This document shows, piece by piece, positions 1 to 64,000 of a DNA stretch of 64,000 nucleotides. This DNA comes from Eledone cirrhosa (taxonomy: Eukaryota). The stretch covers positions 108,004,001 to 108,068,000 of the forward strand of contig OZ024745.1 of assembly GCA_964016885.1 (NCBI GenBank). The letters run 5' to 3'. The translations under genes and the position numbers were made by a program. Numbering within the stretch: the first letter of the stretch is position 1; each line of letters begins with the position of its first letter. Under the pieces are notes generated by a model that did no database searches, was not told the origin of the DNA, and was given only the letters and a program-made list of their open reading frames with translations.

Positions 1-568
1 TGTATAACAAAGTGCAGGGCAATAAAGATAGACGGTAGTCACGGAATAGGCAGACCTAGAAAAACCTGGGACGAGCTGATAAACTCCGACATCACACACT
101 TACACCTCTCCAAGACAATGTCACTGGACCGAGACCTTTGGCGGTACTCAGTAACAGAGAAGACCCGCCTTACCTAAATATATAGTAAAACCTACTCCAG
201 CCAGTAGGCATCTCTAACAAATACACCCCGTCCCACCACCCCCACCCGATCCACACCACCCCGTTCTATGTAAAGTTATGTTGGTGCCGCGCCATCGAGG
301 CCGAAACAAATGAGATCGTGTAGGTGTCACGACAAAAAAACACACAGTCCACGCTGTAATGTGGCCGTGTAGGCAACACGGTAAAAACCTCCCAGACCCA
401 CACTGTAAATGTGGTTGGTGTTAGGAAGGGCATCCAACTGTAGAAAACCTGCCAGACAGTCCTATGCGAGCAAGACAATCACTCTTGCCTCAAGTGGGAC
501 TACCCCCGTCCAAACCCATGCAAGCGTGGAACACGGACGTTAAACGTTGATGATGATGATGATGATGA
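1..568 (+). mobile_element. 3' end of an RTE-clade LINE (RT C-terminal tail, 3' UTR, (GAT)n tail)
   Basis: Translates as ...GRPRKTWDELINSDITHLHLSKTMSLDRDLWR. The 3' UTR ends ggacgttaaacg+(gat)n. Related copies lie at 26620-27095 and 43270-43600. Confidence 0.8.
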
Positions 569-588
569 TATATATATATATATATATA

Positions 589-1413
589 CAGGGTGTGGAC
601 AATATTTGTTCGCAATTTTCAACTGCTAATTTTATGCAAATTTTTTTTTACTTCCGTTGTCACTCTTGTCTTCATAAAAACAGTGACTATATTTCCATCA
701 TTTATTTTCAGAATAATTGATTATGAATAATTTTGAACCTCCAAATTTGTGGAAGAGACACGGAGTTCTTCTTGGAATCCGCGCCGGGAGGACAAATAAG
801 GAAATTTCAGACTTTCTCAGCATCAGCAGGAGAATGGTGGAAAAGGTCAGAAAGGAATTGGAAGATTTAGGATTCGACTACGAAGCAACATCAGCGATGA
901 AAACACATGATCGATGATCTGACGCCTTCAGAACGCCTGAGTTTGTCGCTGAAGTTCAGGATATCATCAACAATGAACCTAGCAAGTCAATGCGTTCCAT
1001 TGCAAGGGAGAAAGGCGTGGATGAAAAGCTCATTAGGCTGGTGGTACATGAAGACATTCGCTAAGTTTCATACAAGATGAGGAAAGGACAATTTCTGTCA
1101 AAGGCAATGCAAGAAAAGCGACTGAAGCACGCAAAGAAGCTGATCAACAAGTTGAAACACCCACTGGAGCCAGACATGCTGTGGTTTTTCTCTGACGAGA
1201 AAAACTTCTGTCAAGACCAGAAGGTCAACTCCCAGAACAACAAGTGGCTTGCTGTCTCATCCAAAGACATGCCCAGAGTCATGCAAACAAAGTTTCCAGT
1301 GACAACATTGGTCTTAGGTGTCGTCAGCAGTCACAGTGACGTCATGCCACCACACTTCTTCCCTGAGGGCGTCAAGCTAAACACCGATGGTTACATCCAC
1401 GTTCTGAGCGAGG
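589..1413 (+). mobile_element. Truncated Tc1/mariner-superfamily transposon (maT/DD37D-like) with a transposase pseudogene
   Basis: Starts CAGGGTGTGG directly after (TA)n. The HTH-like ORF 717-917 continues through in-frame stops into 1077-1413, which has WFFSDEKNF (first catalytic D). The right half and right TIR are absent. Confidence 0.8.
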
Positions 1414-3190
1414 TAGCTGTCCTACCTTTGTAGCAGTTGACAATGATGCTACTGCACCAATCTTTTGGTATGACACCTTCTAGTATTACCTGGTTAACAA
1501 TACGTGTGGTTATATGCCTTCAGCTTCTCGGCAGCTATACCCGATGGACCGGTTGCCTTCCCCATCTTCATATCTTTGATTGCCTTACTTACTACATTGC
1601 TGCTGACTTGTACTGCTGGCCCCTCTATAGGGTCTACTTGGGGTAGGGTCTCTTCTTCCCATGCATTCTCCTCATTTAGTAATCTATCATAATGACTCTT
1701 CCATGCATCTTTCTTCTCAGCACTTGTGAGGGCAAGCTCACCTTTATCATTCCGGATACACTTCTCTCCAATGACATCGCAACTCTCTCTGACACACTGC
1801 CTCGCAATCTTGAACACCTCCTGTTTCTGGTCCTCACATTGCAAAACATGCTTGAATTTTCTATCCTCTGCTTCCCTCCTAGCTAAGTATACTTGTCGCC
1901 TAGCTTCCCTCTTGGTCTCTATGTAATGTACCCTGCTCCCCCCATTCTTCCATTCTTTCCATGCCTGTCTCTTGGCCTTAACTGCCTCATCTACCTTATT
2001 GTTCCACCACCAAGTCACTCTCCTCCTGCTTGAGGTCTTACTCCAGCCACAGACCTCATCCGTCACCTCTAGTAAGTTATTTTTTAGGAACTCCCAGTTC
2101 TCTTCTACATTGAATGTCTCTATCTGTTCTTCTTTACTGTCGTAGGCGTTGAGTAAAATATCTTTAAATCTGTTACTGGTTTAGGGGTCTTTCAGCTTCC
2201 AGATCTTTCTTCTCCAGGTTGGCCCCCGTTTCCAGGTTTGTCTAGTTCTGACTGTGAGGTCGCTGACAACTAAGCTATGTTGGGATGTACATTCCTCACT
2301 AGGGAAGGCTTTTGTTTACGACCGTCCATCTGTCACGTCCTCTGATGAGGATAAAATCTATCTGACTAGAGTGCTCCTCTGATCTATAGGTGATCAGGTG
2401 GTTGTCGGGTTTTATAAAGTTTGTGTTACATATCGACATGTCATTGGCGTCGCAGAATTCTAGAAGTCTGAATCCTTCCTCATTTCTTGTGCCAACCCCA
2501 TGGCCTCCATGTACTCTATTGAAGCCGTCGCAGTGTTTACCTACATGTCCGTTAAAATCTCCTGTGATGATTAGGAAGTCATTGTCGTCTGTTAGAGCAG
2601 TAGTGTGCATTAGGGATTCGTAAAACCTATCCTTAAGTTCGTCTGGCAGCCCCGATTGGGGTGCGTAAGCTGATATTATTGTGGTAATTGTTTTATTCAG
2701 GACTAGTCTGAGTTTAATGATTCTTGCATTTACCCTGTACACTGAGATTACTTTATCTACCCACTTGTCAGCTAGTAGTATACCTACACCCATTTCCCAC
2801 CCAGAAAAATTTGTAGCACCGACTTTTTCCTACAAGGACTCTAGCAGACTCTCCTCTCCATCTAGTCTCTTGCACACAGCATACATCAATTTCCTTTCGC
2901 TCTAGCATTTCTACGATTTCTCCTACTCTTCCTTTCATTGAGCCTACATTGATGGTACCAACTCGGAGTTTTGGGCATTTGTCGACACTCGTAGGGAAGG
3001 GTCTCTGGATTGGCGCTTCACATGGGTGCTTGGTAGCTCGCAGATTCATATTTCATCTATTAATTCAGAGTTGCTCAAATTTATTCTCAGCTCATCCATC
3101 CATAACGGTAGGAAAATTGAGGGCTAGAAGAACAGTGGTGGTGGGATAATGGCTGGGTTTGTTGGGCTGGGACAGGGGAGGAGAGAGTTA
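1414..3190 (-). mobile_element. RTE-clade LINE, 5' half (APE endonuclease plus linker), frameshifted and 3'-truncated
   Basis: Minus ORFs 2768-3049 (GTINVGSM, CVQETRW), 2299-2793 (GDFNGHVG, SQIDFIL) and 1494-2066 (WWWNNKV, KATGPSGI). Confidence 0.9.
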
Positions 3191-3381
3191 GTTAGGTAGT
3201 AGTAGCAGAAGAAATATATATATATATACATATAGTAGTAGCAGAAGAAATATATATATATACATAGTATTAAGGATACTATTTATGGTTATGTATATAC
3301 TAAAACCTTTTATAGTTATATATATATTATACCCTAAATAGTGAAAGACAAGGAGGTCAAGTATGTTAAAAATCACTGAAT

Positions 3382-3432
3382 AATTGCTCCGAAGACTCCA
3401 AACCTCGGTTTGGAAGAAACAATTGTAAGCAG
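3382..3432 (+). ncRNA. Degenerate minimal hammerhead ribozyme motif
   Basis: ttgct-CCGAAGA-c tccaaac ctcg gtttgga a-GAAA-caattg-TA-agcag. Stems I and II pair and stem III is palindromic, but the core has U4->C. Confidence 0.5.
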
Positions 3433-3481
3433 ATAAATGATTTAAACAGAACTTTGTTTCATGTAATCTCTATATATATAC

Positions 3482-3513
<32 letters not shown>

Positions 3514-3565
3514 ACATATATATACACATATACATATATATACACATATACATACATATATATAC

Positions 3566-3597
<32 letters not shown>

Positions 3598-3638
3598 TAA
3601 TTCAAAATATTAATAAATATAGACATTCATGTAATCAA

Positions 3639-3710
3639 ATATATTTTATTATATATATTTCGGAGGTACTGTGCTGTTTCCTCAGTACGTCCTCATCAGA
3701 TAAAATATAT
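3639..3710 (-). ncRNA. Minimal type I hammerhead ribozyme motif
   Basis: Reverse complement reads atatattttat-CTGATGA-ggacgtactg aggaaacagca cagtacctcc-GAAA-tatata-TA-ataaaatatat. Stem I is a perfect 11 bp and the core is intact. Confidence 0.8.
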
Positions 3711-4132
3711 AAATTGATGTATGACATACCTCAACTGTGCTGATGGTTCAATTCCAGTCTTGGCAGTGATTAATTATAACAAAACTCAATATTTATATAC
3801 CATAAGTACTAACATGACAAACTACATAGAATGGAGAGTGTGAGTAGGAAAAAATGTAGAAAAAAAAAAAATAAATAAATAAAATATATAAACACATAAG
3901 TACATAAATATTAAATATTTAAATATGTAAATATCCGTATATGAGTACAAAACAAACAAACAAAAAAAAGACAAATGAGGGAGAGCTAAATAGAGGAGAA
4001 AAGGAAAAGATAGAGAGATGAAGATAAAAAGGAAGAGAGGGAGGGATATATATATATATCCGGGAGCTTCCAACAGTAATGGTTGCATTTTTTAAGGGTA
4101 TGTCAATATTTATTTATAAAACTGATCTATAT

Positions 4133-4199
4133 TATATTTTGTCTGATGAAAGCACACCATAATTTAACTTGGTGTCCTTGAAATATGTATAATGAAATA
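4133..4199 (+). ncRNA. Minimal type I hammerhead ribozyme motif
   Basis: tattttgt-CTGATGA(4143)-aagcacacca taatttaact tggtgtcctt-GAAA(4180)-tatgta-TA-atgaaata. Stem I pairs with G-U wobbles. Confidence 0.75.
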
Positions 4200-4351
4200 A
4201 ATATGGTTTTATAAATATAGTTTCCATTTGTTAATATCGTATGTTTACTCCAAATTCTTGTTGAGTGCTTTATATCAGTTATAAAAATATTTGCTTGTTG
4301 TATCCCAACAATTTAAATAGAACTTTTGCATATATATATATATATATATAA

Positions 4352-4571
4352 TATAAGATCAAAAGATGGTTAAAAGAGTTCCAAGTATTTTATTATGCGC
4401 ATTTCAAAAACAAATATCATGGGATGATATTTGCATTTTCATCAGATAAAATAGGGAGACATATGAAGCTTAAAAAACACTTGCGTGCAGTGAAATGTTA
4501 AATCAACATTTGTTCTTGAAATGCGCATAATAAAATACTTGGAACTCTTTTAACCATCTTTTGATCTTATA
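4352..4571. repeat. Long inverted repeat (~60-bp arms) containing the hammerhead motif
   Basis: 4352-4412 is the near-perfect reverse complement of 4511-4571. Confidence 0.9.
4386..4453 (-). ncRNA. Minimal type I hammerhead ribozyme motif
   Basis: Reverse complement reads tattttat-CTGATGA-aaatgcaaatatcat ccc atgatatttgttttt-GAAA-tgcgca-TA-ataaaata. Stem I is a perfect 8 bp and stem III is palindromic. Confidence 0.8.
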
Positions 4572-4660
4572 TTATTTTTATACTCCTGTCCTATAAACTG
4601 TGGAGTGCTACTTATCCGGTATTTGCATTGCTTTATTGTACTACAATAAAACTCACCTCC

Positions 4661-4711
<51 letters not shown>

Positions 4712-5694
4712 TTCGATTTTGTATTTGCTTTGCAAGATTTTTTAATATCAATATACTTTTAAAGGGTCATATACATAAATATGCATGCATATAAACATTT
4801 AATTTTATTCATAGTTGTATAAATAACATTACAAATCGTTTGCAATTCTTTCAGAATGAAAATATAAACAGAGCATATAAATAAATTTACAGTAGAATAT
4901 AACATAACAAATATGTTTTAAATATATACATAAATAACGTTACAAATGCTTCGATAACATTATAAATAGCTCGCAATTCATTCAGAAAGATATATTCTTT
5001 TAATGTTACAATATTAAAGAAAATGTAATAAATATACATAAATACACACTCACTCAAAGAGAGAGAGAGAGTTAATGCAGCCAATATTTTCAAGCCATTA
5101 AATATATGCTTTTCTTTGGGGCTTGCCGAATAGATACATACATATATACGGAGAGATAGGAGGAGAGGGGGGGGGGGGGTACATTGTTGTTGGAAAGGAA
5201 AATGATTATCCATTTAAATTCTTCAATTCACTCAAACCAGATGACATCATCTAACATTGTGTTTATATTATTTGTCTTTTATAATCATTTATCTTGCCTT
5301 TAATAATGTTTTGTTACACTTAATCCCACCGAGGTTAACTTTGCCTTTCATCCTTACAGGGTCGATAAAATAAAGTACTAGTAACGCACTGAAGTCAATT
5401 TAATCGACTTTCCCTTCCAACAAATAGTTGTGCCTAAATCAGAAACTATTATACTTAATAAACCCCCCCCCCCCCCCCCACCACCACCACACACACACAC
5501 ACACCGTTTTTTTTTTTTTTTTTTTTTTACCAACTTGTAATAACAAATATTAGTTAAATAACAAGTATTGAAACATTTCTAAGGCTGTTAAATGATTTAA
5601 GAAATCTATTCTATCATTTGTTGTATATACTGTTATTATCTATCACTTTTTCTTTATATTCTTAAACCTCTCTACTACTATATGTATATCAATA

Positions 5695-5965
5695 ATAACT
5701 GTTTCTACTTTAGGCACAAGGCCAGCAATTATCCAGTACATTACTGGTACTTTATTTTATCGACCCCGTAAGGATGAAAGGCAAAGTCAACCTCGGCGGG
5801 ATTTGAACTCAGATCGTAAAGGGACGTAACTATGCTGGAAAGCATGGCGTCCGACCCTCCACCAATACTGCCAATCCACCTTTCATCCTTACGGGGGTCG
5901 ATAAAATAAAGTACCAGTAATGAACTGTTATTTGCTGGCCTTGTGCCTAAAGTAGAAACAAATAA
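5695..5965. mobile_element. Head-to-head pair of SINE family A copies (tRNA-derived, Nin-domain-like core)
   Basis: A minus copy at 5695-5880 abuts a plus partial copy at 5880-5965. Core: gcctttcatccttacggggtcgataaaataaagtacc. B-box-like gagttcaaatccc. Confidence 0.8.
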
Positions 5966-6036
5966 TAACATTGCTTGAAAATATTATTACTTGGCAATGT
6001 TAATTATTTTTGGTTAACTCACTCTTACTCTATGTA

Positions 6037-6088
<52 letters not shown>

Positions 6089-6224
6089 TGGGAAATGAAA
6101 TTTCGTTTCATTTTTTCCGTTTATCGTTTTCGGTGCACCCGGCCGATTAACCCACTTGATTGGCTTCTCAGCTGTTAATATGCATAAGGTAAGCATATAC
6201 GTTCAACAATCTGGCAGGAAGGTA

Positions 6225-6271
6225 TACGTTGCTGACGATAGCTAATAAACTTGAAACTAGTACAGCCGTAC
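6225..6271 (+). ncRNA. Minimal hammerhead ribozyme motif with decayed stem II, inside a ~190-nt unit bounded by direct repeats
   Basis: tacgttg-CTGACGA(6232)-tagctaataaactt-GAAA(6253)-ctag-TA-cagccgtac. The direct repeat gagtgg(g/a)aaatgaaatttcgtttcattttttccgtttat occurs at ~6086 and ~6275. Confidence 0.6.
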
Positions 6272-6605
6272 TAAGAGTGGAAAATGAAATTTCGTTTCAT
6301 TTTTTTCCGTTTATATATATATATATATATATATATAACAAACCAAGTGGACCATAATGCACCAGAGTACTCGATACTTAAGGTAGTAGAGTGGGTAATA
6401 TATATATATATATATATATATACTGCCATCATTGGCAGTAATTTTTAATTTATAATAAACGAAGCCAAATTTTACATATTTTACTTAATTATTTTACATT
6501 GCTCCGAGGTAAACAAACCAACCTGCGTACTTTGTCGAGTGCTCCAATCTGCATACTGAGGTGTCGGTAAACAACCAACATATACTAAAAAAAAATATAT
6601 ATATA

Positions 6606-6793
6606 TATATAATTACAACTGTGACATAAACAGGTACTTAAGTTTGGCTGGGTTTTGGACTTCACCTCAATTCATTCAGCCAGTCATAAGAAAAAGAAAA
6701 ATATTTTTATTTTTATTTTGACAGCTGAATGAGTTGGGGTCCAGAATCAACCAAACTTAAGTACCTGTTTATGTCACTGTTGTAATTATATAT
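6606..6793. repeat. Long imperfect palindrome with a hammerhead-like variant motif
   Basis: Arms tataattacaactgtgacataaacaggtacttaagtttgg... / ...ccaaacttaagtacctgtttatgtcactgttgtaattata. Confidence 0.85.
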
Positions 6794-7149
6794 ACTAAAC
6801 TCGTCCTATGGACTGGGTGCTCTTACCCTTGGATATTTCTACAAATCTTTTACCACACACACACACACACACACACACTGCATATATGCATACGTCTGGC
6901 TTCCAGTTTCCCTCCACAAGGCATTCATCAACACGAGTCAATAGTAGAAGACATGTTCAAAGGCCGCACAGGTTTACTACAGTATACTGAATGGAGTGTT
7001 TTATAAATATACTGTCTAGATTCACTATAAACATATCAAAATATCAATAACTTATCACTTAATAACTGATTGTAACCCGAGCCGTATAGCCCATATCTGA
7101 ATCGGTGTCTAGTAGTCATCCGAGAAGATATATTATTTCTTAAGTAAAC

Positions 7150-7240
7150 AATACATTTGAACATTATTCTATGTACTATACATGCACCTTTGATGAGTTG
7201 TAGTGCACCTAAGCACTGTACACAATAATTTCATTATTAT
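7150..7240 (+). mobile_element. 5'-truncated 3' end of the CR1-type LINE family
   Basis: attattctatgtactata...gagttgtagtgcacct...tacacaataatttcattatt matches 57220-57297. Confidence 0.8.
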
Positions 7241-7464
7241 TTGTTTTTAATACAACACGTTGAATTGACGTTCTTTGAATGTGAAAAAAATGCTTTTAAA
7301 ACTTCGTTATCGCCCATTACGTTCGGAATTTAAATTGTGCAGGAATGTGAGGGGTATCAATAGAATAGTTAACGAATAAGATCAATTTAATATTCCTATA
7401 AGCAAGCTAAATATGAATTAAATTATAATAGAAGCATTATTAACTTAAATACGAGCTAATGAGG

Positions 7465-7665
7465 GAGCCACTCCGCAGTAGCTCGACTGGCTAGGAATAG
7501 CAGCCAAATCTCACCCTTTGTCACATCTTGAAAAAATAAATGAAAGGCACACATTAGAAAATGTAATATAAATAAATACACAGTAAGACGGGATAGTTAC
7601 AGCTGGGCACCTTTCGTGTTATGTCTGTTTGACCAGAGCTGACTTAGAACTAAATATCAACAACA
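7465..7665. repeat. Unclassified ~200-bp interspersed repeat (family C, core gctagaaatagcagccaaatc)
   Basis: Related copies at ~18440-18580, 22900-23030, 23310-23520, 23990-24180 and 28770-28970. Confidence 0.55.
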
Positions 7666-8379
7666 TAACTAGAGAGCCTTTACGTAACCACTTGACGTGC
7701 TGAAAATAACAGCCACGTTTATTTTAAATTTTAAAATATACGCCCATATGTATATTGTCGAAATAAAAGATGAGATGAGCAACGGATAGAGCATTTTTGA
7801 TATTGCCGTTATTTAGGTCTAAACAACGGCAATAACTTATATTTGGTTAACTGACATTATTATTAATCCCGACGAGGTTAACTTTGCCTATCATCCTTAC
7901 TGGGTCGATAAAATAAAGCACCAGTAATGCAGAGATAATTGCTGGTCTTGTGCCAAAAGTAAAAACAATTATTATTATAATATATACAGTAAAAAAAAAA
8001 GAAAACAAAAATAACATCATAATAAATAAAAGAACCTCTAACTTACACGATATAATCCAACTTGAGTGAGACTGTTTTAGTAATTGGTAACAGGGGCAGT
8101 CATCTGAAATTATGGTTGAATATACTAGATATCGTCACACTTAGACGCAACCTTGAACTTTTACTAACTGGCATATATCTTTATAAGTTTATTGGACAAT
8201 GTTGTCTGTCTCACTAGAGTCCTGCATGGAATTAACTGCAATACAGATTATTTTATGATCAGGACCAAACTCGGATTTAAGATTTAATCCACTCACACCA
8301 GAGAACGCTTCCCCACACCGCCCGGGCACGCATTAATGGGACAGCGATGCTGAGTTCCCCAACTGTAAAACAAGGACAG

Positions 8380-8434
<55 letters not shown>

Positions 8435-10269
8435 TGTGTGTATATGCTATATTAACTTTTAATTTAAAATAATATATTTCTTCATTGTACTGTTATTTTC
8501 TTTGTTAAACCTGTTTGAATTTTGCATATATATATATATCTGTGTGTGTGTGTGTATAATTTGTTTTTGAATTTGTTTTGCGAGATTTCTTATCTGAAAA
8601 CGTGTGTTGAAACAGATATTGTTATACTTTGGGAGGGTCATGTTGTCAATAAAAATATATGCATCTGTTAGTGTTTACTTCAGTTTATTATAAATTTCTG
8701 GTTGTTTGGTTGGTTCGATAACCGGAAGGTTGTTTATATATTGTCAAAACTCTTTCATCACACATTATGTGACCTCCTCGGTGACTAGGTTTTTTTTATT
8801 TTGTGTCTCTCCTTTGATCTATCCTACACTATCTTGTTTTTGTGTGTTGTCTGCTTAGTTTGCATGATAATGGTTTCTTATATAGGCACAAGGCCAGTAA
8901 TATCGTAATATGATAATAGAAGCATGACTCTTCTAAGCTCGCGACGACACAACGTGACATTGCTCTGTTACGTTTGTCAGATTGAGAAGTTCGGTGCATA
9001 TATGTAGTTATAAATAATCGGAGAACCACTACCACAACTGTTGAATGGTCTCACAGAAAAACGGCAACAGACGGGGTGAATTCTGGAACCTGACAGATTG
9101 GCAAATGTCAAAATATAAATTAACTAGCCGAAGCTTTATGTGAAATTTCAGTTGAGGCGATAACTACACCAATGTGAATCATCATTGAGGTAATTTGACA
9201 AATATTTTACTACAAACAGCTGTAGAGATACCGAGATACAAAAGGAAGAAAAACCTTGACTGGATCCAGCTCCATGCAGAGAAAATATGCAATATGGTGC
9301 GGAAAAAGAAAGCTTTTCATGCTTGGCTTACTAGACTATAAAAGGAAGAATGTTATGTTGAGAAAATTTGTAAAATAATAGGAATATGTCGAGATGTCAC
9401 TCTAGAAACATTTTCTTAGTGATCAAGAATATATAGAGACTAGTAGATGCACCGTTGCATCACCCGTTTAAGCAGGGCAGGAGTTTCACTAAATTGTGTA
9501 AAAAAAAAAAAAGCTTGGATATATACTGGCACCCATCCTGTTCGTCATATACTTGAGCGCAGTGCTAGAAATAGCAATAAGGAAACCTCTTTTCAAAAGA
9601 GGTGTGGATAGATGTTTATGGAAGAAACCCGACTGATCAGCCTGAGAAAGTTGTAAAGGCACATCAAAATGAAGCCTATGATAGTTCGTCAATTATTGTA
9701 TGCTGACGACTGCTCTCTAAGCTTTTAACTTGGTATAAGAACTACAAGAACTCGCAGATACTCTATTCTATATGAAGTTCCTAACCGATTCGACATCGAC
9801 ATAAATGCTCGTTAAACTACGGTTATAATCCAAGTATCAAGGCCTACTATAGTGATGTGGTTGGCGTTAGAAAGGGACCCCCAGTCGTAGAAGCCAAGCC
9901 AAAAATAAACATGTGATAGAGAAGTGAGAAAGAGATATAGATCAGGGGCGATGGAACTGGGGAGGGCCAGTGCCCCCCCCCCCCTCTCTCTATAATTATA
10001 TTTTGGTCCCCAAACTACCAAAACACACACCTATTTGTATATGCGCTACAATTTATGTACATATTATATATAGAGAGATGGGTGAGATAGATATAGAGAG
10101 GGACAGAGTTTGGTGGTAATTGATATAGAGGTAGGTTGAGAGAGTGTGTTGTATATTAGATATAGTGGGGGAGATATTCATATTTACTGATATAGAGAGG
10201 GGGATTGGAAAAGTGTTCCGTGTCGTAGATATAGATAGGGGGAGAGTTTGATGTTAATTGATATAAATT

Positions 10270-13200
10270 TCTATTTATTTGCCACCAGGGCATCAAAGTT
10301 TGGGACAAATACAAAGGGGAGAGTTTACATACATTTAAAAAGACGTGTAAAAAACATATAACAAATTAAATTTAACAATCGATGTCCTCAATAGGGAGAG
10401 GGCGTTGACGTGGGTCGCACACACCCTCGATAAAATGTGCAACCCTCCTCTTCAGGGGCACAAAGAGCGGGTGCTCCCTTCCTCTCCTCCGTCTTCTCCT
10501 CTCTCACCTACAGGCTGAGATAGAGAGAAGGCCCATTCACTCGGGCCATTCTCGCCACTTTCACCCATCTTTCATAAAACTTGCTGGAGTAGAGCACCTC
10601 TCTCTCCATTCTGATCCTTCTTCTAAAGTGGTACTTGAAAAAAAGGACCAGTTGTTGGCCGGAGAGAAAGGTGTCTGACCTCAGCCCTTTCAACCTCGTC
10701 CACCATACAACCTCTTTCGCCATAGCTATCACACAGAGGAAAACCGCCTCTCCTTCGTTTTTGAAAGGGGAGGCGGTTTGATCGTGACAATGTATTCGGT
10801 GGTCAACTGGATTGGTCCCACCCGCGACAGTAGTCGTTCCACATAGCCCCACAGGTCAGCAACGTCCGGGCAGTGTACGAATGCGTGTGCGACGGTTTCC
10901 TCGTCACACACGTATCTCGGACAGATCTTCTTCGAGGGGTCCCTACCCGGGCGCCCGTGTCTGTAGAGCTTGTCTCGAACGGGTAGAGCTCCTCGGTAGT
11001 ATTGCCAAGCCAGGAACTTTTGGAAGTTGTCCATCGGTCCCGGGCCAAACGTCCTACCGAACAGACTGGCTAGCTCGTCTTCGTCCATGCCCAGAGCCTC
11101 TCCGAGAGCGTCGTCGCACTTACTGCGCACCAACCCTCTATAGAATGTTGAGGTTGAGTCTCCACTGATTGCCGGATCCGCTTGCCAGAGGGCCGTGAGC
11201 GCCTGGGCACATTCAATGTGCCAGTCGCCCACTTTTCTCGGTCTTTGCTTGACCCAGGATTGCAGCTCGGTGAGTGAGACGAGTCTCGGAAAGGCTCGCC
11301 TCACAAACAGGGCCCACACCGGCTGACCGGTGAGGAATACCTGGAGGTGCCGTAGCCTTGTCTACGTATCGTCAGCCACGGCACCCCCAGCCCTCCGTTC
11401 GAAGGGTGCTGACAGCAGATGGATCTTCTCACCAAAGGAGTCCTCTTCTTCCAAAGGAATCGGAAGAGCGCGCGCTCCATTTTGGCGAGTGTTTTCTCTG
11501 GGCATGGCACGACGGTCAAGCGGTAGTAGATGACGGACGCTATATAAGCATTCGCCACCTCCGCTCGACCTTTCAGGGATAGTTTGCACTCGGCCCACTT
11601 CTGGGCGAGTGCAAACACCCTGCTCGTTACCTCGTCCCAGTTTTTCTCCACCTGGAGGTCCGGTCCGAACCAGACCCCGAGCAGCTTCACCGGTCCCTCC
11701 GTCCAGCGTCTGACGATGCCGTCGGAGGGCATCGGTTTTCCCCTCCACGTTCCGAGTTGCAAACCGACGGACTTGTCCCGGTTCAGCTTGGCTCCTGTAA
11801 ACCTTTCGTATTCCTCCAGTAAGGTGCCGATCTGCCCGATTTCCGAGGCGCACGACACCATTACTGTCACGTCATCGGCGTAGGCCGACACCGCTTTCCG
11901 CAATCCCGGTTCCAAGGGGATGCTCTGCAACAGCTCCAGCTTCCGCAGTAGTGGCTCGAGAGCCAGCACATACAGAAGGGAGGAGAGATGGCATCCCTGT
12001 CGGATGGATCGCGTGATTTGGAACGGCTCTGAGAGGTAGCCGTTCACCTTGACCTTCAAGCAGTTGTTGCTGCTGTGCATTGCAGCAATCCAGCCCTGAA
12101 AACGGGTCCGAAGCCTGCCGCCGCGAGCACCGCATCCAGGTACCGAAGGTCGACCCTATCGCACGCCTTAGATTGATCCAATTTGATCAGGGCCCCACCA
12201 AAGCCGGGTTCGTTCCCTACCCTCTCTATTGCATGAGGTGGAGGTTGTCGTATATGGACCTGGACGGGATTGCGCATGTCTGCGCTTCTCCCACCAGGTT
12301 CCCGACGACAAGCGCCAATCTCTTCGCTAACACCTTGGCCAAAATCTTTAACTCTGTGTTTAGCAGAGTTATGGGCCTGAAGTTATCTATGTCATCCCCC
12401 TTGTTCTCGTCCTTCCTCACCAGCGTGACTACGCCCTTGGTCACAGAACTTGGAATTCTCCCGTTCTGTTGCCAGTTTCAGTAGACCGCCTCGAGGAGAC
12501 CGGAGAACAAGTCTGGCATCGCTACATAAAGTTCGTATGGTAGACCATCGAGACCCGGAGATTTGCGTTTGCCGCATTGGCTCAGCGCTTCCCCTATTTC
12601 AGCGGCTGAAATCGGCCTTTCGCAGGACTTCGCCTCCCCGTCCGAGAATCGCGCCAGGCCGTCGAGGTGTGAACCGAAATCCATGGCCTCACCCGGCCCG
12701 CCGCCCCTCCCGAACAGTCGTACAAAGCGCCGTTGAAAAGCCGCGCTCATTCGCTCAGGTTCAAGGATCACGCATCCATCGTGGTCCTTCAAAGACCAAA
12801 TCGTGGACTTGTTTCCACTTTTTGCCTGTCACTCGGGCCCAGCTAACAGCTTTGGCTCCCTCGTTACCCAGAGCACGTATTTTACTCCTGACAACGCAGC
12901 CCTCATGCTTCGCGTCATAGAACTGGTCTAGGGCCGTTCTTGACGCCAGCACGCCGGCCACGTTGCCACTTCTAATCGCCTCTTCTACTCTATTTATTAA
13001 TTCCCTTTCAGTTCTATTTCTATCTGATGCTAATTCCTGACTAAAACCTATCGATTCTATTCTAATTTCTCTCTTGGGAGAGCCCCACCACCTGCTGTTG
13101 ACAATTGCCCCCGTCAACCGCTGCTTAACTAGAGTGCTAATCCGTTTACTGTAAGCTTTGTTTGTCGGTAAGGACAAGTTTAGCTTCTAGTAACCGGGTC

Positions 13201-14830
13201 CTTGTCGATGGGTTCTATCAAGGTTGACCACACCGGTCACCAACTTGTGATCCGAATAGTCAACCATGAACATTCGTGGACAGCTTAATATGTCCCTATC
13301 CTTATTTCTAACTAGGAACCTATCTAGGTACGACCTAGATGTTCCGTTAAAATTAGTCCACGTCCACAGTGCCACAGTCGGAAAATCTAGTCGATATCTA
13401 TCGGCCAGATCAGATCGGCCGATTAATCGTTTGAGGCTGTCACCCCCCCCCCCCTCTATCGGGACATGCCCTATATAGTCCCAACGTGCATCCAGGATAC
13501 CATTCCAGTCCCCCCACTAAAAGCAAGGAGCGAGACGTTCCCAGGAAAGTCTCCAGGTGTCGGAAGAAGTCCGGTCGCGGTGTTCCAGATGGGGCATACG
13601 CAGCCACCAGCCTAAAGGCTCCACCTTCACTACTGCCGACGTCTAGAACCACCAGTCGACCCTCCGGGTCCAGGTGTACCTTCTGTGTGGCAAGACCCAG
13701 GAGTTTTCGCAGCAGAACGACAACCCCACCCCCACCGCTCGGCTGACAGAGAGATGCGTAGATCTCAAAGTTGTCGAAGATGGGGGGCCAGTTGGCGCTC
13801 GCAAATAGCCATTACATCCACTCTGTGCGACCTGAGGTCATTTAAGAGTTTGCCCTGTTTCCAGGACATCCTCAGGCCGTGTGCATTCACACATCCAACT
13901 CTTATATTGGCCATGTTGGTGCTGAAGTGTTAAAAGGAAGAAGAAAGGAAATTACTTACCTCTTCGTCTCCTGGGGACCAGGCTACACAATTTCCATGGG
14001 GGTGTTGGAAGGGTTGTTTGGTGGTGGTGGTGGTGGGGGGTGGGGTGAGGACATCAGTGTGTGGTGAGGTTGGGGTGTGGGTGGGGAAACATCTCAATAG
14101 GACGCGGCTAAGTGGTTTGGTGCAGGTGGTCCCCACATCCATTGGATGGGTCTTTTTCAGAGTTACATAGGTTTCCGTTGGGACCCTAATCATCATTAGG
14201 TGCGGTTTGCCCGCTGCGTAGGTGAAAGTGATCCCTTCGGTTTCCACCGAAGGGTTATTGTCTATTGCTTTCATCAAAGTTTTATTGTTCTTGTTAATGT
14301 ATGTATAGTGTTTTTGTTGTGTTGTGTTTGTTTTTGTTTGTTGTTCTTGTGCGTGTTTGCGTTTTGTAGTATGTGTTATGTTTTCGGGAGGGGTGGGTTT
14401 TTTTGTTTGTGATGTTTGTTCTGTTTGTGCTGGTGGTTGTGTGTTTGTTGCATGTTTGTTAGTGCCTTTTTTTTCCCTTTTCACCTGTTGGAAGTGTTCT
14501 CCCTCGTCGTCACTGGTTGACGTTGATACGGAGTATATAAGGGGTATATTTTGGGGTTTTGTTGTGGTTGCGATGTTAATTGATATAGAGAGGAGTATTG
14601 GAAGAGAGTTCCGTGTAGTATATATGCAAGTATATATGATACATCAAATAAAATCGTACTCTCTAGGTTTTTAGGTTGTGTTTCATACTGCCCTTGTGTC
14701 TTTTCTTATGCTTACGTTGCGAACACTTTCCACTTTCCCATTTGCTGAAGAAAAGGTCTTATGTGAGCCGCCGAAGTTCCGATCTTGCGGAGGAGCTCGA
14801 CTGAAAGGGGTCTAAGTACGCATGTGTTTG
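10270..14830 (-). mobile_element. Near full-length Tx1/L1-clade LINE, decayed by frameshifts and stops
   Basis: ORF2 starts at ATG 13914 (MANIRVGCVNAHGL). It has endonuclease motifs (SYLDRFL, YSDHKLV), RT motifs (KSPGLDG, NFRPITLLNTELK, IRQGC, AYADD) and a C-terminal Cys/His motif (CPRYVCDEETVAHAFVHC), ending at 10508. An ORF1 remnant lies at 13930-14484. The 5' boundary is approximate. Confidence 0.9.
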
Positions 14831-16760
14831 TGTTTTCGTTCTGTAAGCATTGTATTATATAATTGAGTGTGTTTGTTTTCTTCTTCCTGGTTTCTTTTTA
14901 TTGAGTTGTTCTTTTGTAAATCATAAATATTATATAAATTGTATAAGATCTTTAAAACAATATAGATTAGATTCACATTTAACACTTTCTCTCATGATAA
15001 TAAAGTTGTTTGTGAGGATTAACAAGCATTGCTGAGTTATGTTAAATAAAATATTCGGATGAGGTATCATTCAGTTGCAGAGCAGGGAACACGTACGACA
15101 AGTCACGATATTTGGGAACCGCAGGCAACAGTTGCATATTAAATCCAGATAATCCACTGACATTCCTCCGCAATCTACACAAAACGTAAATTTGTGGTAA
15201 TAACTGTTTCTACTTTTGGCACAAGGCCAGCAAATACTCAGTACATTACTGGTACTTTATTTTATCGACTCCGTAAGGATGAAAGGCAAAGTGAACCTAA
15301 CAAAACAATTATAGTGTAGATATTTTTCGTACGGAACTTATTTAGTATTACACCGTTTTAAAGCGGTCGTTGCTAGCGGGAATCTCTTTTGTTTTAAACT
15401 ACATTCATTTTAATTCTTTCATATTCATTGTATTGCCTGTTACTTAATATACCTAAAGTGAAACGTCCCCAGACAATAGAGGTAAGGATATAATGACACC
15501 AATGAACACGTTTTCGAATGAGAATATAATAGCTAGACAGTTTTGTTATGTTTACTAACCACGTGTTGTAGTAGAAGAGAAGATATTTGTTAATTACCCA
15601 TCAATTCTCAATAATTCAGCCAGCTCCAGAACTGAGGGGATATTTACCCGAGCTAGGGCCCACTTAATGATCAGGTAAAGCTCGGTGTGGAGATTGAAGC
15701 GACCAGCATTAAGGCTGAACGACAAACTATGAAGTCGAGGGACCTACCACAGTGTCGTCTTAAACACCCCCACGGACATCGGTTTTCACTCTGAGTACAA
15801 TGGATATGCGAACCCCATCTAGAGCTATATATTAGACAGTGGCAGTGATAAGATAGAATAAATACTACGGATTTTGTTAGAAAACATCAGTTTATCTGTT
15901 TACTAGCTAATATATATCAACAAAAGTTTTCTCTCTCACACACACACACACGTTGGATTTCCACCAATTTCTATTCATAAGACATTGGTCAGCCCAAAGT
16001 TACAGTTGAAGACATAAATTCTACGTTCGTAGAAATTTGCATTCTTTCTTGCTTGGTTTATGTTTTCATCTAGGCTTTTTGATTCTAGACTTGCTTTCAT
16101 ATTTGAAACTTTTCCTCTAATTCAGCGATGAAAACTAGTATGGACATACAGGATTTCTCATTGAGAGTTAGTTTTGAACATTTCTGTTATGGCCTGGAGA
16201 ACTATAATAAACAATGGGGCGGGGGTCAGCACACTAAATTCTTTACTGAATTTGTTGCTAACGGTAACCTTGTACATGGCTTGCAAAGCTATCACAATGT
16301 CTGAATAATGGTAGAAAGGTTTAAATGTATTTTAATAATTAGGTCTATCAGGACAGTATCGGTAGAGCGTCGGACAACGTTATGCCCCTTTACGATCTGA
16401 GTTCAAATACCGCTGGTGTTAGCTTTGCCTTTCATCCTTACAGGGTTGATAAAATAAAGTACCAGTAATGCACTGGGTCGATCTAAACGACATCCCCTCC
16501 CCAAAAATTATTGGCCTTGTACCTAAATCAGAAACCAATATTTAGTTCTATTTTATGTTAAGAGTTCTAATTCCACCAAAGTCAACATTACTTTCCTTCT
16601 CTCCATAGTGATCAAAATAATCAACTATTCTCTTATCATGCCAAACGAAATCAGTTTTGTGCTTAATCCAAAGAATTCATAATTTTGTGAATTATTATTT
16701 ATTTCATTTATCTGATTTTCATAGAACTACCAACATTGAGCGAATGTGCTGACAACCAAA

Positions 16761-16974
16761 ATGGCTTTCTCTACAAATTACCCCCCATACAACTTCCACT
16801 CATCAATGTGGAATATTAGAGAAAGAAGAAGTTTCTTTCCAGACTGTGGAAGCTTTTGTGGTCTACATATTGATGAAAATGGAAAAGCAACAGTACAAAA
16901 AGAACACAACAGTTGGAAAAGAGAACATATTTATGCAAAGTTTTCAACCCTCCCTTTATTTGAAAAACCTAAAA
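16761..16974 (+). CDS. TAF1C: TAF1C coding exon 1 (acceptor at 16724 implies an upstream 5' UTR exon)
   Basis: aaaATGg, MAFSTNYPP...LFEKPK, donor a|gtaagg, phase 1. Confidence 0.75.
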
Positions 16975-19900
16975 GTAAGGATATTTTACCAATCAACAAG
17001 AACCTACTTTTTCTTACTTATTTCTTATAGTAATTTTAGTTTTCCTGCTTGGAGACCATAGAAGAAGGCAGTAAGTCAATATTTAATGTTTGGTGAATTA
17101 TTTTTTGGTACAGATACATTAGTTTAATACAGTGTATTATGCAAAAAAAAAATTGAAAAAAAAAACAAAACAAAATAAGGATCCAATAGATCATTGCGTC
17201 ATATTCAAATTCATGTTTAATTAAGGTGTTTTATGACAGGGTTGCAAAGTACATGGTATCTTAGTATTTAACCTTTTCGTTACCATACTTCTCATGAAAG
17301 ACACTGCCTATGATTTTCAAATCGTTTTGAAAATGATCAAATATAAATACTTTAACTCTTTAATATCTGGCCAGAATTTTCTCACCTCTTTCTGTTTAAA
17401 CCAGCTGTAACCAGCCCTTCATACTGATGTTAAGGTATTGTTACCAAAATAAATAACATTAAACTCTCATGAATTTGATATTATGTGAGATAATTATATG
17501 AGGTAAAGCCTTTACCACAAAAATACAATAATATATATAGAGTAATGTAAATGCTAAACCATAGGTGGTTTGGTATCAAAAGGGTTAATTCCATGATTAG
17601 ATAGCTCTGAATGTATACCTTTGTGCTTCACTCCATGGTATTTCACTATATGGATTACTGTCTAATTGTTCACTTCAGTGTTTAATTCTGCTTATGTGAA
17701 ACACCACCAAACTATGCTGGAGTTTAGAGATTGAAGATAGTTCCATATAGTGAATAGTATAATTGCAAAAACATCTATTAGAAACTGACAACCTCAACTA
17801 GTATTAGAAAAGAATTGAAAATCTAAAGATGTAAAATCTTAATAACAGTGAAAAACTTACTTTTATATGCATATATGCACTTTCCTACACTCTCTAAAAT
17901 TTAATTTTTAGCAAAATCTTATAAATACTTCATACTTTTTACTTTTTCACTTTTTGGTAGTCCTTAGAGAACAAACAGTGCCTATGATCTTCAGATTTTA
18001 CTTGTCTAGAACATTGGTATGGGTGTCTGCTGGGTGCACCTAATAGGAGAAGATAATATCATCACCATTAATTTTACATTGATTTTTCCAAATTGACGGG
18101 TTGGATGGGACATTTTGAGTTTTACAGCCAGATGTATTTCCTGACACTAACCCTTTTAGTCACTTCTTATAAGATGCAGACATACAGTGTACCTATTTTA
18201 AACCATTTGGCTATATTATATTATGAATAATGGCAGTAGATAGCAAAAACTATGGAATACTGGTCAAAATGTGATATTTAGTTATGTCATTTAAATCAAG
18301 AATTTTCTGACATATTTCTATTCAAACAAGCTGTTACTGGCCGCTCATACTATATCTCATAGATTCGATATTATGTGAGGTAAAGTTTACTCAAACATGG
18401 CTAAACAAGAAAACAAAATAAACCTATGTATGCAGGATTCAATGAGGTAGCTCTTTCATATTCATTTGATTGCTAGATATAGCAACTAAATCCCTCTCAA
18501 ATCACACCTTACTGTTTTTATAAAAATAAAAACGGACGTTGGACAATGGTGTCCTAGATGCATATTTTGAAAAAAAGACTTAACCCTTTAGCATTTAAAC
18601 CGGCCGTATCCGGCCAGAATTCTCTCACCTCTTTCTGTTCAAACTGGCCGTAACTGACCACTCATACTTATGTTAAAGTATTGTTCTCAAAATTAATAAT
18701 ATCAAAATTTCATAGCTTCGATATTATGTAAGATATTTATGGGAGATAAAGTATTTACCACAAAAATATAATAGTATATGTAAAGTCATGTAAATTCTAA
18801 AGGGTTAAACAGCAATAAAATAGAATATGAGGGGGGTGTTGAAAAGTTCCTGGCTTGATTGCTGCTAAAAGGCCTGGTTGGCGGCACAACCATCTGAGTT
18901 CTTTTTACAGGGTTTAAAAAAAGTAAAGGATAGCTGCAATAAGTGTGTGAATCTGTGAGGGGAATGTTAAATAAAATCATAATTAACTGATCCTCTTGTA
19001 TTTTCTTTTAACTAAAGCCAGGAACTTTTCAGCACTCCTCATATATCTATATTTCATTTCCTTTCAGTTTTACAAGAACATGATGCTATTGGTATTTACG
19101 AAATGAAGTACATTAACAAAAAAATGTCTAACTTGCATCAAAGAATTACATATATGAATACAATATGTCATAAGGTAAGTTGGGTGTTAGAATGACATTT
19201 ATTCCTTGCCATTGTATAATCAACTAGTATCAAGGTTTATTATATGATGAGGCAGTGGATTGGCAGTATTGGTAGAGAGTCGGGCGCCATGCTTTGACGC
19301 ATAGAGTTACGGCCCTTGCCATTCTGAGTTCAAATCCCGCCGAGGTAAACTTTGCCTTTCATCCTTACGGGGTCGATAAAATAAAGTACCAGTAATGCAC
19401 TGGGTAATTTGGTGGCCTTGTGCCAAAAGTAGAAACAATTATATGATGATACTAATCCATTGGCAATGCCTTTAGTGCAACTTTGGAGTAATGTTTTCAT
19501 GCAACTTTATGAAGATTTTTCTGTTTTCCATAAAATAATTTTGTTTCGCTTTAAAGCTCAATTCTGCAGAAATAGAGATTTATGCAGTGTTATGTCATCC
19601 TAATTAAATTTTGCACAGCAATAAAAAATAAAAAAAATAAAAATTCAAGGGGAATAACTCATGTACAACGTTTTATTGAGTTATCGTTGTTGCTTTCGTA
19701 TTTTTAAAAAATAAACAAAACATTGCACTATAGTAGAGCGAATATGGATCAATATTTATCGATTTGTTTGTCTCACTTGCCCCCCCCACACACACACACC
19801 CTTATAAAAATGTTTGGGTCACACTAAAGTAAGCTTTTAACTAGTAGTCTCCTTTTATTTATAGCAATGTGGATAAGAGGATGAATAGAATAAACAGTAG

Positions 19901-22900
19901 TAGAACTAGGTTGTTTGAATGAAGGCTGTGAGAGTATGATGAGGGGGCAGATTGTATGATGTCTATTGCATGATAGCAAATTATGTTCACTCTCTTTTGT
20001 CCTTTTCCCTTCTCAGTAACCCCTTGCATTTTAGTGCCTTGCTTAGGGTGAGTAAAAATAAACATACAATATAAAGGGTTCATAAAAGGTGGGAAGAAAT
20101 AAGGGAAGTATGCTTAACTGGATGTGTAGTGTTAAAGCTTGTTAATAACAGCACAAATAAAATGGGGAAAAAAGAATCTAAGTATAAGTGCTTTGGAAAC
20201 CACAAGCAGTCACTAATATCGGGGGGGGGGCCAAGCTCTCCTATCCCGGTGTCATCTCCAGAGATACTGGTATTGAAGTCCAGGATTTGGCAACGGCAAT
20301 GAACGACAGACCCACGAGGAGATCAATTGTTGAGTCGATTTCAGCTGAGGCTGCCGGATGATGATGATGATGATGATGATGATAAATGAAATGTAGTGTG
20401 CAAGAGAGAAGACTGAGCTGGTACAGACATGTTATATGCATGGAAGGAATGTGCAGAATGGGAAAACATGGAAAGAAGTGTTCAATGCTGATCACAGGAA
20501 ACTAAAACCCACATGAAGGAACTGACAAAGGACTGCAGCAAGAGGTGAAATGGACCTGTCCAGTCCATTGCAGCATGAAAAAATGTAAAATTATGGTAAT
20601 GTGATATATATGCATATGTATGTGAAGTAAGTCATATGACCAGAAAATGATATTGCTTTTTTTTCAATTTTCACAGGATAAATATTGGCAAAATTACATG
20701 TTAGATATCCTGAAATCCATATATGCCTTTGAAGAAGGCAAAGAATGTGAGACCAAGGCATTGTATATGTTTTCTCTTGACACTTATTTACGACACTTTT
20801 ATGAAGAACTGGGTAATTATTTGGATGTTCGAAATATTTGGGTAAGAAAATGTCATTTCAAATATTCTTTCTGTTCTTCATATTAGTCTGAAGACCACCC
20901 AGACACACTGGTGGTTTGCCTCTGGCTTAGATATAGTTCCACGTTCTACCGAGTGTATATATTGGGGGCACCAACACTGGAGAGGTTGTCATGTTTTTAA
21001 CATAACTTAGTATATTTCATAATTCAATTGTATAAATTACATATAGCTAATTCATGTATATCAAATAAATGCACAAGGAGAGAAGACTGTATTTGTACAG
21101 ACATGTGATATGCATGGATGATAACCGCTGGGGGAAGAAGTACTAGAAAATGCCAGTGGAAGGAAACTACATTAGAGGTAGACCAAGAAAAGTCTGGGTG
21201 GAGGTAGTAAGAGCTGACCTCAAATCACCAAGACATTGTTTTTGTCCTGTCCATCCCCCTGTGTATATATTTTCATTTTAATTTCATATATATATATATA
21301 TCAAACAAGATTATTTGTGACTAATATACTGAACATCTTAATAAAAAATATCTAAAGCAGAGTCGCATTTAAACATAGATTAACTTATGCCAAAGTCTAA
21401 ATTGGGTAGAATACAAGCAAAGCTAAATACAAGAGAGCTTCACTTGATCTAGTCCCTAACTTCAGTTTCTGGAATTAAGAAACAATATTAACTATCTTAA
21501 TAAATTAAGACAAAGAAGATTCCTTCATCAGAGGGTTTCTTTGGAATTAGAACAATAATATTCACCTGTCAGTATATGGCATTTATCCTTACCAAACCAA
21601 CGTAGTGTATAAATTTATGTGTGCATAGTTTGACCATCTAAATGAATATCTGTATAGCAAGGACGATATGACAGGTTCGTAATGATGCTAGAAATAGCAC
21701 CCATCAAACCCATCTGTAGCAACTCGACAATTAAGGAGTAGTAAATATCAAACAGGTTATTTGTCACTAATATATTGAACTGTCATAGAACCTTGTAGCA
21801 GTGGCGACTGCTGGCATTCTTGGCCCCCAAACCTCCTCTCTATTTACTGCTATTGGGGTAGAGTTTGTCTCCTGTAGGAGTGAGCCCAGTATATTGGAAT
21901 GGCTGTTTCAGCACATATTCCTTGCATAATTCTTTCACCATTCTGTCCACTGGGACTACAAGGTGACTTGTGCCTGGGATTCATCATACCAAAAAGTGTT
22001 CTCTCACTAGGTTAGTGATGGTATAGTTTGCTGATATTCATGCTTGTACATACATTTAACTACACACTTTAATAAAACAGTTTATTGTACTTTTTCTTTT
22101 ATGCAGCATTCCAACCATAAATTTATTGGTGGATGTCTACAACCGTTGAACTTTTCCAGTCAAGCAGATTCTACAATATCATTAGCTGCTATAACCGGCC
22201 CTGGTTTTAACACAATCAGTATCCTTAAGATTTGATGCTTTTCTAATTGTTATGTTTCTTTTTTTTAAATTCTATTTGAAAATTGTGATGCTGTTGGAGA
22301 GAAGTGCATCCCAGGTGATAGACGTGCACTTGCCCTCACGGATGCTGAAAAGAAAGTAGCATGGAAGGTCTATTATGAAAGATTACTGAATGAGGAGAAT
22401 GCATGGGAGCAAGATAGTCTGCCCCAAATAAACCCAACAGGGGGTCCAGCTGTATGAATTCAAGGCCTCAGCAGATCCACTATAATTCATGATGGATATA
22501 ATACATTGTTTGTATACCATTGTTGTTTCTTTCTATTGACAAAATATTTCTTATGATTGCTCTAAGTACATTTGAGTATCATTTTCTTTTCTTTATTATG
22601 TCTTCTATGTATGTATGTTGTGAATGTTTTGGTGTCATATGTAACTGCTAGTATTTTCCTCCTTGTGTGGTATATTTGTGTTGTTGAATGTGAGGGTTGT
22701 ATTTGATGTTCTCTAGTTTTGCAACTAAGAAGAGAGACTGAATTTCATAGGTACTACTTTAAGTCTGTTGTTGTGAAGCCTGGTTTCTCTGTGATTTATA
22801 TAAGGTTGAAATAGTTGTGCTGCAGTACCTGAAGAATAGTGGGAGCATGTGAGTGTGATATCTGCATACAAAGCTACATGTTTGTTTTATGGAGGTGTAA

Positions 22901-25717
22901 AAAGGTTGTGGAGATATAGTTTGAAAAGACTGGATGAAAGGAATAAATCTTGTGGTAAACTACAGGTTCTGTGTGATTTGAGGGTGATTTTGCTGCTAAT
23001 TTTAGCAGGTGAGTTGACTACTTAGAAGCTCCTTTTTGTTATGATATTTCTTAACTTGAAGAAATCATCAAACCCCAAATGAAGGACTCCGGACTGCTTA
23101 CTATAGATGAGAAATTTGTTCATGAAATTAAAATGGATGGAGAAATATTTGATCTGTCCTGTCAAACTCTATATGAAACCAGTAAGTTCAATTTCACATT
23201 TCAACCATGTCTTTTGTATGATTCATTTTCTAAATACAAGTCATTCTACACACCTTTTCTCTAATATTCTCTAATATTCAATCTATTAACCAATATTCCT
23301 TCAATTTGTTGTTGTTTACCTCCAAATCAACCCTAATTGAGCAGACTTATGATCAAGTATTCTAGCCATGACCATGCATCTTTTTGTATTTCTAGGACTG
23401 CATTTTTTAATGTGCCTTTTGTGTCTTTCCTTTTTTAAAATGGTTAAGATGTGATTAGAGAGAAAATTGCTTACTATTTTTAGCAGGTTGAATAACCATA
23501 TAGAGGCTTCCTCTTTGGCTAATATCTGCCAATCCATGTATTCAACTGTTTGCTATGGCTTAGTTATGATTAATGTATCAAAGTAGTTGCCTTTGGATAA
23601 AAAAAATTCCAATATGTAATAATTGTCTAACCCATGCTAGCGTGGAAGAATGGACGTAAAACGATGATGATGATGAATACTCCCCCTCCCCTCCCCCCAA
23701 AAAAGGAGCAAAAGGGAAAAAGCAAATTTTAAACAATCCTTGCTTCTTTTCTTATGGTTGTCTTTATTAATATTTATGAAGAGTTAAATAAAGAGGGGTT
23801 GCTGTAGTGATTTTTATATCTTCTCTCATTTATTTTTATTTTACTTTTCAGCATACTGTTTGTCTCGAGGTAATAACAAATGTTTTCTGTACGAGATAAA
23901 CAGCAACATTGATGAAGAGGGAATAAGCAGTTCTTTAAAGAATGTTCTTCATTTTGAGGGGAAGACAGTTACTTCAATAAATTTAAGGTTTGTTGTTTTT
24001 TAACACCAGATCAGTTGTGATTGAGCCGGCACTCCAGTTGTGACTGTCCTGTTTTTTCTTAGGCACAGTGCAAATAGTACCACATCATCTAATGTGTCCT
24101 TCTTTTCTAAGATAGTAAACTGAATTGATAGAGATTTAGCTGCTATTTCTAGCAAATTGAGCAACCACTTTGAGGCTCCCTCTGTGTGTTTGTGTGTGAC
24201 TGACACTTCCTGTTTTTATTCCTTCTCAGTTATTATAGCTTGCTTTTACTATGCCATCAACATATGATTAACAGTCAGTGTTGTGACTGCATGAAACCAC
24301 ACGAGCAAGGCATTCTTGAAAAGTACCAAACAACACTATAACTATATCATATTAACAACTAGTGTCTTTACTGCAAATTTTCACAATGATCTGTCCACTA
24401 GTTCAGATACTACAAGCATTAGAGAAGTTAAGAGTGGTGGAATGGTAAAATGGATAAATTATTGGACAAAGTGGCTTGTAGCATTTAGTTATATCTCTTA
24501 ACATTGTAATCAAGTAGTGATTTTACCTTTTATCATCCCACTGTTCATCATTTCATCATCATCATTTGATTTTACGTCTGCTTTTCCCTGCTAGCAAGGG
24601 TGGGACGGGAACTGATTCTGGCTTGATTTCTACAGCTGGATGCCCTTCCTAACACCAACCTCATTTACAGTGAGTGCTGGGTGCTTTTATGCCGTGGCAC
24701 CTCCACGACCACTTTGCAGTGGAATGATATGGACCCCAGTCCTATCATCTCATTTCTACAGCTGAGTAAACTGGAGCAATGTGAAATAAAGTGTCTTGCT
24801 CAAGGAAACAACACATCACCCGGTCTGAGAATTGAACTCACAACCTTTCGATTGCAAGGCCAATGCTCTAACCACTAAGCCATGCGCCTCCATGTTGATA
24901 ATATAATTATCAGTCAAAAGCTCGGGTTGATATTTATCAACTATATCTGTAGCTGTGTGTTTATGTAAGAAACGATCATTAATCAGACGCCATGCTTTGC
25001 AGCATAGAGTTACGGCCCTTTAAGGTCTGAGTTCAAATCCTGCTGGCGTAAACTTTGCCTTTCATCCTTACGAGATAGATAAAATAAAGTACCAGTAATG
25101 CACTGGGATAATTACTGGCCTTCAGCCCCAAAGTAGAAACAATTATCTAATGTTTAATACTTGAGTTTGGTTGATATTATTGTTGTATAGGTGGGACAGT
25201 ATTGTTGTTTGGATTGGCAGTATCAGTAGAGTGTCAGACACCATGCTTCACAGCATAGAGTTACGGCCCATAACATTCTGATTTCAAATCCCACCAAGGT
25301 TAGCTTTGCCCACTCATCTTGACGGGGGCTGATAGAATAAAATACCAGTAATGCACTGGGGTTGATTTAATCGACTCACCCCTCTCCCAAAAATTGCTGG
25401 CCTTGTGCCTAAATCAGAAACCATTGTCGTTGTTTAGTTAGAACAGGTAGAATTAAAATAAAAGTAAGGCCCACATCAATCCTACGATCAAAGGTGTTTC
25501 CAACATGACTTTACTATTTTTTTTGTATGTCAGGAACTACATTATATGTGTGTAGGGATGATTTATATATGCTACTTGCTGCAGGGTGGGTTGTCGGGTT
25601 ATGGGGGTGGCCTTGGAGCAAGTGGTTGGGTGGTTGTCTGATATTGTGGGGGTATGTGTGGCTTTCCATGCTGGCTTGGATTGGGGGTTATCAAGAATGG
25701 GTATATGTATTTAAGTA

Positions 25718-25762
<45 letters not shown>

Positions 25763-25846
25763 GTTAGACGGTTTTGTTCCCGCATCAAATGGAACAGAAC
25801 CCTCCAACCCGTGCTAGCATGGAAGATGGAGGTTAAACGATGATGA

Positions 25847-25880
<34 letters not shown>

Positions 25881-28800
25881 AGACACATGGCTTAGTGGTT
25901 AGAGCATTGGCCTGACAATCGAAAGGTGAGTTCAATTCTCAGACTGGGTGATGTGTTTCCTTGAACAAGACACTTTATTCCACATTGCTCCAGTTTACTC
26001 AGCTTTAGAAATGAGATGATAGGGACTGGGGTCCATATCATTCCACTGCAAAGTGGACGTGTAGGCGCCACGGAAAAAAAGCACCCACCCAGCACTCACT
26101 GTAAATGAGGTTGGTGTTAGGAAGGGCATCCAGTTGTAGAAATCAAGCCAGAATCAGTTCCCGTCCCACCCTTGCAAGCAGGGAAAAGCGGATGTAAAAT
26201 GATGATGATGATAATATATGTGTGTGTGTCTGTATACATGCAAAATACATTTTGTTTGTTCTCAGTTACATATAACTATTTTTTCTTCTTTTAGTCCTTA
26301 TATTCTGGGAGAATGTCTTGTAGCTGACCACACAAGTTCTGTCTTTCTGTGTGATGAGAACAAAAGGTGATAATTTCATTCCCGTTTCTACCATTATTTC
26401 TTTTCAGTCTTTTGTCTTATATTGCTGTAGTTTTAATACTTTTATTTCTTTATATATTGAAACTGAAACTGGAATTTTACCCTTTTGATATCTAGCTCTA
26501 TGTTTATTCTACCTGTTTATTCTAAAGTATTTATATTTATCTAAAAACATTCTGTTAACATTTTATGTAAGAACATTTGTTAAATCATGTTCCAAACACT
26601 AGCTTCCAAACCAAGAAGGCTAATGATATTACTAGAAGTCGATGGAAACCGCGGAGTGGGGAGACCCAAGATGACCTGGGATGAGGTGATAAAAGCCGAC
26701 CTTACCCAATTACACCTCTCAAAGGCGATGACACACGACCGTGACCTCTGGCGTCACGCAGTAATACAGAGTACCCGACCTCCCATGGGTACAAGCTGAA
26801 GCATATAGACAATATGCCCCCACACCCCCCCACCGCAAGGTGGTCGTGGAGGTGCCACGGCAAAAAAGCACCCAGCTCACACTGTAAAGTGGACGTGTAG
26901 GCGCCACGAAAAAGCACCCAGCACTCACTGTAAATGAGGTTGGTGTTAGGAAAGGGATCCAGCTGTAGAAATCAAGCCAAATCAGTTCCTGTATGAGCAA
27001 GGCATGGTCAGCCGACCAGACACTGCCCACAACAGGACAACCCGTCTAACCCATGCTAGCGTGGAAGAATGGACGTAAAACGGTGATGATGATGAAATCC
27101 CTCTAAATTATTAAAAAATTTCAAAATTATTATTATTATAGGCTGTGTCTTTCATTAGAAATGTTAACAAAAGGGTTAATGATAACTGAAATTAGGTTTT
27201 AAAAAATAATTTCAATTTATTTTACTAAATTTTGGTTTAAGTTTTATTTTCATTTTCAAATTTTCATTCTAACATCACATTAATTTGACATTGTGAAAAT
27301 ATCAATTTTATTAATATTAAATTAAGTAAAAAAAAATGGAAAAGAAAAAAAAAAAGAATCTTTGTACTCAGATTGAGACATATATTTAATTTTGTGGACT
27401 GAAGCAATTTAGATAAGATAGTTTACCTATGTTGCATCACATAATGGATGTAGCAAGGTCTGAAACCAATGCTGTTACAGTTTATAACTCACATATCTTC
27501 TGTGTGCTGTCAAGAGAAAGATTTGGTTTATTATATTACGGTGGATTGGCAGTATCGGTAGAAGGTCGGACGCCATGCTTTCCAGCATAGTTACGGCCCT
27601 TTACGATCTGAGTTCAAATCCCGCCGAGGTTGACTTTGCCTTTCATCCTTACGGGGGTCGATAAAATAAAGTACCAGTAATGAACTAGGTAATTGCTGGC
27701 CTTGTGCCTAAAGTAGAAACAATTATATTACCTCATTTCTCGTCATAACTTACTTTGACATTATCATTTGTATTATTTCAGTATTCAGAATGTGGTTGCT
27801 GAACATCCCCATCGATTTCCTTGCACCTCAAATTGGTGTCAAGTTCACTATGCTTCACACCCACGATCATTTGTTCTCACAAATCAATCAACTATGGAGC
27901 TGATGGATATCAGGGTCTGTATTAATTTTAATGTAACATCTCTTTTTCTTCTTTGCCCACTTATTCTTGGGAAGGTTCCTCAAACATTCCTTCCAGCAGA
28001 TCCTGTCAGAAGCAACCATCTCCAATTGATCAGGTTGGATCCCCCAAGCGAGACCAGCTGAGCTCATAGATGTTATCCAACCATCTTGCTCGGGATCTAC
28101 TCTTGGGTCTTCTGCTGGTTGGTTTTGCCTGTAAAGTCTGTCTATTTGATGTAACATCACTACTACTAATTCCATATACCATTTGATCTACTATTTGATA
28201 TGACATTACTATTACTAGTTTGATATACAATTTTCATATTACTGTTTAGATATACTATTGTGTTACATCATTACTATTAATAACATTGTCATTTTCGTTA
28301 ATATGAATATTGTCAGTCCTAATTAATTCTATATAAGAACTTATTTCTGACCTTGTTCTAAAGCTACTTGTAATAAAACCAGGTTTTTTTCTGTCCATAG
28401 AGATATCTAACTTGATTTTCGAAGCTACTATACTAGATAACTAGATAACCAAAGAGAGAAACAGAACCAAAGATGGATAGACATACAAAACAATACACAC
28501 TGGCTTTGGAGCACTGCTTTCAAAGGTTCTAGTCATTTAATCAAACCAAGAATTGGTCAACTCAACACTATGGTAACACACTAAGCTTGAGGTTCCATAC
28601 ATTTGTATCATTCCTGAAACCATGAAACCATGTAGATCTGACTTAGACTTCTTAATCATGCAGTCATGTCTGTAAACATGTAACATTTCTGTAACAGCAC
28701 TATTAGCTTTATTTACCATATGTCAGTCCAGTTTTACAAACAGGTATTCAGCCACACCTATGCTGCAGTTTAGCCCTAAATCAGCCCTGATCAAAAGACC

Positions 28801-30500
28801 TATGATCAAAGGTATTCCTGCTATAACAATCTTGTATGTTTTTCTTTTTATTTTTTCAGGCATGTATTCAATTTAACCTTCTTTTACTAAAGTTTGTAGG
28901 TTGGAATTGAAGGAGATTAAGCTGCTATTTCTTGCAGGTTAAGGGTATATCTAGAGGCTTCCTTGTTGGCTTATAGAAGTGCCTATTGTTCAAGTTACTA
29001 GAACTGAAGCAGACTGTGTAATCAATCTTCAAATAGAATTTGTCTTCTTCTTTTGATATTTTGTCTTAAATCTTTTTTTTTGTTGCAGTCATCATGTAAA
29101 AAGCCAAGAGATATGTTTGTTCTTCCAAATAAGTATCTATCTAAAAATGAAAGGATTTCAACCTCTTGTTGTTCTTCGACAAATCCATTCCATCATTTTG
29201 TAGCTACAAACCATGGCTTGTTCCTCCTAGATGAAAGATTCTTGAGTCATCCGGTGAGTAAAAGTATAAATGAGAAAATAAATTTGATTATAATTTTCTT
29301 TTTATTCTACCATCTATTTTGATTTAGATGAGGTCATTGGAATGGCTTCACTTAAAAACTGTCATGAATTCCCTTTGTGGATTTCTCTAGTCTGACTTAC
29401 CTACCTTTGTGGATTTCTCTAGTCTGACTTACCTATGTTAGTAGCTATATAATGTAGTGGACTCTCATTAATCTTTTGCTAATTTTTTGAGGTATGTGTG
29501 AATTAAAAGGATATCCTTTAAGATACTAGGCACAGTCATGACTGTGTGGTTAATGAATTTACTTTGCAACCACATGGTTTCAGGTTCAGTCCCACTGTGA
29601 GGCATCTTGAGCAAGTGTCTTCTATTATAGCTTCCAGTTAACTGATGTCTTGTGAGTGAAATTTAGTTGGTGGAAACTGAAGACGCCAACCATATGTGTC
29701 TGTGTTTATGTTAATGTCCTGTAAGCTAGCAGTTTGATAAAAATAGATTTATAAAAATAATTACCAGGCTTTGAATAAATAAATAAATAAATACTGGGTT
29801 TGATATGATCTACTAAATCTTTTGAAGGTAGTGCTCCAGTATGTCCACAGTCAAATGATTGAAACCAGTAAAAGAATCCATTCAATTTGTTCTTGTGCTG
29901 GGAAATTGTAACCAGGGGTACTGCCTTAGTCACATAGGGTGCAATTTGATAGAGAATTGGCTAATAATTGTTGCAGGTTGAATGACCAGTGGTTCAACAT
30001 GTGGAACAGTACAGGAATGGAATTATGTTTATTTGGAAAAACAGAATATAGTTCATTTATTTATTCTAAATATATATATATGTATATAACCCATGCTAGC
30101 ATGGAAAAATGGACGTTAAACGGTGATGATGATATGTATATATATGTGTGTATGTATATATATATATATCATTCATTTTACGTCCACTTTTCCCTGCTTG
30201 CAAGGGTGGGACGGGAACTGATTCTGGGTTGATTTCTACAGCTGGATGCCCTTCCTTACATCAACCTCATTTACAGTGAGTGCTGGGTGCTTTTTTGCCG
30301 TGGCACCTCCTCAACTACTTTGCAGTGGAATGATAGGGACCCCAGTCCCTATCATCTCATTTCTACAGCTGAGTAAACTGGAGCGATGTGAAATAAAGTC
30401 TCTTGCTCAAGGAAACAACACATCACCCGGTCTGAGAATTGAACTCACAACCTTTCGATTGCAAGGCCAATGCTTTAACCACTAACCACATAATTAAATA

Positions 30501-30556
<56 letters not shown>

Positions 30557-32887
30557 TATTTAATTACATATTACAGTGGGTCCTCGATATACGGTAGTTC
30601 TTTATCTGGTAAATTCACAGATACAGTTTTTGGTCGTGTTTTGTTTATATTGTGCCGTAGCGTCACCTGTAGTAAGCAATAAATTCCCCCTTGAATTCGT
30701 GGAAACTGACTGCTATTCGAATTCTAGGAAAATTGTGTTACTACTGCTATCGTACTAACTGACCTTACCGAGAAACTGGCCAATCACTGGCGAGTTCAGA
30801 TATCGGTCGATGATGTCATAACTCTTAACTGATCACTTCAGTTCGGCAAACTAGCGTGTCCTCTCAGTGAGAGAATTTTTGCTGAACTGAAGTGATCAGT
30901 TAAGAGTTATGACGTCATTCAAAGTAAGAGAAAACCCGACGGCGTGTTTTTGGAGCATAATTATCACGGCATATCTTATAACCCTATATCTCATGGCCCC
31001 AAAACGTCCTGCGAATATTGCTGATGCAGATGGAAAGGCCAAACGCATGAGGAAGAGCCTAACTTTGGAGATAAAGCTGGACACTTTGAAAAGGAAGGAA
31101 CAGGGACAAGCTCCGTCCGACATAAGTCGTAACTTAGGCCTAGCCCAGTCTACAGTCTGGACTGTTTTAAAAAATAGTGAGGCTGTCAAAAAAGCTGGGG
31201 AGAATGCTACGAGTCTACAGAGTAAATTGTTGGCCAAACATCGTGAGCCGATTATGGATAGGATGGAAAGGTTGCTCAAAATTTGGATCGACGACCAAAA
31301 TCATCAAAATATGCCTCTGTTTTTAAATGTAATTAGTGAGAAAGCATTGTCCATTATTGACAGGCTCAAGACTGAAATGGGGGTGGAGAACTTTGTATTC
31401 AAGGCAAGCAAAGGCTGGTTTGATAAGTTCAAACGACGTTCGAGTCTTCACAACATAAAAGTTACAGGTGAGGCTGTCAGTTCCGACAAAGAAAGTGCTG
31501 AAAAATTCAAGACAGAGTTAGAGAAATGCATTGCAGAGAAGGGGTACAGCAAAAAACAGGTTATTAATTATGATGAAACAGGACTTTATTGGAAAAATAT
31601 GACCAGTAATACTTATATTGACAAGGAGGAGAAAAGTGCGAAGGGGTTCAAAGCCTCAAAGGACCGCGTTACTCTGTTACTTGGAGGGAATGCAGAAGGA
31701 GATTTAAAGCTAAAGCCACTCATTATCTCCCATTCTGAAACTCCAAGAGCACTCAAGGGGTTACTTAAGCAATACCTACCAGTAATATGGAAGTCTAATA
31801 AGAAGGCATGGCTGATCACTTCAATTCACCAGGAATTTTTCACTTCATATCTGTCACCAACCCTTAAGGAATATGCATTAGCTAACAACATTGCCAACCG
31901 TTTTCTGCTATTAGTGGACAACGCCCCCCAGCCACCCACGGGCAATGGAAGACTGGTCAGAAATTATTGAGGTTTTGTTTCTCCCCCCCCAAACACCACA
32001 GCTCTCATTCAGCCAATGGATCAAACAGTCATCAAAAAATTTAAGGCATACTACCAGCGGAGAACCATGCAGCAGCTGATAAAGGACACAGATGGACCTG
32101 ACAAGCCCACGATCAAGGAATGGTGGAAATTGTACATCAAGCACGGCTTAGACAACATCAAGGCATCTTGGGAAGAAGTGAAGCAGTCTACTATGAACTT
32201 CGCCTGGAAGAACGTGTGCGTGGCTTGGACATAAAAACTCTAAGAGAATGTCTCAGGAGCATCGAAACAATCTTAGAAACCTTGAAGGAGCATGACCCCA
32301 ACCCTGCTAGGAGCAGCAAAGTGGCTCAAGACGTCGACAAAAGTGTCAAGATTTACGAAGAAATGTATGAGGCCAAAAGAAACACCACTAAACAGTCCTC
32401 CATCTACTCTTTCTTCAAGCCAGTCACACCTGCCAACCGTGCTACAGCTGGCCCTTCAACATCCACTGCAGTCAACAAGTTTGTTGGTTTTGAGCCGCCC
32501 ACATCACCCTCATCCTCCCCTGTCAACTCAGTCCAAGATGAGTAAGGGCTGAAACCCATACGGTCCCTTCGCCTCGGGAGGGACAAATGAAGAGGCACAT
32601 CATCTGATGGACATCTATGTGTAAGGTACAGTAAATAAAAAAAAACATTATTTCTTTTCTGTAGGGATGACTTTTTCGATGTGCTGGAACGCATCCCTAC
32701 ATATTTCATGTTATAATGGGTTCTTTATACGGTGGGGGTTTCAGGAACGCATATATACCGTATATCGAGGACTCACTGTACATATGTTTCACTGTTGATC
32801 AGCTCAAGGAACAATCGATTAATGATCGATCCTGACTCTGGAATCAGAAGCTCCTCATATATGTGTTAACATGTAGACTCGCATCTA

Positions 32888-32925
<38 letters not shown>

Positions 32926-35900
32926 GTGTATATCCTTGCTAGCAGAGAAAGTGGACATTAAAACGATGATGATGATATATATAATTTTTATGCTTCGTTT
33001 CAACAGGTATTACAGTGGCAGCACATGTTAGAAGGAATCCCTCATTATTTATCACCAATCCATGGTGCTGTTCAGTCTTCTAGTGATGAAGTTCTTCTAA
33101 CTGCCAGTCAGTATCCAAATGAAGTTGTATGTCTACAATATCGAACACACCATAATCACCCACCAATATCCACATGTTCTCCTTGGCGGATCTCGAAACC
33201 AGGGTATGACTTCGTATTGGCTATCTGCTTGGGAATTTTTTAAACATTTGTATTTTTTATTACTATTACAATTAGAATTTTGGGTGTGAAAAGGATGACT
33301 GAGATCTCTGGGTTGGTGGTGAAATAAGACTGCATTCCAGTGGCTTGGGAATTGAGTGTTTTTATCCTTTTATACAAGGGGAAAGGTGATCCTCTAGACT
33401 GTAACTCATGTAAAGCAATTAAATTATTGGAACAAAAAATAAAGGTATTGGAATGTATGTTTGAGAAAATGATAAGGAAGAATTGAAGATTGATGAAATG
33501 CAATTTGAAATTGTGCAGGAAAGAACTGCAATTACAGTTATAAGTGAAGGACAGAGGTTAGATGAAGAAGGTGTTTTGGGGGTTGTTCTGGTAAAAACTT
33601 TTAATAATTATTTCTACTTTTGGCACAAGGCCAGCAATTACCCAGTACATTACTGGTACTTTTATTTTATCGACCCCGTAAGGATGAAAGGCAAAGTTAA
33701 CCTCGGCGGGATTTGAACTCAGACCATAAAGGGCCGTAACTCTTTGCTGCAAAGCATGGCGTCCGACCCTCTACCGATACTGCCAATTTAATAATGTTCT
33801 ACATGAAGTAAAGGTAGAGGAATGGTTGCTTAGAGTAGTGATGACAATGTATTAGTAAGAGCATGCAATCATAAGGATGAAGGACAGGAACAGTAACGAG
33901 TTTGAAGTGGGGTCAGTATTAAGTTCAATACTATTTGTAGTTGTGATAGAGATACTAGCCTGAAGAGTAAAGGAGAGCTTATCATGGGGGTTGCTATATG
34001 CAGATGACTTGATGTTAATAGGCGAGAGTGTAGATGGACTGAAGGAAAAAATGAATAGGTAGAATGAGTGTCTAGAGAAAAAAATGTATGATGGTGAACA
34101 TTGGAAATACAGTGATGGCAAATGGTAAAAATTTTGGTGAGATGGAAAGGACAAGAGGATAGCTGAGTGCAGGAAGGGTATTGAATTGAACTCCATTAAA
34201 TGTATGATATGCACTTGGTGGGTACATTGAAAATATAGTGGAGTGAAGAGATTATTAAATAATATGGCAGCTAAATTTAAGCGTAAAGTGTGTAGGGAAC
34301 TTCAAATAGAGAAGATGTTAAGCTAGATCTTGAGAATGGTGTGAAGATGGAAGGTGAGAAAACGTTTTGTTACGTTGGAGACATGTTAAATGGAAAGGGT
34401 GGATCAAACTGTATGACAGTATCTAGAATAAAATGTGAATAGAAATTCCAGGAACTGAATGGCATGGTAATGAGATGGGATGTGTTGCTGAAACTGAAAA
34501 GAAATGTGTATGCTGTATATGTGAGAAGTGCTATGATTTATGGGAGTGAGACATGGGTGATGAATGTGGAGCAGCAGAGAGGGTTAGAAAGAACAAAAAT
34601 GAGAATTGAATTGCAGAAGATGATAAGAATAAAACCAGTGATGAATGTTGTGAAGAGAAATGGATTATGGTTGTGTCATGTTTTCAGGAGAAATGGTTAA
34701 ATATGGAAGAAAAAATGAAAGCCAGTTTGGGAGGAGGGATGCAGACGATAGCATAATAAAAAAGCTTGTTATGACGCTTGCAAGGCTAACCCATGCTTTA
34801 ACCCTTTAGCATTTAAACCGGCCTGAATTCTCTCACTTCTTTCTGTTCAAACTGGTCGTAACTGGCCCCTCATTCCGACGTTATCATATTGTTCTCAAAA
34901 TAAATATCAAAATCTCAGAGTTGATATTATGAGAGATAAAACCCTTTCTGTGAAAATACAATAGTAAATATAGAGTACAGTGAATGCTAAAGCGTTAACA
35001 AAGAAAATAGCCTTAAAACATTGTTGTATACATACATACAAACATAAATATATATGTACGTCAATACTCATCTTTTTCCATTTCTCCGAGGATTCTTAAC
35101 CCCACTATCAGGCTAAATAATTTCTTTAATTTCTTTAGTCAAAATACGGCAATAGCTTACATTTCTAATAATTTCAAACCCACTCGCTGTTTCCAAAATA
35201 TTCTTACTTGATATATATATATATATATTTATACAAAGTACTGATTTTTCTTAGCTGTGTTTTTTTATTTCTGCACTTTCGTCTTATTAATAATTGTATT
35301 ATTTCTTCTTCTAGAGATTTATTCTACATTGAAAAGTTGATTGATCAAGTCAGAAGTGATGCAGTTCATGACAGACTTTCTGATCCCATAGTTGGTGTTG
35401 CTGGAAAAGCTCTTAACTCTGGTGGAATGTATGTTTTCCAGGTATGACAGATTTTATTTTTACTATAATACTAGCATCACTGAATTGTTTCTGCTTTTGA
35501 ATGCTTCCAAAATCAATTTTCTATTCTGTTATTAAAGCTCACACCTATGGAGATTTAGCTGGCCTCCTACAAAGTTGTATCTCTTAGAAGGGTTTCTCTC
35601 TTTTTTTTTATGATAAAGGACCCAGTCCTATCATGAAAAGACTGCTTCCTGGATAAGATGCCAGTCCACTACAGGGGTTACTCTTCAATTGTTGCTAGTA
35701 CTTGTATTTTTCAGTCAAGAGGACTCTACAGCACGAGATGAAATATATTGTTTAAAGGCACAATATGCCATTCAGACTAGGAATCAAATCCACAACCATA
35801 TCATAATTTCAACACACATTACTTCATAATATTGTTTTTTTGTTTCACTGAAGGATTCAGCTAAAGAAAAAAAAAATACTCTGTTCCTACCATGAATAAG

Positions 35901-38900
35901 AATTTGTCCCCTCATCCATATAGGAAGCCAGTAACTCCAAATAAGAACTGACTCAGGCCATGGCGACAGTCCAACCCATGCCAACATGGAAAGCAAATGT
36001 AAAATAATGATAATTTAACTTTTTTTTTTTCTTTCCAGTTAAATTCTTTGGGTGACATTTTCTATCAAGCATATGGTGTAACTAATAAATATGAAGACAA
36101 AACATGTTCTGCTGGTCCTGGAGACAACATTGTAAAACATTCAGAAGAAGTTGTTAATATCAGTAAAAACTGGTTGAAGCATCTTGAAAACCAACTGGAA
36201 AACAAATGCTCTCAAGCCAAGATGCAACAGCCAACATATGATTTGAGAAGTAAGCATATATTTCTGGTGTTGTTCACTTTTGAAGTAGAGTGTATATTTG
36301 CTGTTCTCTATATAGTTCTAATGAAAGCGTGTGGCATTGGGGTTAGGGAATTCGGCTCATGATCGTACAGTCATGAGTTCGATTCCCAGCAGCGCGCTGT
36401 GTTCTTGAGCAAGACACTTTATTTCACATTGCTACAGTTCACTCAGCTGACAAAAATGAGTTGTACCTGTGGTTCGAAGGGTCATCCATGTCACACCGAA
36501 TCTCCCTGAGAACTATGTTGAGGGTACACATGTTTGTGGAATGCTCAGCCACTTGCATATTAATTTCACGAGCAGGCTGGTCCGTTGATCAGATCATCTG
36601 AAACACATCATAACTGACAGAGTGCCTTCCATATTCTTCTAAACAATAATCTTTGGTACTGCTTTGTTGTGAATTGACAGTTTATTTCCAATATTAATCC
36701 AGTAAAGAGATATTTATTTTTACTTGGTCGGTCTGAGGGAAGGGACAGTGCCCACGGCCTTCACAGGCAAACCTCCAAGACAAGTGAGATTAGTGCTATT
36801 GGTATTTTGTTTAAATTGTTGCAGCTCAACTCCTTTAGAAAAAGACATGAGCAAGGAGGGAGTTCCAGATGTCCTATATTCTGGGCAGAAAGAACTGGGC
36901 ATGGTAGTTAGTGTGGTGCCTAGTGGTTGATCACAACATGGGTGATAGGAGTAGAAGGAGAAATAAGAAAATCCGGAATACCTAGATGGAGACTTAAGTT
37001 CAGCAAGCTCCAAGGAGAAGGAGTAGAGGAAAGAGTCAGAACATGTTATCAGAGACTAGAGAGTGTTAGTGGAAGAGTAAACAGTTCCTATCTCAGAACT
37101 TACATTATACTGTCTATAGTGAAGGCATTTAACCCTTTAGCATTTACATTACTCTATATATATACTACTATATTTTCATGGTAATCACTTTATTTCACAT
37201 AATTATCTCATATAATATCAAATCTATGAGATTTTGATATTATTTATTTTGAAAACAATCCCTTAAAATCAGTATGAGTGACCAGTTATGGCTGGTTTCA
37301 GCAGAAAGAAGTGAGAGAATTTTGGCCGGATATGGCCGGTTTAAATACTAAGAGGTTAAATCTCAATGCACTGACTCACTTAAGAGCTCTTTGTGTGTAT
37401 AAGTTATATAGCAGCACTATAACTTATGGATGTGTTGTTGACTTGTTGCATTTCTAAGTCTAAATGTAAGTAGTTAAATTAGTGTTAACATATTTAATAC
37501 AAGGTGTATCAAATAGACAAGTTGAAATAAATAAGCTCTGAGAAAAATATAGAGTAAAAGACTCTTCAGTCATGCTGAGTACATGGCAACTTCTTTAATG
37601 CTGATGCCATGATAAAATGCACCGTGTACACTCTGAAAAGTGATTGGGGCTAAGAAGGGCACCCTGCCATAGAAGCCTTACCAAAATATGGAACGTATGA
37701 GCAAGAACTGGTTCTCTAACCTGTCCAACTCATACCAGCACAGAAAACATAAAATAATAAAAATAATGGTGATGATGATATTGAACTCTGGACGTACTTC
37801 ATTTTAATTTTGACCACATTTGTAAAGCATATACTTCACAACACTTGCCAAAGTACTGATGAGTATGTAAATTCACTGTGTAAGTCTACAAAATTGTAAC
37901 ACTGGTTGGTAGAGAAAACTATACTTGAAAAATAAGTTGTATCAGATAAATTTTGACAACAGCACACTACATAGAAATAAAAGTATTCAGTGGTGCCGGA
38001 ACAGGTCATGGCCTGCACTATTCTTCTGTTGCTATGGTTGTATATGATGGTTGTGCTCACTTCTTCAAATTGATACTTTCATTTCTTGCATTGTTTGTCT
38101 ATCCTTTTTGTTTTTAATGTTTTATTTTATTATTTCTGGTTATGTTGATATTTTTTAATATCAATTTTTATGTTGATTTTAGCCCTTTAGCATTTACATT
38201 ACTCTATATTTACCATTCTATTTTCACAGTAAAGACTTTACCTCACATAATATCAAATCTATGAGATTTTGATATCATTGGTGGCACAGAGATTGTGATG
38301 TGGTAGTGAATGAATATTTGCCATCATTTGATTGACTATCTTTTAGGTGTGCTCTAGGACATTTGTATGTATGTATGTATGTGAGTGAGTGAAAGAGAGA
38401 GACAGTAGCTATCAACTGATCAAAGCTGAAATATTTTCAGCCACTGAAAAGGAAGGTTAGTCTTTTGGATACTAATTTAGCTATGTGAGATTGTCCAGAA
38501 AAGATTACCAGAGATTATGAAACTTTATATTTTTACTGACTTGGAAGGCTTACATAACCCAAGATATTTTACACTTGAAAAAAAAAAAGACAGGATAGTC
38601 ACAGCTTGAACACTTTTGGAACTACAAGAGAGTGTGAGGAACTTTGATATAGTTTGGAAATAAAAATAAATTGGTACAAATTGTAATTGAATTTTCATTT
38701 TTCAGGTATATTTCAAAGCTCAAAAGGCCATGTGTTGTGTCATCTATGCATGCCTCAGTGCCATAACAGTGATATCGATTCTGATGATGATGAAATCATT
38801 TCAGGGTTATGCAATTCATGCCATACCTCTCTTTTGTCTAGCAAACATTTAGTTAGTGCTATTAAAGTGGTGAGTATTACTCTGTTATGATTCTTTTTAC

Positions 38901-40242
38901 CTACTTTTAGATAAGATACTGAGAAAGCAATTTCTAAATAAGTTTATCTTCAAAGTGCATCTTCCATTCTGTTACATAATCAGAAGATATATTTGATCCC
39001 AATATTAACTATGAAGTTAACAAACAAAAATTAATAGGAATTTTTCTATATGAATATTTTGCATTACAACTATTATAGGAATTCTTTTCTTTGTATCTCT
39101 GTACTTCAACAATAAGAAGCATTTTAAGGCCATCTTCTGTTCTAAAGCAGAGGTTAGCCTTGCAGGCCTCATGACAAATGTTTTCACTTTTCCCTTATTA
39201 TCGATGATGCCCGTACCTCCTCCTCATAAACCTCCTGCATAGTTTTAGCTATGTCTTTTTTTGTCTTCCTTTTCGTCTACCTCTTTACACATTCATTTTC
39301 ATCATTCCTCTCACCCAGTCACTTTCATCCTTCCTCAACCCAACCCAACCAAGTCATTCCATTTTTCTTCACAACATCCATCGCTGGCTCTATTCCAATC
39401 TTCCTCTGCAGTTTATTGTTTGTCATCCTTTCCCTCAGCGATACTGCACTCTTCTACCAGACCATTCTCATTTCTGCTCTTTCCAACTTTTTCTGTTTCT
39501 TGCTCCCATAAGTCATGGCACTTCTCACACATGCAGCATGCGTCTTTCCCTTCAGTTTCAGTAACTTCTTCCAAGCACACCTCACTTTAGGTACTGTCAG
39601 AGGTTTCATTCAATTTATCTCCAAGGTAACAAAACGTTTTCACCTCTTCCTTCGTCACACTATTACCAAGAGTCATCTCAACATCCTCTCCATTTGTAGC
39701 TTCCTCCATATCCACTTTACACTGTACCTCTGCGTATCAATATATTTCAAATAACCCATAGCTTTCCTTGTATATGGCATGTTAAACAGAGCTGGGCTGT
39801 GTATCTACTTAATAAAAAAAGCAACATTAGAATAACAACTGTAAGAACAATTTCGATTTACTTCGCTTAATAAATTATAAAACTGCTTAACTTCAGTCAA
39901 TTCCAAGATTCTAGAACAGACATTAAAGTAAACTAATTAATCTATTACATTCAGGCATGGTTGTGAAGTTAAACATTTTATTTTGCAACTAATTGATTCC
40001 CTGACTTTGAGTTGTCAAAAGGCATAGGGAGCTGCTTGCAGTGGCTTGATGATGTCATCTCCAAAGAGCAACAGTTGGATAAGATGTTGCAATATTTCAT
40101 TATTATTATTGTTATTATTATTATTATATCATGACTATTATTATATACACTGTTCATTTTCCTGACATTTGTACATTATTCTATGTACTATACATGCACC
40201 TTTGATGAGTTGTAGTGCACCTGAGCACTGTACACAATAATT

Positions 40243-40273
<31 letters not shown>

Positions 40274-43200
40274 AGACAAATAGTGAAAGTTCTTTGCCTA
40301 GTTCACCATGGGTAGCAATTTTAAGAAGTCTTCTTTCTGGTTTGGCAGACTTTATAGTGTCATATTAAAACTTATTTGTTATTGGTTCTAGTACTCTGAG
40401 TTCAAATTCTGTTGAGGCTAATTTTGCCTTTCATTCTTTCAAGGTTGATAAATGAAGTACCAGCCCACCACAGCTTCAGTTTCCAACTGTTCAGCTTCAT
40501 CCTTTAGCATTTTCATTACTCTATACTTACTGTTATATTTTTGAGGTGAAGATTTTACCTCACATATCGAATCTATGAGATTTTGATATTATTTATTTTG
40601 AGAACAATACCTTAACATAAGTATGAGAAGCTGGTTACGGCCCCTTTGAATAGAAGGAGGTGAGAGAATTCTGGCCGAATATGGCTGGTTTAAATGCTAA
40701 AGGATTAAACATCTTGTCTAACCCATGCTAGCATGGAAGAACGGACGTAAAACGGTGTTGATGATGATGTAAAAGCAATCATGAAAAATGTTAACTAAAC
40801 AACATTAATGAAAGAAACCATAACAACATCCTCAACAGAGTTGTCCACTGCAGTACAGTTGTTTCTCTAGCAAAACATGTTGTACAGGGTAAAAAAGGCT
40901 GGCTGTGATGCTTGCATGCAATGTGTAATGCTGCATGGTAGTAAAACATGGGCGGTAAATGCAGAAGATGTGCAAAGGCTGGAGAGAAATGAAGCAAGCA
41001 TGCTTCGATGGATGTCTTTAAATCTGTTACTGGTTGAGAGGACTTTCAGCTTCCAGATCTTTCTTCTCCAGGTTGGCCTGTTTCAGGGCTCGTCTAGTTC
41101 TGACCGTGAGGTCGCTGACAACTAAGCTATGTTGGGATGTACATTCCTCACTAGGGAAGGCTTACTGTGCCTGAATGAAGAAGCATGGATGAGCTGAGAG
41201 AAAAACTGGGTATAAAAGAGACCAGATTTAGTAGAGGAAGACCTGGGCCAAGATTGTGAGAACTGATCTCATATTGCTGAAATAGAGATGATGAAAGAAC
41301 ACAAGTAGGGGTATGCCGTGCTGGAAAATACCCATGCAAGCATGGAAAAGTAGGGATAAATGATACTAAGATGATATTTCAGCCCTTTAAAAGTTCTGCT
41401 TCACAGTTATGTGAGTAGGTGTGTTTATCAATAAATATTTATGTTAGTAAACATGCAAGAAACATTATTAAATTGATAATGATTGACAAAACTATTTCAC
41501 AAATGCTATTTTGTTTTTCATTTATGTTAAGGATGGCATCACAAAATCATCATCAGGAACCAGTTATGATGCTACACCACCATCTTTTGATCATCTAAAA
41601 GATGAAAACAGAAAACTGTCAAAGAAATTATATAAAGATTGGTATGAAGTAGAGTTAAGTTCTGATGATGATGACCATGAGGTTGATGTTGATGCTGTTG
41701 ATGTTGGTGATGTTGATGCTGTTGATGTTGGTGATGATGGCAGTGATGTAGAAATGAAGTCACAGGACAACAGAGATGATGCAAGTGATAGTTCAAAATC
41801 TTTCCCAAAAGAAACAGCCTTATCTAACACTGTAAGTACTTCTGTCATGATTTATTGTCATATTATATGCACCTTATATAGGGCGATGGATTGGCAGTAT
41901 CAGTAGAGCGTTGGACACCATGCTTCATGGCAGAGAGTTACGGCCCTTTACGTTCTGAGTTCAAATCTCACTGAGGTTTGCTTTGCCTCTCATCCTTATG
42001 GGGGTGATAAAATAATGTGCCAATGAGTACTGGGATCGATTTAATCAACTTTCCCTGCTGGCCTTGTGCCTAAAGTAGAAAAAATATTATATGCACCTTA
42101 TGTAAAGCATTTTCTTTTAATTACAGTTCTATCAGTGTAAAAGACCTTGCTAAGAAGTGGGTAGATAAGGTAATCAAAGTAGTTAAAGTAAGCAACGAAT
42201 TATCAAACTTAGAATAGTCATAGGCAATAGACCAACAACAATTATCTCTAGCTATACGCCACAAGCAGGACTAAATAATGAACAAAACAACCACTTTTAT
42301 GAACAACTTTTACAAACAACCCAAGTTATTGATGTCAGAGACCTTTTCATCCTAGCAGGCTACTTTAATGGACATGTTGGACAGCACAAGGATGGCTACA
42401 CCAGTGTATATGGTAGCTATGGCTCAAGAAATGAAGAGGGGGAATGAGACTCCTGGAATTCTGTGATGCAAATGATTTAACCATTTACAACACTAACATC
42501 AGGAAACTGGCTAACTACCAAGTGAATACCTGAGCCAGATTGACTTCATATTAGAAAAATAAGATAGACAGATGGTTAGAAATATTATGACCTTCTCTGG
42601 AGAAGAATGCACTGCCCAACTAGTTATTAGCGACATCAAAATAAGTTCAAGACAGAAGAGGAAACTGGAAAATCTGGTAGAAAAGAGTTAGGAGGCTAAA
42701 AGACCTTTCTGTTAAGTGTAGGTTCAGGAAAGCTTTATTTGAAGCATATGAGAAGTAAGACAAGATAGACACAAATGACATAGAGGACAATTGGAAGTTC
42801 TTGCTTGATAACCTACTACAGATTACTGAAAAGGCTTGGGGCTCGAGCAAAGCACCAGCCAAAGAGAGGGTGACCTGTTGCTGGAAAAGCACAGTAGATA
42901 GAGCCATTAAAGCCAAGAGACAGGTGTGGAATGACTGGAAAAATAGGGGCAGCACAGACCAGTACCAGGTAGCTAAAAGATAGGCTAGACGTCAGGTGCC
43001 ACTCAGTTTCACAGTGTAAATGTGGTTGGTGTTAGGAAGGACTTCCAGCTGTAAAAACAACAGCCAAAATACAGTACCATTTGAGCAAAGCACAGCATGG
43101 CCAGCTGCCCAGACTTGTATCATAACATGGACGACCCGTCAAGCATGGAAAAATAGACGTTAAACAGTCATGATGATGATGACATATATGTCACCATTTA

Positions 43201-44229
43201 TGGTCTATTCTTCTATGCTATTGTATGTGCCTATAAAAAAGAAAAAAAACTTTTTCGTGGCTGTAATAATTCATCATCATCATCATCGTTTAACATCTGT
43301 TTTCCACGCTAGCATGGGCTAGACGGGAATTGTCCCACTTGAGGCAAGATTGATCGGGTGACCGTGTCTCATTCGTATAGGACTGTATCTGGCAGATTTA
43401 CAATGGCTGGATGCCCTCCCTAACACCAACCACATTTACAGTGTGGACTGGGAGCCTTTTTTCTGTCTCCTACATGACCACTTTACAGCATGGACTGGGT
43501 GTTTTTTTGCTGTGACACCTACATGACCTCTTTAGTTTGGACTGGATGCTGTGGTACCAATATAACTTTACAGAGAAAGGGTGGTATTGGTGGGAACGTT
43601 AATGATTTTACCTAATGAGAGTTATGTATATTTATACTTTTATGATAGTCAATATTTCTCTTTTTGTGTTCCAGGTGGAATGGTCTGGCAGCGAGAGTGC
43701 TTGTGGAAATGATTCCACTGTAAATACTGAATTTGATAAAGTATTTGGTACACAACAGACTCAACATGTAGCATCTCCACCAACACATCTTAAATCTTTA
43801 AGCCAACAAACAATTTCATCGACTGTTTTGCAAGAATCAGACAAACACAAAACTGAGTCTATCAAATTAGCAAATTCTCAGCCACTCATACCAATCAACT
43901 CACAAACATTAGATCCCAATAGCATGTCACCAGCACTATCACAAGTATTGCATTCTAATGATATCTTGCAAAGAAAAAAACTGCATATGCACACTACTAG
44001 CCGATTAAAATTGTCAACTCGTTCAAAAATTAATCAGTTTGAAGCTGGTTTCGAAAGATCACCCACTCATTTAAAAGTGCGTCAACCACTTGAAATATTT
44101 CCTAAGAGGAAAATTTCATTATTTTCACAAGAATTTAAGACTCCTTCCAACATCAACTCATCTCTTTTAAGATATGCCAGTCAATCTGTAAAACCAAATC
44201 AGAAGCAAAAATACCAGGAAGGATTTTAA
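16761..44229 (+). CDS. TAF1C: TATA box-binding protein-associated factor RNA polymerase I subunit C-like; 15 coding exons, 2778 nt, ~925 aa
   Basis: All 15 exons join in frame at GT-AG sites. Motifs recalled from TAF1C: SPYILGECLV, HYASHPRSFVL, LFLLDERFLSHPVLQWQHML, MYVFQLNSLGDIFYQ and a C-terminal ...GF*. Confidence 0.85.
18584..18804. mobile_element. piggyBac-type MITE (family D)
   Basis: TTAA-CCCTTTAGCATTTA...TAAATTCTAAAGGG-TTAA. Further copies at ~34800-34998, 37130-37359, 40500-40708, 44415-44582, 45828-45977, 47148-47363, 58692-58900 and 58977-59192. Confidence 0.85.
18828..19041. mobile_element. mariner-type MITE
   Basis: TA-tgaggggggtgttgaaaagttcctggctt ... aagccaggaacttttcagcactcctca-TA. 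Confidence 0.85.
19068..19174 (+). CDS. TAF1C: TAF1C coding exon 2
   Basis: ctttcag|, (I)LQEHDAIG...TICHK, |gtaagt. The only open frame matches phase 1. Confidence 0.75.
19252..19442 (+). mobile_element. SINE family A, full-length copy
   Basis: tRNA-like head (tggcagtattgg A-box-like; gagttcaaatccc B-box) and tail ggccttgtgcc..aagtagaaacaatt. Other copies: 16352-16540, 24985-25145, 25210-25425, 27537-27725 and 41880-42088 (+); 15200-15300, 33605-33788, 48660-48850 and 58012-58176 (-). Confidence 0.85.
20677..20841 (+). CDS. TAF1C: TAF1C coding exon 3
   Basis: ttcacag|DKYWQNY...VRNIW|gtaaga, 165 nt. Confidence 0.8.
22107..22218 (+). CDS. TAF1C: TAF1C coding exon 4
   Basis: atgcag|HSNHKFIGGCL...GPGFNTI, donor |gtatcctt (U12-type), phase 1. 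Confidence 0.8.
22219..23061 (+). other. Probable U12-type (minor spliceosome) intron
   Basis: 5' GTATCCTT; branch-like TTTCTTAAC at 23047-23055; no polypyrimidine tract before the AG at 23060-61. Confidence 0.75.
23062..23181 (+). CDS. TAF1C: TAF1C coding exon 5
   Basis: (K)IIKPQMKDSG...QTLYET a|gtaagt, 120 nt. Confidence 0.75.
23852..23987 (+). CDS. TAF1C: TAF1C coding exon 6
   Basis: ttttcag|(T)YCLSRGNNKCFLY...VTSINL ag|gtttgt. Confidence 0.8.
24555..24892 (-). mobile_element. SINE family B (tRNA head, Meta-domain-like middle, RTE-derived 3' tail)
   Basis: Reverse complement of the plus copy at 25880-26212; a third copy lies at 30170-30490 (-). Confidence 0.8.
25880..26212 (+). mobile_element. 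SINE family B
   Basis: tggcttagtggttagagc...gagttcaattctc head; ccttgaacaagacactt middle; tail shared with the RTE 3' UTR; (gat)n end. Confidence 0.8.
26295..26366 (+). CDS. TAF1C: TAF1C coding exon 7
   Basis: ttttag|(S)PYILGECLVADHTSSVFLCDENK ag|gtgata. Confidence 0.8.
26620..27095 (+). mobile_element. 5'-truncated RTE LINE 3' end
   Basis: GRPKMTWDEVIKADL...DRDLWR, then 3' UTR and (gat)n tail. Confidence 0.8.
27782..27914 (+). CDS. TAF1C: TAF1C coding exon 8
   Basis: atttcag|(S)IQNVV...HYASHPRSFVLTNQSTMELMDIR|gtctgt. Confidence 0.85.
29089..29253 (+). CDS. TAF1C: TAF1C coding exon 9
   Basis: ttgcag|SSCKKPR...LFLLDERFLSHP|gtgagt. Confidence 0.88.
30574..32778 (+). mobile_element. Tigger/pogo-family DNA transposon with both TIRs; transposase frameshifted
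   Basis: TA-CAGTGGGTCCTCGATATACGGTA...TACCGTATATCGAGGACTCACTG-TA. ORF from ATG 30993 (MAPKRP) with CENP-B-like HTH (FKASKGWFDKFK), NYDETGLYW, LLVDNAP and QPMDQ; frameshifts in C-runs near 31925-31990. Confidence 0.93.
33007..33203 (+). CDS. TAF1C: TAF1C coding exon 10
   Basis: caacag|VLQWQHML...PWRISKP gg|gtatga. Confidence 0.88.
33270..34790 (+). mobile_element. Old degenerate RTE LINE RT region, interrupted by SINE A
   Basis: Fragments YKGKGDPLDC, LLYADDL and AMIYGSETW, with many stops. Confidence 0.7.
35315..35441 (+). CDS. TAF1C: TAF1C coding exon 11
   Basis: ttctag|(G)DLFYIE...GGMYVFQ|gtatga. Confidence 0.85.
36039..36249 (+). CDS. TAF1C: TAF1C coding exon 12
   Basis: ttccag|LNSLGDIFYQ...TYDLR a|gtaagc. 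Confidence 0.88.
38706..38869 (+). CDS. TAF1C: TAF1C coding exon 13
   Basis: tttcag|(S)IFQSSKGHVLCHLC...SAIKV|gtgagt. Confidence 0.8.
40145..40272 (+). mobile_element. 5'-truncated CR1-type LINE 3' end with (TTA)n tail
   Basis: Matches 57190-57297. Confidence 0.85.
41532..41831 (+). CDS. TAF1C: TAF1C coding exon 14 (acidic)
   Basis: gttaag|DGITK...TALSNT|gtaagt, 300 nt. Confidence 0.8.
42130..43182 (+). mobile_element. Degenerate RTE LINE (endonuclease region joined to 3' UTR; internally deleted)
   Basis: Similar to 1900-2790 on the opposite strand (FNGHVG, LLEFCDAND, AIKAKRQ), followed by the family 3' UTR. Confidence 0.75.
43675..44229 (+). CDS. TAF1C: TAF1C terminal coding exon 15
   Basis: ttccag|VEWSGS...KQKYQEGF*. 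Confidence 0.85.
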   Translation: MEWSGSESACGNDSTVNTEFDKVFGTQQTQHVASPPTHLKSLSQQTISSTVLQESDKHKTESIKLANSQPLIPINSQTLDPNSMSPALSQVLHSNDILQRKKLHMHTTSRLKLSTRSKINQFEAGFERSPTHLKVRQPLEIFPKRKISLFSQEFKTPSNINSSLLRYASQSVKPNQKQKYQEGF

Positions 44230-45599
44230 TCATGTACTTTTAAAAAAAGTAGGATTGAAGTGCTGTGGGTTATATAAGCAAACTGTTTGCTAATGTCTTG
44301 TTCCGGTCCTCAACTTAAGCAGACAGAATTCTATAAAGGCTTGCAGTAGAAATAACCCATGTTTTATCTACTATCCAATTTCACCAAGTAAGTGATGACA
44401 GTGGATAAATTAGACTAGCATTTATACTGGCCATATCTGGCCAGAATCCTCTCATCTCTTTCTGTTCAAACCAGCAGTAACTGGCCACTCATACTGACGT
44501 CAAGGTATTGTTCTCAAAATAATATCAACAAAATCTCATAGCTTCAATATTATGTGAGGTAATGTAAATACTGAAGGGTTAAGCCAAGGGAGATATGGAG
44601 GATGTTCTGTCTTATGTGGTAGTGAAGAATTGGGATAATATGCAATGGTTTTATAAACCCTTCTCTTCTAGATAAAAGTCTAATCATCATCATTTTTCAC
44701 CTGATTTCTGTGCTGGCATGGGTTGCGTAAAAAAGAAAAAAGAAATAAAAAAAAGGGAAATCCCTTCTCTTCTAAATAATTTTGATACTTTGTAAATATG
44801 AGATGAAATTTGTAATGGTAAAACAATTTTAATGTTATTTGGAGTTAGCTATAATATACTACTGTAAGGTGCATGGCTTGGTGGTTAGAGCATTGGGCTT
44901 ACAATTGTGAGGTTGTGAGTTCGATTTTCAGACCAGGCTTTGAGCAAGACACTTTATTTCACATTGCTCCAGTTTACTCAGCTGTATCATCACTGGTACC
45001 AAACTGTATTGGTGATGTAGAGAGGGGAGACTGGTATGCATGGGCAACTACTGGTCTTGCTCGGAGATGAACTTTCTAGGTACAAATCCCATGGTCATTC
45101 GTGATCGAAGGGAGTCTTTACCCTTTACTACTGTAACCACCATTATTAGAATAAAAAAAATAATGACGGGCAGACTACTATCACAACATCTGCCACTGAC
45201 AGAACGCAAGGACTTGGCAGCAATGATATGTACACACAAACCCACCACCCCCACTACTCTAGTATAAAAGAACTTGTTGATGGATGTTAAATCGCTGCCA
45301 AGGTAACTCTATCTCTTGTTATTTTTTTACACCTTTCTTACATTCTCTACGTCTCTTTCTATGCTTCCTCCTACTTCTCTCTCAGCTCAATACCACCTGA
45401 TTTTGTTGAGGCTTCCAAAATGACTATTTATATATATATGTTTAAATTTGGTGGTTTACCACTGGGTAGAATTGGTCATTCTGCCCCAGATTGGATCAGA
45501 TGTGATCAAAAGAAATCATGAATCTATCAACCAAAAAAATAAAATTAAAATAAAAGTATATATATATATATATATATGATTAACATTTATATAAATATT

Positions 45600-45764
45600 T
45601 TATTTTCTTGTTGAATATAATCTATGTAATAAACTGTCTTTTTCTTCTAACTTCTCCATGAAAAGGTCCATCAGAGGAAGGACAAAATCATTACACGACT
45701 TGATGGTTTCTTCACACATTGTCACCCATTTGTAGTCCTTGTCATATTGTCCGTTGGTTGTATT
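45600..45764 (-). CDS. CNTLN: CNTLN-like terminal exon
   Basis: tgatag|NTTNGQYDKDYKW...LHRLYSTRK*, 165 nt. Confidence 0.8.
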   Translation of the reverse strand, partial: NTTNGQYDKDYKWVTMCEETIKSCNDFVLPLMDLFMEKLEEKDSLLHRLYSTRK

Positions 45765-48700
45765 CTATCAAAAGACAATAAACATGAAGCAAGAAATATT
45801 ATGTGATTATTACAAAGAAATTTAGTTCTTTAGCATTCACATTACTCTATATTTATTATTTTCACGGTAAAGGCTTTATCTCACAATTTATCTCAAAATC
45901 TGGTATGAGTGTCTAGTTTCAACCAGTTTGAACAGAAAGAGGTGAGAATTCTGGTCGGTTTAAATGCTAAAGGGTTAATGTATTTTAGAAATATCAAGAT
46001 GTTCAAATGTGTGATATTAGTTGCTAATAAGATTATAATTTAGCAGACTACTCTACTCAGTCTCTTATGGTGAGAGAGACTTGCTAGCAAGGAAAGCGGA
46101 TGTTAAATGATGGTGATGAAACTCAACACTAATATATCAGATCAATTGGAGGCATGGTTGTGTGGTTAATAAGTTTGCTTTGCAACCATGTCGACTTGGG
46201 TTCAATCCCACACCAAGGGAGTTTGGGTGAGTATCTTTAACACTGAATGCCATGCAAGTGGAATTTAGTAAATGGATACTGTGCAAAAGATCGTCGTTGT
46301 CGTCATCATACGTCTGCTTTTCCAGGGTCTTTTCTATCACAGCATCTGAGGTTCAGAATTTTGAGATTAGCTCTAGCCACCTCAGCCAGTTTTTCTTGGT
46401 CTTCCTCTGCTGCAGTTTATTTCCACTAGCATCTCCTGCCTCTTTTTTACCGAATGACTATCTATCATCCATATGCATCACATGTCCATACCAGGTGCTT
46501 TTACTATTAAGCTGTTGGTTTTCTTTGAACGATAAGCAATAACTAGCATGGACTGTGTCTGTATGACCTATGCAGGAGTAGGCTTTATAACCTAAGGTTG
46601 TAAACAATGCTAAAACTTTCATTCAGAAGAAATAATCTTAACTCTGGTCACTTCTTGATATACACTGGGAATCCATCCATATATATTCACAGACTTTTGT
46701 TACAACTGCTCTTTTTATCACAATTCATGAATGCCGGAGAGAATTTTTCCTATCAACCTTATAAGAAAACATAACTTTGACAGGGAAATGGTAATTTGAT
46801 ATCTTCATCTCTCTCTCTCGCACAGTATTGACAAGATGTTCAGTGGTCATGCAGCACCTATCTATAGCTACCTATGTAACTTCTGACAATAAAAACACCA
46901 ACATCTATCCACCTATTTGCCTACCTATTCATCTAGCTATGTCTGTTTACCTGTCTCTCTGTCTATGAACATACCACCTACTTTATCTCTATAGCTATCT
47001 TTGTTTGCCTACCTGTCTATCAATCTATAGTTATCTATTTATGTATATTTACCAATGTATCTATCTTCAGACAAGAACAACAAATCCAAAATCCCACTGA
47101 CAGATAGATACATAGGTAGAACCAGGTTGTCAGAATTTAGTGGATGATTAACCCATTAGTATTTAAACCGGCCATATCAGGCCAGAATTCTCTCACCTCT
47201 TTCTGTTCAAACTGGCTATAACTGGTCACTCATACTGATATTAAGGTATTGCTCTCAAAATAAATAATATCAAAATCTCATAGATTCGATATTATGTGAG
47301 ATAAAGTCTTTACCATTAAAATACAATAGTATATATAGAGTAATGTAATTGCTGAAGGGTTAAAGAAAATCATTGTAATTCATTTAAATAGCTGTATAAT
47401 GAAATACAGTGATTGCTGGAATGAGAGGAGAAGGTTAAGGAAAAATCTGGATTCAAGTATCTTTATAATCAAGAAAATATTAAATACTTTTCATTATAAA
47501 CTCCATTTTTGACAGGTACAATGGCTAGTTAAAACATAATACAAGTATTTATTCTTTCCTTCACACCAAAAAGTATTTTTATCTAAAGTTTTCTATGAAT
47601 TGCTTCCCTTGACACTGCATTAGGTATTATTCTATCGGCAACATAAGGCGCCCAGAAGGTTAATGCTAAAATTAATTATCTTACAAAACATTGCCAAATC
47701 CTTGATTATTTTCAAAATTAACTACAAGTCACAAGTAGTGTATTTTAATTAGACATATGGCAATGAAAAAGTTTACACAACACAATAAGGAATAATTAGC
47801 TTACCAATTTGGCTGTTAAATCATCTTTCATGATATCCTTCAATTCTAAATCACTTATATTTAAAATATCCTTGGCTAGATTCTTAGCCTTCTGCAAGCT
47901 GCTGTTGGATGGTAATTGTTGCTGTATTTTTTCCATCTGAGATGTCTTCAACATTTCTCTAACTTGGCCAGTACGGAATATAAGTTCACGGCTCATTATC
48001 TATATTAGAACACCGCCACCATACACATGCAAAAAAACATACACAAAACAAATATATATATTAAGATTATGAATAAGATGTTAGTAGTTAAGGGTATTAT
48101 TCAACTTAGTACTCTATACTCAAGAAAAGTAGAGTTGCACCCCACTAACAAATCAAATTATAACTATGTTCTGAGAAGGCACAGACTTGAATCAAATTAA
48201 ACCAACCAGATTAATTTCTCATTTGTTATTGAACCAATATAAGGTAAATAATCCCTATAAAATATACACTGGTATTTACCTGTCTACGGTAGGACCAATA
48301 ACATCGTTAGAACTTCATGTAGCAGGGATATGAATATCCCAACGAAATAAGGTGAAAAATGGTTTTGCTTTTGTGGAATAATAGCATCATATTAGATTTT
48401 GTTGAGTGTTCAAAAGAATCTCAGAGTCAGATGTATAGGTTGAACAATGAAAACAAAGGTGAGATTTAGAGTTTAAATGCTTCATTGTTTTACAATCATT
48501 TCAAAAGGTTGAATTAACTATGATAATATTGATAACTGCTATTGATTAGTCAATATATTGATATTATCATGGTTGAGACAAACTTTTGAAACAATCCTAA
48601 AACAATGAACTAATTAGGCACTAAACCTTACTTTTATTTTCATTGTTCAACCTATATAAAATAATTGTTTCTACTTTTGGCACAAGGCCAGCAATTACCC

Positions 48701-51700
48701 AGTACATTACTGGTACTTTATTTTATTGACCCCGTAAGGATGAAAGGCAAAGTCAACCTCGGCGGGATTTGAACTCAGATCGTAAAGGGACGTAACTATG
48801 CTAGAAAGCATGGCGTCCGGCCCTCTACCGATACTGCCAATTCACCGCCCTTACCTATATATAATAATATATAAAAATTAGCAAAGATTTCTTGATTTTA
48901 CATGTTGGAGAAAAATCTTTATTTCTTGGCACAGTTTGCATCTATTTTTTCCCTTAATCTAAATCATTTTTATGCAATTTTAAAATTCCAGTCATTTGAT
49001 GATTTTTTGGCTTTAATAAATATTTCTAAGTTTATTTTACCAACAAATTATTCTTCTTCACCCAATTATTCCAGAGAGGGTTGTGGGGCAAAGTACTCAA
49101 ACACTCCTTCCAGCGGGTCCCTAAGCGAGACCAGCTCAGCTCATGAATGTTATCCAACCATCTTGCTCGGGGTCTACCATCGAGTCTCCTGCCAGTTGGT
49201 TTTGCCTGTAAAATCTGTCCAGCAATTCTTTCCTGAGACATTCTAACCACATGGCCATAGCATCAGAGCTGTGAGCTCTCAAATCTGTCCAGCAATTCTT
49301 TCCTGAGACATTCTAACCACATGCCCGGAGTATCAGAGCTGTGAGCTCTCAAATCTGTCCAGCAATTCTTTCCTAAGACATTCTAACCACATGCCCATAG
49401 TATCAGAGCTGTGATCTATCAAATCCTCCACAATGTTTTCATTAACTCATTTAAAAATATTTCTAACAAAATACACTCTATATGTGTTCTAACGAATTTC
49501 ATAAATAATTAGGAATTTGGATGAGTTTAGAAAATAACTAACTTGTTCATAATTGATTTGGCGTCTGGGATCTAACGTATCTTTTTAGTTACTACATACA
49601 ATTATGCTAGAAGGTTATAATTCAAATCTAAATATTTTCAAAGTTTGATACTATAAACATTTGAATTAACAAAACTGTTTTTAGATATTTTTCTGCAACA
49701 TCATTACAGGATGTTAAGAGATAAAACATTAAGTAGTGTAATATATCTTTGCCTAGGATTTGAGCCTTGGTCTTTATTTGGTCAATATCTGTTCATTTAT
49801 TGATCTGTGTAGCTAACATGATTGCATTGATAGAAACATTAGTATTCTGCAGGTTCAATCACAATAAGATTTGGAAAGCTGCTCGCCAATACATTTGAGT
49901 CTAGTTTAGACTAATATCCTTTTCCCAACATGAATATCTCTGATCTCAACTGCCTATTTGCAATTTCAGTTTAGGTCAGTGGTTCCCAACCTTTTGTGCA
50001 CCATGCCCCGCCTCAACATTTCAAAAATTGTTACTGCCCCCATCCCCCAAATATTTTTTTTAATGAAAACAGCAATGATCAACTGTAAAGTGTAAACCAA
50101 TTGGTGTATAGGTAGTCTTCTTGGTTGTCCATCGTAAACAATGATGACATCCACAGGTGGCTGTGGAGGCCAATCCTTGACTTGCAGGTCCGGGGACAGT
50201 GGGGGCAGGGGAAGAGACCGGAGTCGCTTCGGGCAGCTGCTGATGCCTTTCTCCTCCTTTCACGGGCCTCAGTGACCTCTGCCTGTCTCTTCTCTTCAAA
50301 AGAGTCTTTGGCGCGTCTGATAAGGGCTCGCCACTCAGTCCTGTCCTGAGCATGGGACACGAGTTGTTTTGGTGCGATTCCAGTGTTGTTCGATTCCAGT
50401 CCTTGAACCTCTTGAGAGGCCTGCCCCGCTTTCGTTTCCCCGAACAGAGTTCCCCATACATCAGTTGCTTCGGAAGCCTGTATAGGTAGTACCAGATGCG
50501 CAATAACATGTATGGAGGTGGTGAGGCATGAATTTCTGATAGTAATGTGTACTAAAGTTGCCTTGTGTAAAAGTAACAAGGTAAAATCTGAAGTTTGTTC
50601 TCATTAACATCATTTTCAAATTGCCTCTTTAAATATTCAAACTGTTCCCCTTGTGGGGCATGCATTCCATGTTGGGAATCACTGGTTTAGACATATATTT
50701 AGCCATAGCTAAAAAAAAAAAAAAAACAGTAGCTGCAAATAGACATCTGCCATCACTCACTACAATATTTCCTACCTTGACAAACTTATGAAACTGTTCA
50801 ATCTTTGAGTGGGCTGCAATTAATTTGCTCTGGGTGTTGGTGATTGTGGCTTCACTCTGGGCTGCTATCTCTACAATGTGTTTCTGAGCAGATTTCTCCA
50901 GTTCAGCTATAACAGCTTGCATCTTCTCATACTGCTGCATACTGTATTCATGCTGTTGATTCTGTGGATAACAATAACAACAGTGTAAATTACATAAAGT
51001 ATTCATTTTGTATATGTCTAAATCAGAGGAGGAAGGAAAGAACACACTTGATAATTGTTAGTGTTCCCAGGACTCCTGGGAAGAAGGGAGGAAATTATCT
51101 ACAGACAGGAGACTTGAACATTTACAATAAAGTGGACTATTCTAATGTATGGGACAGGTGGTGATGTTATATTTAGGTGACAGATTAAGTTTACTCGTAA
51201 AGTATATGCTACTTCAGTTTCATGAAAGGTAAGAAAATAAAAAGTTATGGTATAGCATACACAAGACAAACATCTTAAACTGCATCTGAAAAAAAAAGCT
51301 ATTTGACATACTGACAAAATCTCAACCACAGGCTTATTGATATCCTGTTTCTTCTATAATAATATAAATCTTTCCTATAGATATTGGCTTACAGAAGTCC
51401 AAACTGAACATCTACCACATCAATCTCTCCAGTATGGGAGGGCCTACAAAATTCTTATATGACTTTTATCATTAAAAATAAAATTACAAACTTTAAATTT
51501 TGGCTTAAATCTAAATTAAAACATAAATTTAGAATTTTAAGGGGAAAATATTGATATTTGCAAAATTATAAGGCTTTGTACTGTTGTTATCTGGTTTAGA
51601 ATAGGCACCTCAAATTCCTACATGTTGTAAAAGACAACTAAAAGGGTTGGTAACAGGAAAGGCATCCAGCTATAAAACATTGTCTCAAAAAGGATACTTT

Positions 51701-54700
51701 GATAAATATGCAGCCTGCCATGGGGCCTGCAAGGCTAACTCCTGCTATCCCATGGAAAAAAGGCATTAAAGCACATATTAACTGTTGAAACCTCAGAATA
51801 GAGCAAAATACAGTGGAAACTGAGAATTAGTGAACCAACATTTACTGTTGCTTTCCATCCTCCTCCTTTGCCCACTTATTCCTGAGGGGGGGGGGGGTCA
51901 TAGGGGCAGAGTCTTCAAATACTCCTTTCCAGCAGGTACTGTCAGAAGCAACTGTCTCCAATTGATCTGGTTGGATCCTCAAGTGAGACCAGCTGAGCCT
52001 GAGCCTATTGTTTCCAATATTTGACAAAACCTTCATGATATAAATATTCCATAACTACTATCAACAATTAAAGATGATTAAATAACTGTTTCTACTTTAG
52101 GCACAAGGCCAGCAATTACCCAGTACATTACTGGTACTTTATTTTATCAATAACTCGTCAAACTTACAATTGTGATACAGAAGGAAAGTTTTACCTTTTT
52201 TTGTAAAATGCGAGTAAGGCTCTTATGTTTTCTTTCTAAGTCTTCTTTTCTTTTGGTCATAGCTAACAGTTTCTGATGCTCAATATCCGTCTAGGTAAAA
52301 ATAAACAATCAATGATATAATAAAGATGGCGACAAGGAAGGTCGCTTGACCACGTCTTGACCAAACAAAATATAATATTTTCACCAAAAACTGCCCTTTA
52401 AACACATGTCAGATGGATTACAATATTCATTATTACAATTACTTTCACTGTTCCCTAACAACTAGTACCAGTTTCAAGATAGAATTATCTTAACGAAGTA
52501 TATATAATTTCACTTGATTTTCGCCAACGAACCACGTGTGGACATGGACGGGGAAAAAAGGAAAAAAAACAAAACAAATCACTACGTCCCTTAAGGATCG
52601 CAGTAAGTACTCCACAAAACATATAAACAACAATATACACACAGATTTATATACAGATACATACCATATGCATATACACACACGTGAAAAGAAACCACAC
52701 TATTGCGTGTGAGACACTATACCGGCCAATTTTACCAATTTACATTGGTAAAATATTTCTTAACATTGACCTCGCTTCTAACCCACATACACCTTTTAAT
52801 TATATATATATATACTAGCAGCTGAAAGTTAATAATTTGAAAAAAAAAAAAAAAAAAAAAAATATTATTGAAAGTTTACTATAAAGAAGCAGTATCAGGG
52901 GAAAAAAAAAAAACAAAAAAAAAAAAAAACGTTATTCGCTGTTAATAAACAACTGCCTTCTACAGTACGTTTCATTTAACTTTCGCAGCATATTTATTTG
53001 TTTACATGCACAGACTCTTCTACACACACACAACATTTAGGAAAACGGAAACAAAATACACAAAAAAAACAGACATTTTATTTCTATCGTAATCAAGTGC
53101 GCTAAACCTATATTGTTTACATTCTGTGTTTTTCTACGGATGGGTAGAAATAACAAAATTGCCATGGTGATGTCCATCGATGAAATTTGCGACAAAACTG
53201 GTCGATGTCCAAAAATAGAACATTGCCCGGAAGATCACACCTGCCATATCTGTACGGAACCCGAAAACTCGTTCCGTAATCGCTGGGTCGAATGTGGAAC
53301 CTGTCGCATCTCTGTCTGCCTTCAATGCGCCACAGGCTTCCGGAAGATCCCAGGCCAAAATAAGAAACATCACATTGCTACGATGGATAGACTCTGGGAG
53401 ATGGTCCAGCTAACAAACTGGTCCTTTCAGTGCCTGGGCTGTATGCCTGCTTCTCCCATTACTGCGGAACAACAACAAAGACCGAAGATCGTGTCTTCTA
53501 CCATTGTTCCTGAACAACAACAACAAAAACCGAGGATCGTGTCTTCCTCTACCATTGTCGCTGAACAACAGCAAAAACCAACGACCGTAGCTTCTGCTAC
53601 TACCCCCGTTGAAGGACTTCATCAACAACAGCAACCCATGTCTTCCTCACCCGTTACTTTTCAACAACAACAACCGACGACTGTGTCTTCTACCATTCCT
53701 GTTGAAGGAGAAGAACAACAACAAAAACCGACCGTCAATACGGAGTTTGAGGAAATACGGCAAATGATTTCCGCTTTAAGTCAAGAAATAGCGGAAATAA
53801 AATCAAGCGTTCGTGTAGAACCCCACAATGAGGGATCTTACCGGAGTGCCTTGTTAAAAAATCTCCGCGTACCTCATGTTGAACCTAGACGCATTGAGAA
53901 TGCCACTGAAACTGCAAACCACGAAGTGATTGCCATCGGTGTGCCGGAAGACATAGTTGATCTTCAGGCATTTGCTACCAGTTCATCCAAAGACCTGGGC
54001 TGTGCTCCCGCAAAGGGTGCTCTACGCCTTGGCCGACCAGGCCCGAAACCCAGGTTAATTAGACTGTCGTTTTCAAACTCGGCTGAGGCACGTTCATACC
54101 TTCTAGCCTCTGATAAAGCTAGGCGTGAAAGTCGGATTGCTTTCCGAACACGTCCTGGTCTTCCACCTGATGTCCGCCCAAAGTTGCGTGCTGCAGCTTC
54201 CCTAAACCGCAGCTCGGCAGAACATGAAAGCTTCAGCCTACGAGATGATGGGCAGATATGGAGGTTTGTTAAGGCTGGCGAATCATGGAAAAGAGACACC
54301 AGCTGGTCTGAAAACAGTGTACCCACAACAACTGACAATAAAGAAACTGAAAAAACTCTGGGAAACTAAATCAGAACAACCTGCCATCCCCTGCACATAA
54401 TCATAGACTGGAATCAAAGTACAAACTGTTGTCCTTGAATGCACGTAGTCTATGCAATAAGATTCATCTTTTTGACTCCTACGTCAAAAGTATCAACCCG
54501 GACTTCATTACAGTCACGGAAACTTGGGCACATCCCTTACTCTGTGATGGGGTTTTCAGCATGACTGGCTACAACCTGTTTCGTAAAGACCGTATTAATC
54601 GTCGTGGTGGTGGTGTAATGGTCTACGTTCGGTCAAATCTGTCGGCAATTCCTTGTGCTGATTTGAACCAATCACAGCAGGAAGTTTTTTTCTGCGATAT

Positions 54701-57363
54701 ACGTATGACCATGTCAACACTGCTACTTGGAGTCGTTTACCGTCCCCCAAATTACTATCAGGACACTCAACTTTGTGATATCCTCAGAGCTGCTGCCAGG
54801 AAGACAGCCACTTATGTTTTCATTGCAGGTGACTTCAATCACCCTGAGATTGACTGGGAGACCTTTCGTTGGCCGCCAAGTGCAGATGACTTCCTTGAGC
54901 TGGTGCTGGACTCGAGTTGGTCCCAGGTGGTCACCTCCCCAACGAGAGGTGACAACACTTTGGACCTACTCTTCACCACTACTCCTGAAACGGTCATTAG
55001 TGTTACTGCTGAGGAACCTTTAGGTGACTCTGATCATGCTATGATCATTGCCAATCTATCCCTCATGGGCAGTAACAAGAACCACAACCATCTCCAAACT
55101 GCTCACTTTGACTGGAATAGAGCAGACTGGAACTGTTACTGCACCGAGTTGCAACGGCCAAACTGGCTTGAGTTCTATGACTCTGGAGATGTCAACACTG
55201 TACTCCAGAACATCCTGAGCTCAATATGGACAGCATGTGCAGCATCGGTGCCACGTAAGCGGAAAAAACATCCTAAAAGCGCAATTTGGGAGACTGCAGC
55301 AGTCCGTCTTGCCAGAAAAGAACGGCGCAATGCTGAACGTGAGTACAAACTTCACAAATCAGACATTAATAGGAAGAGGCGAAATAGATCGTCCAACCAC
55401 CTCAAACAGGTGACAAAAAAGGCAGTGCTTCAATTTGAGCAGCGCATAGCAACCAGCCCTGACAGTAAGGTGTTCTGGAAGTATGTTCACTCAAAGCAGA
55501 GGCCTCACTCTCCAGTTGGTCCTCTTCGCAATCCCCACACAAGCCAGGTTACTGACGACCCCAAGGAATGCGCAGAGCTCATTGCTGAATGCTATGCAGG
55601 CATTTTCACCATTGAAGACCAGAGTGTACCATCTCCACCACCTATGACACCGGACTCTATTACAACCATGGAATTTACACCTGCAATGCTGCGACGTCAC
55701 CTAAAAAATAAACGCAACCATGCCTCTCCTGGTCTTGATGGTGTTACGTACCTGCTTCTTAAACGTGGTGGGTACTTCCTTCTACGCCAGTTATCACGCT
55801 TCTTCCAATTCTGTCTGAACAACAGTGCTACTCCAGAACAGTGGAAAACTGCCAGTGTAATTCCTCTGTTCAAAAAGGGTGACCGCACATCACCTGTGAA
55901 CTATCGTCCAGTCAGTCTTACTAGTTGCATCGCCAAACTGATGGAATCCTGTGTCAGAGAAACACTTTGGAACTTCTGGAGCTCTCACAGTCTTATCCGG
56001 CCTTCGCAATTTGGATTTATCCCCAACTCCAGCTGCTGTGATCAACTTATAGAGTTTCTTGAGGACATCACCCGGATCACTGATGGCGGCTCATGGGTGG
56101 ATGTTGTTTACCTTGACTTTGCGAAGGCCTTCAATTCTGTGCCGCACAAAAGGCTTATGGCAAAACTCTCTGCAATGGGTGTGAAGGATGATCTTTTTAA
56201 CTGGTTGAAGTCCTTCATTCTCAGTCGAAGAGAGGTAGTCACGGTTCTGGGACAGCATTCCTCACCATATGAGATGTCATCTGGTGTACCTCAGGGATCT
56301 GTTCTTGGCCCCCTTTTGTTTGTGGCATATATTAATGACATAGATGCCAACTTAAGGAATGCCACAGTACTAAAGTACGCAGACGACATCAAGCTGTACC
56401 TTGAGATAAAAAGGACAGATCCTGAACACTATAGATCTTGCTTGCAGTCTGACCTGGACACAATGCAACAGTGGATCTCAGACTGGCAACTCAAGCTAGC
56501 TGTGGACAAGTGCACCACCATGCATTTTGGGAGTAAAAACCCAGCGTCCACATACTCCCTCCACAGCACTAATATCAAGAAGTCTTCCTGTGAACGTGAC
56601 CTGGGCATTACGGTCAGCAGCGATTTGCGTTGGACGAGGCACGTCTCTAAAATTGTCAAGAGGGCCGAGGGTGTCTTAGCATCACTCAGCAAGACCTTTG
56701 TCAGCCGCTCTCCAGATATCTATTTAAGGCTGTATACAGCTATGGTGCGACCACACTTAGAATTTGCATCACCAGTCTGGAACCCCTATCTTGCTCAGGA
56801 CATTGACCGCCTGGAAACTGTTCAGAGACGTGCAACCAAGCGAATACCCTCCATCAGGCATCTACCATACTCTGATCGCCTTGCTTCCCTGGGCATGGAT
56901 TCATTGAAGCTCCGACGCCTGGCAACTGACTTGGTAAACACCCACAAAATTGTTAACCATGTTGCCAACAACAACCCTGAGTGCCTTTTCGATTTCCATG
57001 TGTCTAACACACGTGGACATGCCCACAAAGTAAGAAAACAGCACAGTTCCCATGACTTTCGGAAACATTTTTTCACGCTCAGAGTTGCTGAAGCATGGAA
57101 CAAACTACCTGCATCAGTTGTTAGCTGTCGAGACGCTGCATCCTTTAAGGCCTCCATGCTTCCCGAGATCCGCCAACACTACAGCTAACACATACAAACA
57201 TGTACTTCCCTGGCATTTGTGTATTATTCTATGTACTATATTGACGAGTTGTAGTGCACCTGAGCACTTTACACAATAATTTCATTATTATTATTATATT
57301 GTAGATAATTGATTACGATAGTCAACGTTGGGATAATAGTGATGACAATGATGCTGATGATGG

Positions 57364-57394
<31 letters not shown>

Positions 57395-59318
57395 AAAAAT
57401 AAATGATCAATGATATAATAGTGTAGATAATAAAAAATCGTAAACAAATCTATTTTAAATCACAACGACACTACAAATATTTAAAAATGGAAAGTGAAAG
57501 GAAGGGCAAGGGTTCTAGTGTCACAGACGAATGGCAGGGAGAGGAGGGGGTGTGATGGGCTCTAGGCCTAGGGTGCGGCAGTATTGGGGCTGCAACCCCG
57601 TGGACTAGACCGCAAAAGCATTTCTGCAGACAATGGCCAGTGACACCTGCTGCAACAGCCACCCCACCTCATGGGGCTCCTTCCTCAGACGTTCTGATTT
57701 TGCAGAAGAGCTCAGCAGTACAGGGTCCAAGTACGGCTGAGGTCTTGACGGTGGCTGGACAATCCCCGATATTTGTTGGTCTTCCCGTAGATAATTAGTA
57801 TGTTATGTTGTTGTTTAGCACACCTGTGAGCAGCAATATTGATTAAACAGAGCTTTGATCCATGATAATGATTGAACAGACAAATGATCAATAATAGAAT
57901 AGTAACTGAACAGATCTATGATCAATAGTAGTGATTGAATAGGCCTATGGTCAATAATAGTGATTGAACAGATCTATGGTCAATAATAATGATTGAACAG
58001 ATCTAAGGTCAATAATTGTTTCTACTTTAGGCACAAGGCCAGCAACTACCCAGTGCCTCACTGGTACTTTATTTTATCGACCCCGTAAGGATGAAAGGCA
58101 AAGTCAACCATGGCGGGATTTGAACTCAGATCGTAAAGGGACGTAACTATGCTGAAAAGCATGACGTCCGACCCTCCTATGGTCAATAATAGAGATTGAA
58201 CAGATCTATGGTCAATAATAGAGATTGAACAGATCTATGGTCAATAATAGTGATTGAACAGATCTATGGTCAATAATAGAGATTGAACAGATCTATGGTC
58301 AATAATAGAGATTGAACAGATCTATGGTCAATAATAGAGATTGAACAGATCTATGGTCAATAATCATCATCCAGCGGCCTCAGCCGAAATCGACACAACA
58401 ATTGATCTCCACGTGGGTCTGTCATTCATTGCCACTGCCGAATCCTGGACTTCAATACCAGAACCTCTGGAGATGACATCGAGATAGGAGAGCTTGCGCC
58501 CTCTGTTGACAGTGACTGCTTATGGTCAATAACAGTGATTGAAGAGATCTGCCAGGTTGTCTTTCCCATAACATATTACAAGAATTAGATAGCACTACAT
58601 GTATTTAATACTTTGATCCATATACCTCTACATGTTTACATGATTTGTTAAAAATAGTAGTCATATCGCCCTCAAATTACACCCCGCAGTCTTAACCCTT
58701 TAGCATTTAAACCGGCCATATCCAACCACAATCCTCTCACCTCTTTCTGTTCAAACCAGCTGTAACCGGCCGCTCATACTGATGTTAAGGTTTTGTTTAC
58801 AAAATAAATAATATCAAAATCTCATAGATTCGATATTATGAGAGGTAAAGCCTTTACCCTAAAAATATAGTATATATAGAGTAATGTAAATACTAAAGCA
58901 CCTTCAATAATATAGTCCTACACAAAGGTGATAGTGGAATACCTCTGATGACATGTCTGCTTAATCAGGAATGACATTAACCCTTTAGCATTTACATTAC
59001 TCTATATTTACTACTGTATTTTCATGGTAAAGGCTTTATCTCCCATAATTTTGAATCTATGAGATTTTGACATTATTTATTTTGTGAACAATACCTTAAC
59101 ATCAGTATGAGTGGCCCGTTACGGTCGATTCGAACAGAAAGAGGTGAGAGAATTCTGGCCAGATATGGCTGGTTTAAATTGTAAAGGGTTAAGCTAAACA
59201 GTAACAATATCGAATTGCAAGGCAAAGATAGTAAGAATCAAAAATTAAAGTACCAAACCTTCATTTTTTGTTGTAAATAGATTCCACTACCTTGTTTGAG
59301 ATTTGATTCTAAAACATT
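45600..59318 (-). CDS. CNTLN: Centlein-like coiled-coil protein, last five coding exons (gene extends upstream, probably beyond the window)
   Basis: Five phase-0 GT-AG exons. LAKDILNISDLELKDIM...DYKWVTMCEE...FVLPLMDLFMEKLEEK resembles the centlein C-terminus as recalled; not searched. Confidence 0.7.
47805..47999 (-). CDS. CNTLN: CNTLN-like exon
   Basis: atatag|IMSRELIF...DDLTAKL|gtaagc. Confidence 0.8.
48435..48657. repeat. ~220-nt imperfect palindrome
   Basis: tataggttgaacaatgaaaa ... ttttcattgttcaacctata; the arms can be aligned over ~95 nt. Confidence 0.85.
49040..49425 (-). mobile_element. Short RTE-like 3' fragment (family E) with a 70-bp x3 tandem repeat at its 5' end
   Basis: GRPRARWLDNIHELSWSRLG; repeat units start at 49211, 49281 and 49351. 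Other copies at 27945-28145, 51840-52005 and 59850-60075. Confidence 0.75.
50135..50500 (-). mobile_element. RTE (BovB-like) LINE 3' end with C2H2 finger, next to a hAT-like fragment (cagtggttcccaacct at 49977)
   Basis: RLPKQLMYGEL...GRPLKRFKD; FPCPHCPRTCKSRIGLHSH. Confidence 0.8.
50776..50961 (-). CDS. CNTLN: CNTLN-like exon
   Basis: ccacag|NQQHEYS...EQFHKFVK|gtagga. Confidence 0.8.
52195..52290 (-). CDS. CNTLN: CNTLN-like exon
   Basis: acctag|TDIEHQKLLAMTKRKEDLERKHKSLTRILQKK|gtaaaa. Confidence 0.75.
53140..54369 (+). CDS. CR1 LINE ORF1 protein (PHD-like finger, Gln-rich repeats, coiled coil, C-terminal domain)
   Basis: First ATG at 53140. CHIC...CGTC...CLQC...CLGC; RLGRPGPKPRLIRLSF is typical of CR1/L2 ORF1. 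Confidence 0.85.
   Translation: MGRNNKIAMVMSIDEICDKTGRCPKIEHCPEDHTCHICTEPENSFRNRWVECGTCRISVCLQCATGFRKIPGQNKKHHIATMDRLWEMVQLTNWSFQCLGCMPASPITAEQQQRPKIVSSTIVPEQQQQKPRIVSSSTIVAEQQQKPTTVASATTPVEGLHQQQQPMSSSPVTFQQQQPTTVSSTIPVEGEEQQQKPTVNTEFEEIRQMISALSQEIAEIKSSVRVEPHNEGSYRSALLKNLRVPHVEPRRIENATETANHEVIAIGVPEDIVDLQAFATSSSKDLGCAPAKGALRLGRPGPKPRLIRLSFSNSAEARSYLLASDKARRESRIAFRTRPGLPPDVRPKLRAAASLNRSSAEHESFSLRDDGQIWRFVKAGESWKRDTSWSENSVPTTTDNKETEKTLGN
54351..57188 (+). CDS. CR1 LINE ORF2: APE endonuclease plus reverse transcriptase
   Basis: Frame is open from 54351 to the stop. Motifs LNARSL, VTETW, GDFNHP, LDLLF, SDH, NYRPVSLT, YLDFAKAF, GVPQGSVLGP and YADD. Confidence 0.93.
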   Translation, partial: KNSGKLNQNNLPSPAHNHRLESKYKLLSLNARSLCNKIHLFDSYVKSINPDFITVTETWAHPLLCDGVFSMTGYNLFRKDRINRRGGGVMVYVRSNLSAIPCADLNQSQQEVFFCDIRMTMSTLLLGVVYRPPNYYQDTQLCDILRAAARKTATYVFIAGDFNHPEIDWETFRWPPSADDFLELVLDSSWSQVVTSPTRGDNTLDLLFTTTPETVISVTAEEPLGDSDHAMIIANLSLMGSNKNHNHLQTAHFDWNRADWNCYCTELQRPNWLEFYDSGDVNTVLQNILSSIWTACAASVPRKRKKHPKSAIWETAAVRLARKERRNAEREYKLHKSDINRKRRNRSSNHLKQVTKKAVLQFEQRIATSPDSKVFWKYVHSKQRPHSPVGPLRNPHTSQVTDDPKECAELIAECYAGIFTIEDQSVPSPPPMTPDSITTMEFTPAMLRRHLKNKRNHASPGLDGVTYLLLKRGGYFLLRQLSRFFQFCLNNSATPEQWKTASVIPLFKKGDRTSPVNYRPVSLTSCIAKLMESCVRETLWNFWSSHSLIRPSQFGFIPNSSCCDQLIEFLEDITRITDGGSWVDVVYLDFAKAFNSVPHKRLMAKLSAMGVKDDLFNWLKSFILSRREVVTVLGQHSSPYEMSSGVPQGSVLGPLLFVAYINDIDANLRNATVLKYADDIKLYLEIKRTDPEHYRSCLQSDLDTMQQWISDWQLKLAVDKCTTMHFGSKNPASTYSLHSTNIKKSSCERDLGITVSSDLRWTRHVSKIVKRAEGVLASLSKTFVSRSPDIYLRLYTAMVRPHLEFASPVWNPYLAQDIDRLETVQRRATKRIPSIRHLPYSDRLASLGMDSLKLRRLATDLVNTHKIVNHVANNNPECLFDFHVSNTRGHAHKVRKQHSSHDFRKHFFTLRVAEAWNKLPASVVSCRDAASFKASMLPEIRQHYS
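57838..58550 (+). repeat. 29-bp tandem array (gattgaacagatctatggtcaataatag[a/t]) interrupted by two retroposons
   Basis: Degenerate units at 57838-58017 and near-perfect units at 58177-58365. SINE A is inserted at ~58018-58176 and an RTE-like 3' fragment at ~58365-58520 (related to 20200-20380). Confidence 0.9.
59259..59318 (-). CDS. CNTLN: CNTLN-like exon
   Basis: ccccag|NVLESNLKQGSGIYLQQKMK|gtttgg. Confidence 0.6.
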
Positions 59319-60447
59319 CTGGGGGAAAAAATGGAAAAATAAAAATGTTAGGGAAGAAAACAACATTAAAAGACAAAAACTGAAAAATAAAAATGATTAG
59401 AAAAGAGACCCTTTGTTAAGTTTTACCATATTGCAGTGGTTTGATGCTGCTTGGCTGGAATGAAAATCAGTGCTGCAAATACTAAGACACTTGTCTTCTC
59501 AAGGAAGCCTGAACAGTGCAAAAGTTAAAGTATCTTGGGGCCATATTCAAGAGTGATAGAAGCTGAATTAAGTGCACAAATTGCAGGAGCTGGTGCAATA
59601 ATGTGCCAGCTTTAGCATTCAGTAATCAGAAGGGAGATAGGGAGTTTGCCTTTTTCATCTATCTTCAATTCAGTATTCATGCCAACCCTTACCTATAGTA
59701 ATGACAGAAAGAATATGATCACGAATACAAGCAAACAAAATGGGGTTCCTCCAAAGGGTCTTTGGAGTAACATAACTCAATAGAGTACATAGCGTAGAGA
59801 GTTGTTCCAGGCAGAGCCAATACTTCTCCAAATTGAGAGATCACAGTGCCGATACTGTGGGCAAGAGGTTAGAATGTCTCAGGAAAGAATCACTGGACAG
59901 ATTTTACAAGCAAAACCAGCAGGCAAGAGACCCAGGAGTAGACCCAGAGCAAGATGATTGGATAACATCCATGGGATCGGCTGGTCTCACTTGGGGATCC
60001 AGCCAGATCAATTAGAGACAGTTGTTTCCGACAGGACCTGCTGGAAAGAGTGTTTAAAGAGTTTACCCAGAAAGAGAGGGGAGGAGGAGGAGAAGAAGAA
60101 AAGAAAGAAAAAAGAGAAAACATACTAATTTATTGACTACCTTATTTGACTGTGGTTTCCTTCTGTTCCCTACAGAAAACCATTCTGTATGTGTCTGTTT
60201 ACACACACACATATATGAGAGAGAGAGAGAATATGTAGATTTCCGAGTTGTGTTAGGGATAACCACAGTTAAAAAAGGTTCTCACTACATTGGTAGAGTG
60301 TAGGCATTTTTTATTTCATACAGATATGACTCCTACAGGACTAGAATAGCTTCATTCGTATGAAATCATCAGGAATGTCCATATAAATGAAACAGTTCTA
60401 GTCCTGTAGAAATAATTTCTTAAAATAATAATAATAATATATATATA

Positions 60448-60757
60448 TATCAATAATATTAATAAATGGAAAATATCTTTATAAAACCATATTTATTTTA
60501 TTATACATATTTCAAGGGTACCAGTATTTTGGTACGCTTTCGTCATATAAAGTACAATATTTGGTTTAAAGAATAGTGACATATCGACATATGATCTCAT
60601 AACATTAAGTTCATATGTGGATATGTCACTATCTTTAAACCAAATATTGTATTTTATATGACGAAAGCGTACCAAAATACTGGTACCCTTGAAATATGTA
60701 TAATAAAATAAATATGGTTTTATAAAGATATTTTCCATTTATTAATATTATTGATAT
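60448..60757. repeat. ~310-nt near-perfect palindrome; each arm carries a hammerhead motif with a C3->A change
   Basis: Right arm: tattttat-ATGACGA(60658)-aagcgtacca aaatac tggtaccctt-GAAA(60691)-tatgta-TA-ataaaata. The left arm is its reverse complement. Confidence 0.9.
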
Positions 60758-61083
60758 TGTACTCCAGAAGAAAACTGTTGAGTGCTTCTAATCTGTTATA
60801 AATTGACTTTATTGAATAATCAACAAAACAAATAACACATTGTTTATATATATATATAAGTGTTTCAAACTTTATTTTATCATGAGTTAAAGGTCTATAG
60901 ATTTTTCCCTGGATTTTACTAAATTCTGTGGATGAATTTATATCCTGATTCTCTTTTGAGATGAGTTTGAGTTATTTTTCCTAAATCTTTCGTTAACTAC
61001 TTTTCCCATCTTGACGTTATAGTCGCATATATGTTATAGAATGCCGTTAGCTTCTTGCTAAAACAATCTCTATACCTCTCATT

Positions 61084-61135
<52 letters not shown>

Positions 61136-61272
61136 TATGGCACACTACCAACTTTTAGAGATACATTTATATTAATATTCTTGATTTTAAATCTGTTAAA
61201 AGTCAATTTTATGCCTGGCAAGATTTTAACTCAAAACTAAATGATGATGAAAGTAGACATTGTCAACCATTT

Positions 61273-61415
61273 AGCTTCATTGCCTTGACCTTCTCTATTA
61301 TTCACCAGCTTTATTGCCTTGACCTTCTCTATTATTCACCAGCTTCATTGCCTTGACCTTCTCTATTATTCACCAGCTTCATTGCCTTGACCTTCTCTAT
61401 TATTCACCAGCTTCA
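61273..61415 (+). repeat. 34-bp tandem repeat x4.2
   Basis: agcttcattgccttgaccttctctattattcacc at 61273, 61307, 61341 and 61375. Confidence 0.95.
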
Positions 61416-62828
61416 GTCAATCGAGCTGTAAAATTAGTTTGACAATCACTTCTACTTAGCAGTTATCTGTGGTCTTAAGAAGAACATATAGCTGTAAATA
61501 GGATAACATTTGCCCAAAGCAATTTAAAACACTTATTTGTATTTTTAAACAACTGTCACATACATGGCAGCATGTAATAGCAAATGTAAAGGCCCTTAAT
61601 AGTAACCATTGACATCACATCATTTGTTTAACATTTGTTCTTTTACACCACAAACACATGTCCAACATTCTGTTTAGCAAAATTGTAGAAATATATCCTC
61701 ACCCTACAATAATTATGATAAAATCATAAACTAAACAAAGATAAAATGAAAGAGACTTCCAAGTTAGTCTTTATCTTTTTTTGGGGGGGTTTTGTTTTAT
61801 TATCTGTTTGTTTACTCAGTTTTCCTTCCAGTTAGCAGTCTTTCAGCATGGTATGTTGATATCCTTTACAACCAAGTAATGTAATAGAATAGCCTGGAAG
61901 CCAGCTCCAATTCCTTTGAGCCAAGTCAAGATATTATTATTGTTAACAATCTCAAGAGATACCCCCCCCCTCCCTGCACAACGCAACATCTGAGCCAAAT
62001 CTAAAGTTTCTTGCTTCCTTTTAATTCTACACTGGCACCAAAACAACATAATTGTCGTCAGTGCTGGGAACTACATATTCTTTTCTGTCATCATCATCAT
62101 CATCGTTATCATTATTATTATTACAATTACTGCCATTATTATTATTATTATTATTCTATGACAATATCAATACAACATATGCTGACTCATTTACACGAGA
62201 GGAATTATGCAAATAAAAGATGGGTGAATATTTATTTTTAGGATGTGTGTAAGAAGTAAATAAAGAGTGTAAGGTAGTTTTCAATTTACTACTTCTAGTA
62301 TTATCTTTGTACAGAAAATAAGATGAACAAGACCACACATACACACAATAACTTCATGTTTTGAATTTTGTTTTTGTTTTTTTCAAAAGTAAACATGTGT
62401 TTGCTAAATATGCTCACACTTTCAAAAGACACACATACATAGACACACACACACACACAGACATCTTGATTTTGAGAAGTGCTATCACTTGATCCTGTGT
62501 GACGAAAAAATAACCTTTTTTGACTATAGCCAGCCATGCTCATGTAACATACACGAAAGATGTTTAGATGAAGTGATGCCAGTACTTGAAGCTTTGTTAA
62601 ATGAAGTGAAGCCTTGTACTGGACCAATTCTACACACTGAACAACGATGACAGGTATTCAAAGACAAGAATAGTTCAACATCATTGGCTGCAATAGAGTA
62701 CCAGATTTTACATCAGAGTTTTCCTTCTCTTAGAATGCTGTCCTAACAAGGACTAGTGGCCCCTTACTTCTGGTGGGCTAACTGCATACTTGGGCACAAA
62801 ACCCGAGTATATCTGTGTCCCTGTGCAT

Positions 62829-63149
62829 TCATACATACACACACACATACATACATACATACATAATACACACATACATACACACATACATACATACACA
62901 CACACATACATACACACATACATACATACATACATACACACACATACATACATACACACACATACATACATACATACATACACACACATACATACATACA
63001 CCCATACATACACACATACACACATACATATACACACGCACACATACATACACACATACATACACACATACATACACACATACACACACACACACATACA
63101 TACATACACACATACACACACACACACATACACACATACATACACACAC

Positions 63150-63180
<31 letters not shown>

Positions 63181-63209
63181 TACATACACACACACATACA
63201 TACATACAC

Positions 63210-63242
<33 letters not shown>

Positions 63243-63283
63243 TACATACACACATACACACACATACATACACACACACATAC
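62829..63283. repeat. Compound (TACA/CACA)n microsatellite
   Basis: Seen directly; it explains the HT/VCM-repeat ORFs. Confidence 0.97.
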
Positions 63284-64000
63284 AGAAAGTTTGCCTAAAA
63301 AAGGATCCATCATGCGAATGAAACCTGTCATGAGGCCTGCAAGTTTAACACCCCCCCACCCACCCCCACCCGCCCTGCTTTAACAGGGAAAATAGCCTTA
63401 AAACCCCTATTGTTGTTATTATTGTTGTTGTTGTATGTGCCTGTTTTGTAATGGGACACTTTTAATTGTTTTAGTTTTGCCTATGGCTGACATGTAGACT
63501 ATACCCTAACTTACATATAAAAACCTGAAGAGGTTTGAAGCCCACAGGGGATACCACAGTGGCCCACTTATAGAGTACAGCTTCCCTGTTGCTGACCCCT
63601 AGAATATGTGATTGTGAGTAAAGTCTATGTGTGTGATTGTAAGATCTAACTGTGTACATGTGTGATTGTGTGTCTGAGTTAACTATGTGTGTGCATGAAG
63701 TGTGTCAGTGTAAGATCGTGTATGTATGAATGAGAGGTGCAGTGTGATGGAATATGATCTGGTTGTATGTGTATGTGTATGTGTATGTGTATGTGCATGT
63801 GTATGTGTTTGATGTGCAAAATTGGTTGTTTATGTGTGTATGCTTGTGAGCTTCTTTCCTTACTGTGGCAATTTAGCCTGGACGTTGCAAGTATAATGAT
63901 TTATTATCTCCCAGGGAGGATGTGGAACAAAACTCTTTGTTTAAAACTATGAAACATCAACACATCAACACACTCACAAACATACCAACACAAACACACA

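Follow-up and report, generated by a model that had tools for sequence, protein, structure and literature searches.

The hammerhead motifs clustered in a 3.5-kb section of the window (the whole 64,000-nt stretch of Eledone cirrhosa DNA analyzed here) very probably mark the ends of separate retroelements, piled up in (TA)n sequence. Five of these appear to be 3′ ends of Penelope-like elements (PLEs) with the motifs of the Hydra clade, and the sixth is a 420-nt non-coding repeat that a Penelope-like enzyme has likely copied in trans, with uncleaved RNA as the likely template. The original prediction had seen here one diverse, non-autonomous family. The motifs belong to six unrelated repeat families (F1 to F6, Table 1), five of which are, to judge from their relatives in the genome, truncated ends of protein-coding Hydra-clade elements. 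The accompanying label of non-autonomous retrozyme fits F5 and does not apply to the other five motifs. The recognition of hammerhead folds of the Penelope/retrozyme type, set in (TA)n sequence and with a stem III of the dimer type, is borne out, as are the (TA)n tracts flanking the pieces.

The six motifs lie where they had been placed, with cores starting at 3389+ (F1), 3699− (F2), 4143+ (F3), 4445− (F4), 6232+ (F5) and 6725+ (F6). The CUGANGA/GAAA layout ascribed to all of them, to the last as a variant, is seen in F2 to F5, which have the CUGANGA...GAAA...UH core with three helices under a strict type I descriptor; the F1 and F6 cores deviate from it as families, the F1 motif having been recovered by a relaxed descriptor and the F6 motif by direct reading of the sequence. 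Origin of the motifs by chance in AT-rich sequence is vanishingly improbable, and the claim that they exceed chance is upheld: between 3300 and 6900 there are four strict matches against a mean of 0.011 in shuffled sequence, a count reached in 0 of 1000 shuffles, and with a stem I of at least 6 bp the whole window gives three descriptor matches against a shuffle mean of 0.07 (0/100 shuffles). Across the fetched loci (859 kb) the descriptor finds 280 matches, which form 15 clusters, and 0 in each of five shuffles, a control that mainly tests the descriptor since these loci were chosen for the motifs. What speaks for chance is that the loose descriptor has a few weak matches elsewhere in the window and that the Rfam check proposed earlier gave no hammerhead among 82 matches at E ≤ 10. 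The weak matches, at 14745+, 21531− and 37856+, we take to be at chance level.

Table 1. Retroelement pieces and (TA)n tracts of the hammerhead pile, in window coordinates
Feature	Position	Strand	Match or remark
F1 inverted arm (3′ tail extension of Penelope-like F1)	3264–3350	−	100% to tail of long F1 copies L212, L229
F1 3′ end, hammerhead 1 (core CCGAAGA at 3389, predicted cut after 3427)	3347–3467	+	98% to L212 3′ end (RT-EN element)
(TA)n/(TACA) tract, F1 and F2 target	3471–3597	.	
F2 5′-truncated 3′ UTR, hammerhead 2 (core 3699, predicted cut after 3650)	3594–4053	−	87–90% to 3′ ends of RT-EN L221, L031, L032
F3 5′-truncated 3′ end, hammerhead 3 (core 4143, predicted cut after 4191), long 3′ end	4057–4332	+	99% to RT-EN L210, L223
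F4 arm, hammerhead 4 (core 4445, predicted cut after 4394), short 3′ end	4344–4512	−	92–96% to RT-EN L224, L226, L227
F4 inverted arm, 3′ half of hammerhead and long tail	4508–4662	+	75-nt inverted repeat, 96%; tail matches L227
(TA)n tract	4664–4710	.	
(TA)n tract	6045–6085	.	
F5 retrozyme-type unit, hammerhead 5 (core 6232, predicted cut after 6262)	6086–6311	+	Matches all L231 array units in two pieces
(TA)n tract at F5 3′ end	6312–6337	.	
Tail fragment, further (TA)n-flanked repeat family	6339–6397	− (strand inferred)	55 blast rows in fetched loci; copies with inverted arms
F7 tail, begins just 3′ of the cut site of the F7 hammerhead (hammerhead absent here)	6435–6590	+	
F6 inverted arm, decayed hammerhead (core 6679)	6600–6703	−	83% to L244
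F6 3′ end, hammerhead 6 (core CUGAAUGA at 6725, G12 decayed to C), long tail	6702–6853	+	

As folds, the motifs are type I hammerheads, and self-cleavage is predicted for them. Stems I and II were demanded by the descriptor and stem III was not, and stem III is fully self-pairing in 11 of the 15 clusters against 1.3 expected, in agreement with the covariation originally claimed. The self-pairing of stem III holds in the window as well, where the six inserts form no monomer hairpin and are calculated to form dimer duplexes at −2.2 to −10.5 kcal/mol. Stem I of the F2 motif is 11 bp long. The F1 core is CCGAAGA, not CUGANGA, and a C·A mismatch closes its stem II; C occupies core position 4 (U4C) in 42/43 copies of this family, whose members are ~99% identical. 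F6 has an extra A after A6 of the core in 40/41 copies. Its window copy, with core CUGAAUGA and CAAA, has lost G12, and the C of CAAA is decay of this copy because the column has G in 31/41 F6 copies and C in none. A decayed inverted hammerhead copy at 6679−, in the F6 arm, had been overlooked in the original prediction. Stem II of the F5 window copy is unfolded (dG 0.0), and a G that restores 4 bp is present in 59 of 64 F5 copies, across which the core is nearly invariant; this 4-bp, U·U-closed stem II resembles by eye those of published Hydra hammerheads. Cores with U4C or an extra A are described as low-activity natural variants in other organisms (PMC3088659), and they set the families found here apart from the Hydra-clade elements reported in PMC8557442.

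Each motif was searched alone in the 3.0-Gb assembly (1796 contigs), which gave first-look candidates, not copy numbers, of 2268 (F1), 1404 (F2), 994 (F3), 747 (F4), 2028 (F5) and 1873 (F6). Per family, 40 candidates were scored and 30 loci fetched; as the loci are the best-scoring 20–30 per search, they are biased to young copies. Rows from the tail half of the query L002_RT, which matched an unrelated repeat, were left out. Extended loci of F1 to F4 have the order (TA)n, inverted arm, RT, linker, GIY-YIG, 3′ UTR, hammerhead, tail and (TA)n, and the stretch from ORF to hammerhead is collinear between independent loci over 2254 nt at 97% (F1), 2709 nt at 92% (F2), 1325 + 1445 nt (F3) and 2464 nt at 90% (F4). 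F6 is older, and its frames are too decayed and are visible solely as tblastn matches; a same-strand hammerhead lies downstream of an EN-like match in 17 of the 19 loci fetched with the F6 upstream part. The distance from EN to hammerhead is about 0.35–1.5 kb, so some elements are longer than the <3 kb published for the Hydra clade (PMC8557442). On this sequence evidence, the F1 to F4 and F6 motifs are 5′-truncated 3′ ends from five families of Penelope-like elements that carry Hydra-clade motifs. The original prediction had proposed to look for the motifs beside RT/GIY-YIG Penelope frames; for five families they are found there elsewhere in the genome, and the statement that the elements encode no protein is correct for the window, which has no PLE protein match, and incorrect for the genome, where five families run into RT-EN frames.

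That all six motifs represent one diverse, non-autonomous and non-coding retrozyme family is, then, very improbable. The window is without PLE coding sequence, the fold and the (TA)n context are common to all, and F5 is indeed non-coding, as such a family would have it; against this, the collinearity of five families with RT-EN frames largely refutes it, and F5 shows no similarity to the seven PLE 3′ regions with which it was compared. Nor do F1 to F4 and F6 qualify as non-LTR retrozymes: in place of a non-coding tandem unit, all run into RT-EN frames. A spacer between two F1 ends (L225) was considered and rejected; it holds a LINE-type RT and a microsatellite.

The frames contain RW[RK], DKT, YRDD, CxCX5C and the C-terminal CxxC and CxH motifs, with no CCHH and no CxxC between GIY and YIG. 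In a 107-sequence alignment DK[TS] is found in 107, DKG in 0, RW[KR] in 98, YRDD in 107/107 and CxxC between GIY and YIG in 0/98. By these motifs they would be placed in the Hydra clade as defined in PMC8557442, with which they share a C-terminal GIY-YIG and the RW[KR], DKT, CxCX5C, CxxC and CxH motifs, and also insertion into (TA)n, inverted arms, a tail on one side and a hammerhead close to the 3′ end. Modeling of an intact 713-aa relative, from a family 45% identical to the F1 frame, gave a pLDDT of 92.8, and the top five Foldseek matches of the model are telomerase RTs (TERT; E 4e-8 to 2e-7, TM about 0.33). Pfam has no RT match for the frames and a sub-threshold GIY-YIG match for one of seven (F1 EN, PF01541, E 0.003), and the homolog P0080 matches PF01541 above the cut-off (E 1e-5). 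PDB sequence searches with a Hydra frame and its alignment gave 0 matches, and the named homologs of the element protein are from Argonauta hians and a bivalve.

The ends of the copies, which were fetched with queries 3′ of the cut site, are informative about how they were inserted. All 29 F3 copies share a single terminal base in (TA)n, 141 nt 3′ of the cut site, and inverted arms are present in 17/29 copies, 15 of them ending at +46 to +56, about 90 nt short. F2, F4, F6 and F7 (a family whose hammerhead occurs 29 times in 24 loci) have two 3′-end clusters about 90–100 nt apart, with the long end on few copies, and the 5′ ends are scattered across copies. In the Poseidon element PAc of Anolis, tails are tied to two internal RT start sites, and the signature is said to occur in PLEs only (Frangieh et al. 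2024, PMC11167929). In F5, 26/28 3′ ends are at two sites (13 at +211–217 and 13 at +269–274 after the cut site), 19/28 pass a strict TA test, and 10/28 copies have a tail-out arm that reaches a family end in TA, a short end being paired with a long one in 8 of these; 10 of 20 apparent inverted arms fail the end-in-TA test, some of them arising from an internal hairpin. The two fixed 3′ ends, the (TA)n flanks and the tail-out arms support Penelope-driven mobilization of F5. The cut site coincides with a 5′ end in none of 29 F3 copies (range −20 to −1352) and in none of 29 F5 copies (closest 6 nt downstream and about 8 nt upstream), and since no copy of either family begins at the cleavage site, their templates were probably uncleaved or re-ligated RNA. 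PAc is similar in having two 3′ ends that bound a tail, AT-rich targets and no sign of ends at the hammerhead cut site, and its hammerhead cleavage is protein-assisted and not needed for insertion in vitro (PMC11167929); it belongs to a different clade, and its mechanism is transferred here by analogy.

F5 itself is best classed as a non-coding, non-LTR element of the retrozyme type. Its unit of 412–431 nt carries one hammerhead and has 35% GC and a longest Met frame of 60 aa. The window copy is about 230 nt short of the 420-nt unit, the gap lying after ~6266, and it terminates at the family's long 3′ end; the short end adjoins an internal TA-rich tract, where slippage or recombination could produce it. 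Two arrays have at least 35 and at least 23 units, 21/79 runs in the examined loci (some overlapping) have two or more units, and the dispersed copies are many and short, mostly of 0.5–2 units. No target duplication was seen at F5 insertions, and a search of RNA runs for the unit listed none that contains it. Compared with seven PLE 3′ regions, in a genome that has more families than were sampled, F5 shows no similarity above shuffles. Two candidates for a partner were rejected, an intact Hydra family, the most abundant of those compared, with no homology and no enrichment (12/58 vs 31/217 loci, p = 0.23) and the 5.9-kb spacer of L218, a supposed autonomous parent that proved to be an LTR element of the gypsy type.

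By the published retrozyme route, dimers are cleaved, the monomer is ligated into a circle, and the circle is reverse-transcribed in rolling-circle fashion by the RT of a PLE or LINE; we consider it unlikely, if a serious candidate, that F5 spreads in this way. Its tandem units, low GC and stable circular fold (z = −4.4) are of the expected kind, copies read across the cut site as a ligated circle allows, and mussel and coral retrozymes form circles (PMC7229834). However, a microsatellite hairpin contributes some of the fold energy, and adjacent units, with a median identity of 96.9% vs 95.6% across loci and 2/34 adjacent pairs at ≥99%, differ about as much as units across loci, which argues against the copying of one monomer circle in young arrays and is a weak test for old copies. 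The long arrays also have locus-specific higher-order periods of 2, 4 and 11 units at 0–4 substitutions, indicating that they grew at least partly at the DNA level. These periodic arrays, together with the lack of a partner among the seven PLE families tested, are what would be expected if F5 were mere satellite DNA from an old PLE end, dispersed at the DNA level and carrying a relic hammerhead. Such an origin is nevertheless improbable, as most dispersed copies, of 0.5–2 units, end at fixed 3′ positions and have inverted arms of the PLE type, the core hardly varies among 64 copies, and a diverged F5 subfamily has kept stem I through change on both sides.

Published Penelope biochemistry suggests how the pile may have been built. 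The GIY-YIG domain would nick both strands of (TA)n, and the RT would initiate within the RNA at either of two sites 3′ of the hammerhead, leaving the short end or the long "tail" end. Early termination of reverse transcription would yield short non-coding copies, and the TA flanks retained by each insertion could be reused by later ones. The hammerheads are predicted to cleave only when paired or protein-aided, trimming tandem transcripts, and cleavage is probably dispensable for the insertion step. More tentatively, and with the chances slightly against it as a whole, we propose that F5 is a retrozyme not yet described, probably of cephalopods, and that its two-start tail footprint is insertion-level evidence for copying in trans by a Hydra-clade RT-endonuclease, with uncleaved multimeric RNA, not monomer circles, as the template.

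Hammerheads and (TA)n insertion are known in the Hydra clade of EN+ PLEs (Craig et al. 2021, PMC8557442), and the supplement of that paper gives (TA)n preference and a hammerhead for Hydra-1_Obim of Octopus bimaculoides. The suggestion that such elements were undescribed in this lineage therefore fails in its general form and keeps some force for the families found here, since the Hydra-1_Obim hammerhead differs by eye from all 15 clusters. Unlike in the Hydra-clade reports, at least five families occur here in one 3.5-kb pile, and the tails are about 90 nt or more vs 30–40 in PMC8557442. The minimal hammerheads of PLEs (Cervera and de la Peña 2014, PMC4209133) are likewise of type I, with a dimer-suited palindromic stem III and a long variable stem II, and are mostly in single truncated copies with opposite-strand pairs 100–700 bp apart; the present ones differ from those described there in stem III inserts of 4–8 nt and in retaining G10.1-C11.1, of six families, only in F2 and F6.

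F5 resembles the metazoan non-LTR retrozymes (PMC7229834; bioRxiv 10.64898/2026.07.22.740005) in its ~420-nt non-coding tandem unit, which falls within the 150–450 nt of this class, a type I hammerhead in each unit, low GC, a range from monomers to long arrays and the presence of PLEs in the same genome. Unlike in them, no target duplication was seen and no sequence tie to a PLE end (seven families), and its PLE-type footprint of tails and inversions is not known to have been analyzed in those two papers. Mussel retrozymes are known, with PLEs proposed as their mobilizers (PMC7229834), and the 2026 preprint bases its case for a PLE origin of retrozymes on co-occurrence and on pLTR similarity; its main text makes no mention of tails, octopus, molluscs or cephalopods. 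No description of a cephalopod retrozyme was found in the literature searched, which was mostly outside subscription papers. An octopus repeat annotation reports 30 recently active Penelope families, with ribozymes unmentioned in its text (PMC13282606), and the families described here may already sit in the repeat libraries or supplements of that paper or of the 2026 preprint. Hammerheads in Hydra PLE ends, octopus included, are in any case already known, and Penelope-driven mobilization of retrozymes is already in print on other evidence.

Most of the cluster is thus ordinary debris of a known retroelement clade, and its useful part is F5. High-copy families with weakened cores, U4C in F1 and the extra A in F6, are relevant to the question of whether efficient cutting is required of PLE hammerheads. 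The enzyme that moves animal retrozymes has so far been argued from co-occurrence or sequence similarity, and here the F5 insertion footprint itself points to Penelope-like enzymes. Because the same genome has both a source of F5 RNA and intact 713-aa Hydra frames as candidate proteins, the copying of F5 in trans is directly testable.

The window also holds an older relative of the Penelope-like family F3 with inverted arms (see table), which carries hammerheads at 60658 (+) and 60546 (−) in which C3 has decayed; their stem II has another sequence, and its pairing is kept. Other repeats of the window are included in the table.

Features of the window
Position	Feature
590–3200 and 10700–13800	Presumably part of a Mariner-like transposase, and pieces of decayed LINEs (labelled from the translations)
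5322–5967 and about 7860–7970	Common short repeat, pieces in both orientations; presumably SINE-like
6339–6397	Additional (TA)n-flanked family
30891–32545	DDE transposase remnant, Pogo/Tigger-type
53041–57188	LINE, 442-aa upstream frame and uninterrupted 945-aa endonuclease-RT frame
60456–60802	Older F3 relative with inverted arms

The additional (TA)n-flanked family, also present in loci fetched from elsewhere in the genome, has GAAA at its 3′ end followed by a long stable hairpin; no 5′ half that would complete a possible hammerhead was found in the window or the fetched loci. A distinct Penelope-like fragment with a CxxC-type linker adjoins a copy of family F2 (L028:1691–2272).

A very abundant Hydra family (fetched loci L353, L354, and L323–L352) has intact frames of 713 aa, and all 150 matches scored lie at 94–100% to the GIY-YIG endonuclease query. 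Read by eye, it has a hammerhead-like fold close to the 3′ end; the core of this fold is CAGAAGA, and its stem III is longer.

The non-coding, retrozyme-type F5 arrays contain higher-order repeats with periods of 4, 11, and 2 units (L231 with L318, L319, and L233) and 0–4 substitutions. One F5 array, L218, is interrupted by an inserted gypsy-type LTR element.

The matches of a descriptor search of the fetched loci include one, at L233:5532 (−), to a second, unrelated hammerhead with a CCGA core. Because of this single match, the C for U at core position 4 that is fixed in F1 may have arisen twice.

Follow-up and report, generated by a model that had tools for sequence, protein, structure and literature searches.

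The window, i.e., the whole 64-kb stretch of DNA that we analyzed, contains one full LINE copy with both open reading frames unbroken, located at approximately 53.0-57.3 kb (Table 1). The encoded ORF1 protein consists of a Cys-rich, PHD-like N-terminus followed by a Q/S/T-rich linker that carries an internal duplication, a coiled coil, an RRM and a C-terminal domain. A model of the C-terminal 211 aa (pLDDT 88) has human L1 ORF1p as its top structural match (E 2.5e-6), and on this model the RRM and C-terminal domain have the L1-type ORF1p fold, with the end of the tail predicted to be disordered (pLDDT <50). The PHD finger is putative, being suggested by matches in atlas clusters and in 4 of 82 homologues. 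Four of the six proteins found in our first search for ORF1 homologues are from Octopus vulgaris, which makes an octopus the probable host. A domain search of ORF2 identified RVT_1 (E 7e-38) and Exo_endo_phos (E 6e-14), and reported no RNase H family (E 0.1) and no protease. CR1-clade LINEs have 3′ ends formed by a short tandem repeat, and this element has such an end, together with an N-terminal APE and a central RT without RNase H in ORF2 and an L1-type RRM in ORF1. We therefore class it as a CR1-like LINE, a label that is based on architecture and motifs rather than on the tree, which consists of unnamed endonuclease rows. Our search for a target-site duplication found none that was convincing, with matches of 7-mers only. 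Two short matches to the 3′ end of the element elsewhere in the window are candidates for truncated copies, or for a SINE with a common tail, and four other ORFs in the window resemble, by eye, parts of retrotransposons or a transposase of the pogo/Tigger type.

Table 1. The LINE copy, its ORF1-ORF2 junction and other features noted in the window.
Feature	Position	Strand	Remarks
ORF1	53140..54369	+	409 aa from ATG 53140; stop-to-stop 53041-54369
Duplication in ORF1 Q-rich linker	53443-53533 and 53638-53731		74% identity between the two parts
ORF2	54351..57188	+	stop-to-stop, 945 aa; -1 frame relative to ORF1; APE endonuclease and reverse transcriptase
Slippery heptamer G GGA AAC	54360..54366	+	in ORF1 register, X XXY YYZ
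ORF1 stop TAA	54367..54369	+	directly 3′ of the heptamer
First in-frame ORF2 ATG	54561..54563	+	downstream of the LNARSL and VTETW endonuclease motifs
3′ UTR	57189..57297	+	ends in an (ATT)n tail, ~57284-57297
Short match to element 3′ end	7154-7241		83%
Short match to element 3′ end	40158-40258		85%
Other ORF	1497-2829	-	
Other ORF	10732-12155	-	
Other ORF	30891-31967	+	
Other ORF	50063-50551	-	

Our examination of the junction between the two ORFs confirmed an earlier note on this DNA, which had described ORF1 as ending in G GGA AAC TAA and ORF2 as lying in the -1 frame, opening ahead of this site and overlapping it. The last codons of ORF1 are ACT CTG GGA AAC TAA, the overlap between ORF1 and ORF2 is 19 nt, and ORF2 opens 9 nt ahead of the heptamer. 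A TGA immediately ahead of 54351 closes the -1 frame, so that a shift is possible only in the last five codons of ORF1. Elsewhere in ORF1, in-register canonical heptamers are present at 2 of 439 other positions. A second sequence of this kind, A AAA AAC at 54350-54356, was rejected as a shift site since it is out of the ORF1 register. The location of the first ORF2 ATG downstream of the endonuclease motifs, also described in the earlier note, holds as well: a start at this codon would drop LNARS and ETW, and all other ATGs between 54300 and 54570 (54439, 54452 and 54547) are out of the ORF2 frame, leaving ORF2 with no usable ATG.

The identification of G GGA AAC as an X XXY YYZ slippery sequence agrees with the available text of two papers (PMC5009743, PMC3542737), the first of which counts G_GGA_AAC with the heptamers on which mammalian ribosomes shift most readily, and the second of which gives the consensus -1 signal as X_XXY_YYZ plus a stimulatory RNA structure, with GGA as XXX being a documented exception. 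Three features of a frameshift signal were found in our analysis, i.e., an in-register X XXY YYZ, a -1 frame that is open into a conserved ORF lacking a start, and conservation beyond what the protein needs. The further feature, a stem-loop or pseudoknot 5-9 nt downstream, is not present in the window element among the local folds and simple pseudoknots examined: folding 3′ of the heptamer gave z scores of +0.81, -0.25 and -0.95 in three segments, a further folding score 3′ of the site was z +1.75, and a search of this region for simple H-type pseudoknots identified none, in line with the impression in the earlier note that there is no strong downstream pseudoknot. The stimulator is the weak point of the frameshift reading, since the consensus signal includes a 3′ structure and none was found in the window element. 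We therefore do not claim a classical two-part frameshift signal, and propose that the site would work like a retroviral -1 site, with the adjoining TAA as a possible pause site stimulating slippage.

The earlier note suggested checking whether relatives conserve the heptamer and the -1 overlap, and this was borne out in the copies present in sequencing runs, in the ORF1 family, and in distant LINEs. Contigs from 4 of 11 listed sequencing runs (1996, 103, 14 and 10 contigs) were aligned on positions 53700-55300, and these copies were compared at the level of indels and register rather than by the heptamer bases copy by copy. Seven indels are listed among the copies at a threshold of 10%, with none at the ORF1-ORF2 junction, and run X5, which is from a second organism, contains two gapless contigs across the junction, one differing at 12 of 506 bases and the other at 57 of 352. 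The -1 register is therefore not a lesion of the copy in the window.

Our comparison of DNA in the close family covers two elements, the second being the closest relative with DNA available (L001), which has 59% endonuclease identity (among the best 80 of 325 relatives) and codes for a protein of the P0004 cluster. GN is the C-terminal dipeptide of the ORF1 proteins P0001 (55% identity) and P0004 (44%), with the residues ahead of it diverged. The junction of L001, read by hand as its ORF1 contains an internal frameshift, and left out of the cluster counts below, is CA G GGA AAC TAG with ORF2 in the -1 frame. Pairwise alignment of the two elements shows a 9-base identical island, GGGAAACTA, with diverged flanks. 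L001 also contains an ATG two codons ahead of its NARS motif, which counts against the frameshift reading. A hairpin (z -3.3) is located directly 3′ of its heptamer (L001:1293-1352), and is absent in the window element.

A profile search with ORF1 identified 135 homologues (representatives at 50% identity), 109 with a recognisable tail and 26 without. The tails contain GN in 78 cases, EN in 16, KN in 6 and none of these in 9, and the GN dipeptide occurs 80 times in the 109 tails where 13.1 occurrences are expected. The residue ahead of GN or EN is never one without a G-ending codon (0 of 94, with a background of 19%; p 2e-9); D and N are never found ahead of GN or EN, and the residues ahead of GN are mostly S, Q, A, T and P. 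The site is located between 0 and 25 residues from the C-terminus of ORF1. GN or EN combined with this rule for the preceding residue is the protein trace that G GGA AAC or G GAA AAC predicts, and suggests a constraint at the level of bases. Alignment of ORF1 against viral contigs gave 44 pattern matches, none of which was confirmed.

For more distant relatives, we aligned the endonuclease against metagenome contigs and used the best 80 of 325 relatives, which have 30-59% identity. An ORF1 could be called in 62 of these 80 loci, leaving out one with a cut endonuclease (L060) and 17 with no called ORF1, L001 being one of these, and clustering at 60% endonuclease identity gave 41 clusters, with clustering at 50% or 90% giving the same picture. 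ORF2 is in the -1 frame in 32 of the 41 clusters, in the same frame in 6 and in the +1 frame in 3 (p 6e-9, this and the p values that follow being optimistic since the clusters are mutually related). A strict in-register heptamer is present inside the overlap in 20 of the 32 -1 clusters, where 2.7 are expected from ORF1 bodies, and the heptamer sites in overlaps are distributed as 21 in register and 3 and 1 in the other two registers. With a relaxed pattern allowing GGA as XXX, added after the data were seen, 28 of the 32 contain a site, so that -1 clusters without a site number 12 (strict) or 4 (relaxed). In a synonymous test restricted to dipeptides that can encode a site, the site is formed in 21 of 94 cases in overlaps, compared with 22 of 455 cases in ORF1 bodies (p 5e-7). 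In the G GAA AAC clades and in some A AAA AAC clades, EN or KN lies inside a conserved stretch of ORF1, which makes selection on the protein a confound.

The position of the site and the scarcity of start codons are further properties of these loci. In overlaps of at least 60 nt, the site is located in the first quarter, near the opening of the -1 frame, in 6 of 9 (strict) or 12 of 18 (relaxed). An ATG between the site and the endonuclease is present in 7 of 28, where approximately 19 are expected on an assumed 2.2% Met, the Met frequency measured for the endonuclease being 1.6% and that for ORF1 2.4%. Five loci have overlaps of 350-500 nt with the heptamer near the 5′ end (L005, L041, L055, L061 and L070), for which a fusion would leave out the C-terminal part of ORF1. 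On the tree, GGGAAAC, TTTAAAC, TTTTTTA, AAAAAAC and GGAAAAC swap between and within clades while the arrangement stays constant, with U UUA AAC followed by a stop present in five metagenomic loci (L004, L010, L013, L015 and L023). Folding downstream of the site in 28 relatives was not stronger than in a control window (mean z -0.51 and -0.11, respectively; Wilcoxon p 0.40), with z below -2 in 4 of the 28 downstream windows and in none of the control windows. A separate collection contributed three loci, one of them uninformative (L083) and the other two both fitting the pattern, i.e., T TTT TTA GGA TAG with ORF2 in -1 (L082) and TGA CTC in the same frame (L081). All three are LINE contigs within prokaryotic MAGs (Methanosarcinales, Dysgonomonas), and are probably eukaryotic contamination of these MAGs.

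Loci where ORF2 is in the same frame as ORF1 show a different junction. After dropping L011, L045 and L080, three broken copies that belong to -1 or +1 families, seven same-frame loci remain, all with TGA as the stop. TGA-CT is present in 6 of 7, compared with 1 of 48 ORF1 stops in -1 loci and 1 of 32 ORF2 stops. The same-frame loci with a single TGA followed by CT (L019, L052, L062, L068, L071, L078 and L081) occupy several places in the tree, and continue as CTC, CTG or CTT, never CTA. The available text of PMC3542737 describes UGAC as a leaky stop context, and on sequence we consider these TGA-CT junctions to be candidates for stop-codon readthrough. ORF2 is in the +1 frame in four loci (L058, L064, L066 and L074), which form one clade with L080. 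Their ORF1 ends in LNPxAxxF and has TTT-C at 3-4 codons from the stop, which fits a UUU_C +1 shift site or, alternatively, a PABP-binding PAM2-like motif. One of the four (L064) has TAATG just after the ORF1 stop. A +1 shift site of the form UUU_CGN is described in the part of PMC5052127 available to us.

Junction conservation in relatives is, on these sequence counts, far beyond chance, and supports the gag-pol-like reading of the two ORFs put forward in the earlier note. We consider it very probable that the element uses low-level programmed -1 frameshifting to make a predicted ORF1-ORF2 fusion. Ribosomes would initiate at the ORF1 ATG at 53140, and most would terminate at TAA 54367, releasing the RNA-binding ORF1 protein. 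A few would slip -1 on G GGA AAC, with the tRNAs on GGA and AAC re-pairing with GGG and AAA, probably during a pause at the adjoining stop, and would enter ORF2 at the codon 54366-54368. The product would be an ORF1-endonuclease-RT fusion of ~1349 aa, like retroviral Gag-Pol, and presumably one that stays whole. Such a frameshift would set a high ratio of ORF1 to ORF2 and could tether the enzyme to its own RNP. The efficiency of the shift is presumably low, which would suit the small need for ORF2p described in the available text of PMC3894237.

The main rival to frameshifting is termination-reinitiation as in L1 and SART1, with ribosomes restarting at a non-AUG codon (CTG at 54381, 54408 or 54426, or TTG at 54429 or 54435), free ORF2p as the product, and an incidental heptamer. 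Near-cognate codons are present in the ORF2 frame, no local stimulatory structure was found in the window element, and L1 ORF2 translation is reportedly AUG-independent. The statement in the earlier note that LINE ORF2 is usually ascribed to reinitiation agrees with a review, whose available text has ORF2 of SART1 and human L1 needing ORF1 translation, via reinitiation or by recruiting another ribosome (PMC2881922). However, reinitiation predicts neither the -1 bias (32/41) nor the in-register heptamers (21/3/1), neither the rule of G-ending codons (0/94) nor the TGA-CT at same-frame junctions; it explains no register-specific signal, and we regard it as unlikely.

We give still less credence to the possibility that the C-terminal GN of ORF1 is conserved as a protein motif (for binding, deamidation or cleavage), with the match in DNA being secondary and ORF2 reached by some other route, e.g., an IRES. 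The S, Q, A, T and P ahead of GN could reflect a preference for small residues, and IRES-like initiation of ORF2 has been proposed, according to the text available of PMC3894237. Set against this are the predicted disorder of the ORF1 tail, the varying distance from motif to C-terminus, the absence of D and N ahead of GN or EN, and the alternatives EN and KN being themselves dipeptides that a shift site can encode; the synonymous test (21/94 and 22/455) favours a nucleotide site. Least probable of all is a joining of the frames in RNA by splicing or transcriptional slippage with no ribosomal shift needed, for which there are short G and A runs at the site, but none of 7 listed joints has GT..AG ends (a weak point, as the contigs are not on record as RNA), and a dependence on register, as these sites show, points to a ribosomal process.

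The frameshifting that we propose resembles that of retroviral gag-pol, RNA viruses and PEG10, the last of which uses the heptamer G GGA AAC, in having an in-register X XXY YYZ, an upstream structural RNA-binding protein and a downstream polymerase in -1. The window element differs from these in being a non-LTR element, with no 3′ stem-loop or pseudoknot found and no protease seen that would process the fusion. Several LINE relatives carry T TTT TTA GG, similar to the HIV site, where in the source available to us the 3′ GGG matters. Human L1 and SART1 share with this element a bicistronic LINE RNA and the L1-type ORF1p fold, and their ORF2 depends on ORF1 translation. The SART1 ORFs are joined by a stop-start UAAUG, according to the available text of PMC3894237, and L1 and SART1 are both thought to give free ORF2p, whereas the window element has no AUG, overlapping frames and a predicted fusion.

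For the gag-pol-like expression that the earlier note proposed in a non-LTR element, a correction is required: -1 frameshifting in a non-LTR element has a precedent in TRE5-A and TRE3-A of Dictyostelium, for which the accessible text of a review states that a -1 frameshift is required for ORF2, in a statement that names no heptamer or assay (PMC5911963). These L1-clade APE LINEs likewise have two ORFs, an APE-RT ORF2 and a -1 frameshift, but belong to another clade and host kingdom and contain a zinc finger in their ORF2. Virus-like recoding that controls ORF2p is also described in the same LINE group, i.e., the 2A/StopGo sequences of CR1, L2, Crack and Rex1 LINEs, although these, in the text available, are mostly in elements without ORF1 and split proteins rather than fuse them (PMC3708506). 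No 2A-like motif was identified in the ORF2 leads of the window element or of 79 checked loci. Frameshifting within HeT-A gag is noted in the available text of PMC5009743, and the portions available of PMC4700185, PMC5006619 and PMC10294476 contain nothing on LINE ORF2 frameshifting. In the literature searched there was no report of frameshifting into a CR1-like ORF2, and CR1 descriptions of the 1990s or Repbase notes may mention an overlap or a frameshift.

How LINE ORF2 is translated is treated as an open question in the available text of PMC3894237, which discusses reinitiation, IRES and 2A and in which frameshifting is not mentioned; a conserved shift site makes this question directly testable. 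A fused ORF1-ORF2 protein, as predicted here, could account for cis preference and stoichiometry in simple physical terms, and the frameshift reading would alter the annotation and engineering of CR1-like ORF2 proteins. It would also add natural shift sites made up of a heptamer plus a stop, apparently without a 3′ structure. We think it rather likely that much of the CR1-like LINE radiation produces its endonuclease-RT as a Gag-Pol-like ORF1-ORF2 fusion, and that lineages switched repeatedly between -1 shifting, for which several heptamers serve, readthrough of UGA-CU and perhaps a +1 shift at UUU-C, in many cases without RNA structure. If the CR1-like radiation does use such fusions, the reinitiation model of L1 would not be general for LINEs.
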